Positions 1 through 64,000 of a DNA stretch of 64,000 bases are shown here, one piece after another. The stretch is from an uncultured Acidobacteriota bacterium (GTDB lineage: Bacteria; Acidobacteriota; Blastocatellia; RBC074), in NCBI GenBank assembly GCA_963796275.1, contig CAWCKY010000003.1, positions 1,312,001 to 1,376,000 of the forward strand, read 5' to 3'. A program made the translations under genes and the position numbers. Positions within the stretch are counted from its first letter, which is position 1. Each line of letters opens with the position of its first letter. The notes below the pieces were generated by a model that did not search any database, was not told the DNA's origin, and worked only from the letters and a program-made list of their open reading frames with translations.

Positions 1-1068
1 GCGCACCAGAGGCTGCGGCACGACCAGATACCCCACCCGCAGTGAGGGGAAGAGAACTTTTGAAAAAGTCCCGGCATAGATGACATTTTCATTTTCATCC
101 AGTCCCTGCAGGGCGGGGATCGGACGGCTGCTATAGCGAAATTCGCTGTCGTAGTCGTCCTCGACGATCATAGCTCCCATTTCCGCGGCCCAGGCGATCA
201 ATTCCAGCCTCCTCGGCAGACAAAGGACAGCGCCCGTGGGAAATTGGTGCGAAGGGGTGACGTAAATCAATTTGGTCTGGCCGGAGGCCCGGGCCGGTAA
301 TTTCTCGATGATAATTCCGAATTGATCGACCGGCACCGGTTCCAATCGCGCCCCCTGCGCCAGGAACCGGCGGCGCGCACCGAGGTAGCCGGGATTTTCG
401 AGTGCCACCCTGTCACACCGATCGATCAGAACCTTCGTCACCAGGTCGATCGCTTGTTGCGAACCGTTGACGATGATCACCTGGTCGGCTGTGCAGCGCG
501 TCCCACGCGATCGCCCCAGATAGCCCGCGATCGCTGCGCGTAATCCAGGGTCGCCCTGAGCGGTTGCCGCATAGTCGAGGAGCTTCGCCCGGTCGGACCG
601 GCAGTGGCGCAGCAGCAGGCGACGCCAGACGTCCATCGGAAATTCATCGAGAGCTGGAATGCCGTACCTGAAATGAAAAGGCATTACCGGCTCCGGCGGC
701 TCGAAGGGGGCAGCGTCGGCCAGACTCTCGCCGTACTGCGAAAGCTTCGGTGAGGGAGTTCTGCCTTTTTGCGCGCCTAATTTGTGGGTCCCGGACGGAG
801 CCACCTGCAATAAATCGTCGGGCAGTTGGTCGCTCACCTTTGTGCCCGAACCGACCGCGCTTTGCAGATATCCTTCGCTGATGAGCTGGTCATAGCTCTG
901 TGTCACCGTCGAGCGAGAAACCCCGAGAGAGACAGCGAGCATACGCGTCGAGGGCACAGATGCCCCCGCGGTCAGGCGTCCCGTCAAGATAGATTTGCGG
1001 ATCTCTTCATAAAGTTGTCGGTGCAGTGGAACGCTTGAGCGATTATCGAGCGTGATCATGATATCCAT
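1..1068 (-). CDS. MocR/PdxR-type GntR regulator with PLP-dependent aminotransferase domain (3' end outside window)
   Basis: Manual translation from ATG 1068: MDIMITLDNRSSVPLHRQLYEEIRKSILTGRL...PSTRMLAVSLGVSRSTV (wHTH). Later YVTPSHQFPTG and IVEDDYDSEF are MocR motifs. Confidence 0.92.
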   Translation of the reverse strand, partial: MDIMITLDNRSSVPLHRQLYEEIRKSILTGRLTAGASVPSTRMLAVSLGVSRSTVTQSYDQLISEGYLQSAVGSGTKVSDQLPDDLLQVAPSGTHKLGAQKGRTPSPKLSQYGESLADAAPFEPPEPVMPFHFRYGIPALDEFPMDVWRRLLLRHCRSDRAKLLDYAATAQGDPGLRAAIAGYLGRSRGTRCTADQVIIVNGSQQAIDLVTKVLIDRCDRVALENPGYLGARRRFLAQGARLEPVPVDQFGIIIEKLPARASGQTKLIYVTPSHQFPTGAVLCLPRRLELIAWAAEMGAMIVEDDYDSEFRYSSRPIPALQGLDENENVIYAGTFSKVLFPSLRVGYLVVPQPLVR

Positions 1069-1150
1069 ACGAGACCCCTAGATTTTCCATCGCCATATGT
1101 CACCCAATCCTGCCCCTGACAGCCAAATGACAAATTGAAACGTTTTGTGG

Positions 1151-1198
1151 AGTGGACTGCTCAATCTTTGTAAAAGTGGCTCTTGCGGCAAGCCACTT
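1151..1198. promoter_or_regulatory. Putative MocR operator
   Basis: AAGTGGCT-N9-AGCCACTT inverted repeat (1174-1198) plus upstream AGTGG direct copy (1151), between divergent genes. Confidence 0.5.
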
Positions 1199-1269
1199 AA
1201 GAGGCTAATCTACCTGTCCTTTAGATTGCAAGCGAGGACAAACAGCGAAGAGAAACAGGAAGATGGGCT

Positions 1270-1956
1270 ATGGAGAAATTTACGCCGACGTCGCGGACGA
1301 CACTGAAGAGGTTGCCTAAGCGTGGGGAATACGATCGAGAGATCGTCTACCGAATTTTAGACGAGGGGTTTGTATGCCATATCGCCTTCGTCGTCGACGG
1401 TCAACCGTACGCGATTCCGACCGGCTATGGTCGCTCCGGCGACACTCTTTATATTCACGGGTCGGCCGCGAGCCGGATGTTGCGTTCGCTCGCCGGCGGA
1501 GTTCCGGTTTGCGTAACAGTGGCGCTGATCGACGGGCTCGTGCTTGCGCGCTCGGCATTTAGTCATTCGATAAATTATCGCTCGGTCGTGATCTTCGGAA
1601 CGGCGATCAAGGTCGAAGACGCGGAAGAGAAGGCGAAGGCTCTTAAAACCTTCACGGAGCACGTCATTCCGGGCCGTTGGAGCGAGGTCCGCCAGCCGAA
1701 TGAACAGGAGTTGAGAGCCACGACTGTTCTGGCATTGCCGCTCGTCGAAGTATCGGCCAAGGTTCGCACCGGTCCGCCGAAGGACGACGAGGAGGATCTC
1801 GCCTATCCGGTGTGGGCAGGCGTATTGCCTCTGCGAATGGCCGCGCTTGCCCCGATCGACGATCCTTATCTATCATCGGAGATTGAACCGCCGGACTACG
1901 TTCTGAATTATGCGAGGGGAACCGTCAATGCTGGAAGTTTTGATGAAGAAGTTTGA
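1270..1956 (+). CDS. Pyridoxamine 5'-phosphate oxidase-like / NimA-family flavin-binding protein
   Basis: LYIHGSAASRM, LDGLVLARSAF-like and HSINYRSVVIFG motifs; commonly divergent from MocR regulators. Confidence 0.88.
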   Translation: MEKFTPTSRTTLKRLPKRGEYDREIVYRILDEGFVCHIAFVVDGQPYAIPTGYGRSGDTLYIHGSAASRMLRSLAGGVPVCVTVALIDGLVLARSAFSHSINYRSVVIFGTAIKVEDAEEKAKALKTFTEHVIPGRWSEVRQPNEQELRATTVLALPLVEVSAKVRTGPPKDDEEDLAYPVWAGVLPLRMAALAPIDDPYLSSEIEPPDYVLNYARGTVNAGSFDEEV

Positions 1957-2296
1957 AAACCCTGACGAAACGCGCATGTTTGAGAACGGAAGATTCGAGA
2001 TCGTTAACATCGGCGGAATGACGATCGGCAGAGCGAGTTATGAACCCGGCTGGAGATGGTCGGAGCACGTTGGCCCGGATGCGGGAGCTCCCTTATGCGA
2101 AGTTGAGCATGTTGGGATGGTTTTATCAGGCAGTGCGATCGCCGCAATGAATGACGGCACGCAATATGAGCTCACGCCGGGGAGCCTGTTCTACATACCA
2201 CCCGTACCGCACGACAGCTGGGTAATCGGTGATGAGCCATACGTCTCGCTTCACTTTCTGGGAGCAGAACATTATACGAAGGGGGAAAAGAGATGA
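1943..2296 (+). CDS. Cupin domain protein
   Basis: EPGWRWSEHV, CEVEHVG, PHDSWVIGDE; ATG 1943 chosen. Confidence 0.82.
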   Translation: MKKFENPDETRMFENGRFEIVNIGGMTIGRASYEPGWRWSEHVGPDAGAPLCEVEHVGMVLSGSAIAAMNDGTQYELTPGSLFYIPPVPHDSWVIGDEPYVSLHFLGAEHYTKGEKR

Positions 2297-2763
2297 AGGA
2301 AGCCGAAAGAAGAGCATTGATTGCGAAGTATGCGGGCGGCTACGACGAAGTCGTCGAAGCGCTTAAGGGATTTCCGGAGGACCAGCTGACGGCGCGTCCG
2401 GTGACGGGCAAGTGGAGCGCGTGCGAGATCGTGCAGCATCTGGCCGACAGCGAGATGACATCCGCAATCAGGTTGCGGCGGCTCCTGGTTGAAGATAGTC
2501 CTGTTCTTGAGGGCTATGATCAGGAACTGTTCGCGAGGCGCCTTAATTACAACAGTCGTGAGATGGAGCCTGCGCTTCTCGCGTTCCGCGCGGCGCGTTT
2601 GACGACGGTTCAGTTGCTCGAAGGGATGACCGATGATGACTGGCGGCGCGAAGGGAGGCATACGGAGAGCGGCAGGTATACGACCGAGGATTGGTTGAAG
2701 AGTTATGCCGCGCACGCGCACACCCATGCCGATCAGATTCGAAACCTGAGTAAGCATTTGTAA
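2293..2763 (+). CDS. DinB family protein
   Basis: KWSACEIVQHLADSE ... HAHTHADQI histidine motif; ATGA overlap. Confidence 0.85.
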   Translation: MKEAERRALIAKYAGGYDEVVEALKGFPEDQLTARPVTGKWSACEIVQHLADSEMTSAIRLRRLLVEDSPVLEGYDQELFARRLNYNSREMEPALLAFRAARLTTVQLLEGMTDDDWRREGRHTESGRYTTEDWLKSYAAHAHTHADQIRNLSKHL

Positions 2764-2808
2764 TTTCAGCTCAATCTAGTTCTTTATTATTTGGGAAGGA
2801 CTCATCAG

Positions 2809-3327
2809 ATGACCAGACCGAATTCGACAGAATACGCACCGTACTATGAAAAATACATTTCGCTCGTTCCCGGTGAGAACATCGTCACGACCCTGACGAG
2901 TCAAATCGAGGACACCCTGACGCTGATACGCGGCCTCAGTGAGTCACAGGGCGATTTGCGGTACGCTCCGGGCAAGTGGAGTATCAAGGAAGTGATCGGC
3001 CATCTCATCGATGCTGAGCGAATATTCAATTATCGCGCATTGCGGGTGGCGCGCAGCGATCGGACGCCCTTGCCGGGTTTTGATGAAAATAATTATGTAG
3101 AAAACGGCAACTTCGGCGATCGCCGGATGGCGGAGCTCGCCGATGAATTCCAAACCGTGCGAAAGTCTGGCGTCTACATCTTCGGGCATCTCGACGCAGA
3201 TGCCTGGATCCGGCACGGTGTGGCGAATGATAGCGAGATCAGCGTGCGTGCCATTGCCCATATCGTCGCCGGGCATGAACGGCATCATCTCGGAATCATC
3301 CGCACGCGATACCTCGGGATAAGTTGA
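2809..3327 (+). CDS. DinB family protein
   Basis: YAPGKWSIKEVIGHLIDAER, LPGFDEN, AGHERHH. Confidence 0.88.
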   Translation: MTRPNSTEYAPYYEKYISLVPGENIVTTLTSQIEDTLTLIRGLSESQGDLRYAPGKWSIKEVIGHLIDAERIFNYRALRVARSDRTPLPGFDENNYVENGNFGDRRMAELADEFQTVRKSGVYIFGHLDADAWIRHGVANDSEISVRAIAHIVAGHERHHLGIIRTRYLGIS

Positions 3328-3337
3328 GGGATACGTG

Positions 3338-3730
3338 ATGTCAACTGAGATTTTTGTGAATTACGGAGAGGTAGTGAGCGTCGAAGCGCTTCGGGGGTAT
3401 AGCGAGAAAGCACACCTGCGAGTCGCGGACGCTCTCAGCCATCTCACTGACCCGGAAGGATTGAGGTCTGCCGTACTTTTCGAGCACGGCAGTTTACAGG
3501 TGAAGATCTATGCTCCGAGAGGACACGATCCGCAGAGGCCGCATACGCGAGATGAAATTTATGTGATAGCGCAAGGCACCGGCATATATTTCGATGGATC
3601 GGCTCGACGGAGGTTTCGTCCTGGCGAGCTGATATTCGAGCCGGCCGGTAGCGAGCACCGGTTCGATGAATTCACGGAAGATTTCGCCGTTTGGGTGCTC
3701 TTTTATGGTCCCGAGGGCGGAGAGGAATGA
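3338..3730 (+). CDS. Cupin domain protein
   Basis: DPQRPHTRDEIYVI, EHRF, WVLFYGPEGGE. Confidence 0.8.
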   Translation: MSTEIFVNYGEVVSVEALRGYSEKAHLRVADALSHLTDPEGLRSAVLFEHGSLQVKIYAPRGHDPQRPHTRDEIYVIAQGTGIYFDGSARRRFRPGELIFEPAGSEHRFDEFTEDFAVWVLFYGPEGGEE

Positions 3731-3803
3731 GAGGGCACGAAACGAAAGATCAGGCTCTTTGTTTATCAGCTTAGCTCGCCTTTTTCATTTTTCATATGTC
3801 TGG

Positions 3804-4409
3804 TTACATGCTCTCGGCAAAATTCCTGAGCAACTTCAATCCGGCCGACTGGCTCTTTTCCGGGTGAAACTGCACCCCGAGAATACTCCCGCGCCCGCAG
3901 ATTGAAGCGAAGCGGCTGTCGTATTCCGTCTCTCCGATTACGCACGATCGATCGCTCGTTTCGACGTAATATGAATGAACAAAATAGAAGAAGGGCTGAT
4001 CCGGCAGGCCGGAGAAGGCCGGATGGTTTTGTTTAAAGTCTACCTGATTCCAACCGACATGCGGGATGCGTACGCCATCGGGAAATCTTACGACGCGGCC
4101 CGGCAGCAATCCCAGTCCTCGATGGACTCCGAATTCGTGCCCTTCATCGAACATCATCTGAAGGCCCACACAGAGTCCGATGATCGGTTTACCCGCCATG
4201 GCAGCCTCGATCACCAATCGATCGAAACCGAGTTTGCGCAGGCTGTCCATCGCATAACCGAATGCGCCGACTCCGAGCAATACGAGCTTATCGGCTTCGC
4301 GCAATACTCGTTCATCGCGCGTTACGATCGCCGGAATGCCTTGAGATGTAAAAGCTTTTTCGACGCTCCTGAGGTTTCCGACTCCATAATCAATGATTGC
4401 GATTTTCAG
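3804..4409 (-). CDS. hisH: Imidazole glycerol phosphate synthase glutaminase subunit
   Basis: [16 protein letters not shown]-terminus upstream of the listed ORF, GLCVGLQ, FYFVHSY, QFHPEKS; apparent CTG start overlapping the hisB stop. Confidence 0.93.
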
Positions 4410-4993
4410 ATAACTCCTTTCGTCGACATCACGCCTTCGATCCGTTCGTCGACGCGTATCGCTTGCGAGAGTGCGCGGGCAACCGATTTGAAGATGGCTT
4501 CGATGATGTGATGTTGATTGCGCCCATAAAAGAGTTCAACGTGCAGATTGCATTTGCAATGTTCGGCGAACGAATGCCAGAAGTGTTCTGCCAGTTCGAC
4601 CGAGAAGGTCCCGACCTTGTCCCGCGTGTTTTGTACGTGGTAGACCAGATAGGAGCGTCCCGATAGATCAACCACCGCGCGCGCCAGCGTTTCGTCCATG
4701 GGCACATAGGCTACGCCGTAACGCACGATGCCTGCTTTGTCGCCCAGGGCTTGAGCGAAGGCTTTGCCAAGGCTGATAGCGGTGTCTTCAACCGAATGGT
4801 GATCATCGATTTTGATGTCGCCCCTGCAGGTAATTTCAAGATCGAACAAGCCGTGGCGCGCGAAGAGTTCAAGCATATGATCGAGAAACGGCACATCCGT
4901 GTCTATGCGGTTTACGCCAGTGCCATCAAGATCCAGCACCATCTGCACATCGGTTTCTTTCGTTTTTCGTTTGATTTCCGCTTTTCGACTCAT
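4406..4993 (-). CDS. hisB: Imidazoleglycerol-phosphate dehydratase
   Basis: [33 protein letters not shown]. Confidence 0.97.
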
Positions 4994-6060
4994 CGCTCAC
5001 AAATCTGCTTCAGCGCTGCAATCAGCGCATCGTTTTCATTCGGGGTGCCGACGGTGATCCGTACGTACTCAGAAAGCATCGGCGCTTTGCTCACATCACG
5101 GATCAGAATACCCCGGGTAAGAAGTTCTTCAAAGAGCTCTTTCGGAGGGATCCCAGTCCTCACGGCAAAGAAATTGGCGGCGGAGGGAACGGGCGTCAGC
5201 CCTTTGATCTGCTTCAATTCGGAAAAAAGCCGCTCGCTCTCGCGGCGCATCGCCTCGACCTGAGGCATCAGTAGTTCGAGATTTTCAAGCGCTACCTCAG
5301 CGGCAATCCTCGAAAAGAAATTAAGACTGTATGGCATCCTAGTTTTGTTGAATTCGCGAATGAGTTCCGGCCTCGCCAGACAATAGCCGACCCTGAGCCC
5401 GCCCATCGCCATTGCTTTTGAAAAAGTCCGCAGGATGACCAGATTTTTGTACTGTTGCAACAGAGGTATGAAATCCTCTCCGCCTATCTCCTGATATGCC
5501 TGGTCGACTATCACCAGACCCGCTGTATTTCGCAGCAGAGAGGCCAGGTCGCGCGATTGGATGACGCAACCGGTCGGATTGTTGGGCGAGCAGATGATGC
5601 ACAAATCGGCCTTGCTCGTGACGATCTTGCTGGCCAGGCGCGGGATATTGAAGGTCAGATCTTCGTTAAGCGGAACAGGCAGAATCTCGCCGCCGGCTAC
5701 CTCGATGACCTGGCGATAGACTGAAAATGTAGGCTCGGGTAGGAGCACGCGCACCCCTTTTTCAACGGTCGCGTTGATTATCGATTGAATCATTTCATTC
5801 GAGCCATTACCAGCCATCACGCCGTCCGGAATCCATCCGGTATAATCAGCGAGTTTATTAAGCAGGGGAGTCGGTACGAACTCTGGATACCGCGCCCAAT
5901 CGTGTTCCATAGCCCGGCGCAAAACTTCCTGTTTAATTGCGACTGGCATCCCGAATGGGTTTTCGTTCTGATTGACCTTGATCGGCGCCTCCACCGGTGC
6001 GAGCGTGTAAGCGGTAATGGCGCGAACATTTGGTCTTATTTTGTCGAGTGGAGAAAACAT
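4990..6060 (-). CDS. hisC: Histidinol-phosphate aminotransferase
   Basis: [24 protein letters not shown]; likely start ATG 6060 ([10 protein letters not shown]). Confidence 0.94.
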
Positions 6061-6061
6061 T

Positions 6062-6080
6062 TTAGTTGATAGTTGATAGT
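6062..6080. repeat. Heptameric arm (TAGTTGA units), inverted partner of 6519-6537
   Basis: TTAGTTGATAGTTGATAGT is the exact reverse complement of 6519-6537. Confidence 0.9.
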
Positions 6081-6125
6081 GAGAATTCAGTTGTATGAGT
6101 AATAAATAAGTCAGAGCACTCCTGA

Positions 6126-6477
6126 CTAAATTCTTTCTTTGGATGATTTTATTATCTCGGTCAATAGCCTCGAAACTTCTTCGCATTCGGTATGAAGAGA
6201 AACAAAGGTCGATTCATCGAGATAGTTTGTATCCCAAAGTAGTTCGAGCCAGTACGCAGTCTCGGTACTTTCTTTTAAAGCAATACACATTTTATGGATA
6301 AAATCTGCCTTCGACTCCGCTTGCATAGCCTCTCTTATGTTGGCTCCTACCGAAGTCCCTGATTTGAGTATTTGTTTGCTGAGGACATACTCCTTTCTCT
6401 GTTCGGAAGTCGCTTGTAAAGTTCTACGATCTTAATAGCGAGTAAATAAGATTTAGATTTAATTGGACTTTTTTCAT
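6126..6477 (-). pseudogene. Four-helix-bundle protein (TIGR02436 / 23S rRNA IVP / bAvd-like), one base missing near 6410 (pseudogene or sequencing error)
   Basis: MKKSPIKSKSYLLAIKIVELYKR | EQRKEYVLSKQILKSGTSVGANIREAMQAESKADFIHKMCIALKESTETAYWLELL; RBS GAGGAGGAGG; AT-richer than flanks. Confidence 0.88.
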
Positions 6478-6518
6478 TGTGCCTCCTCCTCGGTTTGAGG
6501 GGTGGCCGACAATCGGTA

Positions 6519-6537
6519 ACTATCAACTATCAACTAA
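6519..6537. repeat. Heptameric arm (AACTATC units) overlapping the hisD stop
   Basis: ACTATCAACTATCAACTAA; encodes hisD terminal LVDS*. Confidence 0.9.
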
Positions 6538-7824
6538 CCTGATTGTTGTCGAGCGCGCGTGCGCATCGAATCCTTCGGCGCGGGCGAGCCGATCGATGGA
6601 CTGTGCCGTGCGGTTCAACTCAGCCTGCGTGTAACGAATGATGCTCGTCCGTTTCAGAAAATCATAAACGCCGAGGGCCGATGAGAACCGCGCCGTGCCG
6701 CCGGTCGGCAGGACGTGGTTGGTTCCGGCGAAATAATCTCCCACGGATTCCGGGGAATATGGGCCGATAAAGATCGCGCCGGCGTTGCGTAATTTGGCGG
6801 CAATCGCCTCGCTGTCGGCCGTCATGACTTCTATATGTTCAGGCGCCAGGCTGTCGGCGAGCACACACGCGTCGGCCAACGACTCGACGACGATCAACGC
6901 GCCGAACTCTGCCAGCGATCGTTCGATGATCTCGCGACGCGATAGGGATTTAGTCTGCTTAATGATTTCACGATGGACTTCGACTGCTAATTTTATGCTG
7001 GTAGTGATCAATATGGCAGCGGCATCTTCCGAATGTTCGGCTTGCGAAAGGAGATCCGCCGCAACGAAATCAGCCCTCGCCGTGTCATCGGCGATGATGA
7101 CTATCTCGCTCGGACCCGCGATGGAGTCGATATCTACGGCGCCGAATACGAGTTTTTTGGCGGCAGCGACATATTGATTTCCCGGCCCGACGATCTTGTC
7201 CACCCGCGGGATCGTCTCTGTGCCGCAGGCGAGTGCGGCGATCGCCTGCGCGCCGCCGATTGTGTAGACTTCGTAGATCTCGAGCTCTTTGAGCATAGCG
7301 GCGATGACGGGGTTTTTACTGAATTGTGCCGGCGGGGTGACCACGATGATGCGTTCGACTCCTGCAACCTGCGCCGGGACGGCGTTCATCATCACAGTCG
7401 AAGGGTATGCGGCGCTTCCGCCGGGTACATATAATCCGACCGTCTCCAGCGGTCGAATGCGCTGGCCGAGGCGCACGCCGTTAGCCCCCTCGATCTCCCA
7501 ATCACGCAGTAGTTGCCGCTCGTGGAAGTAACGGATGTTCGAAATGGCCTCGCGCATCGCTTCGATGAGTCCTTGTTCGACCTGGGCGGATAGTTCTTCG
7601 ATCAACTCTTGATCGACGCGCAACGACTTGGCTGTCACCGCAACTCCGTCAAAACGGGCGGTATACTCGATTAAGGCTTGGTCGCCGCGCGTGGCGACAT
7701 CGCGAACGATGGCTTCTGCCTGAGCCAGAGTTTCGTGGTTCAAGCCTGACCCGCGGCTCAGGATGCGTTGTATTTTTTCGTGATCACCGGGGCGAGAACC
7801 GAGCAGTTTGATGATTTCGATCAT
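6523..7824 (-). CDS. hisD: Histidinol dehydrogenase
   Basis: GLYVPGG, GGAQAIAALA, GPGNQYV, AGPSE, QAEH, PEH, GDYFAGTNHVLPT. Confidence 0.97.
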   Translation of the reverse strand: MIEIIKLLGSRPGDHEKIQRILSRGSGLNHETLAQAEAIVRDVATRGDQALIEYTARFDGVAVTAKSLRVDQELIEELSAQVEQGLIEAMREAISNIRYFHERQLLRDWEIEGANGVRLGQRIRPLETVGLYVPGGSAAYPSTVMMNAVPAQVAGVERIIVVTPPAQFSKNPVIAAMLKELEIYEVYTIGGAQAIAALACGTETIPRVDKIVGPGNQYVAAAKKLVFGAVDIDSIAGPSEIVIIADDTARADFVAADLLSQAEHSEDAAAILITTSIKLAVEVHREIIKQTKSLSRREIIERSLAEFGALIVVESLADACVLADSLAPEHIEVMTADSEAIAAKLRNAGAIFIGPYSPESVGDYFAGTNHVLPTGGTARFSSALGVYDFLKRTSIIRYTQAELNRTAQSIDRLARAEGFDAHARSTTIRLVDS

Positions 7825-8486
7825 GAACTTCTCTCTTTTACCTGCAATACCTCTGTCATCTCGGCGATCAAAGCGCCTACCTCTACGCGCTTAAGATGAA
7901 AGCTCGCGCGATTGACGATTAGACGCGCGGTCGATTCTGTAATGACATCGATCACTTCCAGTCCGTTTTCTTTGAGCGTTCTGCCTGTCTCGACGAGGTC
8001 GACGATTCGCTCGGATAGTCCGAGCAGAGGCGCCAGCTCGACCGAGCCAGAGAGCGTTATGACGTCAATCGGCACACCGCGTGCGTGAAAATATTCGGTT
8101 GCGATGCGCGGATATTTGGTCGCCACGCGCACGGTTGCGAGCAGATTGTAGTCCTGACCCAGGACTTCCCGCTTACCAGCGACGGCAATCTTGCACCGGC
8201 CGATCCGCAGGTCGAGCGGCTCGTGGACACCGGCCCGCGATTCGAGCAGTACGTCACGCCCGCATACGCCCACATCGGCCACGCCGTATTCGACGTAGGT
8301 CGGTACATCCGACGGTTTGACGAAGACGAAGTCGAAACGCCCATCGGTCGAATTGAGCAACAGTTTGCGCGAGTTCAACTCGCTTTCGGCAACGATGATC
8401 CCAGCACGCGCGAAGAGCGCGAGCGCGTCGTCCTGCAGGCGGCCCTTCGAGAGCGCTATAGTTAACCTGTCGTGATTAAGGCTCAA
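7821..8486 (-). CDS. hisG: ATP phosphoribosyltransferase, short form
   Basis: ALSKGRL, VATKYP, GSVELAP, DLVETGRTL; adjacent to hisZ. Confidence 0.96.
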   Translation of the reverse strand: MSLNHDRLTIALSKGRLQDDALALFARAGIIVAESELNSRKLLLNSTDGRFDFVFVKPSDVPTYVEYGVADVGVCGRDVLLESRAGVHEPLDLRIGRCKIAVAGKREVLGQDYNLLATVRVATKYPRIATEYFHARGVPIDVITLSGSVELAPLLGLSERIVDLVETGRTLKENGLEVIDVITESTARLIVNRASFHLKRVEVGALIAEMTEVLQVKERSS

Positions 8487-9591
8487 CGATCTTGACCCTC
8501 TCGCCCTGTAAACGCAAATTACGGGCTATATTGAATGCACGCACGAGATTTTCGCCTGATTCGACGTGTTGCGTCGGTTCCGCGCCGCTCCCATTCGATT
8601 GCGGAAAACGATGCGAGACGGCGCCCGCCAATCCGTCTAAAGCGAACGAGAATCCGACTGCCGGCTCGGGCGCGCCGAAATTACCGATTAAATTGTCATA
8701 GCGGCCGCCGCTGCCTACCTCCACGCTCCATCCCGGCACGTATACTTTGAATGTCAATCCGGTGTAATACTCCAGGCCTCCGGCATCACCCAGGTCGACA
8801 TCGAAATTATCTTTCAGACCGAGTTCGGCCATGGTGGTAAAAATATCAGCGATCTGTTCGACTGCCGCGCGCGATCTTTCATCGATCAGTACCTCGCGCG
8901 CGCGGGCGATGGCGCTATCTTTGCCGGCGATCTGGGTCATTCGGCAGAAATCCAACCGTCGTGATTCTTCTATGTGCGGCGCAACATTTTTCAAAAATTC
9001 CGCCAGAGCCAGGCTGTTCCGGCGATCGATCAGCTCCCGCAGTTGCGCGCGGCCGGCCTCCTCGAGCTTGAGATGCTCGGCAACTCCATTGAAAAAATCG
9101 ACGTGCGAAAGCGCTATGCGGAAATCATCGAGCCCGAGCGCGTTCAATACTTCGGCCGCGATGAGCAATATTTCGATATCGGCCACGATTACCGGCTGTC
9201 CAATGTGCTCAACGCCGAGCTGGTGGAACTCGCGCGCTGATCGTTCGGTCGGTTCGTCGTAGCGGAAGACCTCGCCGGAATAGCAGATCCGCAGCGGGCG
9301 CTTCTTGTCTTTGAATCGCGTAGCCACCGTGCGGGCAACTAGCGAGGTCAACTCCGGACGCAACGCGAGCAGCGCGCCGTCCCGATCGACTAAGCGATAG
9401 GTGCGAGCGGCTTTCTCTTCACCCATCCCGCGCGCGAAGAGGTCGTGGTAATCGAAGATCGGGAGAATGATCTCGTCGTATGACCAGCCCGCGAAAACTT
9501 CCATCGCGCGCCGTTCGATATAACGGCGCAGTCTGACCTCGTCGTCAAAAAAGTACTGCACGCCGGACGGGATTTTGGTGAGTGATGACAT
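8476..9591 (-). CDS. hisZ: ATP phosphoribosyltransferase regulatory subunit
   Basis: HisRS-like: LALRPELT, REFHQLGVE, YYTG, GGRYD; next to short hisG. Confidence 0.92.
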   Translation of the reverse strand: MSSLTKIPSGVQYFFDDEVRLRRYIERRAMEVFAGWSYDEIILPIFDYHDLFARGMGEEKAARTYRLVDRDGALLALRPELTSLVARTVATRFKDKKRPLRICYSGEVFRYDEPTERSAREFHQLGVEHIGQPVIVADIEILLIAAEVLNALGLDDFRIALSHVDFFNGVAEHLKLEEAGRAQLRELIDRRNSLALAEFLKNVAPHIEESRRLDFCRMTQIAGKDSAIARAREVLIDERSRAAVEQIADIFTTMAELGLKDNFDVDLGDAGGLEYYTGLTFKVYVPGWSVEVGSGGRYDNLIGNFGAPEPAVGFSFALDGLAGAVSHRFPQSNGSGAEPTQHVESGENLVRAFNIARNLRLQGERVKIVEP

Positions 9592-9668
9592 AATTTAATT
9601 CAAGCGGATATCATATCTCGCTTTCGGCCAGGTGCCAAAACGCAAAATTCCCGCAACCATCATATCTT

Positions 9669-10613
9669 TTATCTATATTGCCGCCCGCGGCTGTCCGTTT
9701 TTACCTCGATCGCGCGCGACGGAACACCGCACGCCGCGAGCCTCGCTTTCATCTCTTCACCGATCATCCCGCAATTTTCGGTGGCGAACGCGATGAGCGT
9801 CGATCCGGCGCCGCTGATCGCTACACCCAGCAGACCAGGGTATTTGACGGCTTCGTCATTTAGTTGCAGAACCTCGCTCAATCCTCGTGTGACCGGCGCG
9901 CGGTAAGGCTGATGCAGGCGATCGCGCAGCGCTTCATTGAATAGATCGTAGCGGCCTTCCGCAAGAACGGCCTGCAGCAATGCGCCGCGCTGCAGATTGT
10001 AGATCGCGTCGTGACGCGTCACCATCTGCGGTAGGACCGCCCGCATCTTTGCCGTCTCCATTTCGAACTCGGGGATGCAAAGGACGATCTTGATCGCATC
10101 AGGCCACGGTCGCTTGACTGCGATCAGCGAGCGGCGTTCCGAACCAGAATAGTCGATAAATTCTTTGACCACGGCTACGACCAATCCCCCGAGCATGCTC
10201 GGCGCAAGGTTGTCGCCGTGTCCTTCGAAATGGAGCGCATATTCGAAGAAGTCTTCTTGCTCCAACCGGTCGCCGGTCAGCGCTTCGTAGACCGAAATGC
10301 CGGCGATGATTGCCGCACTGCTGCTGCCCAATCCGCGTGAGAGCGGGATCTGGCTATCAACCCGCAAACGCGCGCCGGGCAGAGTGTTTTCCTTACTTTT
10401 TATAGCAGCAACGTAGCGTGCCGAGCGAAAAATCAGATTCGATTCATCTCGGGAAACCTTTTCCGCGCCTTCTCCGCTGGGATTGATAACGAATCCGTGA
10501 GTTTGCGGCTCGACCTCGACGCGCAGATAGAGCGAGAGCGCGAGGCCGCAGGTATCGAAACTGGCCCCTAGATTTGAAGTGGAGGCGGGAACTATGATTT
10601 CTGACTTAGCCAT
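9669..10613 (-). CDS. thrB: Homoserine kinase
   Basis: [39 protein letters not shown]. Confidence 0.95.
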
Positions 10614-10617
10614 TTAT

Positions 10618-10716
10618 GATTGCTGATTGCGGATAGCTTCCCCAAAAAACACGGAAAATACGGAATCACAAAATGCGCTTCGTTTTTTAACCGTCATTCT
10701 TATCACTTTTTGTGGC
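10618..10716. repeat. Short-period palindromic element (GATTGCN heptamers plus imperfect CACAAAA/TTTTGTG arms)
   Basis: GATTGCT GATTGCG GATAGCT next to thrB start; ACACGGAAA ATACGGAAT CACAAAA ... TTTTTGTGGC. Confidence 0.55.
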
Positions 10717-10723
10717 AAGTCTC

Positions 10724-11752
10724 TCAAGCACCGATGAATCGTGCATATAAAGACCGGGCAAAATTCGGGTCGTCCGTCCCTTTGATGATGCACCGGGCAT
10801 CGGAGAAGAGTGTCATCTCGTATTCTCCCGAGGTGAACTTCAGCAAATAGCGATTGTAACTCACTTCGCCCGCAGCGCGCAGACGTTCGGCGAGCTCTGC
10901 GAAATCGACCTTTACACTCGCAGGCGGCGTGACCTGCACCGCATTGCGACCGCAAAGCGTTGTGGTGAGTTGTCGTGAGCGGGCCGTGAGGAAATCATAA
11001 TGGCCGTCCATGCAGGTGCGGCAAATATCCGGTCCGCGGAAATTTTCAATGTTTAGCCTGGTAAACCTGTTCTCCCATAAATCGAATTGGAGAAGCGACC
11101 CGTGGAGCTTTTCGATGTGGCCTGCGAGGAGCTTCAGGGCTTCGGAGACCTGATATGAGGCGACGGCGGCAATCACGGGCAGAATAACTCCGGCTGTGTC
11201 GCAGGTTGGAGAAGAGCCCGGCGCGGGTAATTCGGGGAAGAGGCAGCGCAGGCATGGGGTTTCGTGCGGGCGAATTGTCATTTGCAGGCCATAAGCCCCG
11301 ACTGCTGCGCCGTAGACCCACGGCTTTTTCAGTTTCACCGCCGCATCGTTAATGAGGAAGCGGGTTTCGAAATTATCGGATCCGTCGAGGACAATATCGG
11401 TATCGACGATCAGATCTTCGACGTTCGAGTAATCCACATCTTTGACTATCGCTTCGGCCTTGATTTCGGAATTGATGCGATTGATACGCGCTTCGGCGGC
11501 GACCGCTTTGGGCAATCTTTCGATAACATCCCTCTCTTCAAACATGATCTGGCGTTGGAGGTTGGACTCTTCAATGAAGTCACGGTCAATTAACCGCAGG
11601 CGGCCGACCCCGGCGCGGGCCAGCATCTCGGCCTGCATCGCCCCGAGCGCGCCACATCCAATAATTGTCGCGTGAGAGTCTGCGAGTCGTTTCTGACCTT
11701 CTCTGCCAATGCCTGAGAAGAGTGTCTGGCGGGAATATCGTTCGAGATTCAT
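10724..11752 (-). CDS. ThiF/MoeB family adenylyltransferase
   Basis: [28 protein letters not shown]. Confidence 0.9.
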
Positions 11753-11769
11753 CTTCCGCTAACGGGTCT

Positions 11770-11862
11770 GGAAGAAAGAGCGAGGGATCGGGAGAGTGAG
11801 ACAGGAGAACTGGAGGAATTCTGTTTAATTCCTCGCTCTCTCCCCACTCTCCCGCATCTTCC
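11770..11862. repeat. Palindromic element with ~8-nt purine/pyrimidine arms
   Basis: GGAAGA..CGGGAGAGTG..GAGGAATT / AATTCCTC..CACTCTCCCG..TCTTCC. Confidence 0.65.
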
Positions 11863-12523
11863 TTACTGGGTTGTTTTGATCAAGACCTCGGTTCCAACCG
11901 GCAGTTTAACCTGTTTGCTGCCCGTAATGACCTTTGAGCCTGCTCCTGCGCCACCGCCGACGACTGCGCCGATTGCGGCTCCCTTGCCGCCGCCGGCAAT
12001 GCCGCCGATAATCGCGCCAAGTGCCGCGCCGCCACCCGTACGAACAGCCGTATCCTTACCCTGGCTGCCGCTCTTGACGTTCCCTTCTTCATCGACCTCC
12101 TTGGCCGATTTTTCGTCGTAGATTGTAACGACTTGTGCGGCTAACGGGATCGTCCGGCCACTGGTGAGCTGTATCTTGTCGAATGTCAGTGAAAGCTGTG
12201 TCTGACCTTTTACCTTGCCCGATTGATTGATCTGCGCTATATGACCCTCAACCGTTGAGTCCATATATTTATCCGGTGATAACACGATGGCCGTGAATGT
12301 GTCACCGTTTTTCGCTTTTTTCGTGTCGATCTCATTCTCCAGACGAATCTTCATCTCCGTTCCGACCGGTACACGAGGAGCACGCTGCGCGGATGAGCTG
12401 GACTTTTTCGTGCTCGATTTTTTACTCGTCGTCTGCGCATATGAGGATGCACCGGATAAGGCGATCATCAACGCGATGCCGAGCGTGAGTAAGCCGGTAT
12501 CTGGTAATTGCTTGAATTTTCAT
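11863..12523 (-). CDS. Secreted protein with TrbI-like beta domain and glycine zipper; extra base near 12498
   Basis: RBS AAGGAG + ATG 12523 is one base out of frame with the signal peptide [21 protein letters not shown]; [22 protein letters not shown] glycine zipper. Confidence 0.72.
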
Positions 12524-13110
12524 GAACTTCACTCCTTCAGATTAACAACCCGCATTTTATTCTGCGGGATTTATGGGAGGAATTAGATCACCAGCTTAAC
12601 AAACAAATGGGAGCGTTGAAAGCAGGCGCCCGGTACATTGTTTCATCGAATTGTTGGCGATGCAGCGATAAGTGAGTTTACTAAGATAGACGCTGTTCAT
12701 ATAATCTCCATCATTTTGCATCGCATTAAAACTGTATGGAGATGGAGGCGCTGGGGAATAACTATTATGCTGGTAGATATGTTAGTACACCTGGCTGATT
12801 TCGTACTGGATGCTTTATTTGGCTGGCGTCTCATTTCTGGCAGCAGGTCAAAGCATCGTACTGAAATAACCGAAAAGAAGAAATCTGCGATGAGATAGGT
12901 GAACCCTCGGGATGATGGCCTATAAGAAAATCGGGCGCGACACTCTCAAGCTGGCCGGGTGGAAAACAGAGCTCCGAGACTCGCTTCAGGATCAGAGCAT
13001 CGGGAAACTGAAAGAAGTAATTTTCGGCGGGAAAGTCTCCAATTAAGCGTGATTTTTAGGCGTTCACCTGCTACTCACGCACCACCAAGTGAAAGTGATA
13101 TTTGATCTAA

Positions 13111-14206
13111 ATGACTGTTAGCACATTGTTTAAGCCAGAGAATCTTCTCAATTTGTTATTGATCTTCGTTCCGACTGCCGTTGTGCTCGAATTGACTCAT
13201 GCCAATCCGATAGCAATTTTCATCACCTCAGCGCTCGCGATAATCCCGCTGGCCGGATGGATGGGACGAGCCACCGAACATCTGGCTGAAAAGCTGGGTC
13301 AGGGAATTGGCGGCTTGCTCAACGCCACTTTTGGCAATGCCGCTGAGTTGATCATCGCTATGATGGCTCTGAGGAGAGGGTTATTCGATGTAGTCAAAGC
13401 CTCGATTACCGGCTCGATCATCGGAAATGTCCTGCTCGTTCTCGGTCTGGCCATTGTCCTGGGCGGGGTGAAATATCCGAAGCAGGTTTTCAACCGAACG
13501 GCGGCGACGCTCGGGTCGACGCTGCTGGTGTTGTCGGCTATCGGACTTCTCATGCCCGCCGTATTCCATCTTCTGGTGAAAGATAAACCCGGAGTTCACG
13601 AACAGGACCTCAGCCTGGAGATCGCCGTCGTACTGTTCATCACCTATATCCTGAGCCTAATCTTCACCCTCCGCACCCATCATCATCTATACTCCGGAGG
13701 CGTCGAATCCGTCGAGGGGCATACGGCTAGCACGACGGGAGGCTGGAGCAAGCCGCGATCGGTTATCGTCCTGTTGATAGCGACGGGCCTGGTGGCATTG
13801 ATGAGCGAATTTCTGGTGGGAGCGGTCGAAACGACTTCGGAGGCTTTAGGTCTGACCGAAGTCTTCGTCGGTGTTATTCTGGTCGCTATCATCGGTAATG
13901 CGGCCGAACATTCAACCGCTGTACTGGTGGCGATGAAGGATAAGATGGAATCTGGCGCTCAACATCGCCATCGGGTCGAGCATGCAGATAGCGCTTTTCG
14001 TTGCTCCCGTCCTGGTATTCATCAGTTACCTTTTTGGTAAGCCGATGGACCTGCTCTTTACGACCCTCGAAGTCGTGACCGTCGCCGTTTCAGTTGTGAT
14101 CGTCTCTCTTATCGCGCAGGATGGAGAAACTAACTGGATGGAGGGCGTTTTGCTATTGGCTGTCTATACGATTCTTGGGTTTACTTTTTATATGCTTCCG
14201 GTTTGA
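13111..14206 (+). CDS. cax: Ca2+/H+ antiporter (CAX/ChaA); extra base near 13950
   Basis: [13 protein letters not shown] and GNAAEH repeats; C-terminus ([11 protein letters not shown]...DGETNWMEG) in shifted frame. Confidence 0.9.
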
Positions 14207-14223
14207 TAAGTCGACGGGGGCAG

Positions 14224-14319
14224 CGCGGATTGCTCACGGATACCATGGATCAGCCGGATTTTATCGAGTCTTCATCCGTGCCGATCCGCCGCATCCGCGA
14301 GTATCTGCGGTATATCTGC
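14224..14319. repeat. Palindromic element with ~9-nt period (GGAT units / ATCC units)
   Basis: CGCGGAT..CACGGAT..CATGGAT..GCCGGAT // ATCCGTG..ATCCGCC..ATCCGCG..ATCTGCG. Confidence 0.7.
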
Positions 14320-14350
14320 ACTGATCTTCTGTTTCGGTAAGTTTGCCCGT

Positions 14351-15526
14351 ATGAATAAAATTTCTCTCGGATTGGAATTATTGCTCGCCGAGCGCACGAA
14401 ATTGTTGAAAGGCTCACGTGTAGGTTTAATTTGCAATCCATCATCTGTTGATCATCGTTTCTCTCACGCTGCCGATCTTTTCCATTCACACCCTGACATT
14501 AATTTAACTGCACTTTTCGGCCCCCAGCACGGCATCCGCGGCGAAACCCAGGACAATATGATCGAGTGGGAGGGCTTCCGTGATCCGCGTACCGGTGTTA
14601 TGGCGTTTTCACTGTATGGCGTGGTTCGTGAGCCGACCGAAGAGATGCTGCGCGATGTCGATGTTTTGGTCTTCGATTTACAGGATGTCGGTACGCGCGT
14701 TTACACGTTCATCTATACGATGTCGCTGGCCATGCGTGCGGCCGCCAGAAGCGGCAAGCGAGTCGTAGTTCTCGACCGGCCCAATCCGATAGGCGGAGAA
14801 GCGATCGAGGGAAATCTCCTGGAACCGGGCTGCGAATCATTCGTCGGGCTGCATCCGTACTTGCCAATGCGGCACGGGATGACCGTAGCCGAACTCGCCC
14901 GAATGTTCAACGTTGAATTTGGGATCGGTTGTGACCTGGAAGTCGTGCCTATGAGCGGTTATCGGCGCGAGTTCTGGTTCAGCGATACCGACGCGCCCTG
15001 GGTGATTCCGTCGCCGAACATACCTACGGTCGAGACGGCGAAAGTCTACCCTGGAACGGTCATGGTTGAAGGGACGAGGATGAGCGAAGGGCGGGGAACT
15101 ACGCGGCCATTCGAGATCAACGGCGCGCCATATGTTTCCGCGCAAGATATGGCTGATGAATTAAATCGCATGAGTCTTCCCGGCGTCTATTTCCGGCCGC
15201 ACAGCTTCATTCCGACTTTTCAGAAACACGCGGGCGTGTTGTGTGGAGGAGTTCAGGTCCACGTGCTTGACCGCAACGCATTCAGACCGGTCATTACCGG
15301 CGTAACGTTGATCAAAACGGTTCGCGATCTTTACCCACAAGAGTTTCAATGGCAGGAGCCACCCTACGAATACGTCCTTGACCGGCTTCCATTCGATGTC
15401 ATTACAGGGACAACGCAGCTTCGCCGGCAGATAGAAGGCGGATCATCGATCGAGGATATTGCAAAGTTCTGGGAGGAGGGGGAGAATGACTTTAGCGCGA
15501 GGCGAACGACATATCTGCTTTATTGA
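14351..15526 (+). CDS. DUF1343 exo-beta-N-acetylmuramidase NamZ-like
   Basis: [52 protein letters not shown]. Confidence 0.9.
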
Positions 15527-15541
15527 TTGTCGATAGATGGC

Positions 15542-16129
15542 ATGAAATCCTTATCCGAATACCTGATTGAGGCTGAGGCGAATCACGGTCATATGTGCCC
15601 GGGGCAGGTCCTCGGTGTACGGATGGCGATGCTCGGCTGCAGGCTGGTGGGAATCGATGAGCCCAAAACCGGTAAGCGGCTAATCGTTTTTGTGGAGATC
15701 GACCGCTGCGCAGCCGATGCGCTCAACACGGTAACCGGATGCCGTTTGGGCAGGCGCACGCTCAAGTACCGCGATTTCGGCAAGCTGGCGGCAACCTTCC
15801 TCGACACTGCGACCGAGGACGCCGTGCGGGTGGTTGCTCTCGAATCGTCACGAGAGCTGGCGAGGGAATGCTTCGGCCATCTGCCAACTAAGAAGGCGCA
15901 GCAGCTCGAAGCATACAAGACATTACCCGATGAGGAATTGTTCAGCTGGCAGCGTGTGCGTGTGCCTCTCGCAGAGGCAGATCGCCCCGGCCATCCGTTG
16001 ACGAGGGTGGCGTGCGAGATTTGCGGGGAAGGAATCAACGATCAGCGGGAAGTTTTGCGTGACGGAAAGATTTTATGCCGAGCGTGTGCGGGTGAAAAAT
16101 ACTATGAGGTAGTGGATGCCGGAATTTAG
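15542..16129 (+). CDS. FmdE family protein with C-terminal Zn finger
   Basis: [32 protein letters not shown]...CRAC. Confidence 0.88.
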
Positions 16130-16201
16130 TCGCAGAGAAACAGAGGGGAAATTAAGTGGGGGATTGCACCGCATAAAATTTTTACGCTAAGATTTCATGC
16201 G

Positions 16202-17158
16202 ATGATCAGTCACGCACATCACAATCATCATAACCACGGTAGTTCCCACGATCACGCCCACCATGTGCCCTTTCACCAGGTGCACGACCGTGGCTCATCA
16301 CAGAAATTGCTGCTCATCGTTCTCGCGATCACCTTTATTTACATGATTGCGGAAGCGATCGGGGGATATTTTGCCAACAGCCTGGCATTACTCTCCGATG
16401 CAGGGCATATGTTTACCGACGTAGCGGCCCTGGCGCTTTCCTTGCTTGCGGTGCGGTTTGCTTCACGACCCGCGACGCCGAGAAAGACCTATGGTTTTTA
16501 CCGCCTCGAGATACTCGCGGCGCTGGTGAATGGCGCATCTCTCATTGTGTTGTCGCTGCTCATCTGTTTCGAGGCATACCAGAGGCTGCGCCATTCCGAA
16601 GAAGTGAAGGGATGGACATTAATCCTGATCTCGAGCGGCGGGCTGATCGTCAATCTCATATCCGCGTACCTGCTCTCGAGAGGTCAGAGAGAGACGCTCA
16701 ACGTGCGGGGGGCATTCCTCCATGTTTTGGGCGACCTTCTGGGTTCGGTCGCTGCGATCGCAGCCGGCGTGCTCATCATCTGGCGCGGATGGAAATGGGC
16801 CGATCCCGTTTTCAGCGTCGTCATCAGCATCCTGATCATCTACAGCTCGTGGCGTCTGGTCGCCGACGCGGTCAATATACTGCTCGAAGGAACGCCCTCG
16901 CATATAAATATCGCTGCCGTCGAAGAGGCGATGCGCACGGTATCCGGCGTACGCGAAGTCCATGATTTGCACATCTGGACTATCACTTCGGGCCGTCACG
17001 CGGTGACGGTTCATGTAGTAGTAAACGATGCCGGCGAAAGTTATCGCATCCTGCGCGAGCTTCGCGAACTGCTGGCGCATCGTTTTGCGCTCTCTCATTC
17101 GACGATCCAGATCGAAGACCCTACCTTCGCGACCATGGTTAATTTCACAAGGAAATAA
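16202..17158 (+). CDS. CDF family Zn/Co/Cd efflux transporter (CzcD-like)
   Basis: His-rich N-terminus, [26 protein letters not shown]. Confidence 0.93.
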
Positions 17159-17264
17159 CCATAACATTTATCATTTATCATTGTTCATTTATCATTTGTC
17201 ATTGAAAAACTCGGGCCCGGTTTTTCAATGACAAATGACAAATGAACAATGATAAATGTTATGG
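17159..17264. repeat. Near-perfect ~106-bp palindrome of TCATTTR heptamers between convergent genes
   Basis: Arms are reverse complements except for one extra ATTTATC unit and one mismatch. Confidence 0.9.
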
Positions 17265-18464
17265 GTGCATGTAATCAGTCCACAGAAACAGATAAGTTCC
17301 ATAAGCGTTGATCGTTATCGAAGCGATGAGCAGGATAACTTCCAACGGCGTTATCCGCTTCGGACTATTTTCGAGCAGTATCAAAAAAATCCACGGGAAT
17401 AGTTCAATCGCATACCTGTAAGAGAACTGCCATCCGCCCGTATTCCCGTGACACCATAAAACGAGAGTGAGCAATCCGATCGCACACCACGAGAGCCATT
17501 TCAGAGTGGCATCGCACGAACCTCGTCTGAAGAGATAGATCAGATAAGGGCTGCTAAGGAATATCGAGCCGCCAAAACCTGTCGGAACCAGGTAAGGAAA
17601 TATTTCCACCCGTCGCCATGTCTCAAAGAGCATGGCTTGTATATTTCCAGGTATCGCATGGATCGAGAAGATGCCGTGTTGATACCAGGGCTCTTCCAGA
17701 ACACCGGGAATACGCGCATAGCCGAAATCGAAGACCGATCCGAAGCGCGCATAGTTGTATGCGAGAGTTGCGATACCCAGGGCTACTGGAATCGCGATGA
17801 AACCGGCAATGGCATACCACCGCGCCCGGGCTTCCCTCTGTGTCCGGTAGATCGAATAGATGAAGATAGGCGCGAGCAGAATGATCTCCGTCCGGTTGCC
17901 GAATGCCATGGCGAAGAATAGTCCGGCGAGCGCCGGCACGGGTTTGATGAGGATGAAATAAAGCGACGCCAGTTGGCCGACCACGGCCGCGCCGAGCGCT
18001 ATCTGCCATGCTCCGGCAAAAGCCAGATTGGCCCACATCCAACTGCCAAAGATAGGAAATAATGTCAGAAGCAGACGCCGTTCGGGACTATCGTTATTTT
18101 TTGCCGATATGGAAAAGAGGAGCAATGCTGCAGCTGAGGCGAGCAGAGCGGCTATAAAAATGCCAGGAAAATCGCTGACCAGTCCCAGCTCCGCGAGGAT
18201 GGCAAAGGGCATCATCGTCAGCACGCTTCCCAGCGGAAAGACCGAATAGTACCGGTCATTTTGAGGGACCATTTCGTTGAGATGTGGTGGAGGAGGTTCG
18301 CTCAGACCCAGATCGCCGTGAAGCAGTGCGGAAGCGATTCGAAACGTGTAGTCGTAATACGAGATCGAATTCGGATTGGAGGCGAAATAGATGAGGAAGG
18401 AGAGCGCAGGTAAGAGTAGATAACCACTCGCATAATATATCCGAGGTGTTATGTTTATTCTCAT
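17259..18464 (-). CDS. Multi-pass membrane protein, possibly GT-C-fold glycosyltransferase
   Basis: About 10 hydrophobic segments, [17 protein letters not shown]; function inferred. Confidence 0.6.
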
Positions 18465-18550
18465 ACTCAGAGACAAGGCATAAGCAAAGGATAAACGTGC
18501 AAAAGGAACAAAGGAACAGAATATCTCGGGCATCTGCTGCTTTTGGTTTT

Positions 18551-19534
18551 TTATCTCGCCAGATCGATTTGTGGATCGATCGATTTGGCGGGAGATTCCT
18601 TGCTAGAGGATTCTTCAGGAGAAGGTTGCGCAGGGGTAGTGGGTTCGACCGGAATGATCTCGACGACCGCCAGCCCCTCTTTCAATCGATCGAGCTCCTT
18701 CTCGAGATTATTGAGAGCAGCTCTGGCGGCGGCCTGGTGCGCGCCCTTGATCGTCGTGCCTTCGCCGGTGGCGAGACAGTAACCGTTGACTCGCAGTTCG
18801 ACCTGAAAGACGCGCTTATGATCGGGTCCGAGGCTTTCGACGATGGCATATTGAGGGGTGGGCAGCCCATAGGATTGGAGTCGTTCCTGAAGGGCGGTCT
18901 TATAGTCTGTGCCCGTCAGGTTCTGTGGATCGATCTCGATGAATGTCGAGGCGAACTCGCGGCGGATGAAATGCTTAGCCGCTTCGATCCCGCCATCGAG
19001 ATATATCGCCGCAATCAGGGCTTCGTAAGCATCGACCTGGAGCGCCATCTTGCTGCGGCCGCCGGTCTTCTCCTCGCCGCGGTTGAGCAACAGGTAGCTG
19101 CCAAGCCTCAAGCGGGCTGCGTGTTTTTGGAGATTTACCGCGCTGACTGCATATGCGCGCATCTTTGAGAGCGTGCCCTCAGTGTGCGTGGGGTGAAGCT
19201 CGAGCAGCCAGGAGCTGATCAGAAACTCGAGCACGGCGTCGCCGAGGAATTCCAACGCCTCGTTGTGCAACGGTCGCGGGTCCGGCTGTTCATTCGCGAA
19301 TGACCGATGCGTCAGAGCGCGACGCAGAAAGGCGCGATCGCGAAATCTATACTCTATCGCGCTCTCCAGTTGAGCCAACATACCTTCGAAGGCGCCAAGG
19401 AAAGAGATACCCCCTTCGACCAGCGTCGCGGTCTCATGTTCCTTCGGCTCTTCGGATAACTGCTCAGTTAACGTATCAACCTTATTTTCGATTGAATTGT
19501 CGCCCACAACTCTGAGTGCAGTGAAAGCCAGCAC
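18551..19534 (-). CDS. rnc: Ribonuclease III (start uncertain)
   Basis: [33 protein letters not shown], ds[11 protein letters not shown]...GPDH. Confidence 0.95.
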
Positions 19535-19629
19535 TCGAGATGAGAGCTGGCTTTCGCTGCGGCACCGCCTATTTTTTCATCTGTTCTAATCAGATGACGA
19601 GGATCGATTTTAGCCGTATTGGAGGATAT

Positions 19630-20890
19630 TTATCGTTTACGGCCACTTTTCTTGGGCGTAGTCTTGCCCTTAGTCGTTTTGCCGCTCGTAGCCTTTGTCC
19701 CATTGGTGGTTCCGGTTGTCGGAACGGCCGTCGCACCAGTGGTCAATTTGGTCGTGCCGCCGGTTGCAGACGGCGCTGGAGCGCCCGTACCGTCATCAGC
19801 CTTTACCGGGACCGGCGGCCCCGGAACTGTCGGGTCGGCTTCAAAACTCTTGAGATATGGAGGAGCCTTCGTCGGGTCGTCGACGCGGAATTTCCAGAAA
19901 TTGTTAAAATCCTCCGTCGCATCGGTCTTCATCGCTGACAATTCCGGCTTGTTCGCTACCGCAATCATACGCGCCAGTTCCGGGATCATTTTTGTGTCGA
20001 GGAGATCATTTACCTGCTTGAGTAATTCCTTGCCTGAATCGCCGGTCTTCTGTTCGTCGGTCAGCGCATCATACTGCTTGCGCAATTCGGTGTATCTCTT
20101 GGTATAGATAGACCGGCGCATGCTGTAATTGTTCGGGTCCTTCCATCCGATATCCTTGTACTCCTGACTCCTTACTTTAATCGATTTGTCAATATAGGCT
20201 AACGCCTGATCTTGCGCATCGGTTTGGTCAGGTTTAGACAGAATCAGCATGTAACCGAGAACCTGATTCATATTGGCCAGTACCTGGTCACGCAGACTAA
20301 ATAGATTGTATTCGGTATATTGCTTTTTGTCCTTCTCAGCCGGCGCGAGCGTATCAAATGCAGTGAGCGCTCTATCGGCATATACCTTCACCCTGTCGTA
20401 GTTCTTGTATACTTCCGCAGCGACTGCCTGACTGGCGTACAATGCCTGAGATGCTATCACATAGAGCCGGTTTGCGTTTTTGGGATCGGTTTCAACCTCG
20501 AGAAAATCATCCCCGGCTGTCAGGATAGCCTCGAGATTAGTCGCATCCGGTTTTGATTCGGTATATTTTTTTAATGCGACGTTAAACTTCTCTATGGCCT
20601 TTGCATATATGTATTCATCGATCTTTTTCTTCGCAAATTCGATGTATTTTTTTTCCGAGTGATTGGGATATTTTTCGGTCAGCTCTTTCGAAAGCTGATA
20701 GCATTTCTCGGTATCTATCGGTTTCTTCGTGATACAGGCGTCATACCAGCCTTGAATGAACTCGATCTCTTTCGGGTCTTGTGCTGGTGCGTTTTGTGCA
20801 GGGGTAGATTGTGCTCGGGCAATTTGAGGTGAAAGCACAATCACACCGGTAAGCATCGCTAGCGCGGTTATATGAATAAAATTCTTCATG
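19630..20890 (-). CDS. Secreted helical protein of unknown function with T/G/K-rich tail
   Basis: Signal peptide MKNFIHITALAMLTG...ARAQ; long ORF; RBS GGAGG. Confidence 0.75.
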
Positions 20891-21015
20891 ATTAATCGAT
20901 CCTCCACAGTCTTCTTTAAGGATTCTTCCCGGGTTGTCGGGGCAAGCTACGTTGGGGTGCGTGGCTCGTCATATCTGATTTTGCTCTTAAAAATCTCGCT
21001 TCGGGTGCGCCTCTA

Positions 21016-21044
21016 TTGGACGCCGGAAGTCTTCCGTTAGTTCA
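21016..21044 (-). promoter_or_regulatory. Putative ECF sigma promoter
   Basis: Minus strand TGAACT-N16-CGTCCAA upstream of the 20890 gene. Confidence 0.4.
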
Positions 21045-21351
21045 CGCCTCCGGAATTTTTTTATAACTTCCTCCCCCTCGCCTTTGATCCTCTGCGTTTC
21101 GGGCTGCTTTTCCGCTCCCAAAACAAAGGTTGATTTACGAGTTAATAGTCGTGGCGGAGCTTATATTGACGCGGCGCTAACGGTTCCAGTCAGAACTTGT
21201 CAGATGCCTAGGTATTGTGCATGATTCGGATGCTTTGTCAAACGAGCAATTACCGGTTAACAAACGTAAATCGATAAACCACGACATAGCACAAGATCAA
21301 TTATTGCAGTAGTTGATTCAATGTCGCAAATCCACTTTTCAGAGTTGTATT

Positions 21352-22494
21352 ATGGCCTCTTTGTTAAATCATCTCAATACTCGTCAGGAAGCGATTCTGA
21401 ATTTGATCCGGGAACTGGTTGAGCGCGAGACCACTTCCCGTGCGGAGTCGAGCCTCAATGAGATCGCCCGTTTTGTTGGAAGGCAGTTGCAAATGGTGGG
21501 CGGTGAGATCGTTTTAACCGAACAGCGCGGATACGGCACACATCTGCGTGCGTATTTCGACTACCAGCACGACCCGGAAACCAGTCGCCTGCTCGTAATC
21601 GGCCATCTCGATACCGTCTGGCCCATCGGCACAATTGACAAAATGCCCTTCAAGGTCACTCAGGAAGGGCGCGCACATGGACCGGGAATCTTCGATATGA
21701 AATCGGGGATCGCGATTGTCATTGAAGCTTTGCGAACGATCGATACAATGAGACTGAAGACGCAGAGGCCGATCACAGTGCTCCTGACCTGCGACGAAGA
21801 GATAGGCAGTCGCACATCGCGTTCTCTGGTAGAAGATGAAGCGAAAAGGGCGGCGGCGGCACTGGTGCTCGAACCTCCGATCACGGGGGGCATCGTCAAG
21901 ACGGGACGGAAAGGGATAGGTAGCTTTACCATCCGAGCGATCGGGCGGGCGGCACATTCCGGGCTGGATCCAGACAAAGGCGTCAATGCAATCGTTGAAC
22001 TCGCCTATCAGACCCAGCGAGTGATGGCGCTCAATGATTACGTGCAGGGAATAACCGTCAACGTCGGGATGTTCAATGGCGGAACGGCCTTGAACGTTGT
22101 GCCCGCCGAGGCCACTGCTAAAGTCGATGTCCGGTTCTGGACGGCGAAGGATGGCGAAAGGATAATCAATGCCATCCGCGGACTCACCCCGGTACATGCC
22201 GGGTCGAAGCTTGAAATCTCGGGCGGAGTCAATCGGCCGCCGATGCCGCGCGATGAGAAGAACATTATGCTTTTCGAACATGCGCGGAGTCTGGCGGCGG
22301 AGATCGGGTTCCAATTGCGCGACCAGGTCGTCGGCGGCGGTTCGGATGGCAACTTTACGGCGGCCATGGGGGTGCCGACGCTCGACGGCCTGGGCGTCGA
22401 TGGCGCGGGAGCGCACGCGGAAAACGAGCACATTATCGTTAGCGATATACCGCGGCGGGCTGCGCTGTTGACCCGGCTAATGCAAACCGTGTGA
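21352..22494 (+). CDS. M20 family metallopeptidase (carboxypeptidase G2-like)
   Basis: [33 protein letters not shown]. Confidence 0.9.
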
Positions 22495-22594
22495 TTGCGC
22501 ATGAAGATTCACTGAAGCAGTCACGCAAAGATATAATATGTTTTCATTCATCGTGTTTTTGTGGTGAATCCTCAGCCGCAATCCGCAATTGTAT

Positions 22595-23881
22595 ATGGAA
22601 CGAATTTACCGTGATCCGGTTCACAACATAATCGCTCTCTCGGAGTCGCGAGCGGATGATGCGCTGCTCATTGAGCTGATCGATACGGCGGAATTTCAGC
22701 GCCTGCGCCATATAAAACAGCTCGGGCTTGCGCTCTATACCTACCAGGGTGCTGAGCATTCGCGATTCACCCATTCGCTCGGCGTCATGCACATCATGAC
22801 GCGGGTGTTGGATCACCTCCAGAGGCGGTACACCATCAGCGATGAGGCCCGGCTGGTAGCGCGTGCAGCGGCCATGCTCCATGACATCGGGCACGGCCCC
22901 TTCTCTCACGTCATCGAAAAAGTTCTCAAGCAGAATCACGAGCGATGGTCTATGCGGATCATCGCCGATCCGTCCACCAACGTGCACCAGCGCCTGGCGT
23001 CCTACGATCCGGGCTTGCCGGAGAAGGTTGTCGCAGCAATCGATCATCGCTATCGCCCCGCTTATGTGGGGCAGCTCGTTTCATCACAGCTCGACGTCGA
23101 TCGCTTCGACTACCTGCTGCGCGATAGCCTGATGACCGGCGCGAAATACGGTATTTACGATCTGGAATGGATCATCCACGCGCTTGAGATCGATCAACGG
23201 AACGACCGGGTCTACGTCGGTGCCAACGGTCTTTATGCCGTTGAAGAATACCTGCAGTCGCGATATTACATGTTTCGCCAGGTCTACTTTCATCGCCTGC
23301 TGCGTTCCGCCGAGGCTGTGTTGCTGAGCATACTGCGGCGCGCTATCGAGATAATGAAAGCAGGATCCCTCAATTTCGTCGTATCCGGATCGGTGATGGA
23401 GCGCGTATTGGCCGGAGAAGAATTGACGCTCGCCGAATATCTGCTCTTCGATGACCATGATGTGATGTTTCACATCAAGCGATGGACGTGTGAGCCGGAC
23501 GGGATACTGAGCGATCTCTCACGGCGTTTTATGGAACGCAGGCTGTTCAAGGTGATAGATCTGGATCTCGATGGCGATGAACGATTGCGATACATCGAGC
23601 GAGCGCGCAGGAATGTCCAGAAGTTGGGGTTTGACCCGCGTTACTACTTAATAGATGATCATGCAGCCGATATTCCCTACTATAGTTATTATCGTCCCGA
23701 AGGTAAGGCGCGCATTTATATCGAGCGTCAGGGAGAGATATGCGACATCGCCGAGGTCTCGAGCGTCGTGCGCGGGATGCGGGGATATGAACTCCGGCGC
23801 CTCTGCTTCCCTCAGGAGGCGACCGCAGCAATTGTGGGGTCGGGTAGAAATCAGAAGGCTAAAGGTAAAATCAAAGGGTAA
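22595..23881 (+). CDS. HD-domain phosphohydrolase (SAMHD1-like family)
   Basis: [44 protein letters not shown]. Confidence 0.9.
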
Positions 23882-23928
23882 AATGTGAAATATAGGAATT
23901 ATTACTTATAACTTTTGATTTCATCTAC
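23844..23928. repeat. Degenerate heptameric palindrome overlapping the HD gene 3' end
   Basis: GTAGAAATCAGAAGG...GGTAAAA // ACTTTTGATTTCATCTAC. Confidence 0.55.
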
Positions 23929-24014
23929 TGGGGCCAGTGCGGTATAATTTCCGCTGCCCCTAACCGTAGGCCGCCGATACAGGGCGTTTAAGAATAATAA
24001 ACTCGTAAATAGTC

Positions 24015-25415
24015 ATGTCGCGTATTTCGCTACACGCCAGATTGTCTCTCTGCTTCCTGCTTTGGCTGTTGCTTTGTTTCTTCCCGACCGGGGCGCGCAC
24101 CCAGGAGACGCAAGCGACATCGACCGCCTCGATTCCCTATCCCACGCTGCCCCGTGAAGAACGGATAAAGCTGTTTGAGCAGGTGTGGCGGTCTATCAAC
24201 GAAAATTACTACGATCGTAATTTTAACGGGATCGATTGGAAGCTGCAGCGCGAGATATTTCGCCTGCAAGCCGAATCAGCGGTGAGCAATGAAGACCTCT
24301 ATCGGACCCTGCGACAGATGATAGGCAAATTGGGCGATGCGCATACGCGCATCTACGCACCCGAAGATGGATTTGATCGTTATCGCCCTTCCGGCACGAC
24401 GGTCGGGGTGATCGTGCGCAGGATCGAAGATAAACCGATCGTCACATGGGTCGAACCCAGCTCGGAGGCGTTTAGACAAGGGGTTCGACAGGGATTCACC
24501 GTTTTCTCGGTTAATGGTCAACCCGTCGAGAAAGTACTGGATAAGGTTCGGGCGGATGTGGGAGATAGCTCGACCAAGGTCGCCCTTGAGCTGCTGAGTT
24601 ATGATCGGATTTTTGCCGGGCCACGCGGCACGCCGGTGATAGTGGCATTCCTCGACGAAGGGGGGAGAAGGAGAGTGGTGACGTTGATGCGGCGTTTCGT
24701 CGAGTTCCAACGGCGGGTGACCGTGCGCCAAATGCCTAATCGTCTCGGGTACATCGAATTGACTGGCTTCGGCCCGGAGATCGAGCGTGAATTCGAATAC
24801 GCGATGCAATATATGATGGAGACCGGGACGCGCGGGATAATTCTGGACTTGCGCAACAACGGCGGCGGTTTCGTGAGCACGGTTGCGCAGGTAGCCAGCT
24901 ATTTCTTTGACGAAGAAGTCGATCTGGGTGAATTTATTACGAGGCAGGGACGTTCGACTCGCCGCAAGACGCAGCGACAGCGAACCTTTTACCGTGAACC
25001 CTTGATTGTGCTCGTCAGCGCGCGTTCGGCGAGCGGTTCAGAGATCTTTGCGGCGGCGATGCAGGAGAGGAAGCGCGCCACTATCCTGAGCACAAACTCG
25101 ACCACCTGCGGCTGTCTGCTCGGCGTCAGCCGGACCATAAAACTGCTCGATGGCGGCAAGTTGAACATCAGCGATACCGATTTTCGCACCTCGATGGGCC
25201 GTCGCATTGAAGGCACCGGTGTGACACCGGATTATATAATCGAGATGCGTACTGCCGATCTGCTTGCCGGCCGCGACCGTGCGTTGGAAGCGGGAGTGGA
25301 TCAGCTCAGCCGTATGATAGCTTTCGGGCGCGACAAATGGGAGATTGGGTTCCCCTTGAAGGTGCCGAATCTCGGGGTGCGCGCGTCCACCCGTAGTTCA
25401 GCTGTATCTCGATGA
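24015..25415 (+). CDS. S41 family C-terminal processing peptidase
   Basis: Signal peptide, [30 protein letters not shown]. Confidence 0.88.
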
Positions 25416-25465
25416 ACTTTAGCCCCCAATTGTCAATCCACACAATATGTCGGGAGTTTGGTTCT

Positions 25466-26410
25466 ATGAGCCGTATATTGCAGTTCGCGATCTGCATCGT
25501 ACTTCTATTAACAACCATCAGCGTCGCACAGGCGCAATGGGTCCTGGCTTTTGAAGACAAAACGAGGCGGGACCTGAATGGGGTCTTTTTTCTCGATCAG
25601 CGTTTCGGTTGGATCATCGGCGATGGGGGGATCATTCATGCAACACAGACCAGCGGTCAGGGATGGGTTGTTCAAAACCCCAAGGTCAAGGCCAACATTA
25701 AGGAGGTCTATTTCCGAAATCGTGAAGAAGGATGGGTGATCGCCAGCGGAGGCCACATCCTGCGAACGCTGGATGGAGGAGAGACGTGGTCGGTCGCCTA
25801 TAAGTTGGCGGTGGACTCGAAGGAGGGCAAGCAGGGATTAAACAGCATCGCTTTTCCCAATAAGAATAAGGGTTGGGTGGTAGGGACGTCCGGCCGAATC
25901 CTCATCACCGAGGACGGCGGAGCGAGTTGGCGTGAACAGGAGAGCGGTACTAGCGAGGAATTGGTCCACGTTCGCTTCGTCAATGATAAACGCGGTTGGG
26001 TTGTCGGTGGAAACGGAACTATACTATTCACCGACGATAGCGGAAGGACCTGGGAAAAACAGAAGAGCCCGTATATAGGCCCGCTCTATCACATCGATGT
26101 GCGCGGTAAAGACACCGCCTGGATAGTAGGGGATAATGGAACGATACTTTTCACGGGAAATACCGGAACGATCTGGGATAAGATCAAGCTCAACACGAAA
26201 GAGACGCTTGTCAATATCGCCTTCGCCAATGACAAGAATGGCTGGGTTACCGGCTGGAATGGCACGATTCTCCGTACCGGAGATGGCGGCAGAAATTGGA
26301 TCGAACAGGAGAGCGGAACTACTGTGAATCTGTACGGCCTGTCGGTTTCGAAGAAGCAGGTCTGGGCAGTGGGTGGGGATGGTTTGGTCTTAAAATACAA
26401 AAACGAATAA
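25466..26410 (+). CDS. YCF48-related beta-propeller protein
   Basis: Repeated GWVVGxxGxILxTxDGGxxW units. Confidence 0.88.
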
Positions 26411-26487
26411 AGAAAGAAGTAAAAGGGTAATAAGAAGAAGGGGCAAAGAATTTGTTTCTTCTTGTAATTGCCCTTTTTGTTTGCTCT
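26411..26487. repeat. A/G-rich vs T/C-rich palindromic element between convergent genes
   Basis: AAAAGGGTAATAAGAAGAA // TTCTTCTTGTAATTGCCCTTTTT. Confidence 0.55.
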
Positions 26488-27749
26488 CATTCATACCTCA
26501 ATCCTTCGACGGGCGTCAGGCGTGATGCAGTTCTCGACGGATAAAGAGTTGCCAGTAGACAGATCACGATTGCAAGTACAGCTACCGCGATGCAGTCGAT
26601 CGCGCGCATTTTGAGCGTCACGTGTGAAACCGCGTAGATCTCGGCCGGAATGGAGATCAGCCGATACGCGTTCGCGATCCAGCATACCGTGAGGCCGAGC
26701 GCCAGCCCCGATCCCGCGCCGATCACGCCGATGATGGCTCCCTGGAAGATGAAAATTCTGCGAATCGCCCGCGGGGTAGCGCCCTGAGCGCGAAGGATCG
26801 CGATGTCTTTGTTCTTTTCGATGACCGTCATCGTCAGCGTTGTGATGATGTTGAGCGCTGCGATGGCTATCAGCAGGGCGAAGAAGATGATAATCATGCG
26901 ATGTTGCAATTGCAGCGCTGCGAAGAGCCCGCTATTCAATTCCAGCCAGTTGGTCGTGATGAATCCTTCCCCCGCCACCAGGCGCACTTTCTCTCCGATC
27001 TCCCTGACGGCATAAATATCCTCGACTTTCATCTCGATGATCTTGGCCGTCTGGCCGATTCCGCTCAAACTCTGGGCTGCTTTCAGGTCGATATAGGCCC
27101 AGTTTCTGTCGTATGAATATAAACCCGAAGAGAAAATTCCCACCACACGAAATTTAGTGTAGCGCGGCCTGGGCTGTAACCCTGCCGGTGTCAGCCGCGA
27201 TTGTGCGGAGATGGCTGTTACGAAACTATTCAACCCGATCCCCAGAGTTCTAGCCAACTCATCTCCGACGATCATCCCCTCGATCGGCTCGTCCGCATCA
27301 TTCTTGATCGCATCGCCGGACCTGAGCAAAGAAGGATCGCCCTCGACAATTGTCGAAATGACTTCGTTGGCACCAAGCGCATTGCTCATATCGACGCTTT
27401 TTAAGATCGCCTGCTCCTGAATATTCCCGAAGCTCAGGAGAACCGGGGTGTAGCTGGTGGCGATTGGCTCCCGGACTCCATCTACCTGGCTGATGCGTTT
27501 TATCAGATCGTCATAGTCCGCAATCCCGCCGTTGTCTTCCCTTAGCAAGTTGAGATGCGCGGTGCCTTTAAGTATCTTATCCTGCACGTCGGAACGAAAA
27601 CCGGTAATCAACGCCTGGGCCACGATGAGAGCCGCAACGCCCAGCGTGATGCCGGCCACGGCTATGGCGGTGATCACCGAAACCGCAGTCTGGCGCCGCC
27701 GGGCCGTTAAGTAGCGGAATGCAATGAAAGATTCGTAGGACAATTTCAT
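26487..27749 (-). CDS. Lipoprotein-releasing ABC transporter permease (LolC/E)
   Basis: [46 protein letters not shown]; downstream of lysS. Confidence 0.9.
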
Positions 27750-29311
27750 TTGGTTTCGGGCCGCATATGCGGGAAGAGGATAACGTCGCGGATCGATCGC
27801 TGATTGGTCAGTATCATCACCAGTCGATCGATGCCGATGCCTTCTCCGCCGGTCGGCGGCATGCCGTAGGAGAGCGCCCTGATGTAATCTTCATCCATCA
27901 CCATCGCCTCGTCATCGCCGCGCTCGCGCTGCGACATTTGTTCTTCGAAACGGCGGCGCTGTTCGGCGGGATCGTTCAACTCCGAAAAAGCGTTTGCGAT
28001 CTCCATCTTAGCGATGAACAGCTCAAAGCGCTCGACAAAACGGGGATCGCCCGCCTTCTGCTTCGATAACGGCGAGAGCTCGGTCGGGAATTCCATGATG
28101 AAGGTCGGGTTGATGAGCTCCGGCTCGGCGACTCGTTCGAATATTTCGCCCAGCAGCTGCCCGTCGTTCAATTTGGGATTGTAGTTCAATCCGATCGAAG
28201 CTGCCGCCTCTTCGAGCTTTTTGCGATCCATCAAATCTTCAGGCGTGGGGCGGGTCGATTCCGCCGGCCAGTATTTGATGACCGCCTCGCGCATCGTCAA
28301 GCGCTGCCATTTATCGAAATCGATCGAAAGATCGGAGTATGTCACCTGGCGCGATCCGGCTATTCGGTCGACGAGCGTCATGATCAGCTCTTCGGTCAAA
28401 TCCATCATGTCGTTGAAGTCCGAATAGGCTTCGTACCATTCGAGCATGGTGAACTCGGGGTTGTGTTTGTAAGAGAGCCCTTCGTTGCGAAAGTTGCGGT
28501 TGATCTCATAGACCTTCTCGAATCCGCCGACGATCAGCCTCTTCAGATAGAGCTCCGGCGCGATACGGGCGAAGAGATCGATATCCAGAGCGTTGTGATG
28601 AGTGACGAAGGGGCGGGCCGCCGCGCCCGTGGCCAGCGGCGAGAGCATCGGCGTTTCGACCTCGATATATCCGCGCTCGTCGAAGAAGTGGCGGACCGCG
28701 CGGATGATCCGCGCCCGCTTCTCGAAGACTTCGCGCGTCGTCAGCTCGCCCGGCAGGCGTTCGTGCGCAGCGCTGCTCGCGATCAGATCGACATAACGCT
28801 GGCGATAGCGCAGCTCTTTATCTTGTACGCCGTGATACTTGTCCGGCATCGGCAACATCGCTTTGGCCAGGAATTCCAGGCGTATCGCGTGTAGCGATAG
28901 CTCGCCCGTCTTCGTAATGAAGAGAAACCCGGTAACGCCGATCCAGTCGCCGTGGTCCAGCTTCCGAGAAAGTTCCCAGCCGGCCTCGCCGATATCGTTC
29001 TTGCGCATGTAAATCTGAAGTTGGTTCAACCCGTCGGAGAGGTGCGCGAACGCCGCCTTGCCCATCAATCGCGGAGTCAGCATGCGGCCGGCGATGCGCA
29101 CTTCGCCGCCTTCGGCCGCTTTCAATTGGGCGTTTGCGCGCTCGAGTTCGGCATCGTCCTTTTTGCCGGCGTAGCTCATATATCGTTCCGCTAGCTGCGA
29201 GATCGTATGAGTGCGGTCGAAGCGGTTGGGATAGGCGGCGTGACCCATGGCCGCTATTTCGGATAGGTGGAGCTTGCGTTGTTTAATCTGGTCGTTGTCT
29301 TGATCGAGCAA
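27746..29311 (-). CDS. lysS: Lysine--tRNA ligase, class II
   Basis: [52 protein letters not shown]; TTG start with GAGGAG RBS. Confidence 0.97.
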
Positions 29312-29325
29312 TTACAACTCCTCGG

Positions 29326-29416
29326 AAAATAGTTTTTAGTTTTTAGTTGAGCATCTCGATCGGCAACTAAAACGACTAAAACTGAAAACTGAAAACTGAA
29401 AACTGAAAACTATTTT
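29326..29416. repeat. Heptameric palindrome (TAGTTTT / AAAACTG) with TCTCGATC loop
   Basis: AAAATAGTTTT... // (AAAACTG)x4 AAAACTATTTT; related copy at 57482-57543. Confidence 0.85.
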
Positions 29417-29545
29417 GGCACAAATGGGCGGTTTGCACGTTTGAGATTTGAGAAACCGTCCCAGTAGTGTAATGATCCCGCCCCTAATCAGACGGTGCGC
29501 CCATAGAAACGCGAATTATAACAGATTTCAAAAAAGGAGCTGAAC

Positions 29546-29878
29546 ATGAGAACCCGTATGAGATTCCTGATTATTACAGGAGCCGCGCTTTTAATCATGA
29601 TCGCGGCCGTGCTCGCGAAAAACGTGGATTCGAAGGAATCAGCGGATGCCGGCGCCTGGGAGTACCTGGTCGTCGCCGGCGGTACCGTTAACCTCGAATC
29701 GGTGAGCGGTAGAGAGTTCAAGGAGATGCAGAAACAATCGGATGGATCGTTCAGAGAAGCCACTGTGTTGCAGAGAAATTTAGACAAACTCGGTGCGAAG
29801 GGCTGGCAATTGGTCACGGTATACGGCTCACCCAATTCTCAGATCTATTATTTCAAACGGCCGAAAGAGGTGAGATGA
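29546..29878 (+). CDS. Small secreted DUF4177-like protein
   Basis: WEYLVV...LDKLGAKGWQLV...YYFKRP; RBS AAGGAG. Confidence 0.75.
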   Translation: MRTRMRFLIITGAALLIMIAAVLAKNVDSKESADAGAWEYLVVAGGTVNLESVSGREFKEMQKQSDGSFREATVLQRNLDKLGAKGWQLVTVYGSPNSQIYYFKRPKEVR

Positions 29879-29980
29879 CCGTCCGGAAAGGCGAAATTTT
29901 GGTGAAACATCTCTATTACCCGTCGCGTATAGCCGATAGCAAGCGATATTAGAGCGTCGTCAAGGAGGCAAGACAAAATT

Positions 29981-30181
29981 ATGGGTCAAGCGATCGGAAC
30001 AATTATCGTAGTGGTTATCGCGCTCGTGGTTATTGCAGCCGTCGGAAGTTTGGTTATCTCTGTGCTTGGAATGTTTCTTGCTTTTATTCCTTTGCTGATC
30101 AAGCTGGCGATCTGGGGTGGATTGATATATCTGGGTTGGCTGGTGTTTCGCAAAATCGCTCAAGATAAGACTGCTGATTGA
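29981..30181 (+). CDS. Small membrane protein
   Basis: Hydrophobic 66 aa, RBS AAGGAGG, ECF-like TGAAAC-N17-CGTA upstream (29903-29929). Confidence 0.7.
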   Translation: MGQAIGTIIVVVIALVVIAAVGSLVISVLGMFLAFIPLLIKLAIWGGLIYLGWLVFRKIAQDKTAD

Positions 30182-30213
30182 TTGGTCGTTCAATCAATCT
30201 CGGCAAAGTTAAA

Positions 30214-30308
30214 GCCGCATCATCTGCTCACAGCCCTGTCTCCGAAATGCAGCATCTGAACTTTTTTGCCGCATAAAGGTTAGTGGGCCGATGATGCGGC
30301 CTCTTTTT
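30214..30308 (+). terminator. Long-loop hairpin followed by T-tract
   Basis: GCCGCATCATC...GATGATGCGGC-CTCTTTTT. Confidence 0.5.
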
Positions 30309-30375
30309 GCACATCTAGCCTGGTGGATATAAGAATAAGCTAGATTGAGTTCACGCGAGCGCTCCCAAATATCTG

Positions 30376-31035
30376 CTAATTTCCTACCAAACCAATCAAT
30401 TCACTGAATCGTTCGATCAAATAATCAGCCCCGGCTTCGGTCAATTCCGTCCGCCCGCGAAAGCCTGGAATATAACCGCATGTTTCCATCCCGGCAGCTT
30501 TTCCGGCCGCCACATCTACGCGGGTGTCGCCGATCATCAGCGACATCCGCGGCGCCGCCGCACAACGGCGAACCGCTTCCAGCAACATCGACGGCGAGGG
30601 TTTGCGCTCCGGCAGGCTGTCTCCGCCGAGGATTATATCGAAATGTTTGTGTAAACCTATGCCATCCAGAAGAGCGATCGTGAATTCGTACGGTTTGTTG
30701 GTCACGACCGCTTTCGGGATGTGCGCCAGGGTCGTCAGAGTCTCCTCGACTTCGGGATAGATCGTTGTTCGATCCAATAGATGTTCGCGGTAGTGGCGAC
30801 CGAAGGCTTCCAGCGCACGATCGATCTCCGATGTTTGCGGCGCCGTTTCCCCGGTCGAGCGCAGCGCTCTCTCGACCAGCAGTCTTGCGCCCTCTCCGAC
30901 GAAATTTATTACCCTCTCGTCAGGCAGCCCCTCGCGACCGAATTCGACAAGCATGAGGTTGATCGATTTGATCAGGTCGGCTCGTGAATCCACGAGCGTG
31001 CCATCAAGATCGAAGAGCAGACATTGATATTTCAC
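30376..31035 (-). CDS. HAD phosphatase, phosphoglycolate phosphatase-like
   Basis: [28 protein letters not shown]. Confidence 0.88.
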
Positions 31036-31070
31036 TTTTGCATTCCTTCTAAAAAGAATAGTATTGCCAG

Positions 31071-33156
31071 ATGGATATCAAGCATTTCAATGATGATCAG
31101 ACGCCCAAATATACAAACCGGCTGATCCACGAGACAAGCCCTTATCTGCTTCAGCACGCGCACAATCCGGTGGATTGGTTCCCCTGGGGTGAGAGAGGCG
31201 CTGGACCGAGCGCGAGCGGAGGATAAACCAATCCACCTCAGTATCGGATATTCGGCCTGTCACTGGTGTCATGTGCTCGCCCACGAGAGCTTCGAGAACG
31301 AGTCCACCGCGGAACTGCTGAACGAAAACTTCATCAATATCAAAGTCGATCGTGAAGAACGCCCTGATCTGGATGCGATCTATATGAACGCCGTACAGAT
31401 GATAACCGGGAGCGGCGGGTGGCCGCTGACGATATTCATGACGCCGGATGGCAGGCCTTTCTATGGAGGTACATATTTCCCGCCGGTCGATCGCTATGGG
31501 ATGCCCGGATTTCCCCGTCTTCTCGTCACGATCGCCGATGCCTACCAGACGCGCCGGAACGAGGTCGAACAGAATGCCGGAGAATTAGTGAACGAATTGA
31601 AGCGGCTGGATCAGATAAATCATCAGGAGGGCGAACTCGGAATCGAAATCCTCGACCAGGCAGCCAACCAATTACTGCGGTCGCTCGATCCTGTTTACGG
31701 CGGGTTCGGCAGCAAGCCCAAATTTCCGCCATCCATGACGCTCACGTTTCTTTTGCGACAATTTCATCGAACGGGAAATGAATCGGCTCGGAGGGGCGTT
31801 GAATTGACGCTCGAGAAGATGGCGAAAGGTGGGATGTATGATCAGCTCGGCGGAGGATTCCACCGTTATTCGGTCGATGAAAAATGGCTGGTACCCCATT
31901 TCGAGAAGATGCTCTACGACAATGCGCTTCTCAGCCGCGTTTACCTCGACGCATACCTCGTCACCGGCAACGAATTTTATCGCCGGATCACGACGGAGAC
32001 GCTCGATTATGTAACGCGCGAGATGACTGGACCGAACGGCGGATTCTATTCATCACAGGACGCTGACAGCGAGGGCGAAGAAGGGAAGTTCTTCGTCTGG
32101 ACGCCGAATGAGGTCGCGGCGCTCATCGGCGAGGAGGATGCGCGGTTGTTCTGCCGCTATTACGATGTTTCGGAGACGGGCAATTTTGAGGGCCAGAGTA
32201 TCCTCCATATCGACGAAGATATCGATGTGATTGCGAGGTTGATGAGTGTGACGAAAGAGCGTTTGACCGGGGTCATCGACCGCGGCAGGCGCATCCTGTT
32301 CGAAGCTCGTGAGAAGCGCATCAAACCGCACCGCGATGAAAAAATGCTGACGGCATGGAATGGATTGATGTTGCGGAGCTTCGCAGAAGCCGGGCGCATC
32401 CTCGACCGCCGTGATTATCAGGAGACGGCGATCAAGAATGCCGAGTTTATTCTCGCACATCTGCATAGAGATGGCAGGTTATTACGCACCAGCAAAGACG
32501 GCGAGAGCAAGCTCAATGCGTACATAGAAGATTACGCTTATTTGATCGATGGTCTGCTCGCGCTCTATGAAGCAACTTTCGATCTGCGCTGGTTTGCTGA
32601 GGCCCGCAGGCTGGCTGGGACGATGATCGAACAGTTTTGGGATAAGGAGGCGGGGGGATTTTTCTTCACCAGCGCCGACCATGAGCAGCTGATCACGCGC
32701 AACAAAGATTTCTTTGACAACGCGATCCCATCCGGGAATTCGGTGGCCGCCCACGTGCTGTTGCGTTTATCGCTTTTCACCGGCGAAGAGCTTTATCGCA
32801 ATATTGGCGGGCAGATTCTGAGGCTAATGAAGAACCTCATGCTGAGAGCGCCGGGCGCTTCCGGCCATCTCCTCTGCGCGCTGGATCTCTATCTAGCATC
32901 GCCGTACGAAATCGCAATCGTCGGCCATCCTTCTTCGCAAGCGACCGGGGCGCTGATCGGTGAAGTCTTCAAAGTCTATCTGCCGAATAAAGTCATCGCG
33001 CTTTCTGCCCCGGGCGACCTCGTAGCCCCACAACAGATCAAACTACTGGAGAATAGGGCCGAAGTCGACGGTAAAGCTACAGCTTATGTCTGCCGCAATT
33101 TCTATTGCGAAGCCCCGGTGACGGAGCCGGAGCGGTTGAAAGCTCAGCTGGGATAG
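31071..33156 (+). CDS. Thioredoxin-domain glycoside hydrolase-like protein (YyaL/DUF255); extra base near 31193
   Basis: N-terminal [25 protein letters not shown] is in another frame from [31 protein letters not shown]. Confidence 0.9.
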
Positions 33157-33465
33157 GAATCCCACGCGAAGATGCTAAGGCGCAAATGCCACGGGAGCTT
33201 AATTGACCCGAGTTTCGGCTATTATCTATCGTTTGCCGAACTCGGGCGGCTTACTCTCCCATACTGCACAGATCGCCTGGCGGCGAAACTCGCGCTTCTT
33301 TTTTACCTCCCCGTTGCATCTTGGCGCTTTGTTTGTTGGAAATATCCCTGTCCTGAAAATTGACAGCCGCCGTCCATTTAAATAAGATAATTGACTATCT
33401 TCAGTAGGATCACCTTCGATAATAAGTGCTTCAAATAAATCACTAGGTAGAGTGGGCTCGGAAAG

Positions 33466-35723
<2,258 letters not shown>

Positions 35724-35725
35724 GC

Positions 35726-35772
35726 TCGGGAGGACGGGGAGAAGTAATCCCGCTCTCCCCGCCCTCCTGCCT
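35726..35772. terminator. Hairpin between convergent guaB and typA
   Basis: GGAGGACGGGGAGA // TCTCCCCGCCCTCC. Confidence 0.6.
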
Positions 35773-35773
35773 G

Positions 35774-37603
<1,830 letters not shown>

Positions 37604-37620
37604 TGATCTCAGATTTTATA

Positions 37621-37707
37621 GGAAAGCGGAACAAAAAAGGCAAAAAGACGCAGAAGGGATAAAATTTTGTCTATTTCGCCGTTTTTTGCCGGTTTTTCTT
37701 CTTCTTC
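37621..37707. repeat. Degenerate GGCAAAA-type palindromic element
   Basis: GGCAAAAAGACG // CGTTTTTTGCC. Confidence 0.5.
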
Positions 37708-37726
37708 AATAGATATTTGACGAAGC

Positions 37727-37741
37727 TGAAATTGATATTCA
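37727..37741. promoter_or_regulatory. Fur-like 7-1-7 box
   Basis: TGAAATT-G-ATATTCA upstream of a ferritin-like gene. Confidence 0.45.
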
Positions 37742-37861
37742 TTCAAATTATTCGCCACGCCTGCGTGTTGATTGACACCGCAGCACACGGTCGATATTTT
37801 TGATTAGTTACATTGAGCAATAATAAATAGCGGTTTTGAATCCAATAGAAGGAGTGGAAAT

Positions 37862-38338
37862 ATGGCAGTACAAAATGCGAATGCGAATGTGATCGAATCC
37901 CTCAATAAAGCACTATCGCTGGAGTACTCAGCGGTCATCCAATACAACCAACATCGCTTCCTGCTGACCGGTAAGGATCGACTTGTTTATGCCGACTTTT
38001 TTCGCGATTCGAGCAAAGAGGCGCACAAACACGTGAATAACCTGGGCGACAAGATAGTGGCGCTCGGCGGAGTTCCGACGGTTGAGCCGGGAGTCATTCA
38101 CCAGGCGACATCTCTTGCAGATATGTTGAAGCAGGACCTGGAACTCGAACGAGAAGCGCTCCAGGCATATCTCAAAGCGTGGGAGGCTTCGGAAAGCGAT
38201 CGACCGCTACGGTTCTGGTTGGAAGATATCATCCGTAGCGAGCAGCTACATATCGACGAACTCGAGAAGCTCACTTCCGAACGCGAAGTCCGCTCGGATC
38301 GCGTGAACCGCGAGATTCGATTCCGCGGAGTCAGTTAA
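37862..38338 (+). CDS. Ferritin-like (bacterioferritin/Dps-type) protein
   Basis: [38 protein letters not shown] di-iron pattern. Confidence 0.85.
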
Positions 38339-38702
38339 TCGCGCTTCTCGCCTGATCATCAGTTTGAACAGCGGGTTGGGTCGCCGGCAGAATCGCTTGC
38401 GAATCCGACCCGCGTTGTGCAAATTCAATCACCTGGGCCGCGGAGCCAGGCGTAATCCTGCGTTCTTCGATGTGATTGCGGGTGCGTGAGAGCAACCGCT
38501 GCAACTGACCTATCTTGTCGGCGGCGATCGGTATAGTCTTCTGCTTCTGCCAACCTAAAACCTCATGCCAAGTGGATAACTGAAGCGCAACGATATCCTC
38601 TCCATCGCACTCATAGCACACAACTTCGAGCCGCGTCGCGGCCATCCCAGCATCCAGGCTTCCGATTACTTCGCGCTTTTCCAATCCCATATTCATTCTC
38701 AA
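38331..38702 (-). CDS. Hypothetical protein
   Basis: 123-aa ORF ([18 protein letters not shown]) with sigma70-like promoter upstream. Confidence 0.6.
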
Positions 38703-38740
38703 AAGGGGCCCTGCTTATCTACCTTGCTTATCTATCCTAT

Positions 38741-38816
38741 AGATTATTGCTATTAGATTATTGCTATTAGCTTATCGCTTTGATCATTGCTTTTGATCAT
38801 TGCTATAAATTATTGC
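38741..38816. repeat. Tandem 13-14-nt repeats (GATYATTGCT core, about 6 units)
   Basis: AGATTATTGCTATT x2, AGCTTATCGCTTT, GATCATTGCTTTT, GATCATTGCTATA, AATTATTGC. Confidence 0.8.
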
Positions 38817-38840
38817 AGTTTCAAAACTTTCATTTCGTTC

Positions 38841-38893
38841 TTGAATTTCGTTTTCAACTAGACAAATTATATAATCAACCGGGCTAGAGTCAA
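38841..38893 (-). promoter_or_regulatory. Sigma70-like promoter with Fur-like box near the start site
   Basis: Minus strand TTGACT-N16-TATAAT then TTGAAAACGAAATTCAA. Confidence 0.55.
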
Positions 38894-39010
38894 GAGGAGA
38901 TAACGGGTAAGAGCAGAAAAAGGTGAATGATGGTATTTCTGATTGCGCATTGTGGACACTTTCATTAAATTTAGGGATGAGCATAAATCTGAAAGGAAGG
39001 GGGGGGAAAT

Positions 39011-39292
39011 ATGGCTGAGGTAATCAAATGCGAACGTTGCGGGCAGAACCTGCCGGGATTGGAAAAAGCGCCATTCGGAAGCGCGCTGGGCAAAAAGATA
39101 CACGAGCAGGTTTGTCAGGCTTGTTGGAAGGCATGGCTTGCGACGCAGAATCAATTGATTAATCATTATGGTTTGAGCACGATCAACCCTGAGCATCAGC
39201 AGTTTCTGATTCAAAATATGGAGGCATTTCTCTTCGGTAGCGGGGAGCAAGCGAAGATCGACGAGAGTTTGCAGGGAACAATTTCGCATTGA
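39011..39292 (+). CDS. yggX: Fe(II)-trafficking / oxidative damage protection protein YggX
   Basis: LGKKIHEQVCQACWKAWL..QNQLIN...FL.QNMEAFLF. Confidence 0.85.
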   Translation: MAEVIKCERCGQNLPGLEKAPFGSALGKKIHEQVCQACWKAWLATQNQLINHYGLSTINPEHQQFLIQNMEAFLFGSGEQAKIDESLQGTISH

Positions 39293-39455
39293 GCTGGCGA
39301 TCGGTTGAGCTGGAGAACACGGATAGCCGGGCGAAAGAAATGGTAAATTGACAAGGGAGGCCCTGACGTATATCTTTCGCCGGTTGATCTATAGGATCGT
39401 TTATCAGGGGTTCGCAGCATAAGTTTGCAGGATAAGCATAAGATTGTTGGAGTTT

Positions 39456-40106
39456 ATGAAGAACGAGAAATATGTGGGCATCGCGCCCGATGATGACAAT
39501 GATATAAAGGTAATCGATGATCTTTCGGTATTGCGCGGAGGAGATGAAGGGCCGGCAGGTCTGGTGGGCGAAATGCGCTCACTCTTACGAGATATAGTCT
39601 TTGCAGGCGTGATAGCCATTTTGATTGTGGTCTTTGTCGTCCAACCGGTGAGAGTTGAAGGGCAGAGCATGATGCCCAAACTGCACGATCAGGACCGCAT
39701 TTTCGTTAATAAATTCATCTATCCGCTGCGCGAGTGGCTTGGCGACCGGTATCCCATTAAACGCGGTGATATCGTTGTTCTGCTCTTCCCCAATGATCCG
39801 TCGAAATCATACATCAAGAGGGTGGTTGGGTTGCCGGGTGAGAGAGTTGAAATCCACGACGGCAAGCTCTTCATCAATAATCAGCAGATAGATGAGCCCT
39901 ACCTTGATGCGACGTACCTTTCGCACGACTCAACCCCGACTCCCGTGGAAGTGACATCTCATCATTACTTCGTTATGGGTGATAATCGGAACTACAGTAG
40001 TGACAGCCGCAGTTGGGGCCTCGTACCTGAAAAATACATCTATGGCAAGGCCATCTTCCGTTACTACCCGTTTATGCCGTTTGAGCGTGTAGGCAAGATT
40101 GAATAA
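39456..40106 (+). CDS. lepB: Signal peptidase I
   Basis: [38 protein letters not shown]. Confidence 0.93.
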
Positions 40107-40115
40107 GTCCGAAAT

Positions 40116-40205
40116 TTGGGAAAACGAATAGACAAAGAAGGGCAAAACTGGCAAAAGCCTGGAGAGTTTGCCTCTTTTGCCCTTCTTTGTCCGTTTTGTT
40201 TCCAA
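40116..40205. repeat. GGCAAAA-type palindromic element
   Basis: Perfect 17-bp arms GACAAAGAAGGGCAAAA (40131) / TTTTGCCCTTCTTTGTC (40175). Confidence 0.85.
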
Positions 40206-40243
40206 TGCCCCATACCAATCGAAAAAGATCAGCAAAATGATCT

Positions 40244-41521
40244 ATGGTGAGAAATCTTCGTCTATTTTTTGAGCTCTTCTGGCAGCCATTGACATCGCTT
40301 AAACGATTGCGCGATCGCGCGCCCGTCGGATTTGCGCTCACCGCGGCTTGGCTCGTGACGATGGTCTATGTGCTGATCGCCGTCGCGTTGGGTGGTTACG
40401 CTCTCTCAGCCGGGCGCGGCGTTCGGATGGCGCGTCGCATATACGGGGGGATTTTAGGGGAGATAGTTCACATCTGGATGGACAGCTTTTTACAGGCTGC
40501 AATGTGGGCGACCTTGATCGTCTTATTTATTTCGGTTATCTATGTGCCGTTCGCCATTCTGATCGCAAATCTGTTCGAACGGCGCGCCAGTTATTCGCTG
40601 GTTATCCGTGAGGAGTTCGCGTCGACGGTCTCTTGTGCTCTGGCATCGCTCTCCGTCTCCCTGTTAATTACGATACTTCCCGCAGCGGTCATTGGCTGGC
40701 AAAGCACCATACTACCGAGCGGCGCCGCGGGCGGGTATCTTTTCCTGTTGGCCTTGATTCCGGTGCCGATCTTTGCGGCGTTCATGACGCTCGCAATCGG
40801 GACCGTATTCCGGATCAGCTGGCTGGCCGCGACTTTTACGAGCCTCCTGTCATTCTTGACGCTGATCGGGATGATCCTCCTAATGCAGGCCGCGACATTC
40901 ATCTGTACCTCGCCTTTCCTTCTCCTGCTCCTCCTGTTTTTGCTGCGAGACCAGATCGACGATTTTATGAAGTCGGCACGGGCGCGCCAGTCGTTCAAAC
41001 AGAACCTCGAGGCCGCGACGCTCAACCCGGCGGACTCATCCGCCCATTACAATCTGGGGCTGCTTTATCAAACGCGCGGAGAGGATGAAGCCGCCGCAGG
41101 CGCTTTCCGTAAAGCAGTTGAGATCGATAGCCTGGAGACCGATGCGCATTATCAACTCGGACGCATTGCCAGGCAGCAGGGAAGGTTCGATGAAGCGATC
41201 GCCCATTTCGAGAGAGTCGTACAGCAGAACTCCAATCACAGCCATCACGAGGTTTGGCGCGAGACGGGGCTCGTATATTATGAAGCCGGGCAATACAAGG
41301 ATGCTCTCGCGATGTTCGATAAATTTTTGGGCGAGCGGCCTTCGGATGCGCAGGGCCGCTACTGGCGCGGGATGACTCTTTATCAATTGGGGCGACCCGC
41401 CGAGGCATCACTGGAGATGCAGGAGTGCATAGAAGCGGTCAAGACATCTCCGGCATATAAATATCGCACTGAGAGGCAATGGCTTCACCAGGCGGAGAGT
41501 TTTTTGCGCGAAAGGAAGTAA
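40244..41521 (+). CDS. Yip1-like membrane domain plus C-terminal TPR protein
   Basis: Several TM helices then [20 protein letters not shown] repeats. Confidence 0.8.
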
Positions 41522-41533
41522 TGCGTGGGGATC

Positions 41534-41628
41534 GCCACAAAAAAGTCACAAAACTTAGGTACAAAGGTAGGGGATGGAATAAGTCACTCTCCGGCGCCTT
41601 CCTGTTTTATCTTTGTGTTTTTTGTTGC
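41534..41628. repeat. CACAAAA-type palindromic element
   Basis: GCCACAAAAAAGTCACAAAA // TTTGTGTTTTTTGTTGC. Confidence 0.55.
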
Positions 41629-41656
41629 AACCTCTCGCAATCCGTAGGGGGAGTGA

Positions 41657-42850
41657 ATGATAAATAATGCGGTTCTCGCGCTCGAAGATGGAAAGGTATT
41701 TCGCGGGCGCGGCTGGGGCGCCACTGGCGAGCGCTTCGGCGAAATAGTTTTCAATACATCTATGATGGGTTATCAGGAGATCCTTACCGATCCCTCCTAT
41801 GCCGGTCAGATCGTAACCATGACCTATCCGTTGATTGGAAACTACGGGGTGAACTTCGAAGACATCGAGTCGCGCCGGCCGTTTGTGGAGGGGTTCGTCG
41901 TTCGCGAGTACTCTGAGGTCAGCTCCAACTGGCGCGCGCGCATCTCACTTGATGAATATCTCAAGCGTCAAGGAATCGTGGGTATATCCGATATCGATAC
42001 GCGTGCGCTGGTTCGGCATATCCGCGAAAAGGGCGCAATGCGCGCCTGCCTTTCATCGATCGATCAGGACGAGAAGAGGCTCGTCGAAAAAGCGAAAAAC
42101 GCTCCCCACATGGTGGGTCGTAACCTGGTAGATGAGGTCACTTGCGGCGATCCTTATCATTGGTCGGAAGTTGTAGACGAACAGACGACGCTCGACCCGC
42201 TCACCGCCGTTCGCAAAGAGGCTGACAGTTTGCTGGTGCCGGGAGAAGAGCCTTTCCGGGTGGTAGCTTACGATTTTGGTATCAAGTACTACATTCTGCG
42301 CTATCTCGAGGCATTCGGCTGCCATGTCACGGTCGTGCCGGCTCGCACTTTGGCCGACGATGTACTGGCGCTCGCACCGGATGGCATCTTTCTTTCAAAC
42401 GGGCCGGGAGACCCCGCGGCGCTGCCGGGAATCGTCGGTGAGGTGAAGCACCTAATCGGCGCGGCGCCGGTCTTCGGAATCTGTCTCGGTCATCAATTAC
42501 TTGGTCTGGCATTCGGAGGAAAGACTTACAAGCTCAAGTTCGGTCACCGCGGAGGCAACCAGCCCGTTAAGAATTTGCAGACAGATCGTATAGAAATCAC
42601 ATCCCACAACCATGGGTTCGCGGTCGATCCTGAAAGTTTGAATCCCGGCGAAATAGAACTGACTCATTTCAATCTAAACGACAACTGCCTCGAAGGTTTT
42701 CGCCACAGATCCCTCCCTATATTTTCGGTGCAATACCATCCCGAAGCGGGCCCCGGGCCGCACGACGCGACCTATCTTTTCCGCGAGTTTATCGCAAAGA
42801 TGCGCGAACACCGCGATCAGCTTAAAAGGATCGTGCAGACGAAAAATTGA
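41657..42850 (+). CDS. carA: Carbamoyl-phosphate synthase small subunit
   Basis: [38 protein letters not shown]. Confidence 0.97.
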
Positions 42851-42875
42851 AAATCATGTTTACCGAGGAGAAGAG

Positions 42876-43622
42876 TTGAATATCTCCGCGACTATTATCG
42901 TCCGTAACGAAGAGATCAATATCGCGGCGGTCTGCGAAACGGTGGCCTGGGCGGACGAACTCATCATCGTCGATTCGGACTCGACGGACCGCACGGTCGA
43001 GATCGCGCGGCAGTACACCGACAAAATCTTCAACCGGCCCTTTCGCGGTTACAAAGACAAACACGAATTCGCGGATTCGCAGACTACCGGCGATTGGATT
43101 TTCTGGATCGATGCCGATGAAAGAGTCTCGCCGGAGTTGCGCGAATCGATTGATAACCTGAGGCTTAGTGATCCGGATACTCTGCCCGACGGTTTTCGCA
43201 TCGCGCGGCGCACACAATACCTGGGACGCTGGATCGGGCACTCCGGGTGGTATCCCGATTACCAGATGCGGCTCTATCGAAAGGCCTCAAGTTATTGGGA
43301 TGGCGTCTCTCCCCACGAGACGGCGCGCGTTCGTGGGCGGATCGAGACGTTACCCGGCCAGTTCTTCCATTACACAATCCGCGATCTGAGCGAGCATCAC
43401 CGAGTGCTGGATGAATACACGACGCTTGCGGCCGAATATCATCTTCGGAAAAATAAACTCGTCAGCGGAATTCAAATCTTCACCCTCTCGATTGCCGCTT
43501 TTCTCCGCACCTACTTGGTCAAACAAGGCTTCCGCGATGGCGTCCCGGGGTTAATTATCGCGATGTTCACGGCGTACAGTGTCTTCCTCAAATACGCCAA
43601 GATATGGGAAAGAGGTAAGTGA
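42876..43622 (+). CDS. Glycosyltransferase family 2 (WaaE/LgtF-like)
   Basis: [35 protein letters not shown]. Confidence 0.9.
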
Positions 43623-43882
43623 TGATGGCTGCTCTGTTCAAATCAGGATAGAGTCCTGAGATATCTATGAGCTATTTATAAATGTCGCTACCAGAGCATA
43701 TATCCCGTAATAATTTATTTTGAATTTCAACCGTCACATTGGGTCATGAATATGATTTCGCTCTGGAAATGAACCGACTTCATTTGATATGATGCAGGAT
43801 ACTATCACGCACCTCCCGCCCACGGTTGAGCGCGATCGTACTCAAGTCTGAACGGCTGAGATATCTCGAGGATGATTGATAA

Positions 43883-44071
43883 TTTTGCGCGCGCCCGCCA
43901 CGCACTTTACGCAGGCGCGCGCCACCTCCGAGTGCGTTCAAAGCACCAATCGCACTCGGGTTTCAAGCGCGCTTAACAACGGCATTTTAACGAGCGCGCT
44001 CGAATTATCTCTACGTATTCATGACGTCTGAACTTGCCCCGTGTCGGATTACCTGAAAATAAAAATTCTCC
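43883..44071. repeat. Structured repeat unit, copy 1 (candidate ncRNA)
   Basis: Three hairpins; direct repeat of 44121-44311. Confidence 0.75.
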
Positions 44072-44120
44072 GAGAATTTCCTACTAAAGGCGACTTGGAT
44101 AGTATTAGCGGATAGCGATC

Positions 44121-44311
44121 TTTTGCGCGCGCCCGCCTTGCACTCTAATGCAGGCGCGCGCCCCGCCGAGTGCGCTATGCGCCTAATCGCACTCGGGCTC
44201 GAGCGCGCGTAACAACGGCATTTTAACGCGCGCGCTCGAGAAAATCCTTACGTATGCATGACGCCTTGAGCCACGATGTTGTCGGATCACCTGAATATTA
44301 AAATCCTCTCC
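44121..44311. repeat. Structured repeat unit, copy 2 (candidate ncRNA)
   Basis: Same stems, variable loops, compensatory changes relative to copy 1. Confidence 0.75.
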
Positions 44312-44510
44312 ATTTTGATTATATTGTACGGGACGATTGGTATGACAATATCTCAAACCTCGCATAGTACCTAACCTGTTGCCTTTCTCCATCATTCGGC
44401 CTATAAGTTCTCCAAGAAAAAATAATTTTAACAGGACTGTTCCCCGACTCCGAGACAGCCCGCAGTCCTGTGATCAATAGATATAAAAGTCCCAGCTTTG
44501 GAGGATCTAT

Positions 44511-47500
44511 ATGAGACACACACTTAAATTGATCGTTACGATCTTGATTGTGACGTTTGTGGGAACCGCTACTGCATTGGCACAGGCATCGAGTTCAACG
44601 GCAGAACTGCGCGGACAGATTACTGACGCCAACGGCGCGGTCATTCCCGGCGCGAAGGTTACTCTTCTCGACAAGGCCAAAGGGGTGAGCCGCACTGCCA
44701 CCGCCGATGTTGACGGTAATTATGCTTTTATAGGCTTGCTGCCGAGCTCTTATGATTTAAAAGTCGAAGCGCAGGGGTTTGCCGCCTCCAACACGGCGAC
44801 GGTTGAATTGACCGTCGGCCAACAGGCGAACATACCGTTTAAGCTGAGCGCCGGTGGGGTTCAGGCGACGATAGACATAGTTGCAGGCGCAGAGGTGGTT
44901 GAAACTAACCGGACAGAACAGTCTTCAACTATAGGCGCGAGACAGATCAACAGTCTGCCCATCAACCGCCGCAACTTTCTCGACTATGCGCTGCTCACGC
45001 CGGGTGTAGCCGATTCGGATAACATAGCCGATTCTTCCGATTTTCGTGTGGCTCAGACTCCACAGAGCGGGTTGTCTTTCGGCGGGAATAACGGTCGCGG
45101 GAACATGGTATCGGTGGATGGCGCGGAGACGCTCGGAGCTTCTGGCGGCGTGCAGGCTACGATCAGCCAGGAAGCTGTGCAGGAGTTTCAGGTTGTGCGC
45201 AACAGTTATAGCGCGGAGCTCGGCGGGGCTTCCGGCGGCGTGGTCAATATAGTATCAAAGTCAGGGGCCAACAGTTTCCATGGCAGCGCCTTCGGACTCT
45301 TTCGCGATCAGCGCTTCGACGCGCGTAATTTTTTCGACTACAACCCGAATGGCAAATCGTCCTTCAATCGCCAGCAATATGGAGGGTCAGTCGGCGGGCC
45401 GATCAAACAGGACAAGATCTTCTTTTTCTCCTCGGTTGAGCGGCTGAGCCAGGACAGGACTACATTCGTCAACCTGCCGATCAATACGAACCCGACGGCT
45501 TCGCAGACCGCGCTGATCAGTTATCTGAGTGGCTTCCCAGGATTACCATCAATGGTCGCTACAGGGTTGCAGACTGCTTTAACAACCACCCCGCAATCTA
45601 ACCCGGGCACCGTCAATCTCTTTACCAACGCGAGCGGGCAGTTCCCATTTAGTGATGATCAGACGCAGTTTTCGGCGCGTATCGATCGCAACTTCACCGA
45701 CCGCAGCAGTGGCTATCTCCGGTTCAACCTGACCGATTCAGTCTTCGAGAATCAGGCTGCAGGTGCACTAACTGCCGTCTCGCGCGGTCGCACAGCGGAT
45801 ACTTTCAATGGAGGCGTGGTCGGGTCACACAATTATCAGTTCAGCCCGACGACGTTTAACGAGCTGAAGCTGCAATTCAGTTATACTCGTGCGGGCTTCC
45901 TGCCGAACGATCCGAACGGACCGGAGTTGAACATCGAGGGATTCGGTTTCTTCGGCCGTGACATCTTCTTGCCTTCTCGCTCAATCGATCGTCACTTCGA
46001 TGTATATGACAACGTCACGAAGGTTATGGGCGACCACACCTTGAAATTCGGCGGTTCGATGTTCTTCAACCGGCTGGGTACAAGCAATGAGACCTATCTG
46101 GGCGGGCGATTCAGTTTCCAACCTGTTATTCCGCTCGGCAATGTCATATCGGGGAGTGTTGGAATGCAAAACCTGACATTATTGCGAAATTTCCTGCAAA
46201 CCAATCAGCCTAGTTTGTTGGCGAACCTGAATGCGCCGATAAATTCTATTCAGGCATTCAACTTGGGATTACCAGCATCCTTCCAGGGGGGCTTCGGCGA
46301 GCCGAATGCCTTTTCTTGGACGAATCGCTACGCATTCTATGTTCAAGATACGTGGAAGCTGCGGCCAAGTTTCACATTGAACTACGGGTTGCGTTATTCG
46401 CTTCACGACGAGCCGTTATTCATTCCTACGTACAGGAAGGACTTTCAGCCGCGAGTCGGCTTCTCATGGGACCCGCGGCGCGACGGCAAAACGGTGATTC
46501 GTGGCGGTGCGGGCATCTTCACCGGCTTTCTCAACAACTCGATTGCAAACGTGACTTCAGAATTGTCCGGGACGGGCGATCCGACCAACATCTTCATAGT
46601 CCTTGCGACACCGTCGTCGGCGCCGTCGTCCTTCGCTGTCTATCAGACGCTCTTGCAGCGCGGAGTGTTGGGGACCAGGCCGATATCGTTGTCTGATGTA
46701 TCGGGTCCGCCGCTCAATATTAACCCGGGTCCGGGTCAGCCACTGGAGGTGCGGTTCCGCCTTGGGCCAAACTATCGCAACCCGACGACCTACCAGGCGA
46801 GCCTCGGCGTTCAACGCGATCTCGGCGCAGGATTTTCCCTGGACCTGAGCTACCTTTATGCCCGCGGTATACATCTGTCGCGGAACCGCGATACCAATCA
46901 AATCAGCCAAACAGGTTTCAATCCGACATTCAATACTACCTGCTTCGTTCGCAACCCCAGCACCGCACCGCCGTGCATCGGGGGATCAACCGACCTCCGC
47001 GACCGGAATCGATTCCAGGACAATGTCTATGAGCAGACGGCCAATTCGTTCTATCACGGCTTCACCGTGCAGGTGCAGCGACGTTTTTCCACGAACTTCA
47101 GTCTTAACTCGCATTACACGCTGGCCAAGTCGATCGATGAAGTGACCGATTTCAACAGTGACTTTTCGGCACAGAATCCATTGAATCTGAACCTCGATCG
47201 ATCGCTATCAGCCTTCGATCAGCGCCATCGCTTTGTGGTCAGCGGCGTCTTCCAAAGCCCGTTTCAGAACGTGGCGTTGAAGCAATGGGTTTTCGCACCG
47301 ATCTTCGTCGGCCAGAGCGGCCGGCCCTTCAATTTGTTGCTGGGTTCCGATGCCAACAATGACGGGCGTTCCCAGAGCGATCGCCCGGGGCAGGCTGGAC
47401 GCAACACCGGCCTGGGCGAGGCGTATTACAGCTTCGATACGCGTCTCGGTCGCCGCTTCTTCGTCAAGGAGAGCCGTTTCCTCGAATTGACCTTCGAGGT

Positions 47501-47681
47501 CTTCAATCTGTTCAATCGCTCGAATTTGCTTGGCATCAATAATGTTGTCGGTGCCAGCTACATCGGTATAACCGACTACGATGCGCGCGGCAGTCGCGAT
47601 CGGAGGCCGACCGAACCACTAGGCTTCACGTCGGCGGCCGATGCGCGGCAAATGCAGTTCGGCGCACGGTTCATGTGGTAA
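44511..47681 (+). CDS. Oar-like TonB-dependent receptor with carboxypeptidase-regulatory-like N-domain
   Basis: Signal peptide, [49 protein letters not shown]-terminal [11 protein letters not shown]. Confidence 0.92.
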
Positions 47682-47692
47682 AGACGTAAGGT

Positions 47693-47768
47693 TTCAAGAC
47701 GAAGGGTCAAGATCGAGGGGTCAAAGATGCTACACTCTAGCTTCTTTGACCCTTGATCTTTTGATCCA
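47693..47768. repeat. Heptameric palindrome (TCAAGAN / NTCTTGA-like)
   Basis: GGGTCAAGAT..GGGTCAAAGA // TCTTTGACCCTTGATC. Confidence 0.7.
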
Positions 47769-47891
47769 TCGTGTTGAGACTGTTATTTACTGCATCGACA
47801 TTGTATTGACAAATCTGAATTGCTCGGTCTTCCGCCGATACGCGGCGGGGAGGCTGAACAGGTCCATATTAACAACGGGAGAAGCATTTAA

Positions 47892-48692
47892 ATGTCGGCG
47901 AAGCGATCCATCATTTTGTTCGTATTGATAGCAACGATTTTCTGTATAAGCTGCGGGAGCAATGAAGAGGCGGTTGTCCCCGCCGGGCCGCTATGGAAGC
48001 CATCAGGAAATGAAGGCAATATTACGGGAGTCATATCTTTCAATGGCGAGGTTCCGGCACCGCGTAAAATGGAGATGAGCCAGGATTCGGCCTGCGAAAA
48101 TATGGGCGAGTCTTTCTTTGACGACGTAATCGTCAGCGACGGCAAACTGAAGAATGTCTTTGTCTATGTCAAGAACGGACTACCGAAAGCCTCTTTCGAG
48201 ATACCCGCTGCCGAAGTATCGCTCGATCAAAAGGGCTGCCAATACGTCCCGCGCGTTCTCGGGGTCCAGACGGGACAGGCGTTGAAGATCCTCAATTCCG
48301 ATCCGACCGATCACAATATTCATCCGACTCCGAAAATGAATAGGGAATGGAATCAGTCGCAGTTGGCGGGCCAGGGGCCGATCACCCGCAAGTTCACAAA
48401 AGAGGAGACCCTGTTTCAGGTAAAATGCAACAAACATCCGTGGATGACGGCCTGGCTGGGCGTGCTCTCACACCCGTTCTTCGCCGTCAGCGGCGCCGAT
48501 GGGTCGTTCGCAATCAAAGGCTTGCCGTCGGGTGAATATGAAATCGAAGCCTGGCACGAAAAGTACGGCGTCAGGACGCTGAAAGTAAAGGTGAATGAAC
48601 GCGCTGATTCGACTGCCGATTTTACGTTTAATGCGGATACGGCATACAAAGAGTCGTCATTAAAAATACAACCGGCAGTAGTCATTCCGTGA
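47892..48692 (+). CDS. Lipoprotein with cupredoxin-like and carboxypeptidase-regulatory domains
   Basis: Lipobox ISC, LDQKGCQYVP, NSDPTDHNIH, KCNKHPWM, EAWHE. Confidence 0.78.
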   Translation: MSAKRSIILFVLIATIFCISCGSNEEAVVPAGPLWKPSGNEGNITGVISFNGEVPAPRKMEMSQDSACENMGESFFDDVIVSDGKLKNVFVYVKNGLPKASFEIPAAEVSLDQKGCQYVPRVLGVQTGQALKILNSDPTDHNIHPTPKMNREWNQSQLAGQGPITRKFTKEETLFQVKCNKHPWMTAWLGVLSHPFFAVSGADGSFAIKGLPSGEYEIEAWHEKYGVRTLKVKVNERADSTADFTFNADTAYKESSLKIQPAVVIP

Positions 48693-48711
48693 TAAATAAC
48701 CGGGGTTTGCT

Positions 48712-49332
48712 GTGCCACCGACTCTGACGAAAAATAAGACCGGAGAGTCTTCGATTGCCGAACGCACTCCGCCGCCTGAAGGCTATCGCATCGCGATCTT
48801 GCTCGCGCTCGTCAGCATCACAATGCTGTTTCTTGCGTTGACGAGCGCATACATCTTCAATCGCGCGAATACCCAGCCTATCGTGATGCCCCGTGTCTTG
48901 TGGTTGAGCACGACCCTGATTATCGCCAGCAGCTTTACGATGGAGTTCGCGCGCCGTTCCCTGAGACTTAGGCACGAACGCCGGTTTAAAACCTGGCTGG
49001 TCGTCACGATGATGCTCGGGTTGGGTTTTTTGGGCGCACAGATCGCTGCATGGCGAGATCTGGTTGAGAGCGGGTTTTACATCAATCGAAATTTTTACAA
49101 CGGCTACGCGTATATCAGAAATTTCCACAGCAGCTATGCTTATATTTTTACCGGGCTACACGGCGTGCATCTTCTGGGGGGACTCGTTGCCCTGGCTTAT
49201 CTCACGATGCGCGATCAAGCGAGCTGGACGGCGGTCCGGAGACGCGTCTCGGTCGATGTGACGGCGCTTTACTGGCACTTCCTGGATGGGCTTTGGATCT
49301 ATCTTCTGGCCCTTCTATTTTTCTGGAAATGA
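48712..49332 (+). CDS. Heme-copper oxidase subunit III-like
   Basis: TMLFLALTSAY, FTGLHGVHLLGG, YWHFLDGLWIYL. Confidence 0.88.
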   Translation: MPPTLTKNKTGESSIAERTPPPEGYRIAILLALVSITMLFLALTSAYIFNRANTQPIVMPRVLWLSTTLIIASSFTMEFARRSLRLRHERRFKTWLVVTMMLGLGFLGAQIAAWRDLVESGFYINRNFYNGYAYIRNFHSSYAYIFTGLHGVHLLGGLVALAYLTMRDQASWTAVRRRVSVDVTALYWHFLDGLWIYLLALLFFWK

Positions 49333-49341
49333 GGAAACGAG

Positions 49342-49593
49342 ATGATTGTCGGACCAGTTTTGATTGCTTGCGCGGCGATTTCTCTGCAAACCATCACCGG
49401 CTATGCATACGTTCTCTGCCCGACGTGCAAAGCGAGCATTTCCGCTGACGGAAACGCTGGGGAGCTTGCGCAGACGATAAATTCGGCTATCCTGGTTTTA
49501 CTCGTGCCGACGCTTCTCATCATCGGCGGACTTATCAGATTAGTTTTTAAATATGTCAATTTCAGATACTTCCGACTCTCAACGCGATTTTGA
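49342..49593 (+). CDS. Small CxxC membrane protein (3' end affected by indel at 49568)
   Basis: CPTCK...INSAILVLL. Confidence 0.6.
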   Translation: MIVGPVLIACAAISLQTITGYAYVLCPTCKASISADGNAGELAQTINSAILVLLVPTLLIIGGLIRLVFKYVNFRYFRLSTRF

Positions 49594-49979
49594 ATAGCAT
49601 CAGTGCGGTCCTGCTAACAATCGGGTTTGTCTTTATTCGTCGCAAGAATATTAAAGCACATCGAGCCTGCATGATCGCCGCCTTTGCCACGTCAACATTA
49701 TTTCTTATCTCCTATCTCATTTATCACTATAACCACGGCGCGACGGGCTTTTCCGGAGAAGGAATAGTTCGATTTGTATATTTCACGGTTCTGATCACCC
49801 ACACGATACTGGCTGCGGCGATCGTACCGCTGGTTTTCATCACCTTTTCCCGGGCATTGAGAAAGAAGTTCGACAAGCACAAAAAGATAGCTAGATGGAC
49901 ATTACCGTTGTGGCTTTACGTTTCAGTGACGGGCGTGTTCGTATATTTGATGCTCTATCAACTCTACCCCGGGCGTTGA
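49553..49979 (+). CDS. DUF420 (CtaM-like) membrane protein; extra base at 49568
   Basis: Repaired N-terminus [15 protein letters not shown]; [34 protein letters not shown]. Confidence 0.88.
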
Positions 49980-50683
49980 ACTCGAGATGCGATCATTTGA
50001 CGCACGCTCTCGACCAGTTCATCGATATTCTCATCTCTGTATCCCTGCGCGCTGACTGGCGGAAGCACTTCCAGGAAGACATTTCCGGGCTCGCATTTTT
50101 TTGCGCCCTTCCCCAGCACCAGACCGGTATTGTTGATCACTACCGGCGCAATCGCCACCCCCGCTTCGATCGCCATATAGAATATTCCTTTTTTGAACTC
50201 AGCGACGCGGCCGTCAGCGCTCCGTGTGCCTTCGGGAAAAGCCATCAAAGAATGGCCGCGGCGGAGTTCTTCTGCGCCCCGCTTAGTGCTGGCGATCGCG
50301 CTTTCCCGGTTGCTCCTGTCGATCGTGACGACATGAGCGAGCGGAAACCCCTGTTTGAAAAACGGGACCTTTAACAACTCCTTTTTTGCGATCGCCCCGA
50401 CGTTGTGTCCCAGATGAGCGAACATCAAAGGCGGGTCGAGATTGCTCTGGTGATTGGCGACGAATACGTATGCCCGATCGCGATCCAGTTTATCGACCCC
50501 CTTTACGTGAACACGCGCCCCCGCCGACCAGAGATAGATGCGGCAGGCGAATTTGGCGTAAGGAAAAATGAAATCTTCGACGCCGAATACCGTCCGCAAG
50601 ATGTGGCCGATGAAGATCAGCGGCGGCCCCATCGTCAGTAGTAATAGTCCGGCAACCAGGAATGTCCAGTAGTAACGCAACAT
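49964..50683 (-). CDS. plsC: 1-acyl-sn-glycerol-3-phosphate acyltransferase
   Basis: NHQSNLD, AKKEL, FPEGTRS, FKKG; start ATG 50683. Confidence 0.88.
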
Positions 50684-50685
50684 AC

Positions 50686-50766
50686 ATAATTGATAATTGA
50701 TAATTCGTATACACTCGGGCAATAATCTTTGCGAATTATCAATTATTCATTATTCATTATCCATTA
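50686..50766. repeat. Heptameric palindrome (ATAATTG / CAATTAT) filling the glgC-plsC gap
   Basis: Perfect 15-bp core ATAATTGATAATTCG (50693) / CGAATTATCAATTAT (50732), extended by TCATTAT units. Confidence 0.88.
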
Positions 50767-52044
50767 AATTATCGTTCCATCCGTAATGGTCGCGCCTTTG
50801 GGAATGATGACGATGCCTTCGCGTATAAAATAATTTCCGCCGTCGTGGTGTTCGAGCCCCGCTTCATTGAGTATCCGCACGTTCGAACCGATGCGCACGT
50901 TCTTATCGATGATTGCCTTGCGTATGTGGGTGTTTTCGCCGATACCTATCCACGGCAACCCATCCCTCCGGTCATCCGCCAACTCCTGCAGCGTTTGATA
51001 AAAATCGGCACCCATCATCAGAGAATGTTCGATAATGCTATGGCTCTCGATACGCGAACGTATACCGATCACGCAGTGGTTGATCGAGACGCGGTTGAGG
51101 ATGCAGCCTTCCGAGATCAGCGAATCTTTGATCTCGCAATCGATGAATTTGGTGCCGGGCAGATACCGCGGGCGAGTGAATATCGGCGCGTCGGCATTAA
51201 ACAGATTGAACTTCGGCATAATCGACGCCATATCCAGATTTGCGTGATAAAACGTGCTGATTGTTCCGATGTCTTCCCAATAATCGTCGAAGAGATACGC
51301 CTGAACATTATGGCTTTCCATCGATGCCGGCAACACTTCGCCGCCGAAATCGGTGTAATGCGTCCCGGTAAGCATCTTGCGCAGCACGTCGAATTTGAAC
51401 AGATAGACGCCCATCGAGGCCAGGAAGGGGCGGCGCATAGCCTCATCCTCGCTCAGCCCCAATTTCGAGGTGTCAACGAACATCGCGGGCAATTGGGTGG
51501 CGGGCGGTTTTTCGCGGAATTCGACGATGTGCCCCTGGTCATTTGTTTTAAGTAATCCGAAGTTGGGTGCGCGCGATTCTTCAACCGGGATCACTGAGAC
51601 GGTGACATCTGCCTTAGTCTCCACGTGGCGTTCGAAAAACTTCTGATAATCCATCTGATAGAGATGGTCGCCGGAGAGGATCAGGACGTCTTTCGGATTG
51701 AAGTCGTCGATGTGCATCATCACCTGGCGCACAGCATCGGCGTTTCCCTGAAACCAATTTCTGTTCTCAGGCGTTTGCTCCGCCGCCAATATCTCGACGA
51801 AGCCGTCCGAGAAGCGGCTGAAGCGGTATGTCCGGGCTATATGCCTGTTGAGCGATGCCGAATTGAATTGCGTCAGCACAAAAATGTAATGAAAGCCTGA
51901 ATTGATACAGTTGGAAACCGTAATATCGATAAGACGGTATTTGCCGCCGAGCGGGACCGCAGGTTTGGAGCGCTGTTGAGTGAGCGGGAAGAGGCGAGAC
52001 CCCTGGCCGCCGCCGAGTATTATGGTTAAAACCTGATTGATCAT
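50764..52044 (-). CDS. glgC: Glucose-1-phosphate adenylyltransferase
   Basis: [43 protein letters not shown]. Confidence 0.96.
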
Positions 52045-52167
52045 AAGGACTCCTTGATCATAAATTACCCCAGCTTTTATCCTTTGCTCATTTGATTGTC
52101 TGAGCTAAGCTTGAAGGCGCCTGAGCATAAGAGAGCAAAATACGTTTTTCAAGGGACGGGAAGACCG

Positions 52168-53073
52168 ATGTTTTCTATCTCGCCGATTGTGGCAGCAGCG
52201 CTCGGCCGTCGAAATGCGGTCGTCGCGCTCGAATCGACAGTCATAGCGCACGGACTGCCTTCGCCGTACAACCTCGAAACGGCGCGGGCTTGCGAGAGTG
52301 CCGTCTCCCAATCCGGAGCCGTTCCGGCGACCATCGGAATTATCGACGGGGTGCCTCTGATCGGTATGGACCAGGATCAGCTCGCCGAAATCGCCGCGCG
52401 CAAAAATGTCGTTAAAGTAAATCTTGCAAATATAGCTTCGGTCATCGCCCGGAGGAAATGGGGTGCGACGACCGTCTCATCGAGTTTGCATCTGGCGCAG
52501 ATGGCTGGCATCAGAGTTTTTGCAACGGGAGGCATCGGGGGAGCGCATCGCGGCGCAGGCGAGAGCTTCGATATTTCGGCCGACCTCAACGCTCTCTCTC
52601 GTTATCCCGCAATCACCGTCTGCGCAGGCGCGAAGGCGATCCTCGATCTGCCGAAAACACTCGAGCTGCTAGAAACGATGGGGGTACCGGTCATAGGTTA
52701 CCAGACTGATGAGCTGCCGGCATTCTATTCTCGGGCGAGCGGGCTGAGGCTAGATTTAAGCGCTGATGACGCCGATGACATCGCCGCAGTCGCCCATCAA
52801 CACTGGCGATTGGGGTTTCCCTCAGCTGTGCTCGTGGTTGTCCCCGTGCCGCTGGAAGACGAGATTCCGGAGCCTGAGATCAGAGATGCGATAGATAGAT
52901 CGCTCAGCCTGGCCGCAGCGCGAGGGATCAGCGGGAAGGCTGTTACACCATTTTTGCTCTCGCAAATTGCGGAATCGACTGGAGGCCGGGCCCTGCGCGC
53001 GAATATAGCCCTTCTGCGCAACAACGCGCGAGTGGCGGGCGAGATTGCAATAGCTCTATCGAAAGGGGAGTAA
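52168..53073 (+). CDS. psuG: Pseudouridine-5'-phosphate glycosidase
   Basis: [46 protein letters not shown]. Confidence 0.93.
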
Positions 53074-53076
53074 TCG

Positions 53077-53571
53077 ATGAACCTCGATGACATACGAAAT
53101 CTTTTCAACTACACCGAATGGGCGAACCACCTCGTGCTCGATGCAGTTGAGAGGCTGAGCGAAGAGCAACGGAAACACGACTTCAAAATCAGCCACGGCT
53201 CGATACAGGGCACGCTCTTGCATACGGCCGGCGCCGAATGGCTCTGGCTCGAGCGGTGGCGCGGCACCTCGCACACGGGCCTCTGGGCCGCCGAAGATTT
53301 CGTAGGCATACCGGCAATTCGCGCGCGCTGGCAGCTGATTGAAGCAGAGCGCCAGTCTTTCATCGATAGTTTGAGCGAAGATGAATTAAGCGGTGATCTG
53401 AGCTATCGGAATCTCAAGGGAGAGCCATTTACTCTGCCGCTCGTCGCGCAGATGCAGCACGTGGTTAATCATTCGTCGCAACATCGCGGACAGGCGGTGG
53501 GAATGATCCGCCAGCTCGGCGTGCAGCCTCCCGCGGTCGATCTGCTTTATTATTTGATCCAGGGGAAATGA
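53077..53571 (+). CDS. DinB family protein
   Basis: YTEWAN, GSIQGTLLH..AEWLW, HVVNHSSQHRGQ. Confidence 0.9.
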   Translation: MNLDDIRNLFNYTEWANHLVLDAVERLSEEQRKHDFKISHGSIQGTLLHTAGAEWLWLERWRGTSHTGLWAAEDFVGIPAIRARWQLIEAERQSFIDSLSEDELSGDLSYRNLKGEPFTLPLVAQMQHVVNHSSQHRGQAVGMIRQLGVQPPAVDLLYYLIQGK

Positions 53572-53585
53572 AAATTTAGCCAGGG

Positions 53586-53636
53586 CAAAATTCAAGCGGA
53601 GCATCGGGTGTCCAGAGGCTCCGTCTGAATTTTGAA
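53586..53636. terminator. Hairpin downstream of dinB
   Basis: CAAAATTCAAGCGGAGC // GCTCCGTCTGAATTTTG. Confidence 0.5.
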
Positions 53637-53654
53637 TCTATCGGAAAGATCGTT

Positions 53655-54428
53655 TTGAAGATAATCGCCATCGCTCTCAATACATTTCGCGAATCGGTGC
53701 GTGACCGCGTTCTCTACAACCTCGTGCTTTTTATGCTGCTGCTCGTCATCGCATCGATTGTCATGGGCCGCATCGCTGTGGGGCAGGAAGCGCAGATTGT
53801 GATCGATGTTGGCCTCTCGGCGATGACGATCTTCGGCCTGCTGATCGCCATATTCATCGGCATCGGCCTGGTAGCGAAGGAGATCGAAAAAAGGACCATC
53901 GCAGTTATACTCGCCAAACCGGTTCGCCGCTCGACCTTCGTTCTGGGTAAATATTTTGGTTTATGCTTGACGCTGTTCGTAAACACAGCAGTGATGACCG
54001 TCGCCATTATGCTCGCGCTGCTCTATGTCAAAAGCGGGTTTGACCCGACGCAAGTAAGGCTATGGCCGGGCGCTTTTTTGATCTTCCTCGAGCTCGCGAT
54101 CATCACCGCCGTCGCGCTGCTATTCTCTTGCTTCTCGTCGCCCGCGCTTTCAGCCCTCTTCACCTTGTTGATCTTTCTCATCGGCCGCTGGAGTCCAGAT
54201 TTGAAACTCCTCGCCGAAACCTCCACTTCGATCGTCACACGCATGCTCTGCCGCGCGCTTTATCACCTGCTGCCGAATCTGGCGAATTTCAATTACATCA
54301 ACGAAATTGCGCGTGGTGAGGCAGTACCATCGCGGATGATCGCCGCCAACGCTATTTATGCGAGCTGTTATGTCGTGGGATTGTTGGCTGCATCCGTGCT
54401 GATATTCGAGCGTAGGAATTTTAAATGA
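53655..54428 (+). CDS. ABC transporter permease (PilI-like)
   Basis: IALNTFRESVRDRVLY, KEIEKRT..ILAKPV, GKYFG, FERRNFK. Confidence 0.85.
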   Translation: MKIIAIALNTFRESVRDRVLYNLVLFMLLLVIASIVMGRIAVGQEAQIVIDVGLSAMTIFGLLIAIFIGIGLVAKEIEKRTIAVILAKPVRRSTFVLGKYFGLCLTLFVNTAVMTVAIMLALLYVKSGFDPTQVRLWPGAFLIFLELAIITAVALLFSCFSSPALSALFTLLIFLIGRWSPDLKLLAETSTSIVTRMLCRALYHLLPNLANFNYINEIARGEAVPSRMIAANAIYASCYVVGLLAASVLIFERRNFK

Positions 54429-55090
54429 AGAGCTGGGCATTCATTTTGATCATCGGCATCGGATTGAGCGCGGCCGCGCAGAACTGGCTCGACGGTCAAC
54501 GCCCGCCGTCAGAAATGCCGGGACCGATCGATGAATCGCTATATATGACATCGGGCGAGGCTCTGAAACGTGCGAGCGTCGGATTTGACGGGATGCTGGC
54601 CGATCTCTACTGGATTCGAACGATCCAGTACTTCGGCGTCAATCTGGATCAGCAAAAGGCAGCGATAGGCGTAGTCGATCTGCGAGAGCTGCGCCAACTC
54701 AGGCCTCTGCTTGAAATCACAACCGAACTAAACCCTCATCACATCGCGGCCTATCGGTTTGGGGCGTTCTTCTTACAATACATCGATCCGGAAAAGGCGG
54801 TGAGTTTCGCCGAGCGTGGGATTCGCAATAATCCGAGTGAGTGGCGGCTCTATCAGGATCTCGGGTTTATTTATTGGCGGCTCGCTCGCTATCGTGAAGC
54901 GAGCGAAGCTTATCTGTCAGGGAGCCGCATCGCGGGAGCGCCGCCGTGGATGGAGGCTATGGCGGCCACCATGCTCGTCAGCGGCGGTGACAGTGAGACG
55001 GCGCGCGAGATTTTCGCGCGGCTTTGTGAAGGTAGCGATGACAAGTTCATCAGACAACTCTGCCAAGATAATCAACCTCGCGAACGGTAG
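54425..55090 (+). CDS. TPR-like protein (PilG-like)
   Basis: ADLYWIRTIQY, TELNP, AYRFGA, LGFIYW. Confidence 0.7.
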   Translation: MKSWAFILIIGIGLSAAAQNWLDGQRPPSEMPGPIDESLYMTSGEALKRASVGFDGMLADLYWIRTIQYFGVNLDQQKAAIGVVDLRELRQLRPLLEITTELNPHHIAAYRFGAFFLQYIDPEKAVSFAERGIRNNPSEWRLYQDLGFIYWRLARYREASEAYLSGSRIAGAPPWMEAMAATMLVSGGDSETAREIFARLCEGSDDKFIRQLCQDNQPRER

Positions 55091-55149
55091 CGAGCGAGTC
55101 TTAATGTGTCATTGATCGAGACTGGCTCGCCAACGCTCGCGGTGCTGAT
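55071..55149. repeat. REP-like palindrome
   Basis: CGCGAACGGTAGCGAGCGAGTC // GACTGGCTCGCCAACGCTCGCG. Confidence 0.65.
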
Positions 55150-55179
55150 TCATCCTTACGGCTAACGCTCATAATACCG

Positions 55180-56145
55180 ATGCACGCTCTCGAAGTTGAA
55201 AATCTAACCCACGATTATCAAACCGGTTTCTGGCGCAAATGCACGATGCGCGCGCTAGATGGGCTGAGCCTGCGGGTCGAGGCCGGCGAGGTATTCGGCT
55301 TTCTCGGGCCCAATGGAGCCGGCAAAACCACGACTTTCAAAATCCTGATGCGCTTGATCACGCCTAACGCAGGGACGGCGCGCATTCTCGGTCGCTCGTT
55401 GGGTGATCTGCAGATGCGCAGGCGCATCGGATATCTGCCCGAGCAGCCGTATTTTTACGATTACCTCACCGCGCGGGAATTTTTGAACTACTGCGGAGCA
55501 TTGTGTGATCTGCCGCGCGAGGAAGCGAGGCGAAGAGCAGAGGGTCTTCTCGATCAGGTCGGTCTCAGCGACTCGGCGGAGAAGCATCTGCGCAGGTTTT
55601 CCAAAGGAATGTTGCAGCGCATCGGTTTGGCGCAGGCGTTGATCAACGATCCTGAAGTACTTTTTTTGGATGAGCCTATGTCGGCGCTCGATCCGCTCGG
55701 ACGGCGGGAGGTGCGCAACCTTATTGCGAGCCTGCGCGCGCAAGGGAAAACGATATTCTTCTCTTCCCACATTTTGACCGACGTCGAGGCGATGTGCGAT
55801 AGGGTGGCGATTCTGAGCAATGGGAGACTGGTAGAACAGGGGAAACTCTCGGATATCCTCAAGAGCCGCAGCAATGAAATCGAAGCAGTCTTGAGCGGGG
55901 TGAGCCACGATGCTTTGGTTGACCTGCGTACATTTGCCGTCGAAGTCACCCCGACGCCGGAGGGAGCGCGGGTGAGGCTGAGAGATGACCATGACATCGC
56001 GCAACTGCTGGCCATCGTGCATCGGAATGGCGGGCGATTGGTTTCGGTCAATCCGGTCCGGGAATCCCTCGAAGAATTGTTCGTGAGAGAAGTCGCCGAG
56101 GGTTCGCACAGACCGCATCCGGGAAGTTATAATCGAGTGCGATGA
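55180..56145 (+). CDS. ABC transporter ATP-binding protein (PilH-like)
   Basis: GPNGAGKTT, FSKGMLQR, LFLDEP, SSHIL. Confidence 0.93.
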   Translation: MHALEVENLTHDYQTGFWRKCTMRALDGLSLRVEAGEVFGFLGPNGAGKTTTFKILMRLITPNAGTARILGRSLGDLQMRRRIGYLPEQPYFYDYLTAREFLNYCGALCDLPREEARRRAEGLLDQVGLSDSAEKHLRRFSKGMLQRIGLAQALINDPEVLFLDEPMSALDPLGRREVRNLIASLRAQGKTIFFSSHILTDVEAMCDRVAILSNGRLVEQGKLSDILKSRSNEIEAVLSGVSHDALVDLRTFAVEVTPTPEGARVRLRDDHDIAQLLAIVHRNGGRLVSVNPVRESLEELFVREVAEGSHRPHPGSYNRVR

Positions 56146-56810
56146 TTTCAATGAAAAAAACTTGGCTTACCGTTTCATTGCTATTTTTTGTAGTCCCCCT
56201 CTGCCCGAACATCGGCGCTCAATCGACCGAGCTCGATCAACTGGTCATGGGTCTGCAAAAGAAATACAACAAACTCCGAACGCTCTCTCTCGATTTTACA
56301 CAGATATTTACCTCGCCCAGCGAAGGCACGCGACGAGAGGCCGGCCATCTTCTGCTCAAGAAGCCGGGCCGAATGCGCTGGGACTATACATTTCCCGAAA
56401 ACAAACTTTTCGTTTCGAACGGAAGGGTGATGTACGAGTATGTTCCGACTGATAATTATGCGACGAAAACGTCCGTGAGGGAGGCGGATGACATGCGCGC
56501 GCCCTTTATGTTCCTGCTCGGTCGCGGCAATTTGCGCGGCGAATTCACTTTGATAGAATTTGCCAAGGAATCGCCGGTCAGGGGAGGGAATAAGGTTCTG
56601 CGGATGATACCCAAAAAGACCCAGGAATTTCGGGAGTTGCTGATCGAAGTCGAACCGAACAGCTTGCAACTCGCGCGGCTCTCTTTTGTCGACAGCGATG
56701 GCTCGCGCTCGGATTTTCTCTTCTCCAACGTTCGCGAGAATACACCGGCCAGGACGGACCTTTTCTTTTTCAAAGCCCCACCCGGCGTCGAAGTGAGAGA
56801 GATCGATTGA
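56142..56810 (+). CDS. lolA: Outer-membrane lipoprotein carrier protein
   Basis: DFTQ, KKPGRMRWDY, FVSNG, FKAPPGV. Confidence 0.85.
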   Translation: MISMKKTWLTVSLLFFVVPLCPNIGAQSTELDQLVMGLQKKYNKLRTLSLDFTQIFTSPSEGTRREAGHLLLKKPGRMRWDYTFPENKLFVSNGRVMYEYVPTDNYATKTSVREADDMRAPFMFLLGRGNLRGEFTLIEFAKESPVRGGNKVLRMIPKKTQEFRELLIEVEPNSLQLARLSFVDSDGSRSDFLFSNVRENTPARTDLFFFKAPPGVEVREID

Positions 56811-57463
56811 TGGGAAAGATTCATATATTCTCCGACTTCGACGGTACAATCACAGAGAAAGATACGCTCATTTTTCTGGCGACGCATCTGGGCGGAGGTG
56901 CGCAGATGGTCGAGGCAATCGGCCGCCTGATCCGCGATGGCAAGCTGAGTTTGCGAGATGGGATTGCCGGTGAGATGAGAAGCATTCGCAAGCCTTTTTC
57001 GGAAGCCGTAAAATTGTTACGAGATGTGCGGATAGACCGCGGTTTTGTCCCCCTTTCGCGTTGGTGCGAGGAGAAGAATATCCCGCTGACTGTATTGAGT
57101 GCGGGATTTCATCAAATTATCGATCTCTTCCTTCCTGATGATGATTTTCCGAATATAGAAATCATCGCGAATGATGTTCGGCCAGATGAACGGGATGGCT
57201 GGCAGTGCCTTTTTCGCGATGAAACGCCGTACGGTCACGACAAGAGTTTGGCGCTGCGAGCGGCTCGCGAACGCGGTGAATATGCGATCTTCATCGGCGA
57301 CGGCTTGTCGGATCTGGCCGCTGCCGAAGCGGCAGATGAAGTCTTCGCCAAGCATTCGCTGGCCGAGTACTGCCGTAACCGTGGAATAAATTGCCGTGAA
57401 TATCAGACATTCGATGAGATTTTGAAAGATTTGCAGGGAAGAGAATTACTAGGGAAACAGTAG
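56810..57463 (+). CDS. HAD-IB phosphatase (MtnX-like)
   Basis: FSDFDGTIT, GHDK, IGDGLSD, VFAK. Confidence 0.85.
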   Translation: MGKIHIFSDFDGTITEKDTLIFLATHLGGGAQMVEAIGRLIRDGKLSLRDGIAGEMRSIRKPFSEAVKLLRDVRIDRGFVPLSRWCEEKNIPLTVLSAGFHQIIDLFLPDDDFPNIEIIANDVRPDERDGWQCLFRDETPYGHDKSLALRAARERGEYAIFIGDGLSDLAAAEAADEVFAKHSLAEYCRNRGINCREYQTFDEILKDLQGRELLGKQ

Positions 57464-57481
57464 GAAAGTAGGAAAATAATC

Positions 57482-57543
57482 TTTTAGTTTTCAGTTTTTA
57501 GCTGCTGATCGAGACAGCTCAGCTGAAAACTAAAAACTGAAAT
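57482..57543. repeat. Heptameric palindrome (YAGTTTT / AAAACTR) with GATCGAGA loop
   Basis: Homologous, in opposite orientation, to 29326-29416. Confidence 0.85.
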
Positions 57544-57670
57544 TAACTGCTCATCCTCTTCACCGCTAACACGGCGAAGAGGCTGCCGCCACTAATGCGA
57601 GGAGGCTGAGCGGTCACAAAAAATCCTCCATTTCCTGTCTTACATTTTCCGACTGACAGCCGAATAGCAG

Positions 57671-58312
57671 ATGATGAATAGCGAAACAACTGTGAAATTC
57701 ATTGAAAAAGGGCGCGTGATCGCCATCATGCGCGGCGATTTCGGTGGAGGCGAAGAGGAAATTGTTTCGGTAGTGGTTGAAGCCGGAATTACCGCGGTCG
57801 AAGTCACGCTCAATTCGCCCAACGCAATAGACGCCATTAAGCGAATCGCGGAAAGATTCGGTAATCGGGCTGCCGTCGGAGCGGGCACCGTGCTCAGCGC
57901 TGATGATGTCGAGCGAGTAGCTGCTGCCGGAGCGCAATTCATCGTCTCGCCCAACCGCAATCTAAAAGTAATCGACACGACAAAACGTCTCGGTCTCGCC
58001 TCTTTTCCGGGTTGCTTCACGCCTTCGGAGATCGTAGAGGCTGTCGACGCGGGCGCAGATGCCGTGAAGCTATTCCCGGCGGTCAGTCTCGGCGTGAATT
58101 TTGTGAAATCATTGCGCGGTCCATTCCCGGATGTTCGTGTCGTGCCCACGGGCGGGATTACGCCCGCCGCGGCTCGAGAATACCTTGCCGCCGGTGCCTG
58201 GGCTATCGGCGCGGGTTCGGAATTGATCGGCAAAGATTCGATGCAGCCGGGAGGGCTGGAAAAATTGCGCGCGCGAGCCGCAGCCTTTACTGAAGCGATC
58301 AACCGCCGTTAG
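57671..58312 (+). CDS. KDPG/KDPGal aldolase (Eda/DgoA family)
   Basis: [38 protein letters not shown]. Confidence 0.9.
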
Positions 58313-58340
58313 CAGTATCGGAGGCAAAGAGCCTTCCAAT

Positions 58341-59315
58341 ATGAGCGATTCGTGCACAGTTTGCATTGATACGGGAACGACGAACACGAGGATCTGGCTC
58401 GTTTGCGGCGAGCGGATCATCGCTCGCGCCGACGCGATGGTCGGCGTGCGCGATACGGCGCGCGATGGTTCGCCCGCACGTTTGCGATCCACGCTGCGCG
58501 ATTTGATCGCCGAAGTTTTGGCCCGCAATAATGGCCATGATCCGGATTTTGTTGCCGCAGCGGGAATGATTACCTCGTCGCTCGGACTGATAGAAGTCCC
58601 CCACCTGATCGCTCCGGCGGGAATTAAGGAGCTTGCGGCAAATGTGCACCGCTGCGATTTTCCGGATATTACAAAACTGCCGGTCCTGCTTGTTCCGGGA
58701 GTCCGCACCGGCGCGCAACCGGCAGACCCGAAGACAGTGAATTCGGCTGACCTGATGCGCGGAGAAGAGACGATGTGCGTCGGGCTCATTTCATCGGGTA
58801 TGGCGAATGCGCCCTGCACAGTCATCAATCTCGGCTCGCACTGGAAGATTATCGCTATCGATGCCGATGGCAGAATCGCTGGCAGCATCACTTCGCTGGC
58901 GGGCGAGATGATTCACACAACGCAGACCCAAACGATTCTGGCGAGCGCCGTGACCCAGTCTCGGCCTGAGTCCCTCGATCCTGATTGGGTTGAAGCCGGC
59001 ATGCGCGAGCAGCGCAAATCGGGATTGGCGCGCGCCATGTTCTGTGTGAGGCTGTTGGAACAGGGAAGGCAATCAACTCCGGAAGAAAGGCTCGCATTCC
59101 TGATCGGAGCCTTCATCGCCTCAGATATCGATCCATTGATCGCGCGCGGCGCGGTAATTGATCCGATTATCATCGCCGGGGGAGGCGCTATTGCGGAGTC
59201 ATGGCGGGGAGCGTTGAGAGGCGTCTCACTCAATTCAACAGTGCTCTCGGCTGATGAACTCGAACGCGCACTGTTAGCGGGTTTGCGAAGTCTCACTCGT
59301 CCGGCGAAAGCTTGA
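58341..59315 (+). CDS. dgoK: 2-keto-3-deoxygalactonokinase
   Basis: [27 protein letters not shown]. Confidence 0.85.
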
Positions 59316-60975
59316 GCCTCTCACCGATCTCATTCACTAAAGGTGCAAGCGTCGCACGATCGATCGCTGATATAGCCAGGCCGTTATACGCACGGCACCG
59401 GTTGCGCAATTCCTCGGGGTCAGCCATATCCATCTTATTGAATACCAGTAAGCGCGGGATGTTATCCAGTTCCAGCTCGCTCAGGATGCGATAAACAGAG
59501 GCCACCTGATTTTCGAGCTGCGGGCTCGAGGCATCGATCAGGTCGATCAGGAGATCGGATTGCTCCAATTCTTCAAGCGTTGCCTTGAATGCTGCCAGCA
59601 GGTCTTTAGGGAGATCGCGGATAAAGCCCACCGTGTCGTTGATGATGACATCCTGATCGTGCGGTAGACGCAGGCGGCGGCTCGTCGGATCGAGCGTGGC
59701 GAACATCCTTTGCTCCGCCAGGACCCTGCTGTTCGTCAATGAGTTGAGCAGCGTGCTTTTGCCGGCGTTGGTGTAACCGACGATCGAAACCACCGGAACA
59801 TCGCGCCGCGCACGTTGGGCGCGCCGCTGCTGGCGGCTCGCTCGAACGTGAAGCAGTTTTTCTTCGAGCAGGGCGATGCGATCGCGGACGCGCCGCCGAT
59901 CAACTTCGAGCTTTGTTTCACCCGGACCGCGCCCGCCGATGCCTCCCATCAACCGGGACATCTCGGTGCCCGATCCGCTCAATCGCGGCAGCAGATACTT
60001 CAATTGCGCGAGCTCCACCTGTATTCGGCCTTCGCTCGTCTGCGCACGCTGGGCGAAGATGTCCAGGATCAACTGCGAACGATCGAGAATCTTCAAGTCT
60101 GTCGCGCCGTTGATCGCGCGCACTTGCGAAGGTGAAAGCTCGCGATCGAAGACGATCATATCCGCGCCGAGTTGCAGGCTGCGGATGATTATTTCGTCAA
60201 GCTTGCCTTTTCCGACCAACATCTTGGGATCGAGCTCCGCCCGTCTCTGTATGATCTCATCGAGTACGACGAGGCCGCCCGAGGTGGCCAGCTCTCTCAG
60301 CTCATCGAGCGAATCGCGCGCTTCGGCCATAGATGTAGTCGTCACGCCTACCAGGATTGCGCGGTCGCGCGTATCGGACGATTTACGGGCGCCGCGATTG
60401 CGCGCCATCTCAGTCTCGAGCGACTCGATCAGTTCCAGAAAGTTGACGTCGAATTGCCCAGGCAATCGCGGATCGAGGAAGCGATACGTTTGCGACTCAT
60501 TATCTTTATCATTTTCACCGTTAAACCCGCCATTCATTCCCGCTGCGGCGGGCATAAGATGAGCGGCGCGTACCAGACCGGGTAACCCCGATTGCGGATC
60601 TACGTCGATTGCTGCCATCAAATCGAGTCGCAAAAGAGCCAGGTCGGTCAGGTCGTCACGAGTCAGTCCATTCTCGCCGCGCAGATGGGTGTGCAAACAT
60701 CGTAGCCCATTGAAGCGCGAATGACCGAGTCGCGAGCGGTCCTGCGCGGGGAGCACTATCTTAGTCGCATCACCCACGATGACGCTCTCGACATGACCCT
60801 TGCGGTCGATCAGTACGCCTACCTGCCGCCCGATCTCGTGGGAAATTTCGGTCAGCTGGCGCGCGAACTCCGGAGTGACGATCTCTTTGGGCGAAATGCG
60901 GCGCTGATGCATCTTTTCCAGCCGCCGCAGTTGATTGGGCTTCAACCCAAGTGTCTTGCCTTCGATTTGCGGAAT
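59293..60975 (-). CDS. hflX: GTPase HflX, long form; probable ATT start
   Basis: [49 protein letters not shown]. Confidence 0.95.
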
Positions 60976-61497
60976 GGCCTAAACTCCTCTTAGTGAAGTT
61001 GACGATCGTAAATAAAGGTCATTGGAATCAATATTTTCGGACCTGAGCTCGGGAAGCGCTCGATGATTATATCGTAAGCTCAGAAGAGGAGGACCAGGCA
61101 TCCGCCATCCTCCAGAGCCGCTCAGAAACTATTGATAACAAACAGCTTATCTTACAGAGTCCTTATGTCGATCGATATGGGGAGCGCGTGCGTTCCTGCA
61201 TATTTACATAAGTTAATGACGGCTTCACCATATTACATATTAAATGTTAACGAAACCCTCGATAAATAAATTGTAGAGAATAATGATGCCGTAAAAAAAT
61301 AAAGAAGTACAACCTCCGAGAGTTGTTCAGGGCAATGACAGTCAACTATGCCATTTACCAATGCGGAATAGACGCACTGAAACATAAATACAGCCTGGGG
61401 GGCGCGCGTGAACGCGTGCGCTGTATGTTTCCGCCCGAGGGATATTGATGCAAGCAGGGACGCGAGGGCGCTCCCCGGGATTTTCAGAGGAGTAAAA

Positions 61498-62364
61498 ATG
61501 CTTGAACGGAATATGCTCTCTACCTTTGTTTTCACAGCTATAGTTATTTTGACAGCCGGTCAGACGGTCATTCAGGCACAGTCGGCTACGGCTGCCCGCA
61601 AAGAGATGTCCAAGGATGAGGTCTATACAAGCATAGCGCGGCGCCTCAACGCGGTAGCTGAATCGCCGGTCACTGCCATAGTAGCTGAGATCGATGGTAT
61701 CCTCGAGGTCGCGAATGTCGCGGCAGAAGCCGATGGGAAGGCGACCGCAACGGTGAAGGAGCGCGCGCCCTCAGATGGAAATAGTAAATCGATCCGCTTG
61801 AAATTCGCGCCTCCCGCCAGCGGCGATCAATGGACGTGGGTGGAGTTCGAAGATAAAGGTAGGTTCTACGCGGTCGACAAGCTATTTCCTTATGTGAAAG
61901 ATGAACTGGGCAGACGCAAACAGGTGACGGACGCCAAATGGGCGGCTTACCTCGGCTCGATCATCAAACAGGGTGATGCGGCTAATAAGCTGCTCGAGAC
62001 CTCTAAATCGGTCATCAAGAGCGATCCGCCTCAGCTCGATGCTCTCAAAACTACCCGGACCAATCTGACCCAGGCTATAAAAGATAATGAGAAGGATGTG
62101 ATCGTCAACGCCTGTCTTGAGCTGACACAGCAGTCCGAATCGATTGTCTCTTTGAGCGATACTCACGGCGAGTTGAAAGCCAACGATGCCTACTTGCGAT
62201 TACTCGAGGAGTATAAGAAATCGGTCGAGGGCTCGAAGGTGGCGCGGAAAGATTACGTGCAAAGCGTCGAGGCGTACAACGAATCGCTCGTGCGTCTGCC
62301 TGTCGCGCTAGCGGCGTATGGTCTTCAATTCACGAAAATCGAGCCGAATATCACGGCCGAGTGA
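61498..62364 (+). CDS. Secreted protein with C-terminal LemA-like segment
   Basis: Signal peptide; ELKANDAYLRL...VARKDY..SVEAYN...LP resembles the LemA C-terminus. Confidence 0.65.
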   Translation: MLERNMLSTFVFTAIVILTAGQTVIQAQSATAARKEMSKDEVYTSIARRLNAVAESPVTAIVAEIDGILEVANVAAEADGKATATVKERAPSDGNSKSIRLKFAPPASGDQWTWVEFEDKGRFYAVDKLFPYVKDELGRRKQVTDAKWAAYLGSIIKQGDAANKLLETSKSVIKSDPPQLDALKTTRTNLTQAIKDNEKDVIVNACLELTQQSESIVSLSDTHGELKANDAYLRLLEEYKKSVEGSKVARKDYVQSVEAYNESLVRLPVALAAYGLQFTKIEPNITAE

Positions 62365-62521
62365 TGACTATCGGTCGCTGCATTCTGCAACTTTTGATTG
62401 TTCGCCGGTCGTATGCAAGGGTGTACTTTGATGGGTGTACATTGATAGGTGTAATTTGATGGGTGTAATCGGTCGAGCGCATCTTGCGTTCGCGCAATCA
62501 ACACTAAGGGGGTATGAGAAG

Positions 62522-62929
62522 ATGAGCGATTATCAGAATGATCCGAATGAACCGCGTGGACCGCTGACTCCGAAACCGCAGCCGCAAACTACGGGGAGCC
62601 GGGCGTCTGAAACGATTGACGATATCACTTCAACCTTACGGGACATCTTCAGCCGCGTACCTGAATCGGTCAATAAAGCAGTCGAACGGGCATTGAATGT
62701 CCGGGATACTACTATTCTGGTACGTTTGAGCGATCCGTCATCGGATGCCGTCGATACACTTGTTTCGGCCGGTATTTTTAAGGGGCGTGCCGAAGCTGCG
62801 GCGTTTTTGATCGACGAAGGAATCAAATCTCAGATACCGCTTTTCCAGCGCATTCAATCCAAACTCACCGAGATCGAGCGCATCCGCCAGGAACTGCGCA
62901 CCAGCGTTTCCCCGGACATACAGAAATGA
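62522..62929 (+). CDS. Small protein with ribbon-helix-helix-like segment
   Basis: VRLSD..SDAVDTLVSAGIFKGRAEAAAFLIDEGI plus coiled coil. Confidence 0.65.
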   Translation: MSDYQNDPNEPRGPLTPKPQPQTTGSRASETIDDITSTLRDIFSRVPESVNKAVERALNVRDTTILVRLSDPSSDAVDTLVSAGIFKGRAEAAAFLIDEGIKSQIPLFQRIQSKLTEIERIRQELRTSVSPDIQK

Positions 62930-63076
62930 AGAGTAGAGGATGGAGGATGATAGATGGAGGCGGGGAGTATACAAGGAGACAAGGGGACCAAGGAGAAGGG
63001 GGAGACAAGGAGAGAAGCGGAAGAAATGGACGCCACGTTCTTTCGTCCGTCCTCCCCTTGACCCTTACCCCTTGTC
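62926..63076. repeat. Composite 7-mer/8-mer palindromic element between convergent genes
   Basis: GAGGATG x2, then AAGGAGAC AAGGGGAC.. // CCCCTTGA CCCTTAC CCCTTGTCTC. Confidence 0.7.
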
Positions 63077-63079
63077 TCT

Positions 63080-63409
63080 TTACCGCCAATTACGATCTTG
63101 CCGATCGTTTTTTTGACGGTAAATTTGTTGACTCGAGCGATTCTGTTGCCGCTGAATCCGTGCCCGCTCGCGCGCAGTGAATTCACCGCCTGAGCGTCGC
63201 GCGTAAGCTTCGTTGACTCTGATTCTGGCTTGCTGTGCCTGAAGACGTCCCGCCTCCCGCCTCGTCAGCTCGCCGCTGCGAACTCCCTGGCTGATTCTTC
63301 CACGCTGATTCTGTTGGCGTTGATTAATGCCCTGTGCCAGTCCCATCAATGGCAATGTCACCGTTATAATCGCTGCTAGAAGAGACAATCTGATCCAAGT
63401 TTTTTTCAT
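63080..63409 (-). CDS. Small secreted Q/R-rich repeat protein
   Basis: Signal peptide; RISQGVRSGELTRREA and SGGEFTARERARI repeats; RBS GGAGG. Confidence 0.75.
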   Translation of the reverse strand: MKKTWIRLSLLAAIITVTLPLMGLAQGINQRQQNQRGRISQGVRSGELTRREAGRLQAQQARIRVNEAYARRSGGEFTARERARIQRQQNRSSQQIYRQKNDRQDRNWR

Positions 63410-63553
63410 GTGACCTCCGCGTCTTGCCGATTAATTCTTAAATTAAACAAGACAATCATACAATTGAGTCTTGGGGTGCACTGTGTAAGACAGTCGGAGG
63501 GATGGAATGGCCGAAAAACTTTTCAATAAATTTTCCACAAAGACAGGGCAGGG

Positions 63554-63653
63554 CATTGTTCATCGTTCATTGTTAATTTTACAATTTGTCATTTTTGTTG
63601 AACTCCATTTCTTCAATGACAAATCTAAAATGACAAATGAACGATGAACAATG
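63554..63653. repeat. Heptameric palindrome (TCATTGT / ACAATGA family)
   Basis: Perfect 18-bp outer arms CATTGTTCATCGTTCATT / AATGAACGATGAACAATG; same family as 17159-17264. Confidence 0.88.
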
Positions 63654-63681
63654 AATCTGCTCCGTCACTCTGCGCTTCTGC

Positions 63682-64000
63682 TCAGTTCCGATGATCCGGT
63701 GGGCTATGTCTCGGTATTTCGGCTTTGAAATCGCCCAGGCTGGGCCAATGCAGGCGGCGGTTCAGGTCCACCTCCGCCACAATCACCGTTCCCCAATTCT
63801 TCGCTTGAGCCAGCGTCTTGCCTTGATGACCGAAAACTCCGGTCACCATCCAGTTGCTGCTGATGTCTTCGTATGTGCTGCTCACGAGATAGACGTGGTT
63901 CTCACAGGCGCGCGCCTGAGCCAGCATAGGATTGCAGCCCCAGACCGGCCACGCGATCACTTCCGCGCCATTGCTGCTTAAACGCCGCGCCACCTCCGGA
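63682..64000 (-). CDS. Carbon-nitrogen hydrolase (nitrilase superfamily), 3' part
   Basis: [27 protein letters not shown]. Confidence 0.8.

Follow-up and report, generated by a model that had tools for sequence, protein, structure and literature searches.

The cassette between hisD and hisC

The window, that is, the whole stretch of 64,000 nucleotides that was analysed, belongs to the genome of an uncultured Acidobacteriota bacterium. In its histidine operon a four-helix-bundle gene lies between hisD and hisC, and the features concerned are:

6523..7824, minus strand: hisD, the upstream host gene (TIGR00069, 532 bits)
6519..6537, minus strand: 5' arm, G/T-rich, of TAGTTGA words, which provides the final hisD codons and stop
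6497..6506, minus strand: anti-Shine-Dalgarno (anti-SD) stretch, predicted to pair over the ribosome-binding site of the cassette gene; in this copy only
6482..6491, minus strand: Shine-Dalgarno (SD) sequence GAGGAGGAGG of the four-helix-bundle gene, assigned from sequence
6126..6477, minus strand: four-helix-bundle gene (TIGR02436/PF05635), about 117 aa, with two -1 frameshifts in the assembly
6109..6127, minus strand: small hairpin past the stop of the cassette gene, a weak terminator-like match
6062..6080, minus strand: 3' arm, A/C-rich, of TCAACTA words, which ends 1 base 5' of the hisC ATG; without structure when unpaired
4990..6060, minus strand: hisC, the downstream host gene, without SD (TIGR01141, 318 bits)

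The two 19-base arms are exact reverse complements of each other. Read on the minus strand, the first contains TTA GTT GAT AGT TGA, which is the end of hisD (LVDS*, with the stop at 6523-6525), and the second arm stands immediately before the hisC ATG at 6060, upstream of which an SD-like word is absent. The cassette gene extends from an ATG at 6477 to a stop at 6126-6128, and the cassette has 39% GC, compared with 54% in the window. Neither a transposase in the cassette nor a target duplication was seen. An earlier, sequence-only reading of this DNA had described the exact arms, their overlap with the end of hisD and approach to hisC, the AT-rich gene with its own ribosome-binding site and the lack of a visible transposase or target duplication; recomputation of both arms, the coordinates and the composition, and re-inspection of the cassette, gave the same picture. 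Matches to the 14-mer number 5 against 0.23 expected, and the arms are not explained by chance. No Rfam match was found in 5900-6700 and no promoter-like site in 5950-6650; terminator-like matches near the cassette (2 found, 0.9 expected) are not significant.

The frame of the cassette gene is broken near 6468 and near 6407, at which the sequence-only reading had merely hinted by mentioning a repaired ORF. Both frameshifts are probably errors of long-read assembly, because contigs from a related strain (run X1) have one additional base at each of them and other apparent indels occur in the assembly; over the piece 6301-6536 these contigs differ at 30 letters in about 240. Recent decay of the cassette gene may alternatively be their source. 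Of the 6792 rough gene calls in the 7-contig assembly, 199 run more than 12 nt into a neighbour on the same strand. A hisH-like gene (3804-4400) and a calcium/proton-exchanger-like gene (13111-14206), both named by eye, also look frameshifted, probably through further assembly indels. Contigs of run X2 end at both arms with matching TAATTGA-type extensions, leaving the gene uncovered at 85% likeness. These arm-ending contigs, and two short arm-to-arm joins in runs X3 and X5, were not used as proof of an empty allele, as the joins may derive from other copies of the repeat.

The four-helix-bundle protein

The in-frame 93-aa piece of the product scores 99.6 bits against TIGR02436 (cut-off 24) and 90.2 bits against PF05635 (cut-off 33.8), so the family membership proposed by the sequence-only reading stands. 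This piece also matches PDB 2RLD by sequence (E 1.7e-28). A single-sequence structure model, which gave pLDDT 53, was replaced by a model of a close intact relative, L134 (pLDDT 97), in which four long helices match the solved S23-family fold. The latter model aligns with BT_0352 (2RLD, five chains) at TM 0.96 and 63% identity, with Xcc0516 (2GSC) at TM 0.80, and with the diversity-generating retroelement (DGR) protein Avd (4DWL) at TM 0.71, E 0.18 and 11% identity. Of the two family ties named earlier, the one to 23S rRNA intervening sequences holds, and the one to bAvd holds at the level of the fold only. Avd is described as a positively charged pentamer that acts with reverse transcriptase on RNA (PMC6182149); its likeness to the cassette protein is one of fold alone, and the cassette, with hisD and hisC as neighbours, contains no reverse transcriptase or other DGR parts. 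The protein has no recognised enzymatic motif. In unsaturated pairs (at least 72% identity) dN/dS is 0.03-0.19, and the protein is under purifying selection.

The hisD-hisC junction in relatives

The sequence-only reading had suggested a comparison of this junction among relatives, and presence/absence variation was seen. Fifty-seven loci were compared (from the window's genome, G000, and 56 family genomes); hisD is adjacent to hisC in 44 and not adjacent within the fetched span in 13. The 44 adjacent junctions comprise 22 direct junctions, 6 empty hairpins, all of other 7- or 9-base words, 4 cassettes and 12 other arrangements. The cassette is present in G000, G004, G031 and G066, which represent four genera, and all three states (filled, empty hairpin and direct) occur within genus g12. 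In many direct junctions the hisD stop lies 0-6 nt from an SD-less hisC ATG, so the lack of an SD predates the cassette. The arm begins just past the natural hisD stop in G066 and replaces the last hisD codons in the other three; relatives without an arm end hisD in ...IRYE*. No target duplication was seen by eye when filled and direct junctions were compared; the insertions are old. Empty hairpins of 9-base words are found at this junction in L005, L011, L181, L185 and L020; G018, a genome in which no TIGR02436 gene was found, has one. In L002 (from the congener G002) another, unrelated gene of about 170 codons occupies the junction, without arms.

Heptamer hairpins throughout the genome

The genome of the window (9.46 Mb; genes were called with a simple in-house caller and are rough, above all in their starts) contains 761 exact arrays of period 7; the control periods 5, 8, 10 and 11 give 64-132. 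When the rule is relaxed, 968 arrays are counted, and for 646 of them an inverted partner lies no more than 600 nt away; with the search shifted by 5 kb the figure is 25. The paired arrays merge into 352 hairpin elements, 259 of them in co-directional, 67 in convergent and 23 in divergent gaps and 3 inside genes; divergent gaps are depleted (23/349 against 27% expected from called gene pairs, p 1e-9). Period-7 arrays are therefore strongly over-represented, with 3/352 elements in genes, as in the intergenic heptamer repeats of other bacteria. As in REP systems, there are many extragenic palindromes close behind stop codons. The first arm starts within -30 to +15 nt of a stop in 203 of the 259 co-directional elements, whereas in 87 the end of the second arm is no more than 15 nt from a start. 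Proximity to the stop (15 nt or less) persists in long gaps (16/36 against 1.2 expected), and 41 of the 67 convergent elements abut both stops. From arm to start the median distance is 20 nt. An SD of their own is present for 69% of the genes that begin 9-30 nt past an arm, but for none of the 66 that begin 8 nt or less from one, where the arm itself fills the SD position.

The words of the first arm fall into the families AGTTTTY (141 elements), TARTTGA (86), CATTT (41) and GGTWGTC (20), with 61 others and 3 of reversed polarity. Gene-less hairpins with the same words as the gene-carrying forms are scattered through the genome. Four are present in the window, where the sequence-only reading had suspected such empty forms:

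17165..17258: empty hairpin of the CATTT word family, between convergent genes
29330..29412: empty hairpin of the AGTTTTY word family (z -5.8)
50686..50766: empty hairpin of the TARTTGA word family, which extends from a stop codon and ends 3 nt short of the following ATG
63554..63655: empty hairpin of the CATTT word family

The loops of empty elements form families with common cores (GATCGAGAC in 19/292, ATTGTTGCC in 18/292), which indicates that these elements were copied whole and did not arise singly; the loop motifs have no strand bias relative to the transcript. Empty loops as relics of the gene were considered and rejected (21 matches against 14 for shuffled queries, the best hits being residual arm words). 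All four TIGR02436 genes of the genome have arms, drawn from three of the four main word families. Elements of more than 260 nt number 28; a TIGR02436 gene is enclosed in 3 of them and a REP-like palindrome in 15, and no other protein family was seen to be repeatedly enclosed; GxxExxY, an alternative cargo, has no representative in this genome. The REP-like motif has 46 matches, of which 37 lie within 250 nt of an array, and a REP-like palindrome of about 200 nt is nested in heptamer hairpins, for example at C4:1113449-1113912 and C6:938654-939003. None of the 9 Y1_Tnp genes is within 500 nt of a heptamer array, one of them (C4:611677) has the REP-like motif 159 nt away, and no mobilising enzyme linked to the elements was found. 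At C6:764469-764786 the 3' end of a four-helix-bundle gene and its arm are tandemly duplicated downstream.

Arms, layouts and movement in the gene family

TIGR02436 matches were found in 55 of 60 family genomes. Flanks were compared for 99 loci, namely the top-scoring 90 of about 280 matches, nine named loci and L014, with L039 dropped for want of an HMM hit. Inverted arms scoring at least 14 are present in 89 of the 99 (76 of period 7, 9 of period 8, 2 of period 9 and 2 of period 10), and the armed loci cover seven phyla beyond the host family, plasmid loci included. In the first 39 loci, 36 are armed, against 98/1482 with swapped flanks and 1/73 with shifted flanks. Together with the four armed genes of this genome and the variable junction, this supports the suggestion of the sequence-only reading that an element which also exists in empty form is represented here by a copy with its gene; the periodic inverted repeats for which it had proposed to test the flanks of other four-helix-bundle genes are there in most of the loci compared. 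Named armed loci are from Bacteroidota, Nitrospirota and Patescibacteria; two weak gammaproteobacterial matches have no arms. Heptamer arms flank 8/8 plasmid loci examined of 31 records (Bacillota, Bacteroidota, Cyanobacteriota and Spirochaetota), and the family occurs in 2 records of a phage collection.

Elements sit just after stop codons, and the gene nearly always has the sense of the host operon (64 of 67 co-directional loci; of 82 tried, 5 were convergent, 3 divergent and 7 uncallable). The unit is found at different sites in related genomes: among pairs compared at both flanks, 14/26 at 80-90% identity and 4/16 at 90% identity or more are at different sites, three of these last four including one disrupted copy. 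Close homologues at different sites indicate that gene and arrays move as a unit, slowly. On an Anabaena cylindrica plasmid (L203), cas1 and cas2 are separated by an arm-flanked four-helix-bundle gene in antisense orientation, and at L204 another lies 5' of xisH/xisI.

A search with the G004 protein yielded 27 more loci, 22 of them without an upstream arm. In most of the loci lacking an upstream arm the gene is followed by a C-rich array, a loop and a G-rich array, so that it stands before a hairpin rather than within one. Of 125 pooled loci, 4 have short flanks; in 113 of the 121 scorable loci an array lies within 200 nt downstream of the gene. The partner of this array is upstream of the gene in 83, downstream in 24 (6 of which are nested hairpins in arm-gene-arm cassettes), on both sides in 2 and on neither in 4. 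The two layouts may be permutations of one circle; loss of one arm and insertion of an empty hairpin would account equally well for the gene before the hairpin. In the sub-clade L130-L157 a complete hairpin, reversed in polarity, follows the gene, and L149 and the plasmid locus L206 have hairpins on both sides.

Agreement between repeat word and protein clade

The repeat word tracks the clade of the protein, not the host. In the protein tree (105 columns, many forks unresolved) words group by clade, word length (7 or 8) follows the clades, and one clade has mostly 8-base words. Among pairs from different genera and sites, which include kin and are not independent, words agree within one base in 75/200 at 60% identity or more, compared with 9/2658 below 40%. 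The nearest neighbour has the same word in 33 of 92 cases (shuffle maximum 11), and divergent copies within one genome never share it (0/59). The proteins most like that of the window (L134, L133 and L109, from three other genera) all have TARTTGA arrays. Gene and word are inherited as one unit, and such co-inheritance could explain the link without binding.

The TARTTGA word is present in 10 of 61 genomes, with 191 matches in the window's genome and 0 in either congener. The 8-mer word is present in 8 of 61; the 8-mer clade, found in 12 genomes, occurs in 6 of these 8. G048 has both this word and this clade, and its three genus mates have neither. Only one gene was found in G015, and 9 of the 11 heptamer hairpins sampled there are similar to its word. 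Hairpin density shows no trend with gene number (60 sampled stretches, 11 genomes), with 8 hairpins in 369 kb where no gene was found, 15 in 220 kb with one gene and 21 in 600 kb with several.

Predicted RNA structure and translation signals

The cassette transcript is predicted to fold with z = -4.1 and an arm pairing probability of 0.95. The SD of the cassette gene is predicted to be paired with probability 0.998, against means of 0.40 in 29 other leaders and 0.51 in 239 host genes, and the anti-SD lies 17-26 nt past the hisD stop. Its GCCACC motif was rejected as a family signal (6/89 leaders, 2.7 expected) and is specific to this copy. The 3' arm and the hisC start are predicted to be unstructured once freed. 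Because the stem takes in the hisD stop, it would be opened by a ribosome that terminates there. Across stems, G-U exceeds A-C slightly (222:179, p 0.036; per element 82:67), a weak sign of selection at the RNA level. Copying of the arms from each other was also considered, with weak support at best: the own partner scores 22.4 and other arms of the same word 21.1, and off-consensus arm positions are paired in 133/210 versus 106/192.

Comparison with known systems

The closest described counterpart is the intervening sequence in helix 45 of Coxiella burnetii 23S rRNA, which carries S23p and has a 28-bp stem, GACAGAT heptamers and an RNase III cut at the first repeat (PMC4990558). It shares with the cassette the protein family, a stem of terminal inverted repeats (predicted here), heptamers in tandem within the 5' arm, a size of about 430-470 nt and a patchy distribution. 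GACAGAT is also the word of L044. The cassette differs in lying between cistrons of an mRNA and not in 23S rRNA, and the 23S gene of this genome (3000 nt) has no gene-sized insert. S23p is reported to decay (PMC4990558), whereas purifying selection acts on the cassette gene, which also has a strong SD. Hundreds of empty copies are a further difference, and cleavage here is proposed by analogy; the sole RNase III match in the genome (PF00636) is in the window, at 18551-19534.

Intergenic repeats of the heptamer type include STRR-like ones. Published heptamers include GGGAATC in Xanthomonas and GGGGA(C/T)T in Nostoc; inverted pairs occur near stops in Xanthomonas, with 70 in X. campestris (PMC4692102). 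In Beggiatoaceae, TAACTGA arrays precede SD-less starts, and a repeat-binding protein was suggested as the mobile unit (PMC4679880). The elements described here share with these accounts the period-7 arrays, the inverted pairs, a G-rich arm soon after stops, an A/C-rich arm before SD-less starts and depletion between divergent genes. The main text of PMC4692102 does not contain the word "helix", nor that of PMC4679880 "helix bundle" or "S23", and no cognate gene is named in these main texts. Here, unlike in these accounts, word families have matching protein clades, with a cognate gene for three of the four main families in this genome.

In REP/REPIN-RAYT systems, many palindromes lie after stops and a few cognate genes are flanked by inverted copies of their own repeats. 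RAYT is an HUH transposase. The cognate gene here instead encodes a non-enzymatic helical bundle, the arms are tandem word arrays, and the Y1_Tnp genes are unflanked. The element thus resembles both an rRNA intervening sequence and a REP system, yet lacks the defining feature of each. No literature that joins the four-helix-bundle family to heptamer repeats outside rRNA was found, mainly among open-access main texts; the separate parts are already published.

Interpretation

The reading that we favour, to which we give about an even chance, is that of a small element that moves slowly. Its RNA stem would be cut between cistrons, where a cut does no harm, and its pentameric protein would recognise its own word. 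The element would consist of the four-helix-bundle gene and of a short word arrayed in mirror image. Once transcribed, the arms would form a long stem that RNase III could cleave, as in the Coxiella 23S rRNA. Since a cut at a cistron boundary would cost the host little, the element would act as an intervening sequence of mRNA, excised without re-ligation. More tentatively, the pentamer might bind its own word array as a specificity factor that keeps and spreads the arrays, the catalytic step perhaps being provided in trans. A ribosome completing hisD would open the stem and the anti-SD hairpin, freeing both the ribosome-binding site of the cassette gene and the A/C-rich hisC leader. Several findings count against this reading: two of the four TIGR02436 copies in the genome are antisense to their operons, words occur without the cognate clade having been found (48 TARTTGA matches in G040, and the 8-mer in G006 and G032), G005 has heptamer hairpins and no gene found, hairpin density shows no trend with the number of genes, and no linked mobilising enzyme was found. 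A wider proposal is possible, though the chances are against it. It would make the elements an undescribed, transposase-free mobile class, in which each pentamer would single out its own word of 7 to 10 bases, much as Avd holds DGR RNA for its reverse transcriptase, and would drive the cassette and hundreds of gene-less hairpins in after stops through an RNA or circular intermediate. The two layouts would then be one circle opened at two places, and the 23S intervening sequences with S23p and the heptamer repeats would be its two footprints.

The elements could instead be domesticated, the protein being a mobile RNA-binding regulator that controls its own gene, and the hairpins cis sites that stabilise the mRNA upstream or gate the following gene's translation. 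This is close to the idea, expressed in PMC4679880, of a repeat-binding protein as a mobile unit. Purifying selection, long retention at the same site, the hisD-hisC copy in four genera, the persistence close to stops even in long gaps and the depletion in divergent gaps would all fit it. Such sites would hardly be expected to turn over as fast as the TARTTGA word has done among the congeners, to be replaced at one junction by unrelated 7- or 9-mer hairpins or by nothing, or to exist as several words together in one genome, and domestication is judged fairly unlikely. That the hairpins are REP-like and spread by an unrelated host process, with the gene as cargo and its product unrelated to the words, is unlikely. 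The genomes with hairpins and no gene found, the REP-like palindromes nested in hairpins and the protein's lack of a recognised enzymatic motif speak for such a process; the gene is hardly ever free of an array, no other family is repeatedly enclosed in the long elements, and word length tracks protein clades.

The sequence-only reading had proposed that the stem loops out the cassette and sets the hisD end beside the SD-less hisC start; ribosomes would then re-initiate across the base of the stem. The arms do pair in the predicted fold, the ancestral junction is tight, and genes starting close to an arm lack an SD. The stop is within the stem, however, which must melt for termination, and the layout of the family requires no downstream start: stops are favoured over starts, most genes somewhat further past an arm are preceded by an SD, 67 elements occupy convergent gaps, and about 20 loci have the gene outside the hairpin. 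As a general function, coupling of hisD to hisC was therefore not borne out and is very unlikely, and at this locus unmasking of the cassette SD or of hisC, as modelled, is the more plausible. Chance or an assembly artefact is hardly conceivable and already refuted: indel errors do affect the assembly, including the cassette gene, but the same cassette occupies the same junction in three other genomes and is partly present in independent contigs, and period-7 arrays far outnumber those of control periods.

That gene and word travel together links two old puzzles, the role of the S23p/four-helix-bundle family and the origin of the abundant intergenic heptamer repeats of bacteria. A repeat-binding protein was sought by MacGregor in 2015 (PMC4679880), and the match of clade to word nominates a candidate, for which a preference of each protein for its own word would be expected, so that controls are built in. 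If the stem is cut as it is in rRNA, hundreds of cistron boundaries per genome would be processing sites that derive from a selfish element.

Follow-up and report, generated by a model that had tools for sequence, protein, structure and literature searches.

What are the two similar stretches of about 190 nt that lie side by side in front of an outer-membrane receptor gene in the genome of an uncultured Acidobacteriota bacterium? Soil Acidobacteria carry hundreds of genes for TonB-type receptors, and to our knowledge almost nothing is known of their small RNAs and non-coding elements. A literature search on Acidobacteria at the level of listings and abstracts found no description of such an element. 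The window analyzed here is a 64,000-nt stretch of this genome, and a first-pass annotation of it had proposed a candidate new structured RNA, taking the two stretches as tandem sRNAs, as a tandem cis-regulator of the receptor or as an ssDNA-structured mobile unit. They are described here as a lineage-restricted candidate non-coding element that is real and apparently selected. The reading preferred below, to which a probability of roughly 0.4 is given, is that they are two paralogous, lineage-restricted genes for small structured non-coding RNAs that would be read from the minus strand.

The two units are located in an intergenic region of 888 nt (43623–44510) between two plus-strand genes, namely a family-2 glycosyltransferase gene upstream (42876–43622, 248 aa) and an outer-membrane receptor gene downstream (44511–47681, 1056 aa, CarboxypepD_reg and OMP_b-brl_4 domains). 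The neighbourhood is of a housekeeping kind (typA, signal peptidase I, a TPR protein, carA, the glycosyltransferase, the receptor and COX3-like, plsC-like and glgC genes), and no transposase or integrase gene is found among the neighbours of the two units. Unit 1 (43883–44071, 189 nt) consists of three hairpins and a tail, and unit 2 (44121–44311, 191 nt) is its paralog; both are assigned to the minus strand by inference. In a BLAST search of the whole 9,456,497-base genome the two units matched each other at 80% identity (E 1.6e-37), and the other matches of unit 1 were 15–25 nt long with E values of at least 0.85. The unit-to-unit alignment has 89% column identity and contains six single-base indels. 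The direct repeat families at the locus are spaced by 236–239 bp, which agrees with the two direct copies about 238 bp apart that had been reported before. These earlier copies were also called tandem, which is correct in that two direct copies are adjacent; however, they are not joined head to tail, and the 49-nt spacer between them (44072–44120), which carries a weak minus-strand −10-like TTTAGT, is unlike between the copies. Tandem Repeats Finder called no array at the locus owing to this spacer. The ends of the units read TTTTGCGC... and ...AAAATYCTC[TC]C; neither terminal inverted repeats nor a common target sequence were found there, and the sequences flanking one copy are unrelated to those around the other.

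Each unit forms three GC-rich hairpins with stems of 12, 9 and 12 pairs. The arms of stem 1 are GCGCGCGCC and GGCGCGCGC, and those of the 9-bp stem 2 are CCGAGTGCG and CGCACTCGG. In unit 1, hairpin 1 spans 43887–43922 (arms 43887–43898 and 43911–43922), hairpin 2 spans 43928–43959, with its stem closing a variable loop, and hairpin 3 spans 43962–44004, with 12 pairs and a loop of 19 nt. The counterparts in unit 2 are located at 44125–44161 (based on an inverted repeat and on folding), 44166–44196 (based on folding) and 44198–44240, where the stem bases are complementary at 12 of 12 positions. Between unit 1 and unit 2, stem 3 shows two double changes, T-A to C-G at 43962/44004 and T-A to G-C at 43973/43993; the three stems are therefore as the first-pass annotation had drawn them, including these compensatory pairs. 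Since complementarity is kept through two-sided changes, and since corresponding loops of the two units are of unequal length (12 versus 13 nt and 14 versus 13 nt), the sequences point to hairpin formation rather than to half-sites for a DNA-binding dimer. A small conserved block in unit 1 (44013–44027) could form a further hairpin of 4 bp, ACGU-7 nt-ACGU on the minus strand. The fold of the whole units is more stable than that of dinucleotide shuffles, with z = −2.8 and −2.3 for the plus strand and z = −2.6 and −1.8 for the minus strand; between one and nine of 200 shuffles fold as well as the units.

Hairpins 1 and 3 have arms made of self-complementary (GC)n tracts that are able to pair in several registers (43887–44004 and 44125–44240). 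An alternative pairing joins the 3′ arm of hairpin 1 to the 5′ arm of hairpin 3 and encloses hairpin 2 (73–76%), and the arms of one unit are able to pair with those of the other. A 194-position covariance model built from both units (R1) scored unit 1 at 223.8 bits and unit 2 at 226.9 bits; owing to the self-complementary arms, it gave an extra match of 42.8 bits at the same locus, on the plus strand and between the units.

Both units are predicted to be non-coding. The six 1-nt indels break every reading frame that the units might share, as had been stated before, the ORFs over the units give Arg-rich translations that are not protein-like, and a tblastx search of the genome with the intergenic region as the query returned only self matches and unit-to-unit matches. 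Tandem repeats of type I toxin–antitoxin systems carry a small conserved ORF of about 18–50 codons per unit, and such a repeat, or any other small ORF, was rejected on the broken frames and on these translations. CRISPR arrays have short identical repeats of about 25–50 nt with unique spacers of similar size, whereas the present locus has two 190-nt units and one 49-nt spacer. No tRNA or tmRNA was found by a scan. Against Rfam 15, the best scores over 43000–45000 were 30.5 and 25.7 bits for IRES_L-myc, a eukaryotic family with a threshold of 60, and are regarded as GC-hairpin noise; no other family came close to its threshold. The earlier failure to recognize a known riboswitch, tRNA or CRISPR is thus borne out by the Rfam search, the tRNA/tmRNA scan and the repeat layout.

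Within the 9.46 Mb genome there are exactly two copies, adjacent to each other, according to BLAST, nhmmer, fuzzy stem patterns, R1 and a sub-model of hairpins 1–2 (R2). Relatives were searched in four sets of 60, 86, 150 and 40 genomes, which overlap. BLAST against 60 relatives gave only one 46-nt match to a GC stem (G049, E 2e-4); R1 gave a best E value of 0.007 at 20 bits in 86 genomes of the family, versus 224–227 bits for the real units, and none at E ≤ 0.001 in 150 genomes of the class; R2 gave none in 40 relatives. The search with a covariance model that had been suggested therefore returned no credible homolog from the family or class genomes. Furthermore, blastn against plasmid and phage collections gave no match. 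Among viral contigs, the stem-2 palindrome had 11 matches, to which the model fits in that hairpin only, apart from three weak GC-hairpin matches of at most 7 bits at other positions of these loci. Exact copies of the 18-mer of the stem-3 loop were found at least 14 times in the genome collection and at least 14 times in metagenomes, with unrelated flanks and at about the estimated chance number; these scans are blind to the metagenome relatives X3 and X4 described below, the loops of which differ by one base (unit 2) and by four (unit 1). With its filters off, R1 found a unit in none of the upstream regions of 19 orthologous receptor genes (63–81% identity), a position that the first-pass annotation had suggested checking; the best of the 19 loci, at 14.5 bits, was a U-tract terminator downstream of a gene in the relative G015. 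On these searches the element appears to be restricted to a species-level lineage. However, the genomes that represent the same genus are distant, with 79% protein identity for the glycosyltransferase, and the absence of the units from them therefore says little about close relatives. The framing as a new structured RNA family was too strong, because no homolog was found by these searches outside this species-level lineage.

Relatives that do carry the units were found over 43400–44900 among contigs from the metagenome DNA runs X3 and X4. Four DNA runs contain parts of this DNA, and for X1, X2 and X4 the interpretation is confined to the stretches covered by contigs. An X3 contig of 2241 nt bridges 43812–44900 with 83 substitutions and 24 gap positions (∼92% identity) and has both units in place; as judged from this contig, a related organism carries both units at the same place. 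Short X4 contigs share several of the X3 variants. Among the X3 substitutions listed, which are taken to be complete to 44225, one of 120 stem bases and 29 of 223 other bases are changed in 43883–44225 (n = 30, Fisher p = 3e-5). The corresponding numbers within the units only, again among the substitutions listed, are 1/120 stem bases and 23/174 other bases (p = 5e-5), and six of the listed substitutions fall in the spacer 44072–44120. The comparison of paralog with paralog gives a similar picture, with differences at four of 66 aligned stem bases versus 39 of 128 in the remainder (p = 5e-5). The sole stem change listed for X3, 43956 T>C in hairpin 2 of unit 1, gives a plus-strand A·C mismatch, which reads as U·G on the minus strand. 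The 17-nt loop of stem 3 had been called invariant and is indeed identical in the two copies here; however, X3 has four changes in it in unit 1 and one in unit 2, so that the term does not hold. The blocks of the tail, which had been called conserved, are present in both copies, but the motif TGTCGGATYACCTGAA has two X3 changes (44052 and 44055). For the block TACGTATNCATGACG no X3 change is listed in unit 1, and 44012–44026 of unit 1 is likewise without change among the X3 substitutions listed. Because the X3 substitutions avoid the stems, the hairpins, rather than the loops, appear to be maintained by selection.

The AT-rich stretch that follows the glycosyltransferase stop codon (43625–43750) is variable. 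The X3 contig skips 124 nt of it and has 93 other letters instead, and an X4 contig has it shortened, with 73 nt skipped; the adjoining units are kept in both X3 and X4. In addition, up to eight short X4 contigs from soil metagenomes match 43910–43971, which comprises the 3′ arm of hairpin 1 and hairpin 2, and some of them run into unlike sequence past 43971. These short contigs may represent variants from other strains or more distantly related elements.

The strand of a putative transcript was assessed from the stem positions that are not Watson–Crick pairs. There are three such positions: hairpin 1 has a mismatch that both units share, hairpin 3 of unit 1 has one at 43965/44001, and the third is the change seen in X3 at 43956. 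The earlier remark that A-C on the plus strand becomes G-U on the minus strand is true of all three. Hairpin 1 of unit 1 has 12 contiguous pairs on the minus strand, one of them U·G, versus 9+2 pairs and a C/A mismatch on the plus strand, with energies of −26.7 and −21.4 kcal/mol, respectively. Five of the six hairpins are more stable as minus-strand RNA, the sums being −126.1 versus −112.5 kcal/mol. With DNA parameters the minus strand is slightly favoured too (−81.6 versus −75.6 kcal/mol), and the whole-unit folding z-scores do not separate the strands. Owing to mismatches that are all compatible with G·U there, and to the more stable hairpins, the minus strand would probably be the transcribed one, although the pattern involves three positions only (one-sided p ∼0.125).

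A candidate minus-strand promoter of unit 2 is located at 44318–44348. It consists of TTGTCA (44348→44343), a 19-nt spacer and TATAAT (44323→44318), and is followed after 6 nt by GGAGAG; the TATAAT at this distance had been noticed before. The promoter scan covered spacers of 16–18 nt, and this 19-nt candidate was read by eye; a 2-nt deletion in X3 at 44328 would bring its spacer to 17 nt. For unit 1, only the weak TTTAGT lies upstream on the minus strand, and no convincing promoter was recognized. On the plus strand, X3 has a 13-nt insertion that splits the promoter-like site ahead of unit 1, and three substitutions in this site; no σ54 promoter was seen at the locus by eye. A U-tract follows none of the hairpins, whichever strand is read; hairpin 1 has AAAA after it on the minus strand and TTTT before it on the plus strand. 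A scan found no terminator-like site in 43623–44510. Such sites are no more common in 34001–54000 than in shuffles, and the scan of that stretch therefore says nothing about terminator usage.

If the units are minus-strand RNA genes, the candidate RNAs would be read away from the receptor promoter, as two products of about 190 nt or as one precursor of about 430 nt. The 5′ part of each RNA would be an AU-rich, weakly structured segment of about 65 nt bearing the conserved blocks, and the 3′ end would comprise the three very stable GC-rich hairpins, which might block degradation by 3′ exonucleases or offer a platform for protein binding. The earlier suggestion of tandem sRNAs accordingly keeps the selected hairpins, the G·U pattern and the −10-like box at unit 2 in its favour, and lacks a U-tract and a clear promoter of unit 1. 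Further points against it are the poor conservation of the 5′ part, where a seed would be expected to lie (X3 changes at 44052 and 44055), and the poor 19-nt spacer of the candidate promoter. Moreover, no U-tract terminator is present, whereas the relative G015 uses one: a canonical intrinsic terminator with a 13-bp GC-rich stem and six U residues lies right after its receptor ortholog (L078, 4735–4775), and U-tract terminators are thus predicted to be in use in the same family.

Tandem paralogous sRNAs that regulate outer-membrane receptors are known in Pseudomonas (PrrF1/PrrF2) and in E. coli (OmrA/OmrB). RusT of Caulobacter is reported to be an iron-responsive sRNA linked to outer-membrane receptors (PMC11005374). 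The present units resemble these sRNAs in comprising two diverged copies side by side in one intergenic region, in their link to a TonB-type receptor, in being non-coding and in their narrow lineage, and by analogy their arrangement is most like that of tandem paralogous sRNAs that lie near or act on TonB-type receptors. However, PrrF, OmrA/OmrB and RusT have mapped promoters, U-tract terminators and conserved seeds, and PrrF and RusT respond to iron, whereas the units have no U-tract, no Fur-box-like site above chance and a poorly conserved 5′ part. Control by a Fur box was rejected, as the consensus was matched at no more than 12/19 positions, a value reached or beaten by 170 of 300 shuffles. 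Pairing of the tail of either strand with the receptor leader was also rejected, the complementarity being not above that of shuffles.

The gene order around the units bears on an unlikely alternative in which the hairpins would act as single-stranded or cruciform DNA, as a relic or site of rearrangement, a recombinase or REP-type site, or a supercoiling-sensitive neighbour of a promoter. In the relatives G011 and G005, carA immediately precedes the receptor ortholog. In G020 and G004, the receptor ortholog is directly preceded by a different gene, whose ortholog in the present genome is located about 85 kb upstream of the locus, outside the window. The glycosyltransferase orthologs of relatives (65–80% identity) are sited at other loci; at 11 such loci, one of them from G004, a same-strand gene follows closely, carA is absent within 1.5 kb upstream, and no match to the window sequence was found downstream of these orthologs. 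Because the neighbours in relatives differ in these ways, comparison of gene orders indicates that the glycosyltransferase gene came between carA and the receptor gene in the present lineage, and that the units occupy that junction; the gene-order breakpoint lies within 41657–44510. An action at the DNA level would suit this exact position at the lineage-specific carA/glycosyltransferase/receptor junction, the conserved stems with free loops, as expected if a protein reads the stems, and the (GC)n arms with their several pairing registers. It is at odds with the presence of only two copies in 9.46 Mb, with unit ends that share neither terminal inverted repeats nor a target sequence, and with the lack of a nearby transposase or integrase and of plasmid, phage or viral relatives. 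Furthermore, the G·U pattern of one strand fits RNA better, although DNA parameters slightly favour the same strand.

Similarly, a dispersed REP, a MITE or an element derived from IS200/IS605 was rejected on the two copies at one locus and the lack of terminal inverted repeats, and the ssDNA-structured mobile unit proposed in the first-pass annotation is disfavoured by the same copy number and single locus together with the lack of matches beyond chance in plasmids, phages and viral contigs and the absence of transposase or integrase genes nearby. REP and REPIN sequences do share with the units GC-rich hairpins in AT-richer intergenic DNA, conserved stems, free loops and the possibility of a tandem arrangement. 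However, REPs are 20–40 nt long and occur in tens to hundreds of copies per genome, whereas the units are about 190 nt long, have three different hairpins and a tail, and occur twice at one locus.

About as improbable as an action at the DNA level is that the functional molecule is a plus-strand RNA, with the hairpins forming part of the glycosyltransferase 3′ UTR or of a long distal leader of the receptor mRNA and serving as a stabilizer or as an insulator against read-through. Plus-strand transcription probably does enter the units, because there is no canonical terminator between the glycosyltransferase stop codon and the receptor start codon. The glycosyltransferase genes of relatives are closely trailed by a same-strand gene, and an insulator could have been of help after the rearrangement; in addition, the plus-strand folds beat shuffles (z = −2.8 and −2.3). 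However, a plus-strand RNA would have A·C at all three stem mismatches, and a U-tract follows none of its hairpins. A role as a leader is, moreover, made unnecessary by a conserved proximal promoter downstream of the units, and such a leader is found at none of the 19 orthologous receptor loci.

This promoter candidate, TTGCCT-17-TATAAG on the plus strand (44379–44407), bounds the units and lies outside them, with 68 nt between the end of unit 2 and its −35 hexamer and with the unit upstream. Both hexamers are invariant across four aligned genomes, including three relatives without the units, and the homology with relatives is limited to 44337–44503 (70% over 167 nt in G002, shorter stretches in G001 and G011). 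It is most likely the receptor promoter, as predicted from this conservation. A riboswitch leader is expected after the promoter and ahead of the start codon, whereas the units precede the conserved predicted promoter and show no expression platform. Owing to the position of this promoter downstream of the units, and to their absence from the 19 ortholog loci, a riboswitch or 5′ leader of the receptor is disfavoured, and with it the tandem cis-regulator of the earlier proposal in the form of an RNA leader. Tandem riboswitch architectures of the NAD+-I (nadA) motif are reported from Acidobacteria (PMC6859854; PMC10702441), and the units are like them in having two homologous structured domains in series upstream of an acidobacterial gene. 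However, the units have no Rfam match, lie upstream of the predicted promoter rather than in a 5′ UTR, lack an expression platform, are not conserved at orthologs and consist of plain GC helices without conserved junctions or loops.

A neutral by-product, that is, a segment that was duplicated once, has no function and owes its similarity to recent common descent, is very unlikely. The occurrence in one lineage only and the free drift of the loops and tail motifs would be as expected of such a duplicate. However, substitutions avoid the stems about 15-fold, both between the paralogs and towards the ∼92% identical relative, and stem 3 has stayed paired through its two double changes. The duplication also predates the X3 split, because both units are present in X3, and the non-stem parts have diverged by about 30% while the stems are nearly identical.

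The least probable reading considered, a long shot, is that the units are founders of an undescribed class of structured RNA or RNA/DNA hairpins, which, by means of the self-complementary (GC)n arms, would switch between three hairpins and one extended helix, or pair between copies, and through this switch would control the receptor promoter or another target; if it were true, the diverging X4 contigs that match hairpins 1–2 would be further, more distant members.

In its present standing the element is a candidate at a single orphan locus, and no long-standing question is opened by it. If confirmed, the units would be a selected, lineage-specific structured pair that was born at a gene-order breakpoint beside a receptor gene, and thus a tractable case of how a young non-coding element originates and is retained.

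Two further observations concern the receptor genes. The predicted receptor leader contains a conserved hairpin with arms at 44431–44439 and 44463–44471; in G011 one of its pairs is changed on both sides from G-C to A-U, and two pairs become wobble pairs. By this comparison, it looks like a plus-strand stem-loop common to the orthologous receptor genes. In G002 (L085, 1–1664, minus strand), the gene divergent from the receptor ortholog is another receptor-type paralog, the N-terminal ∼390 aa of which match well over 100 places in the present genome at 28–51% identity; these matches are interpreted as reflecting a very large expansion of the receptor family.
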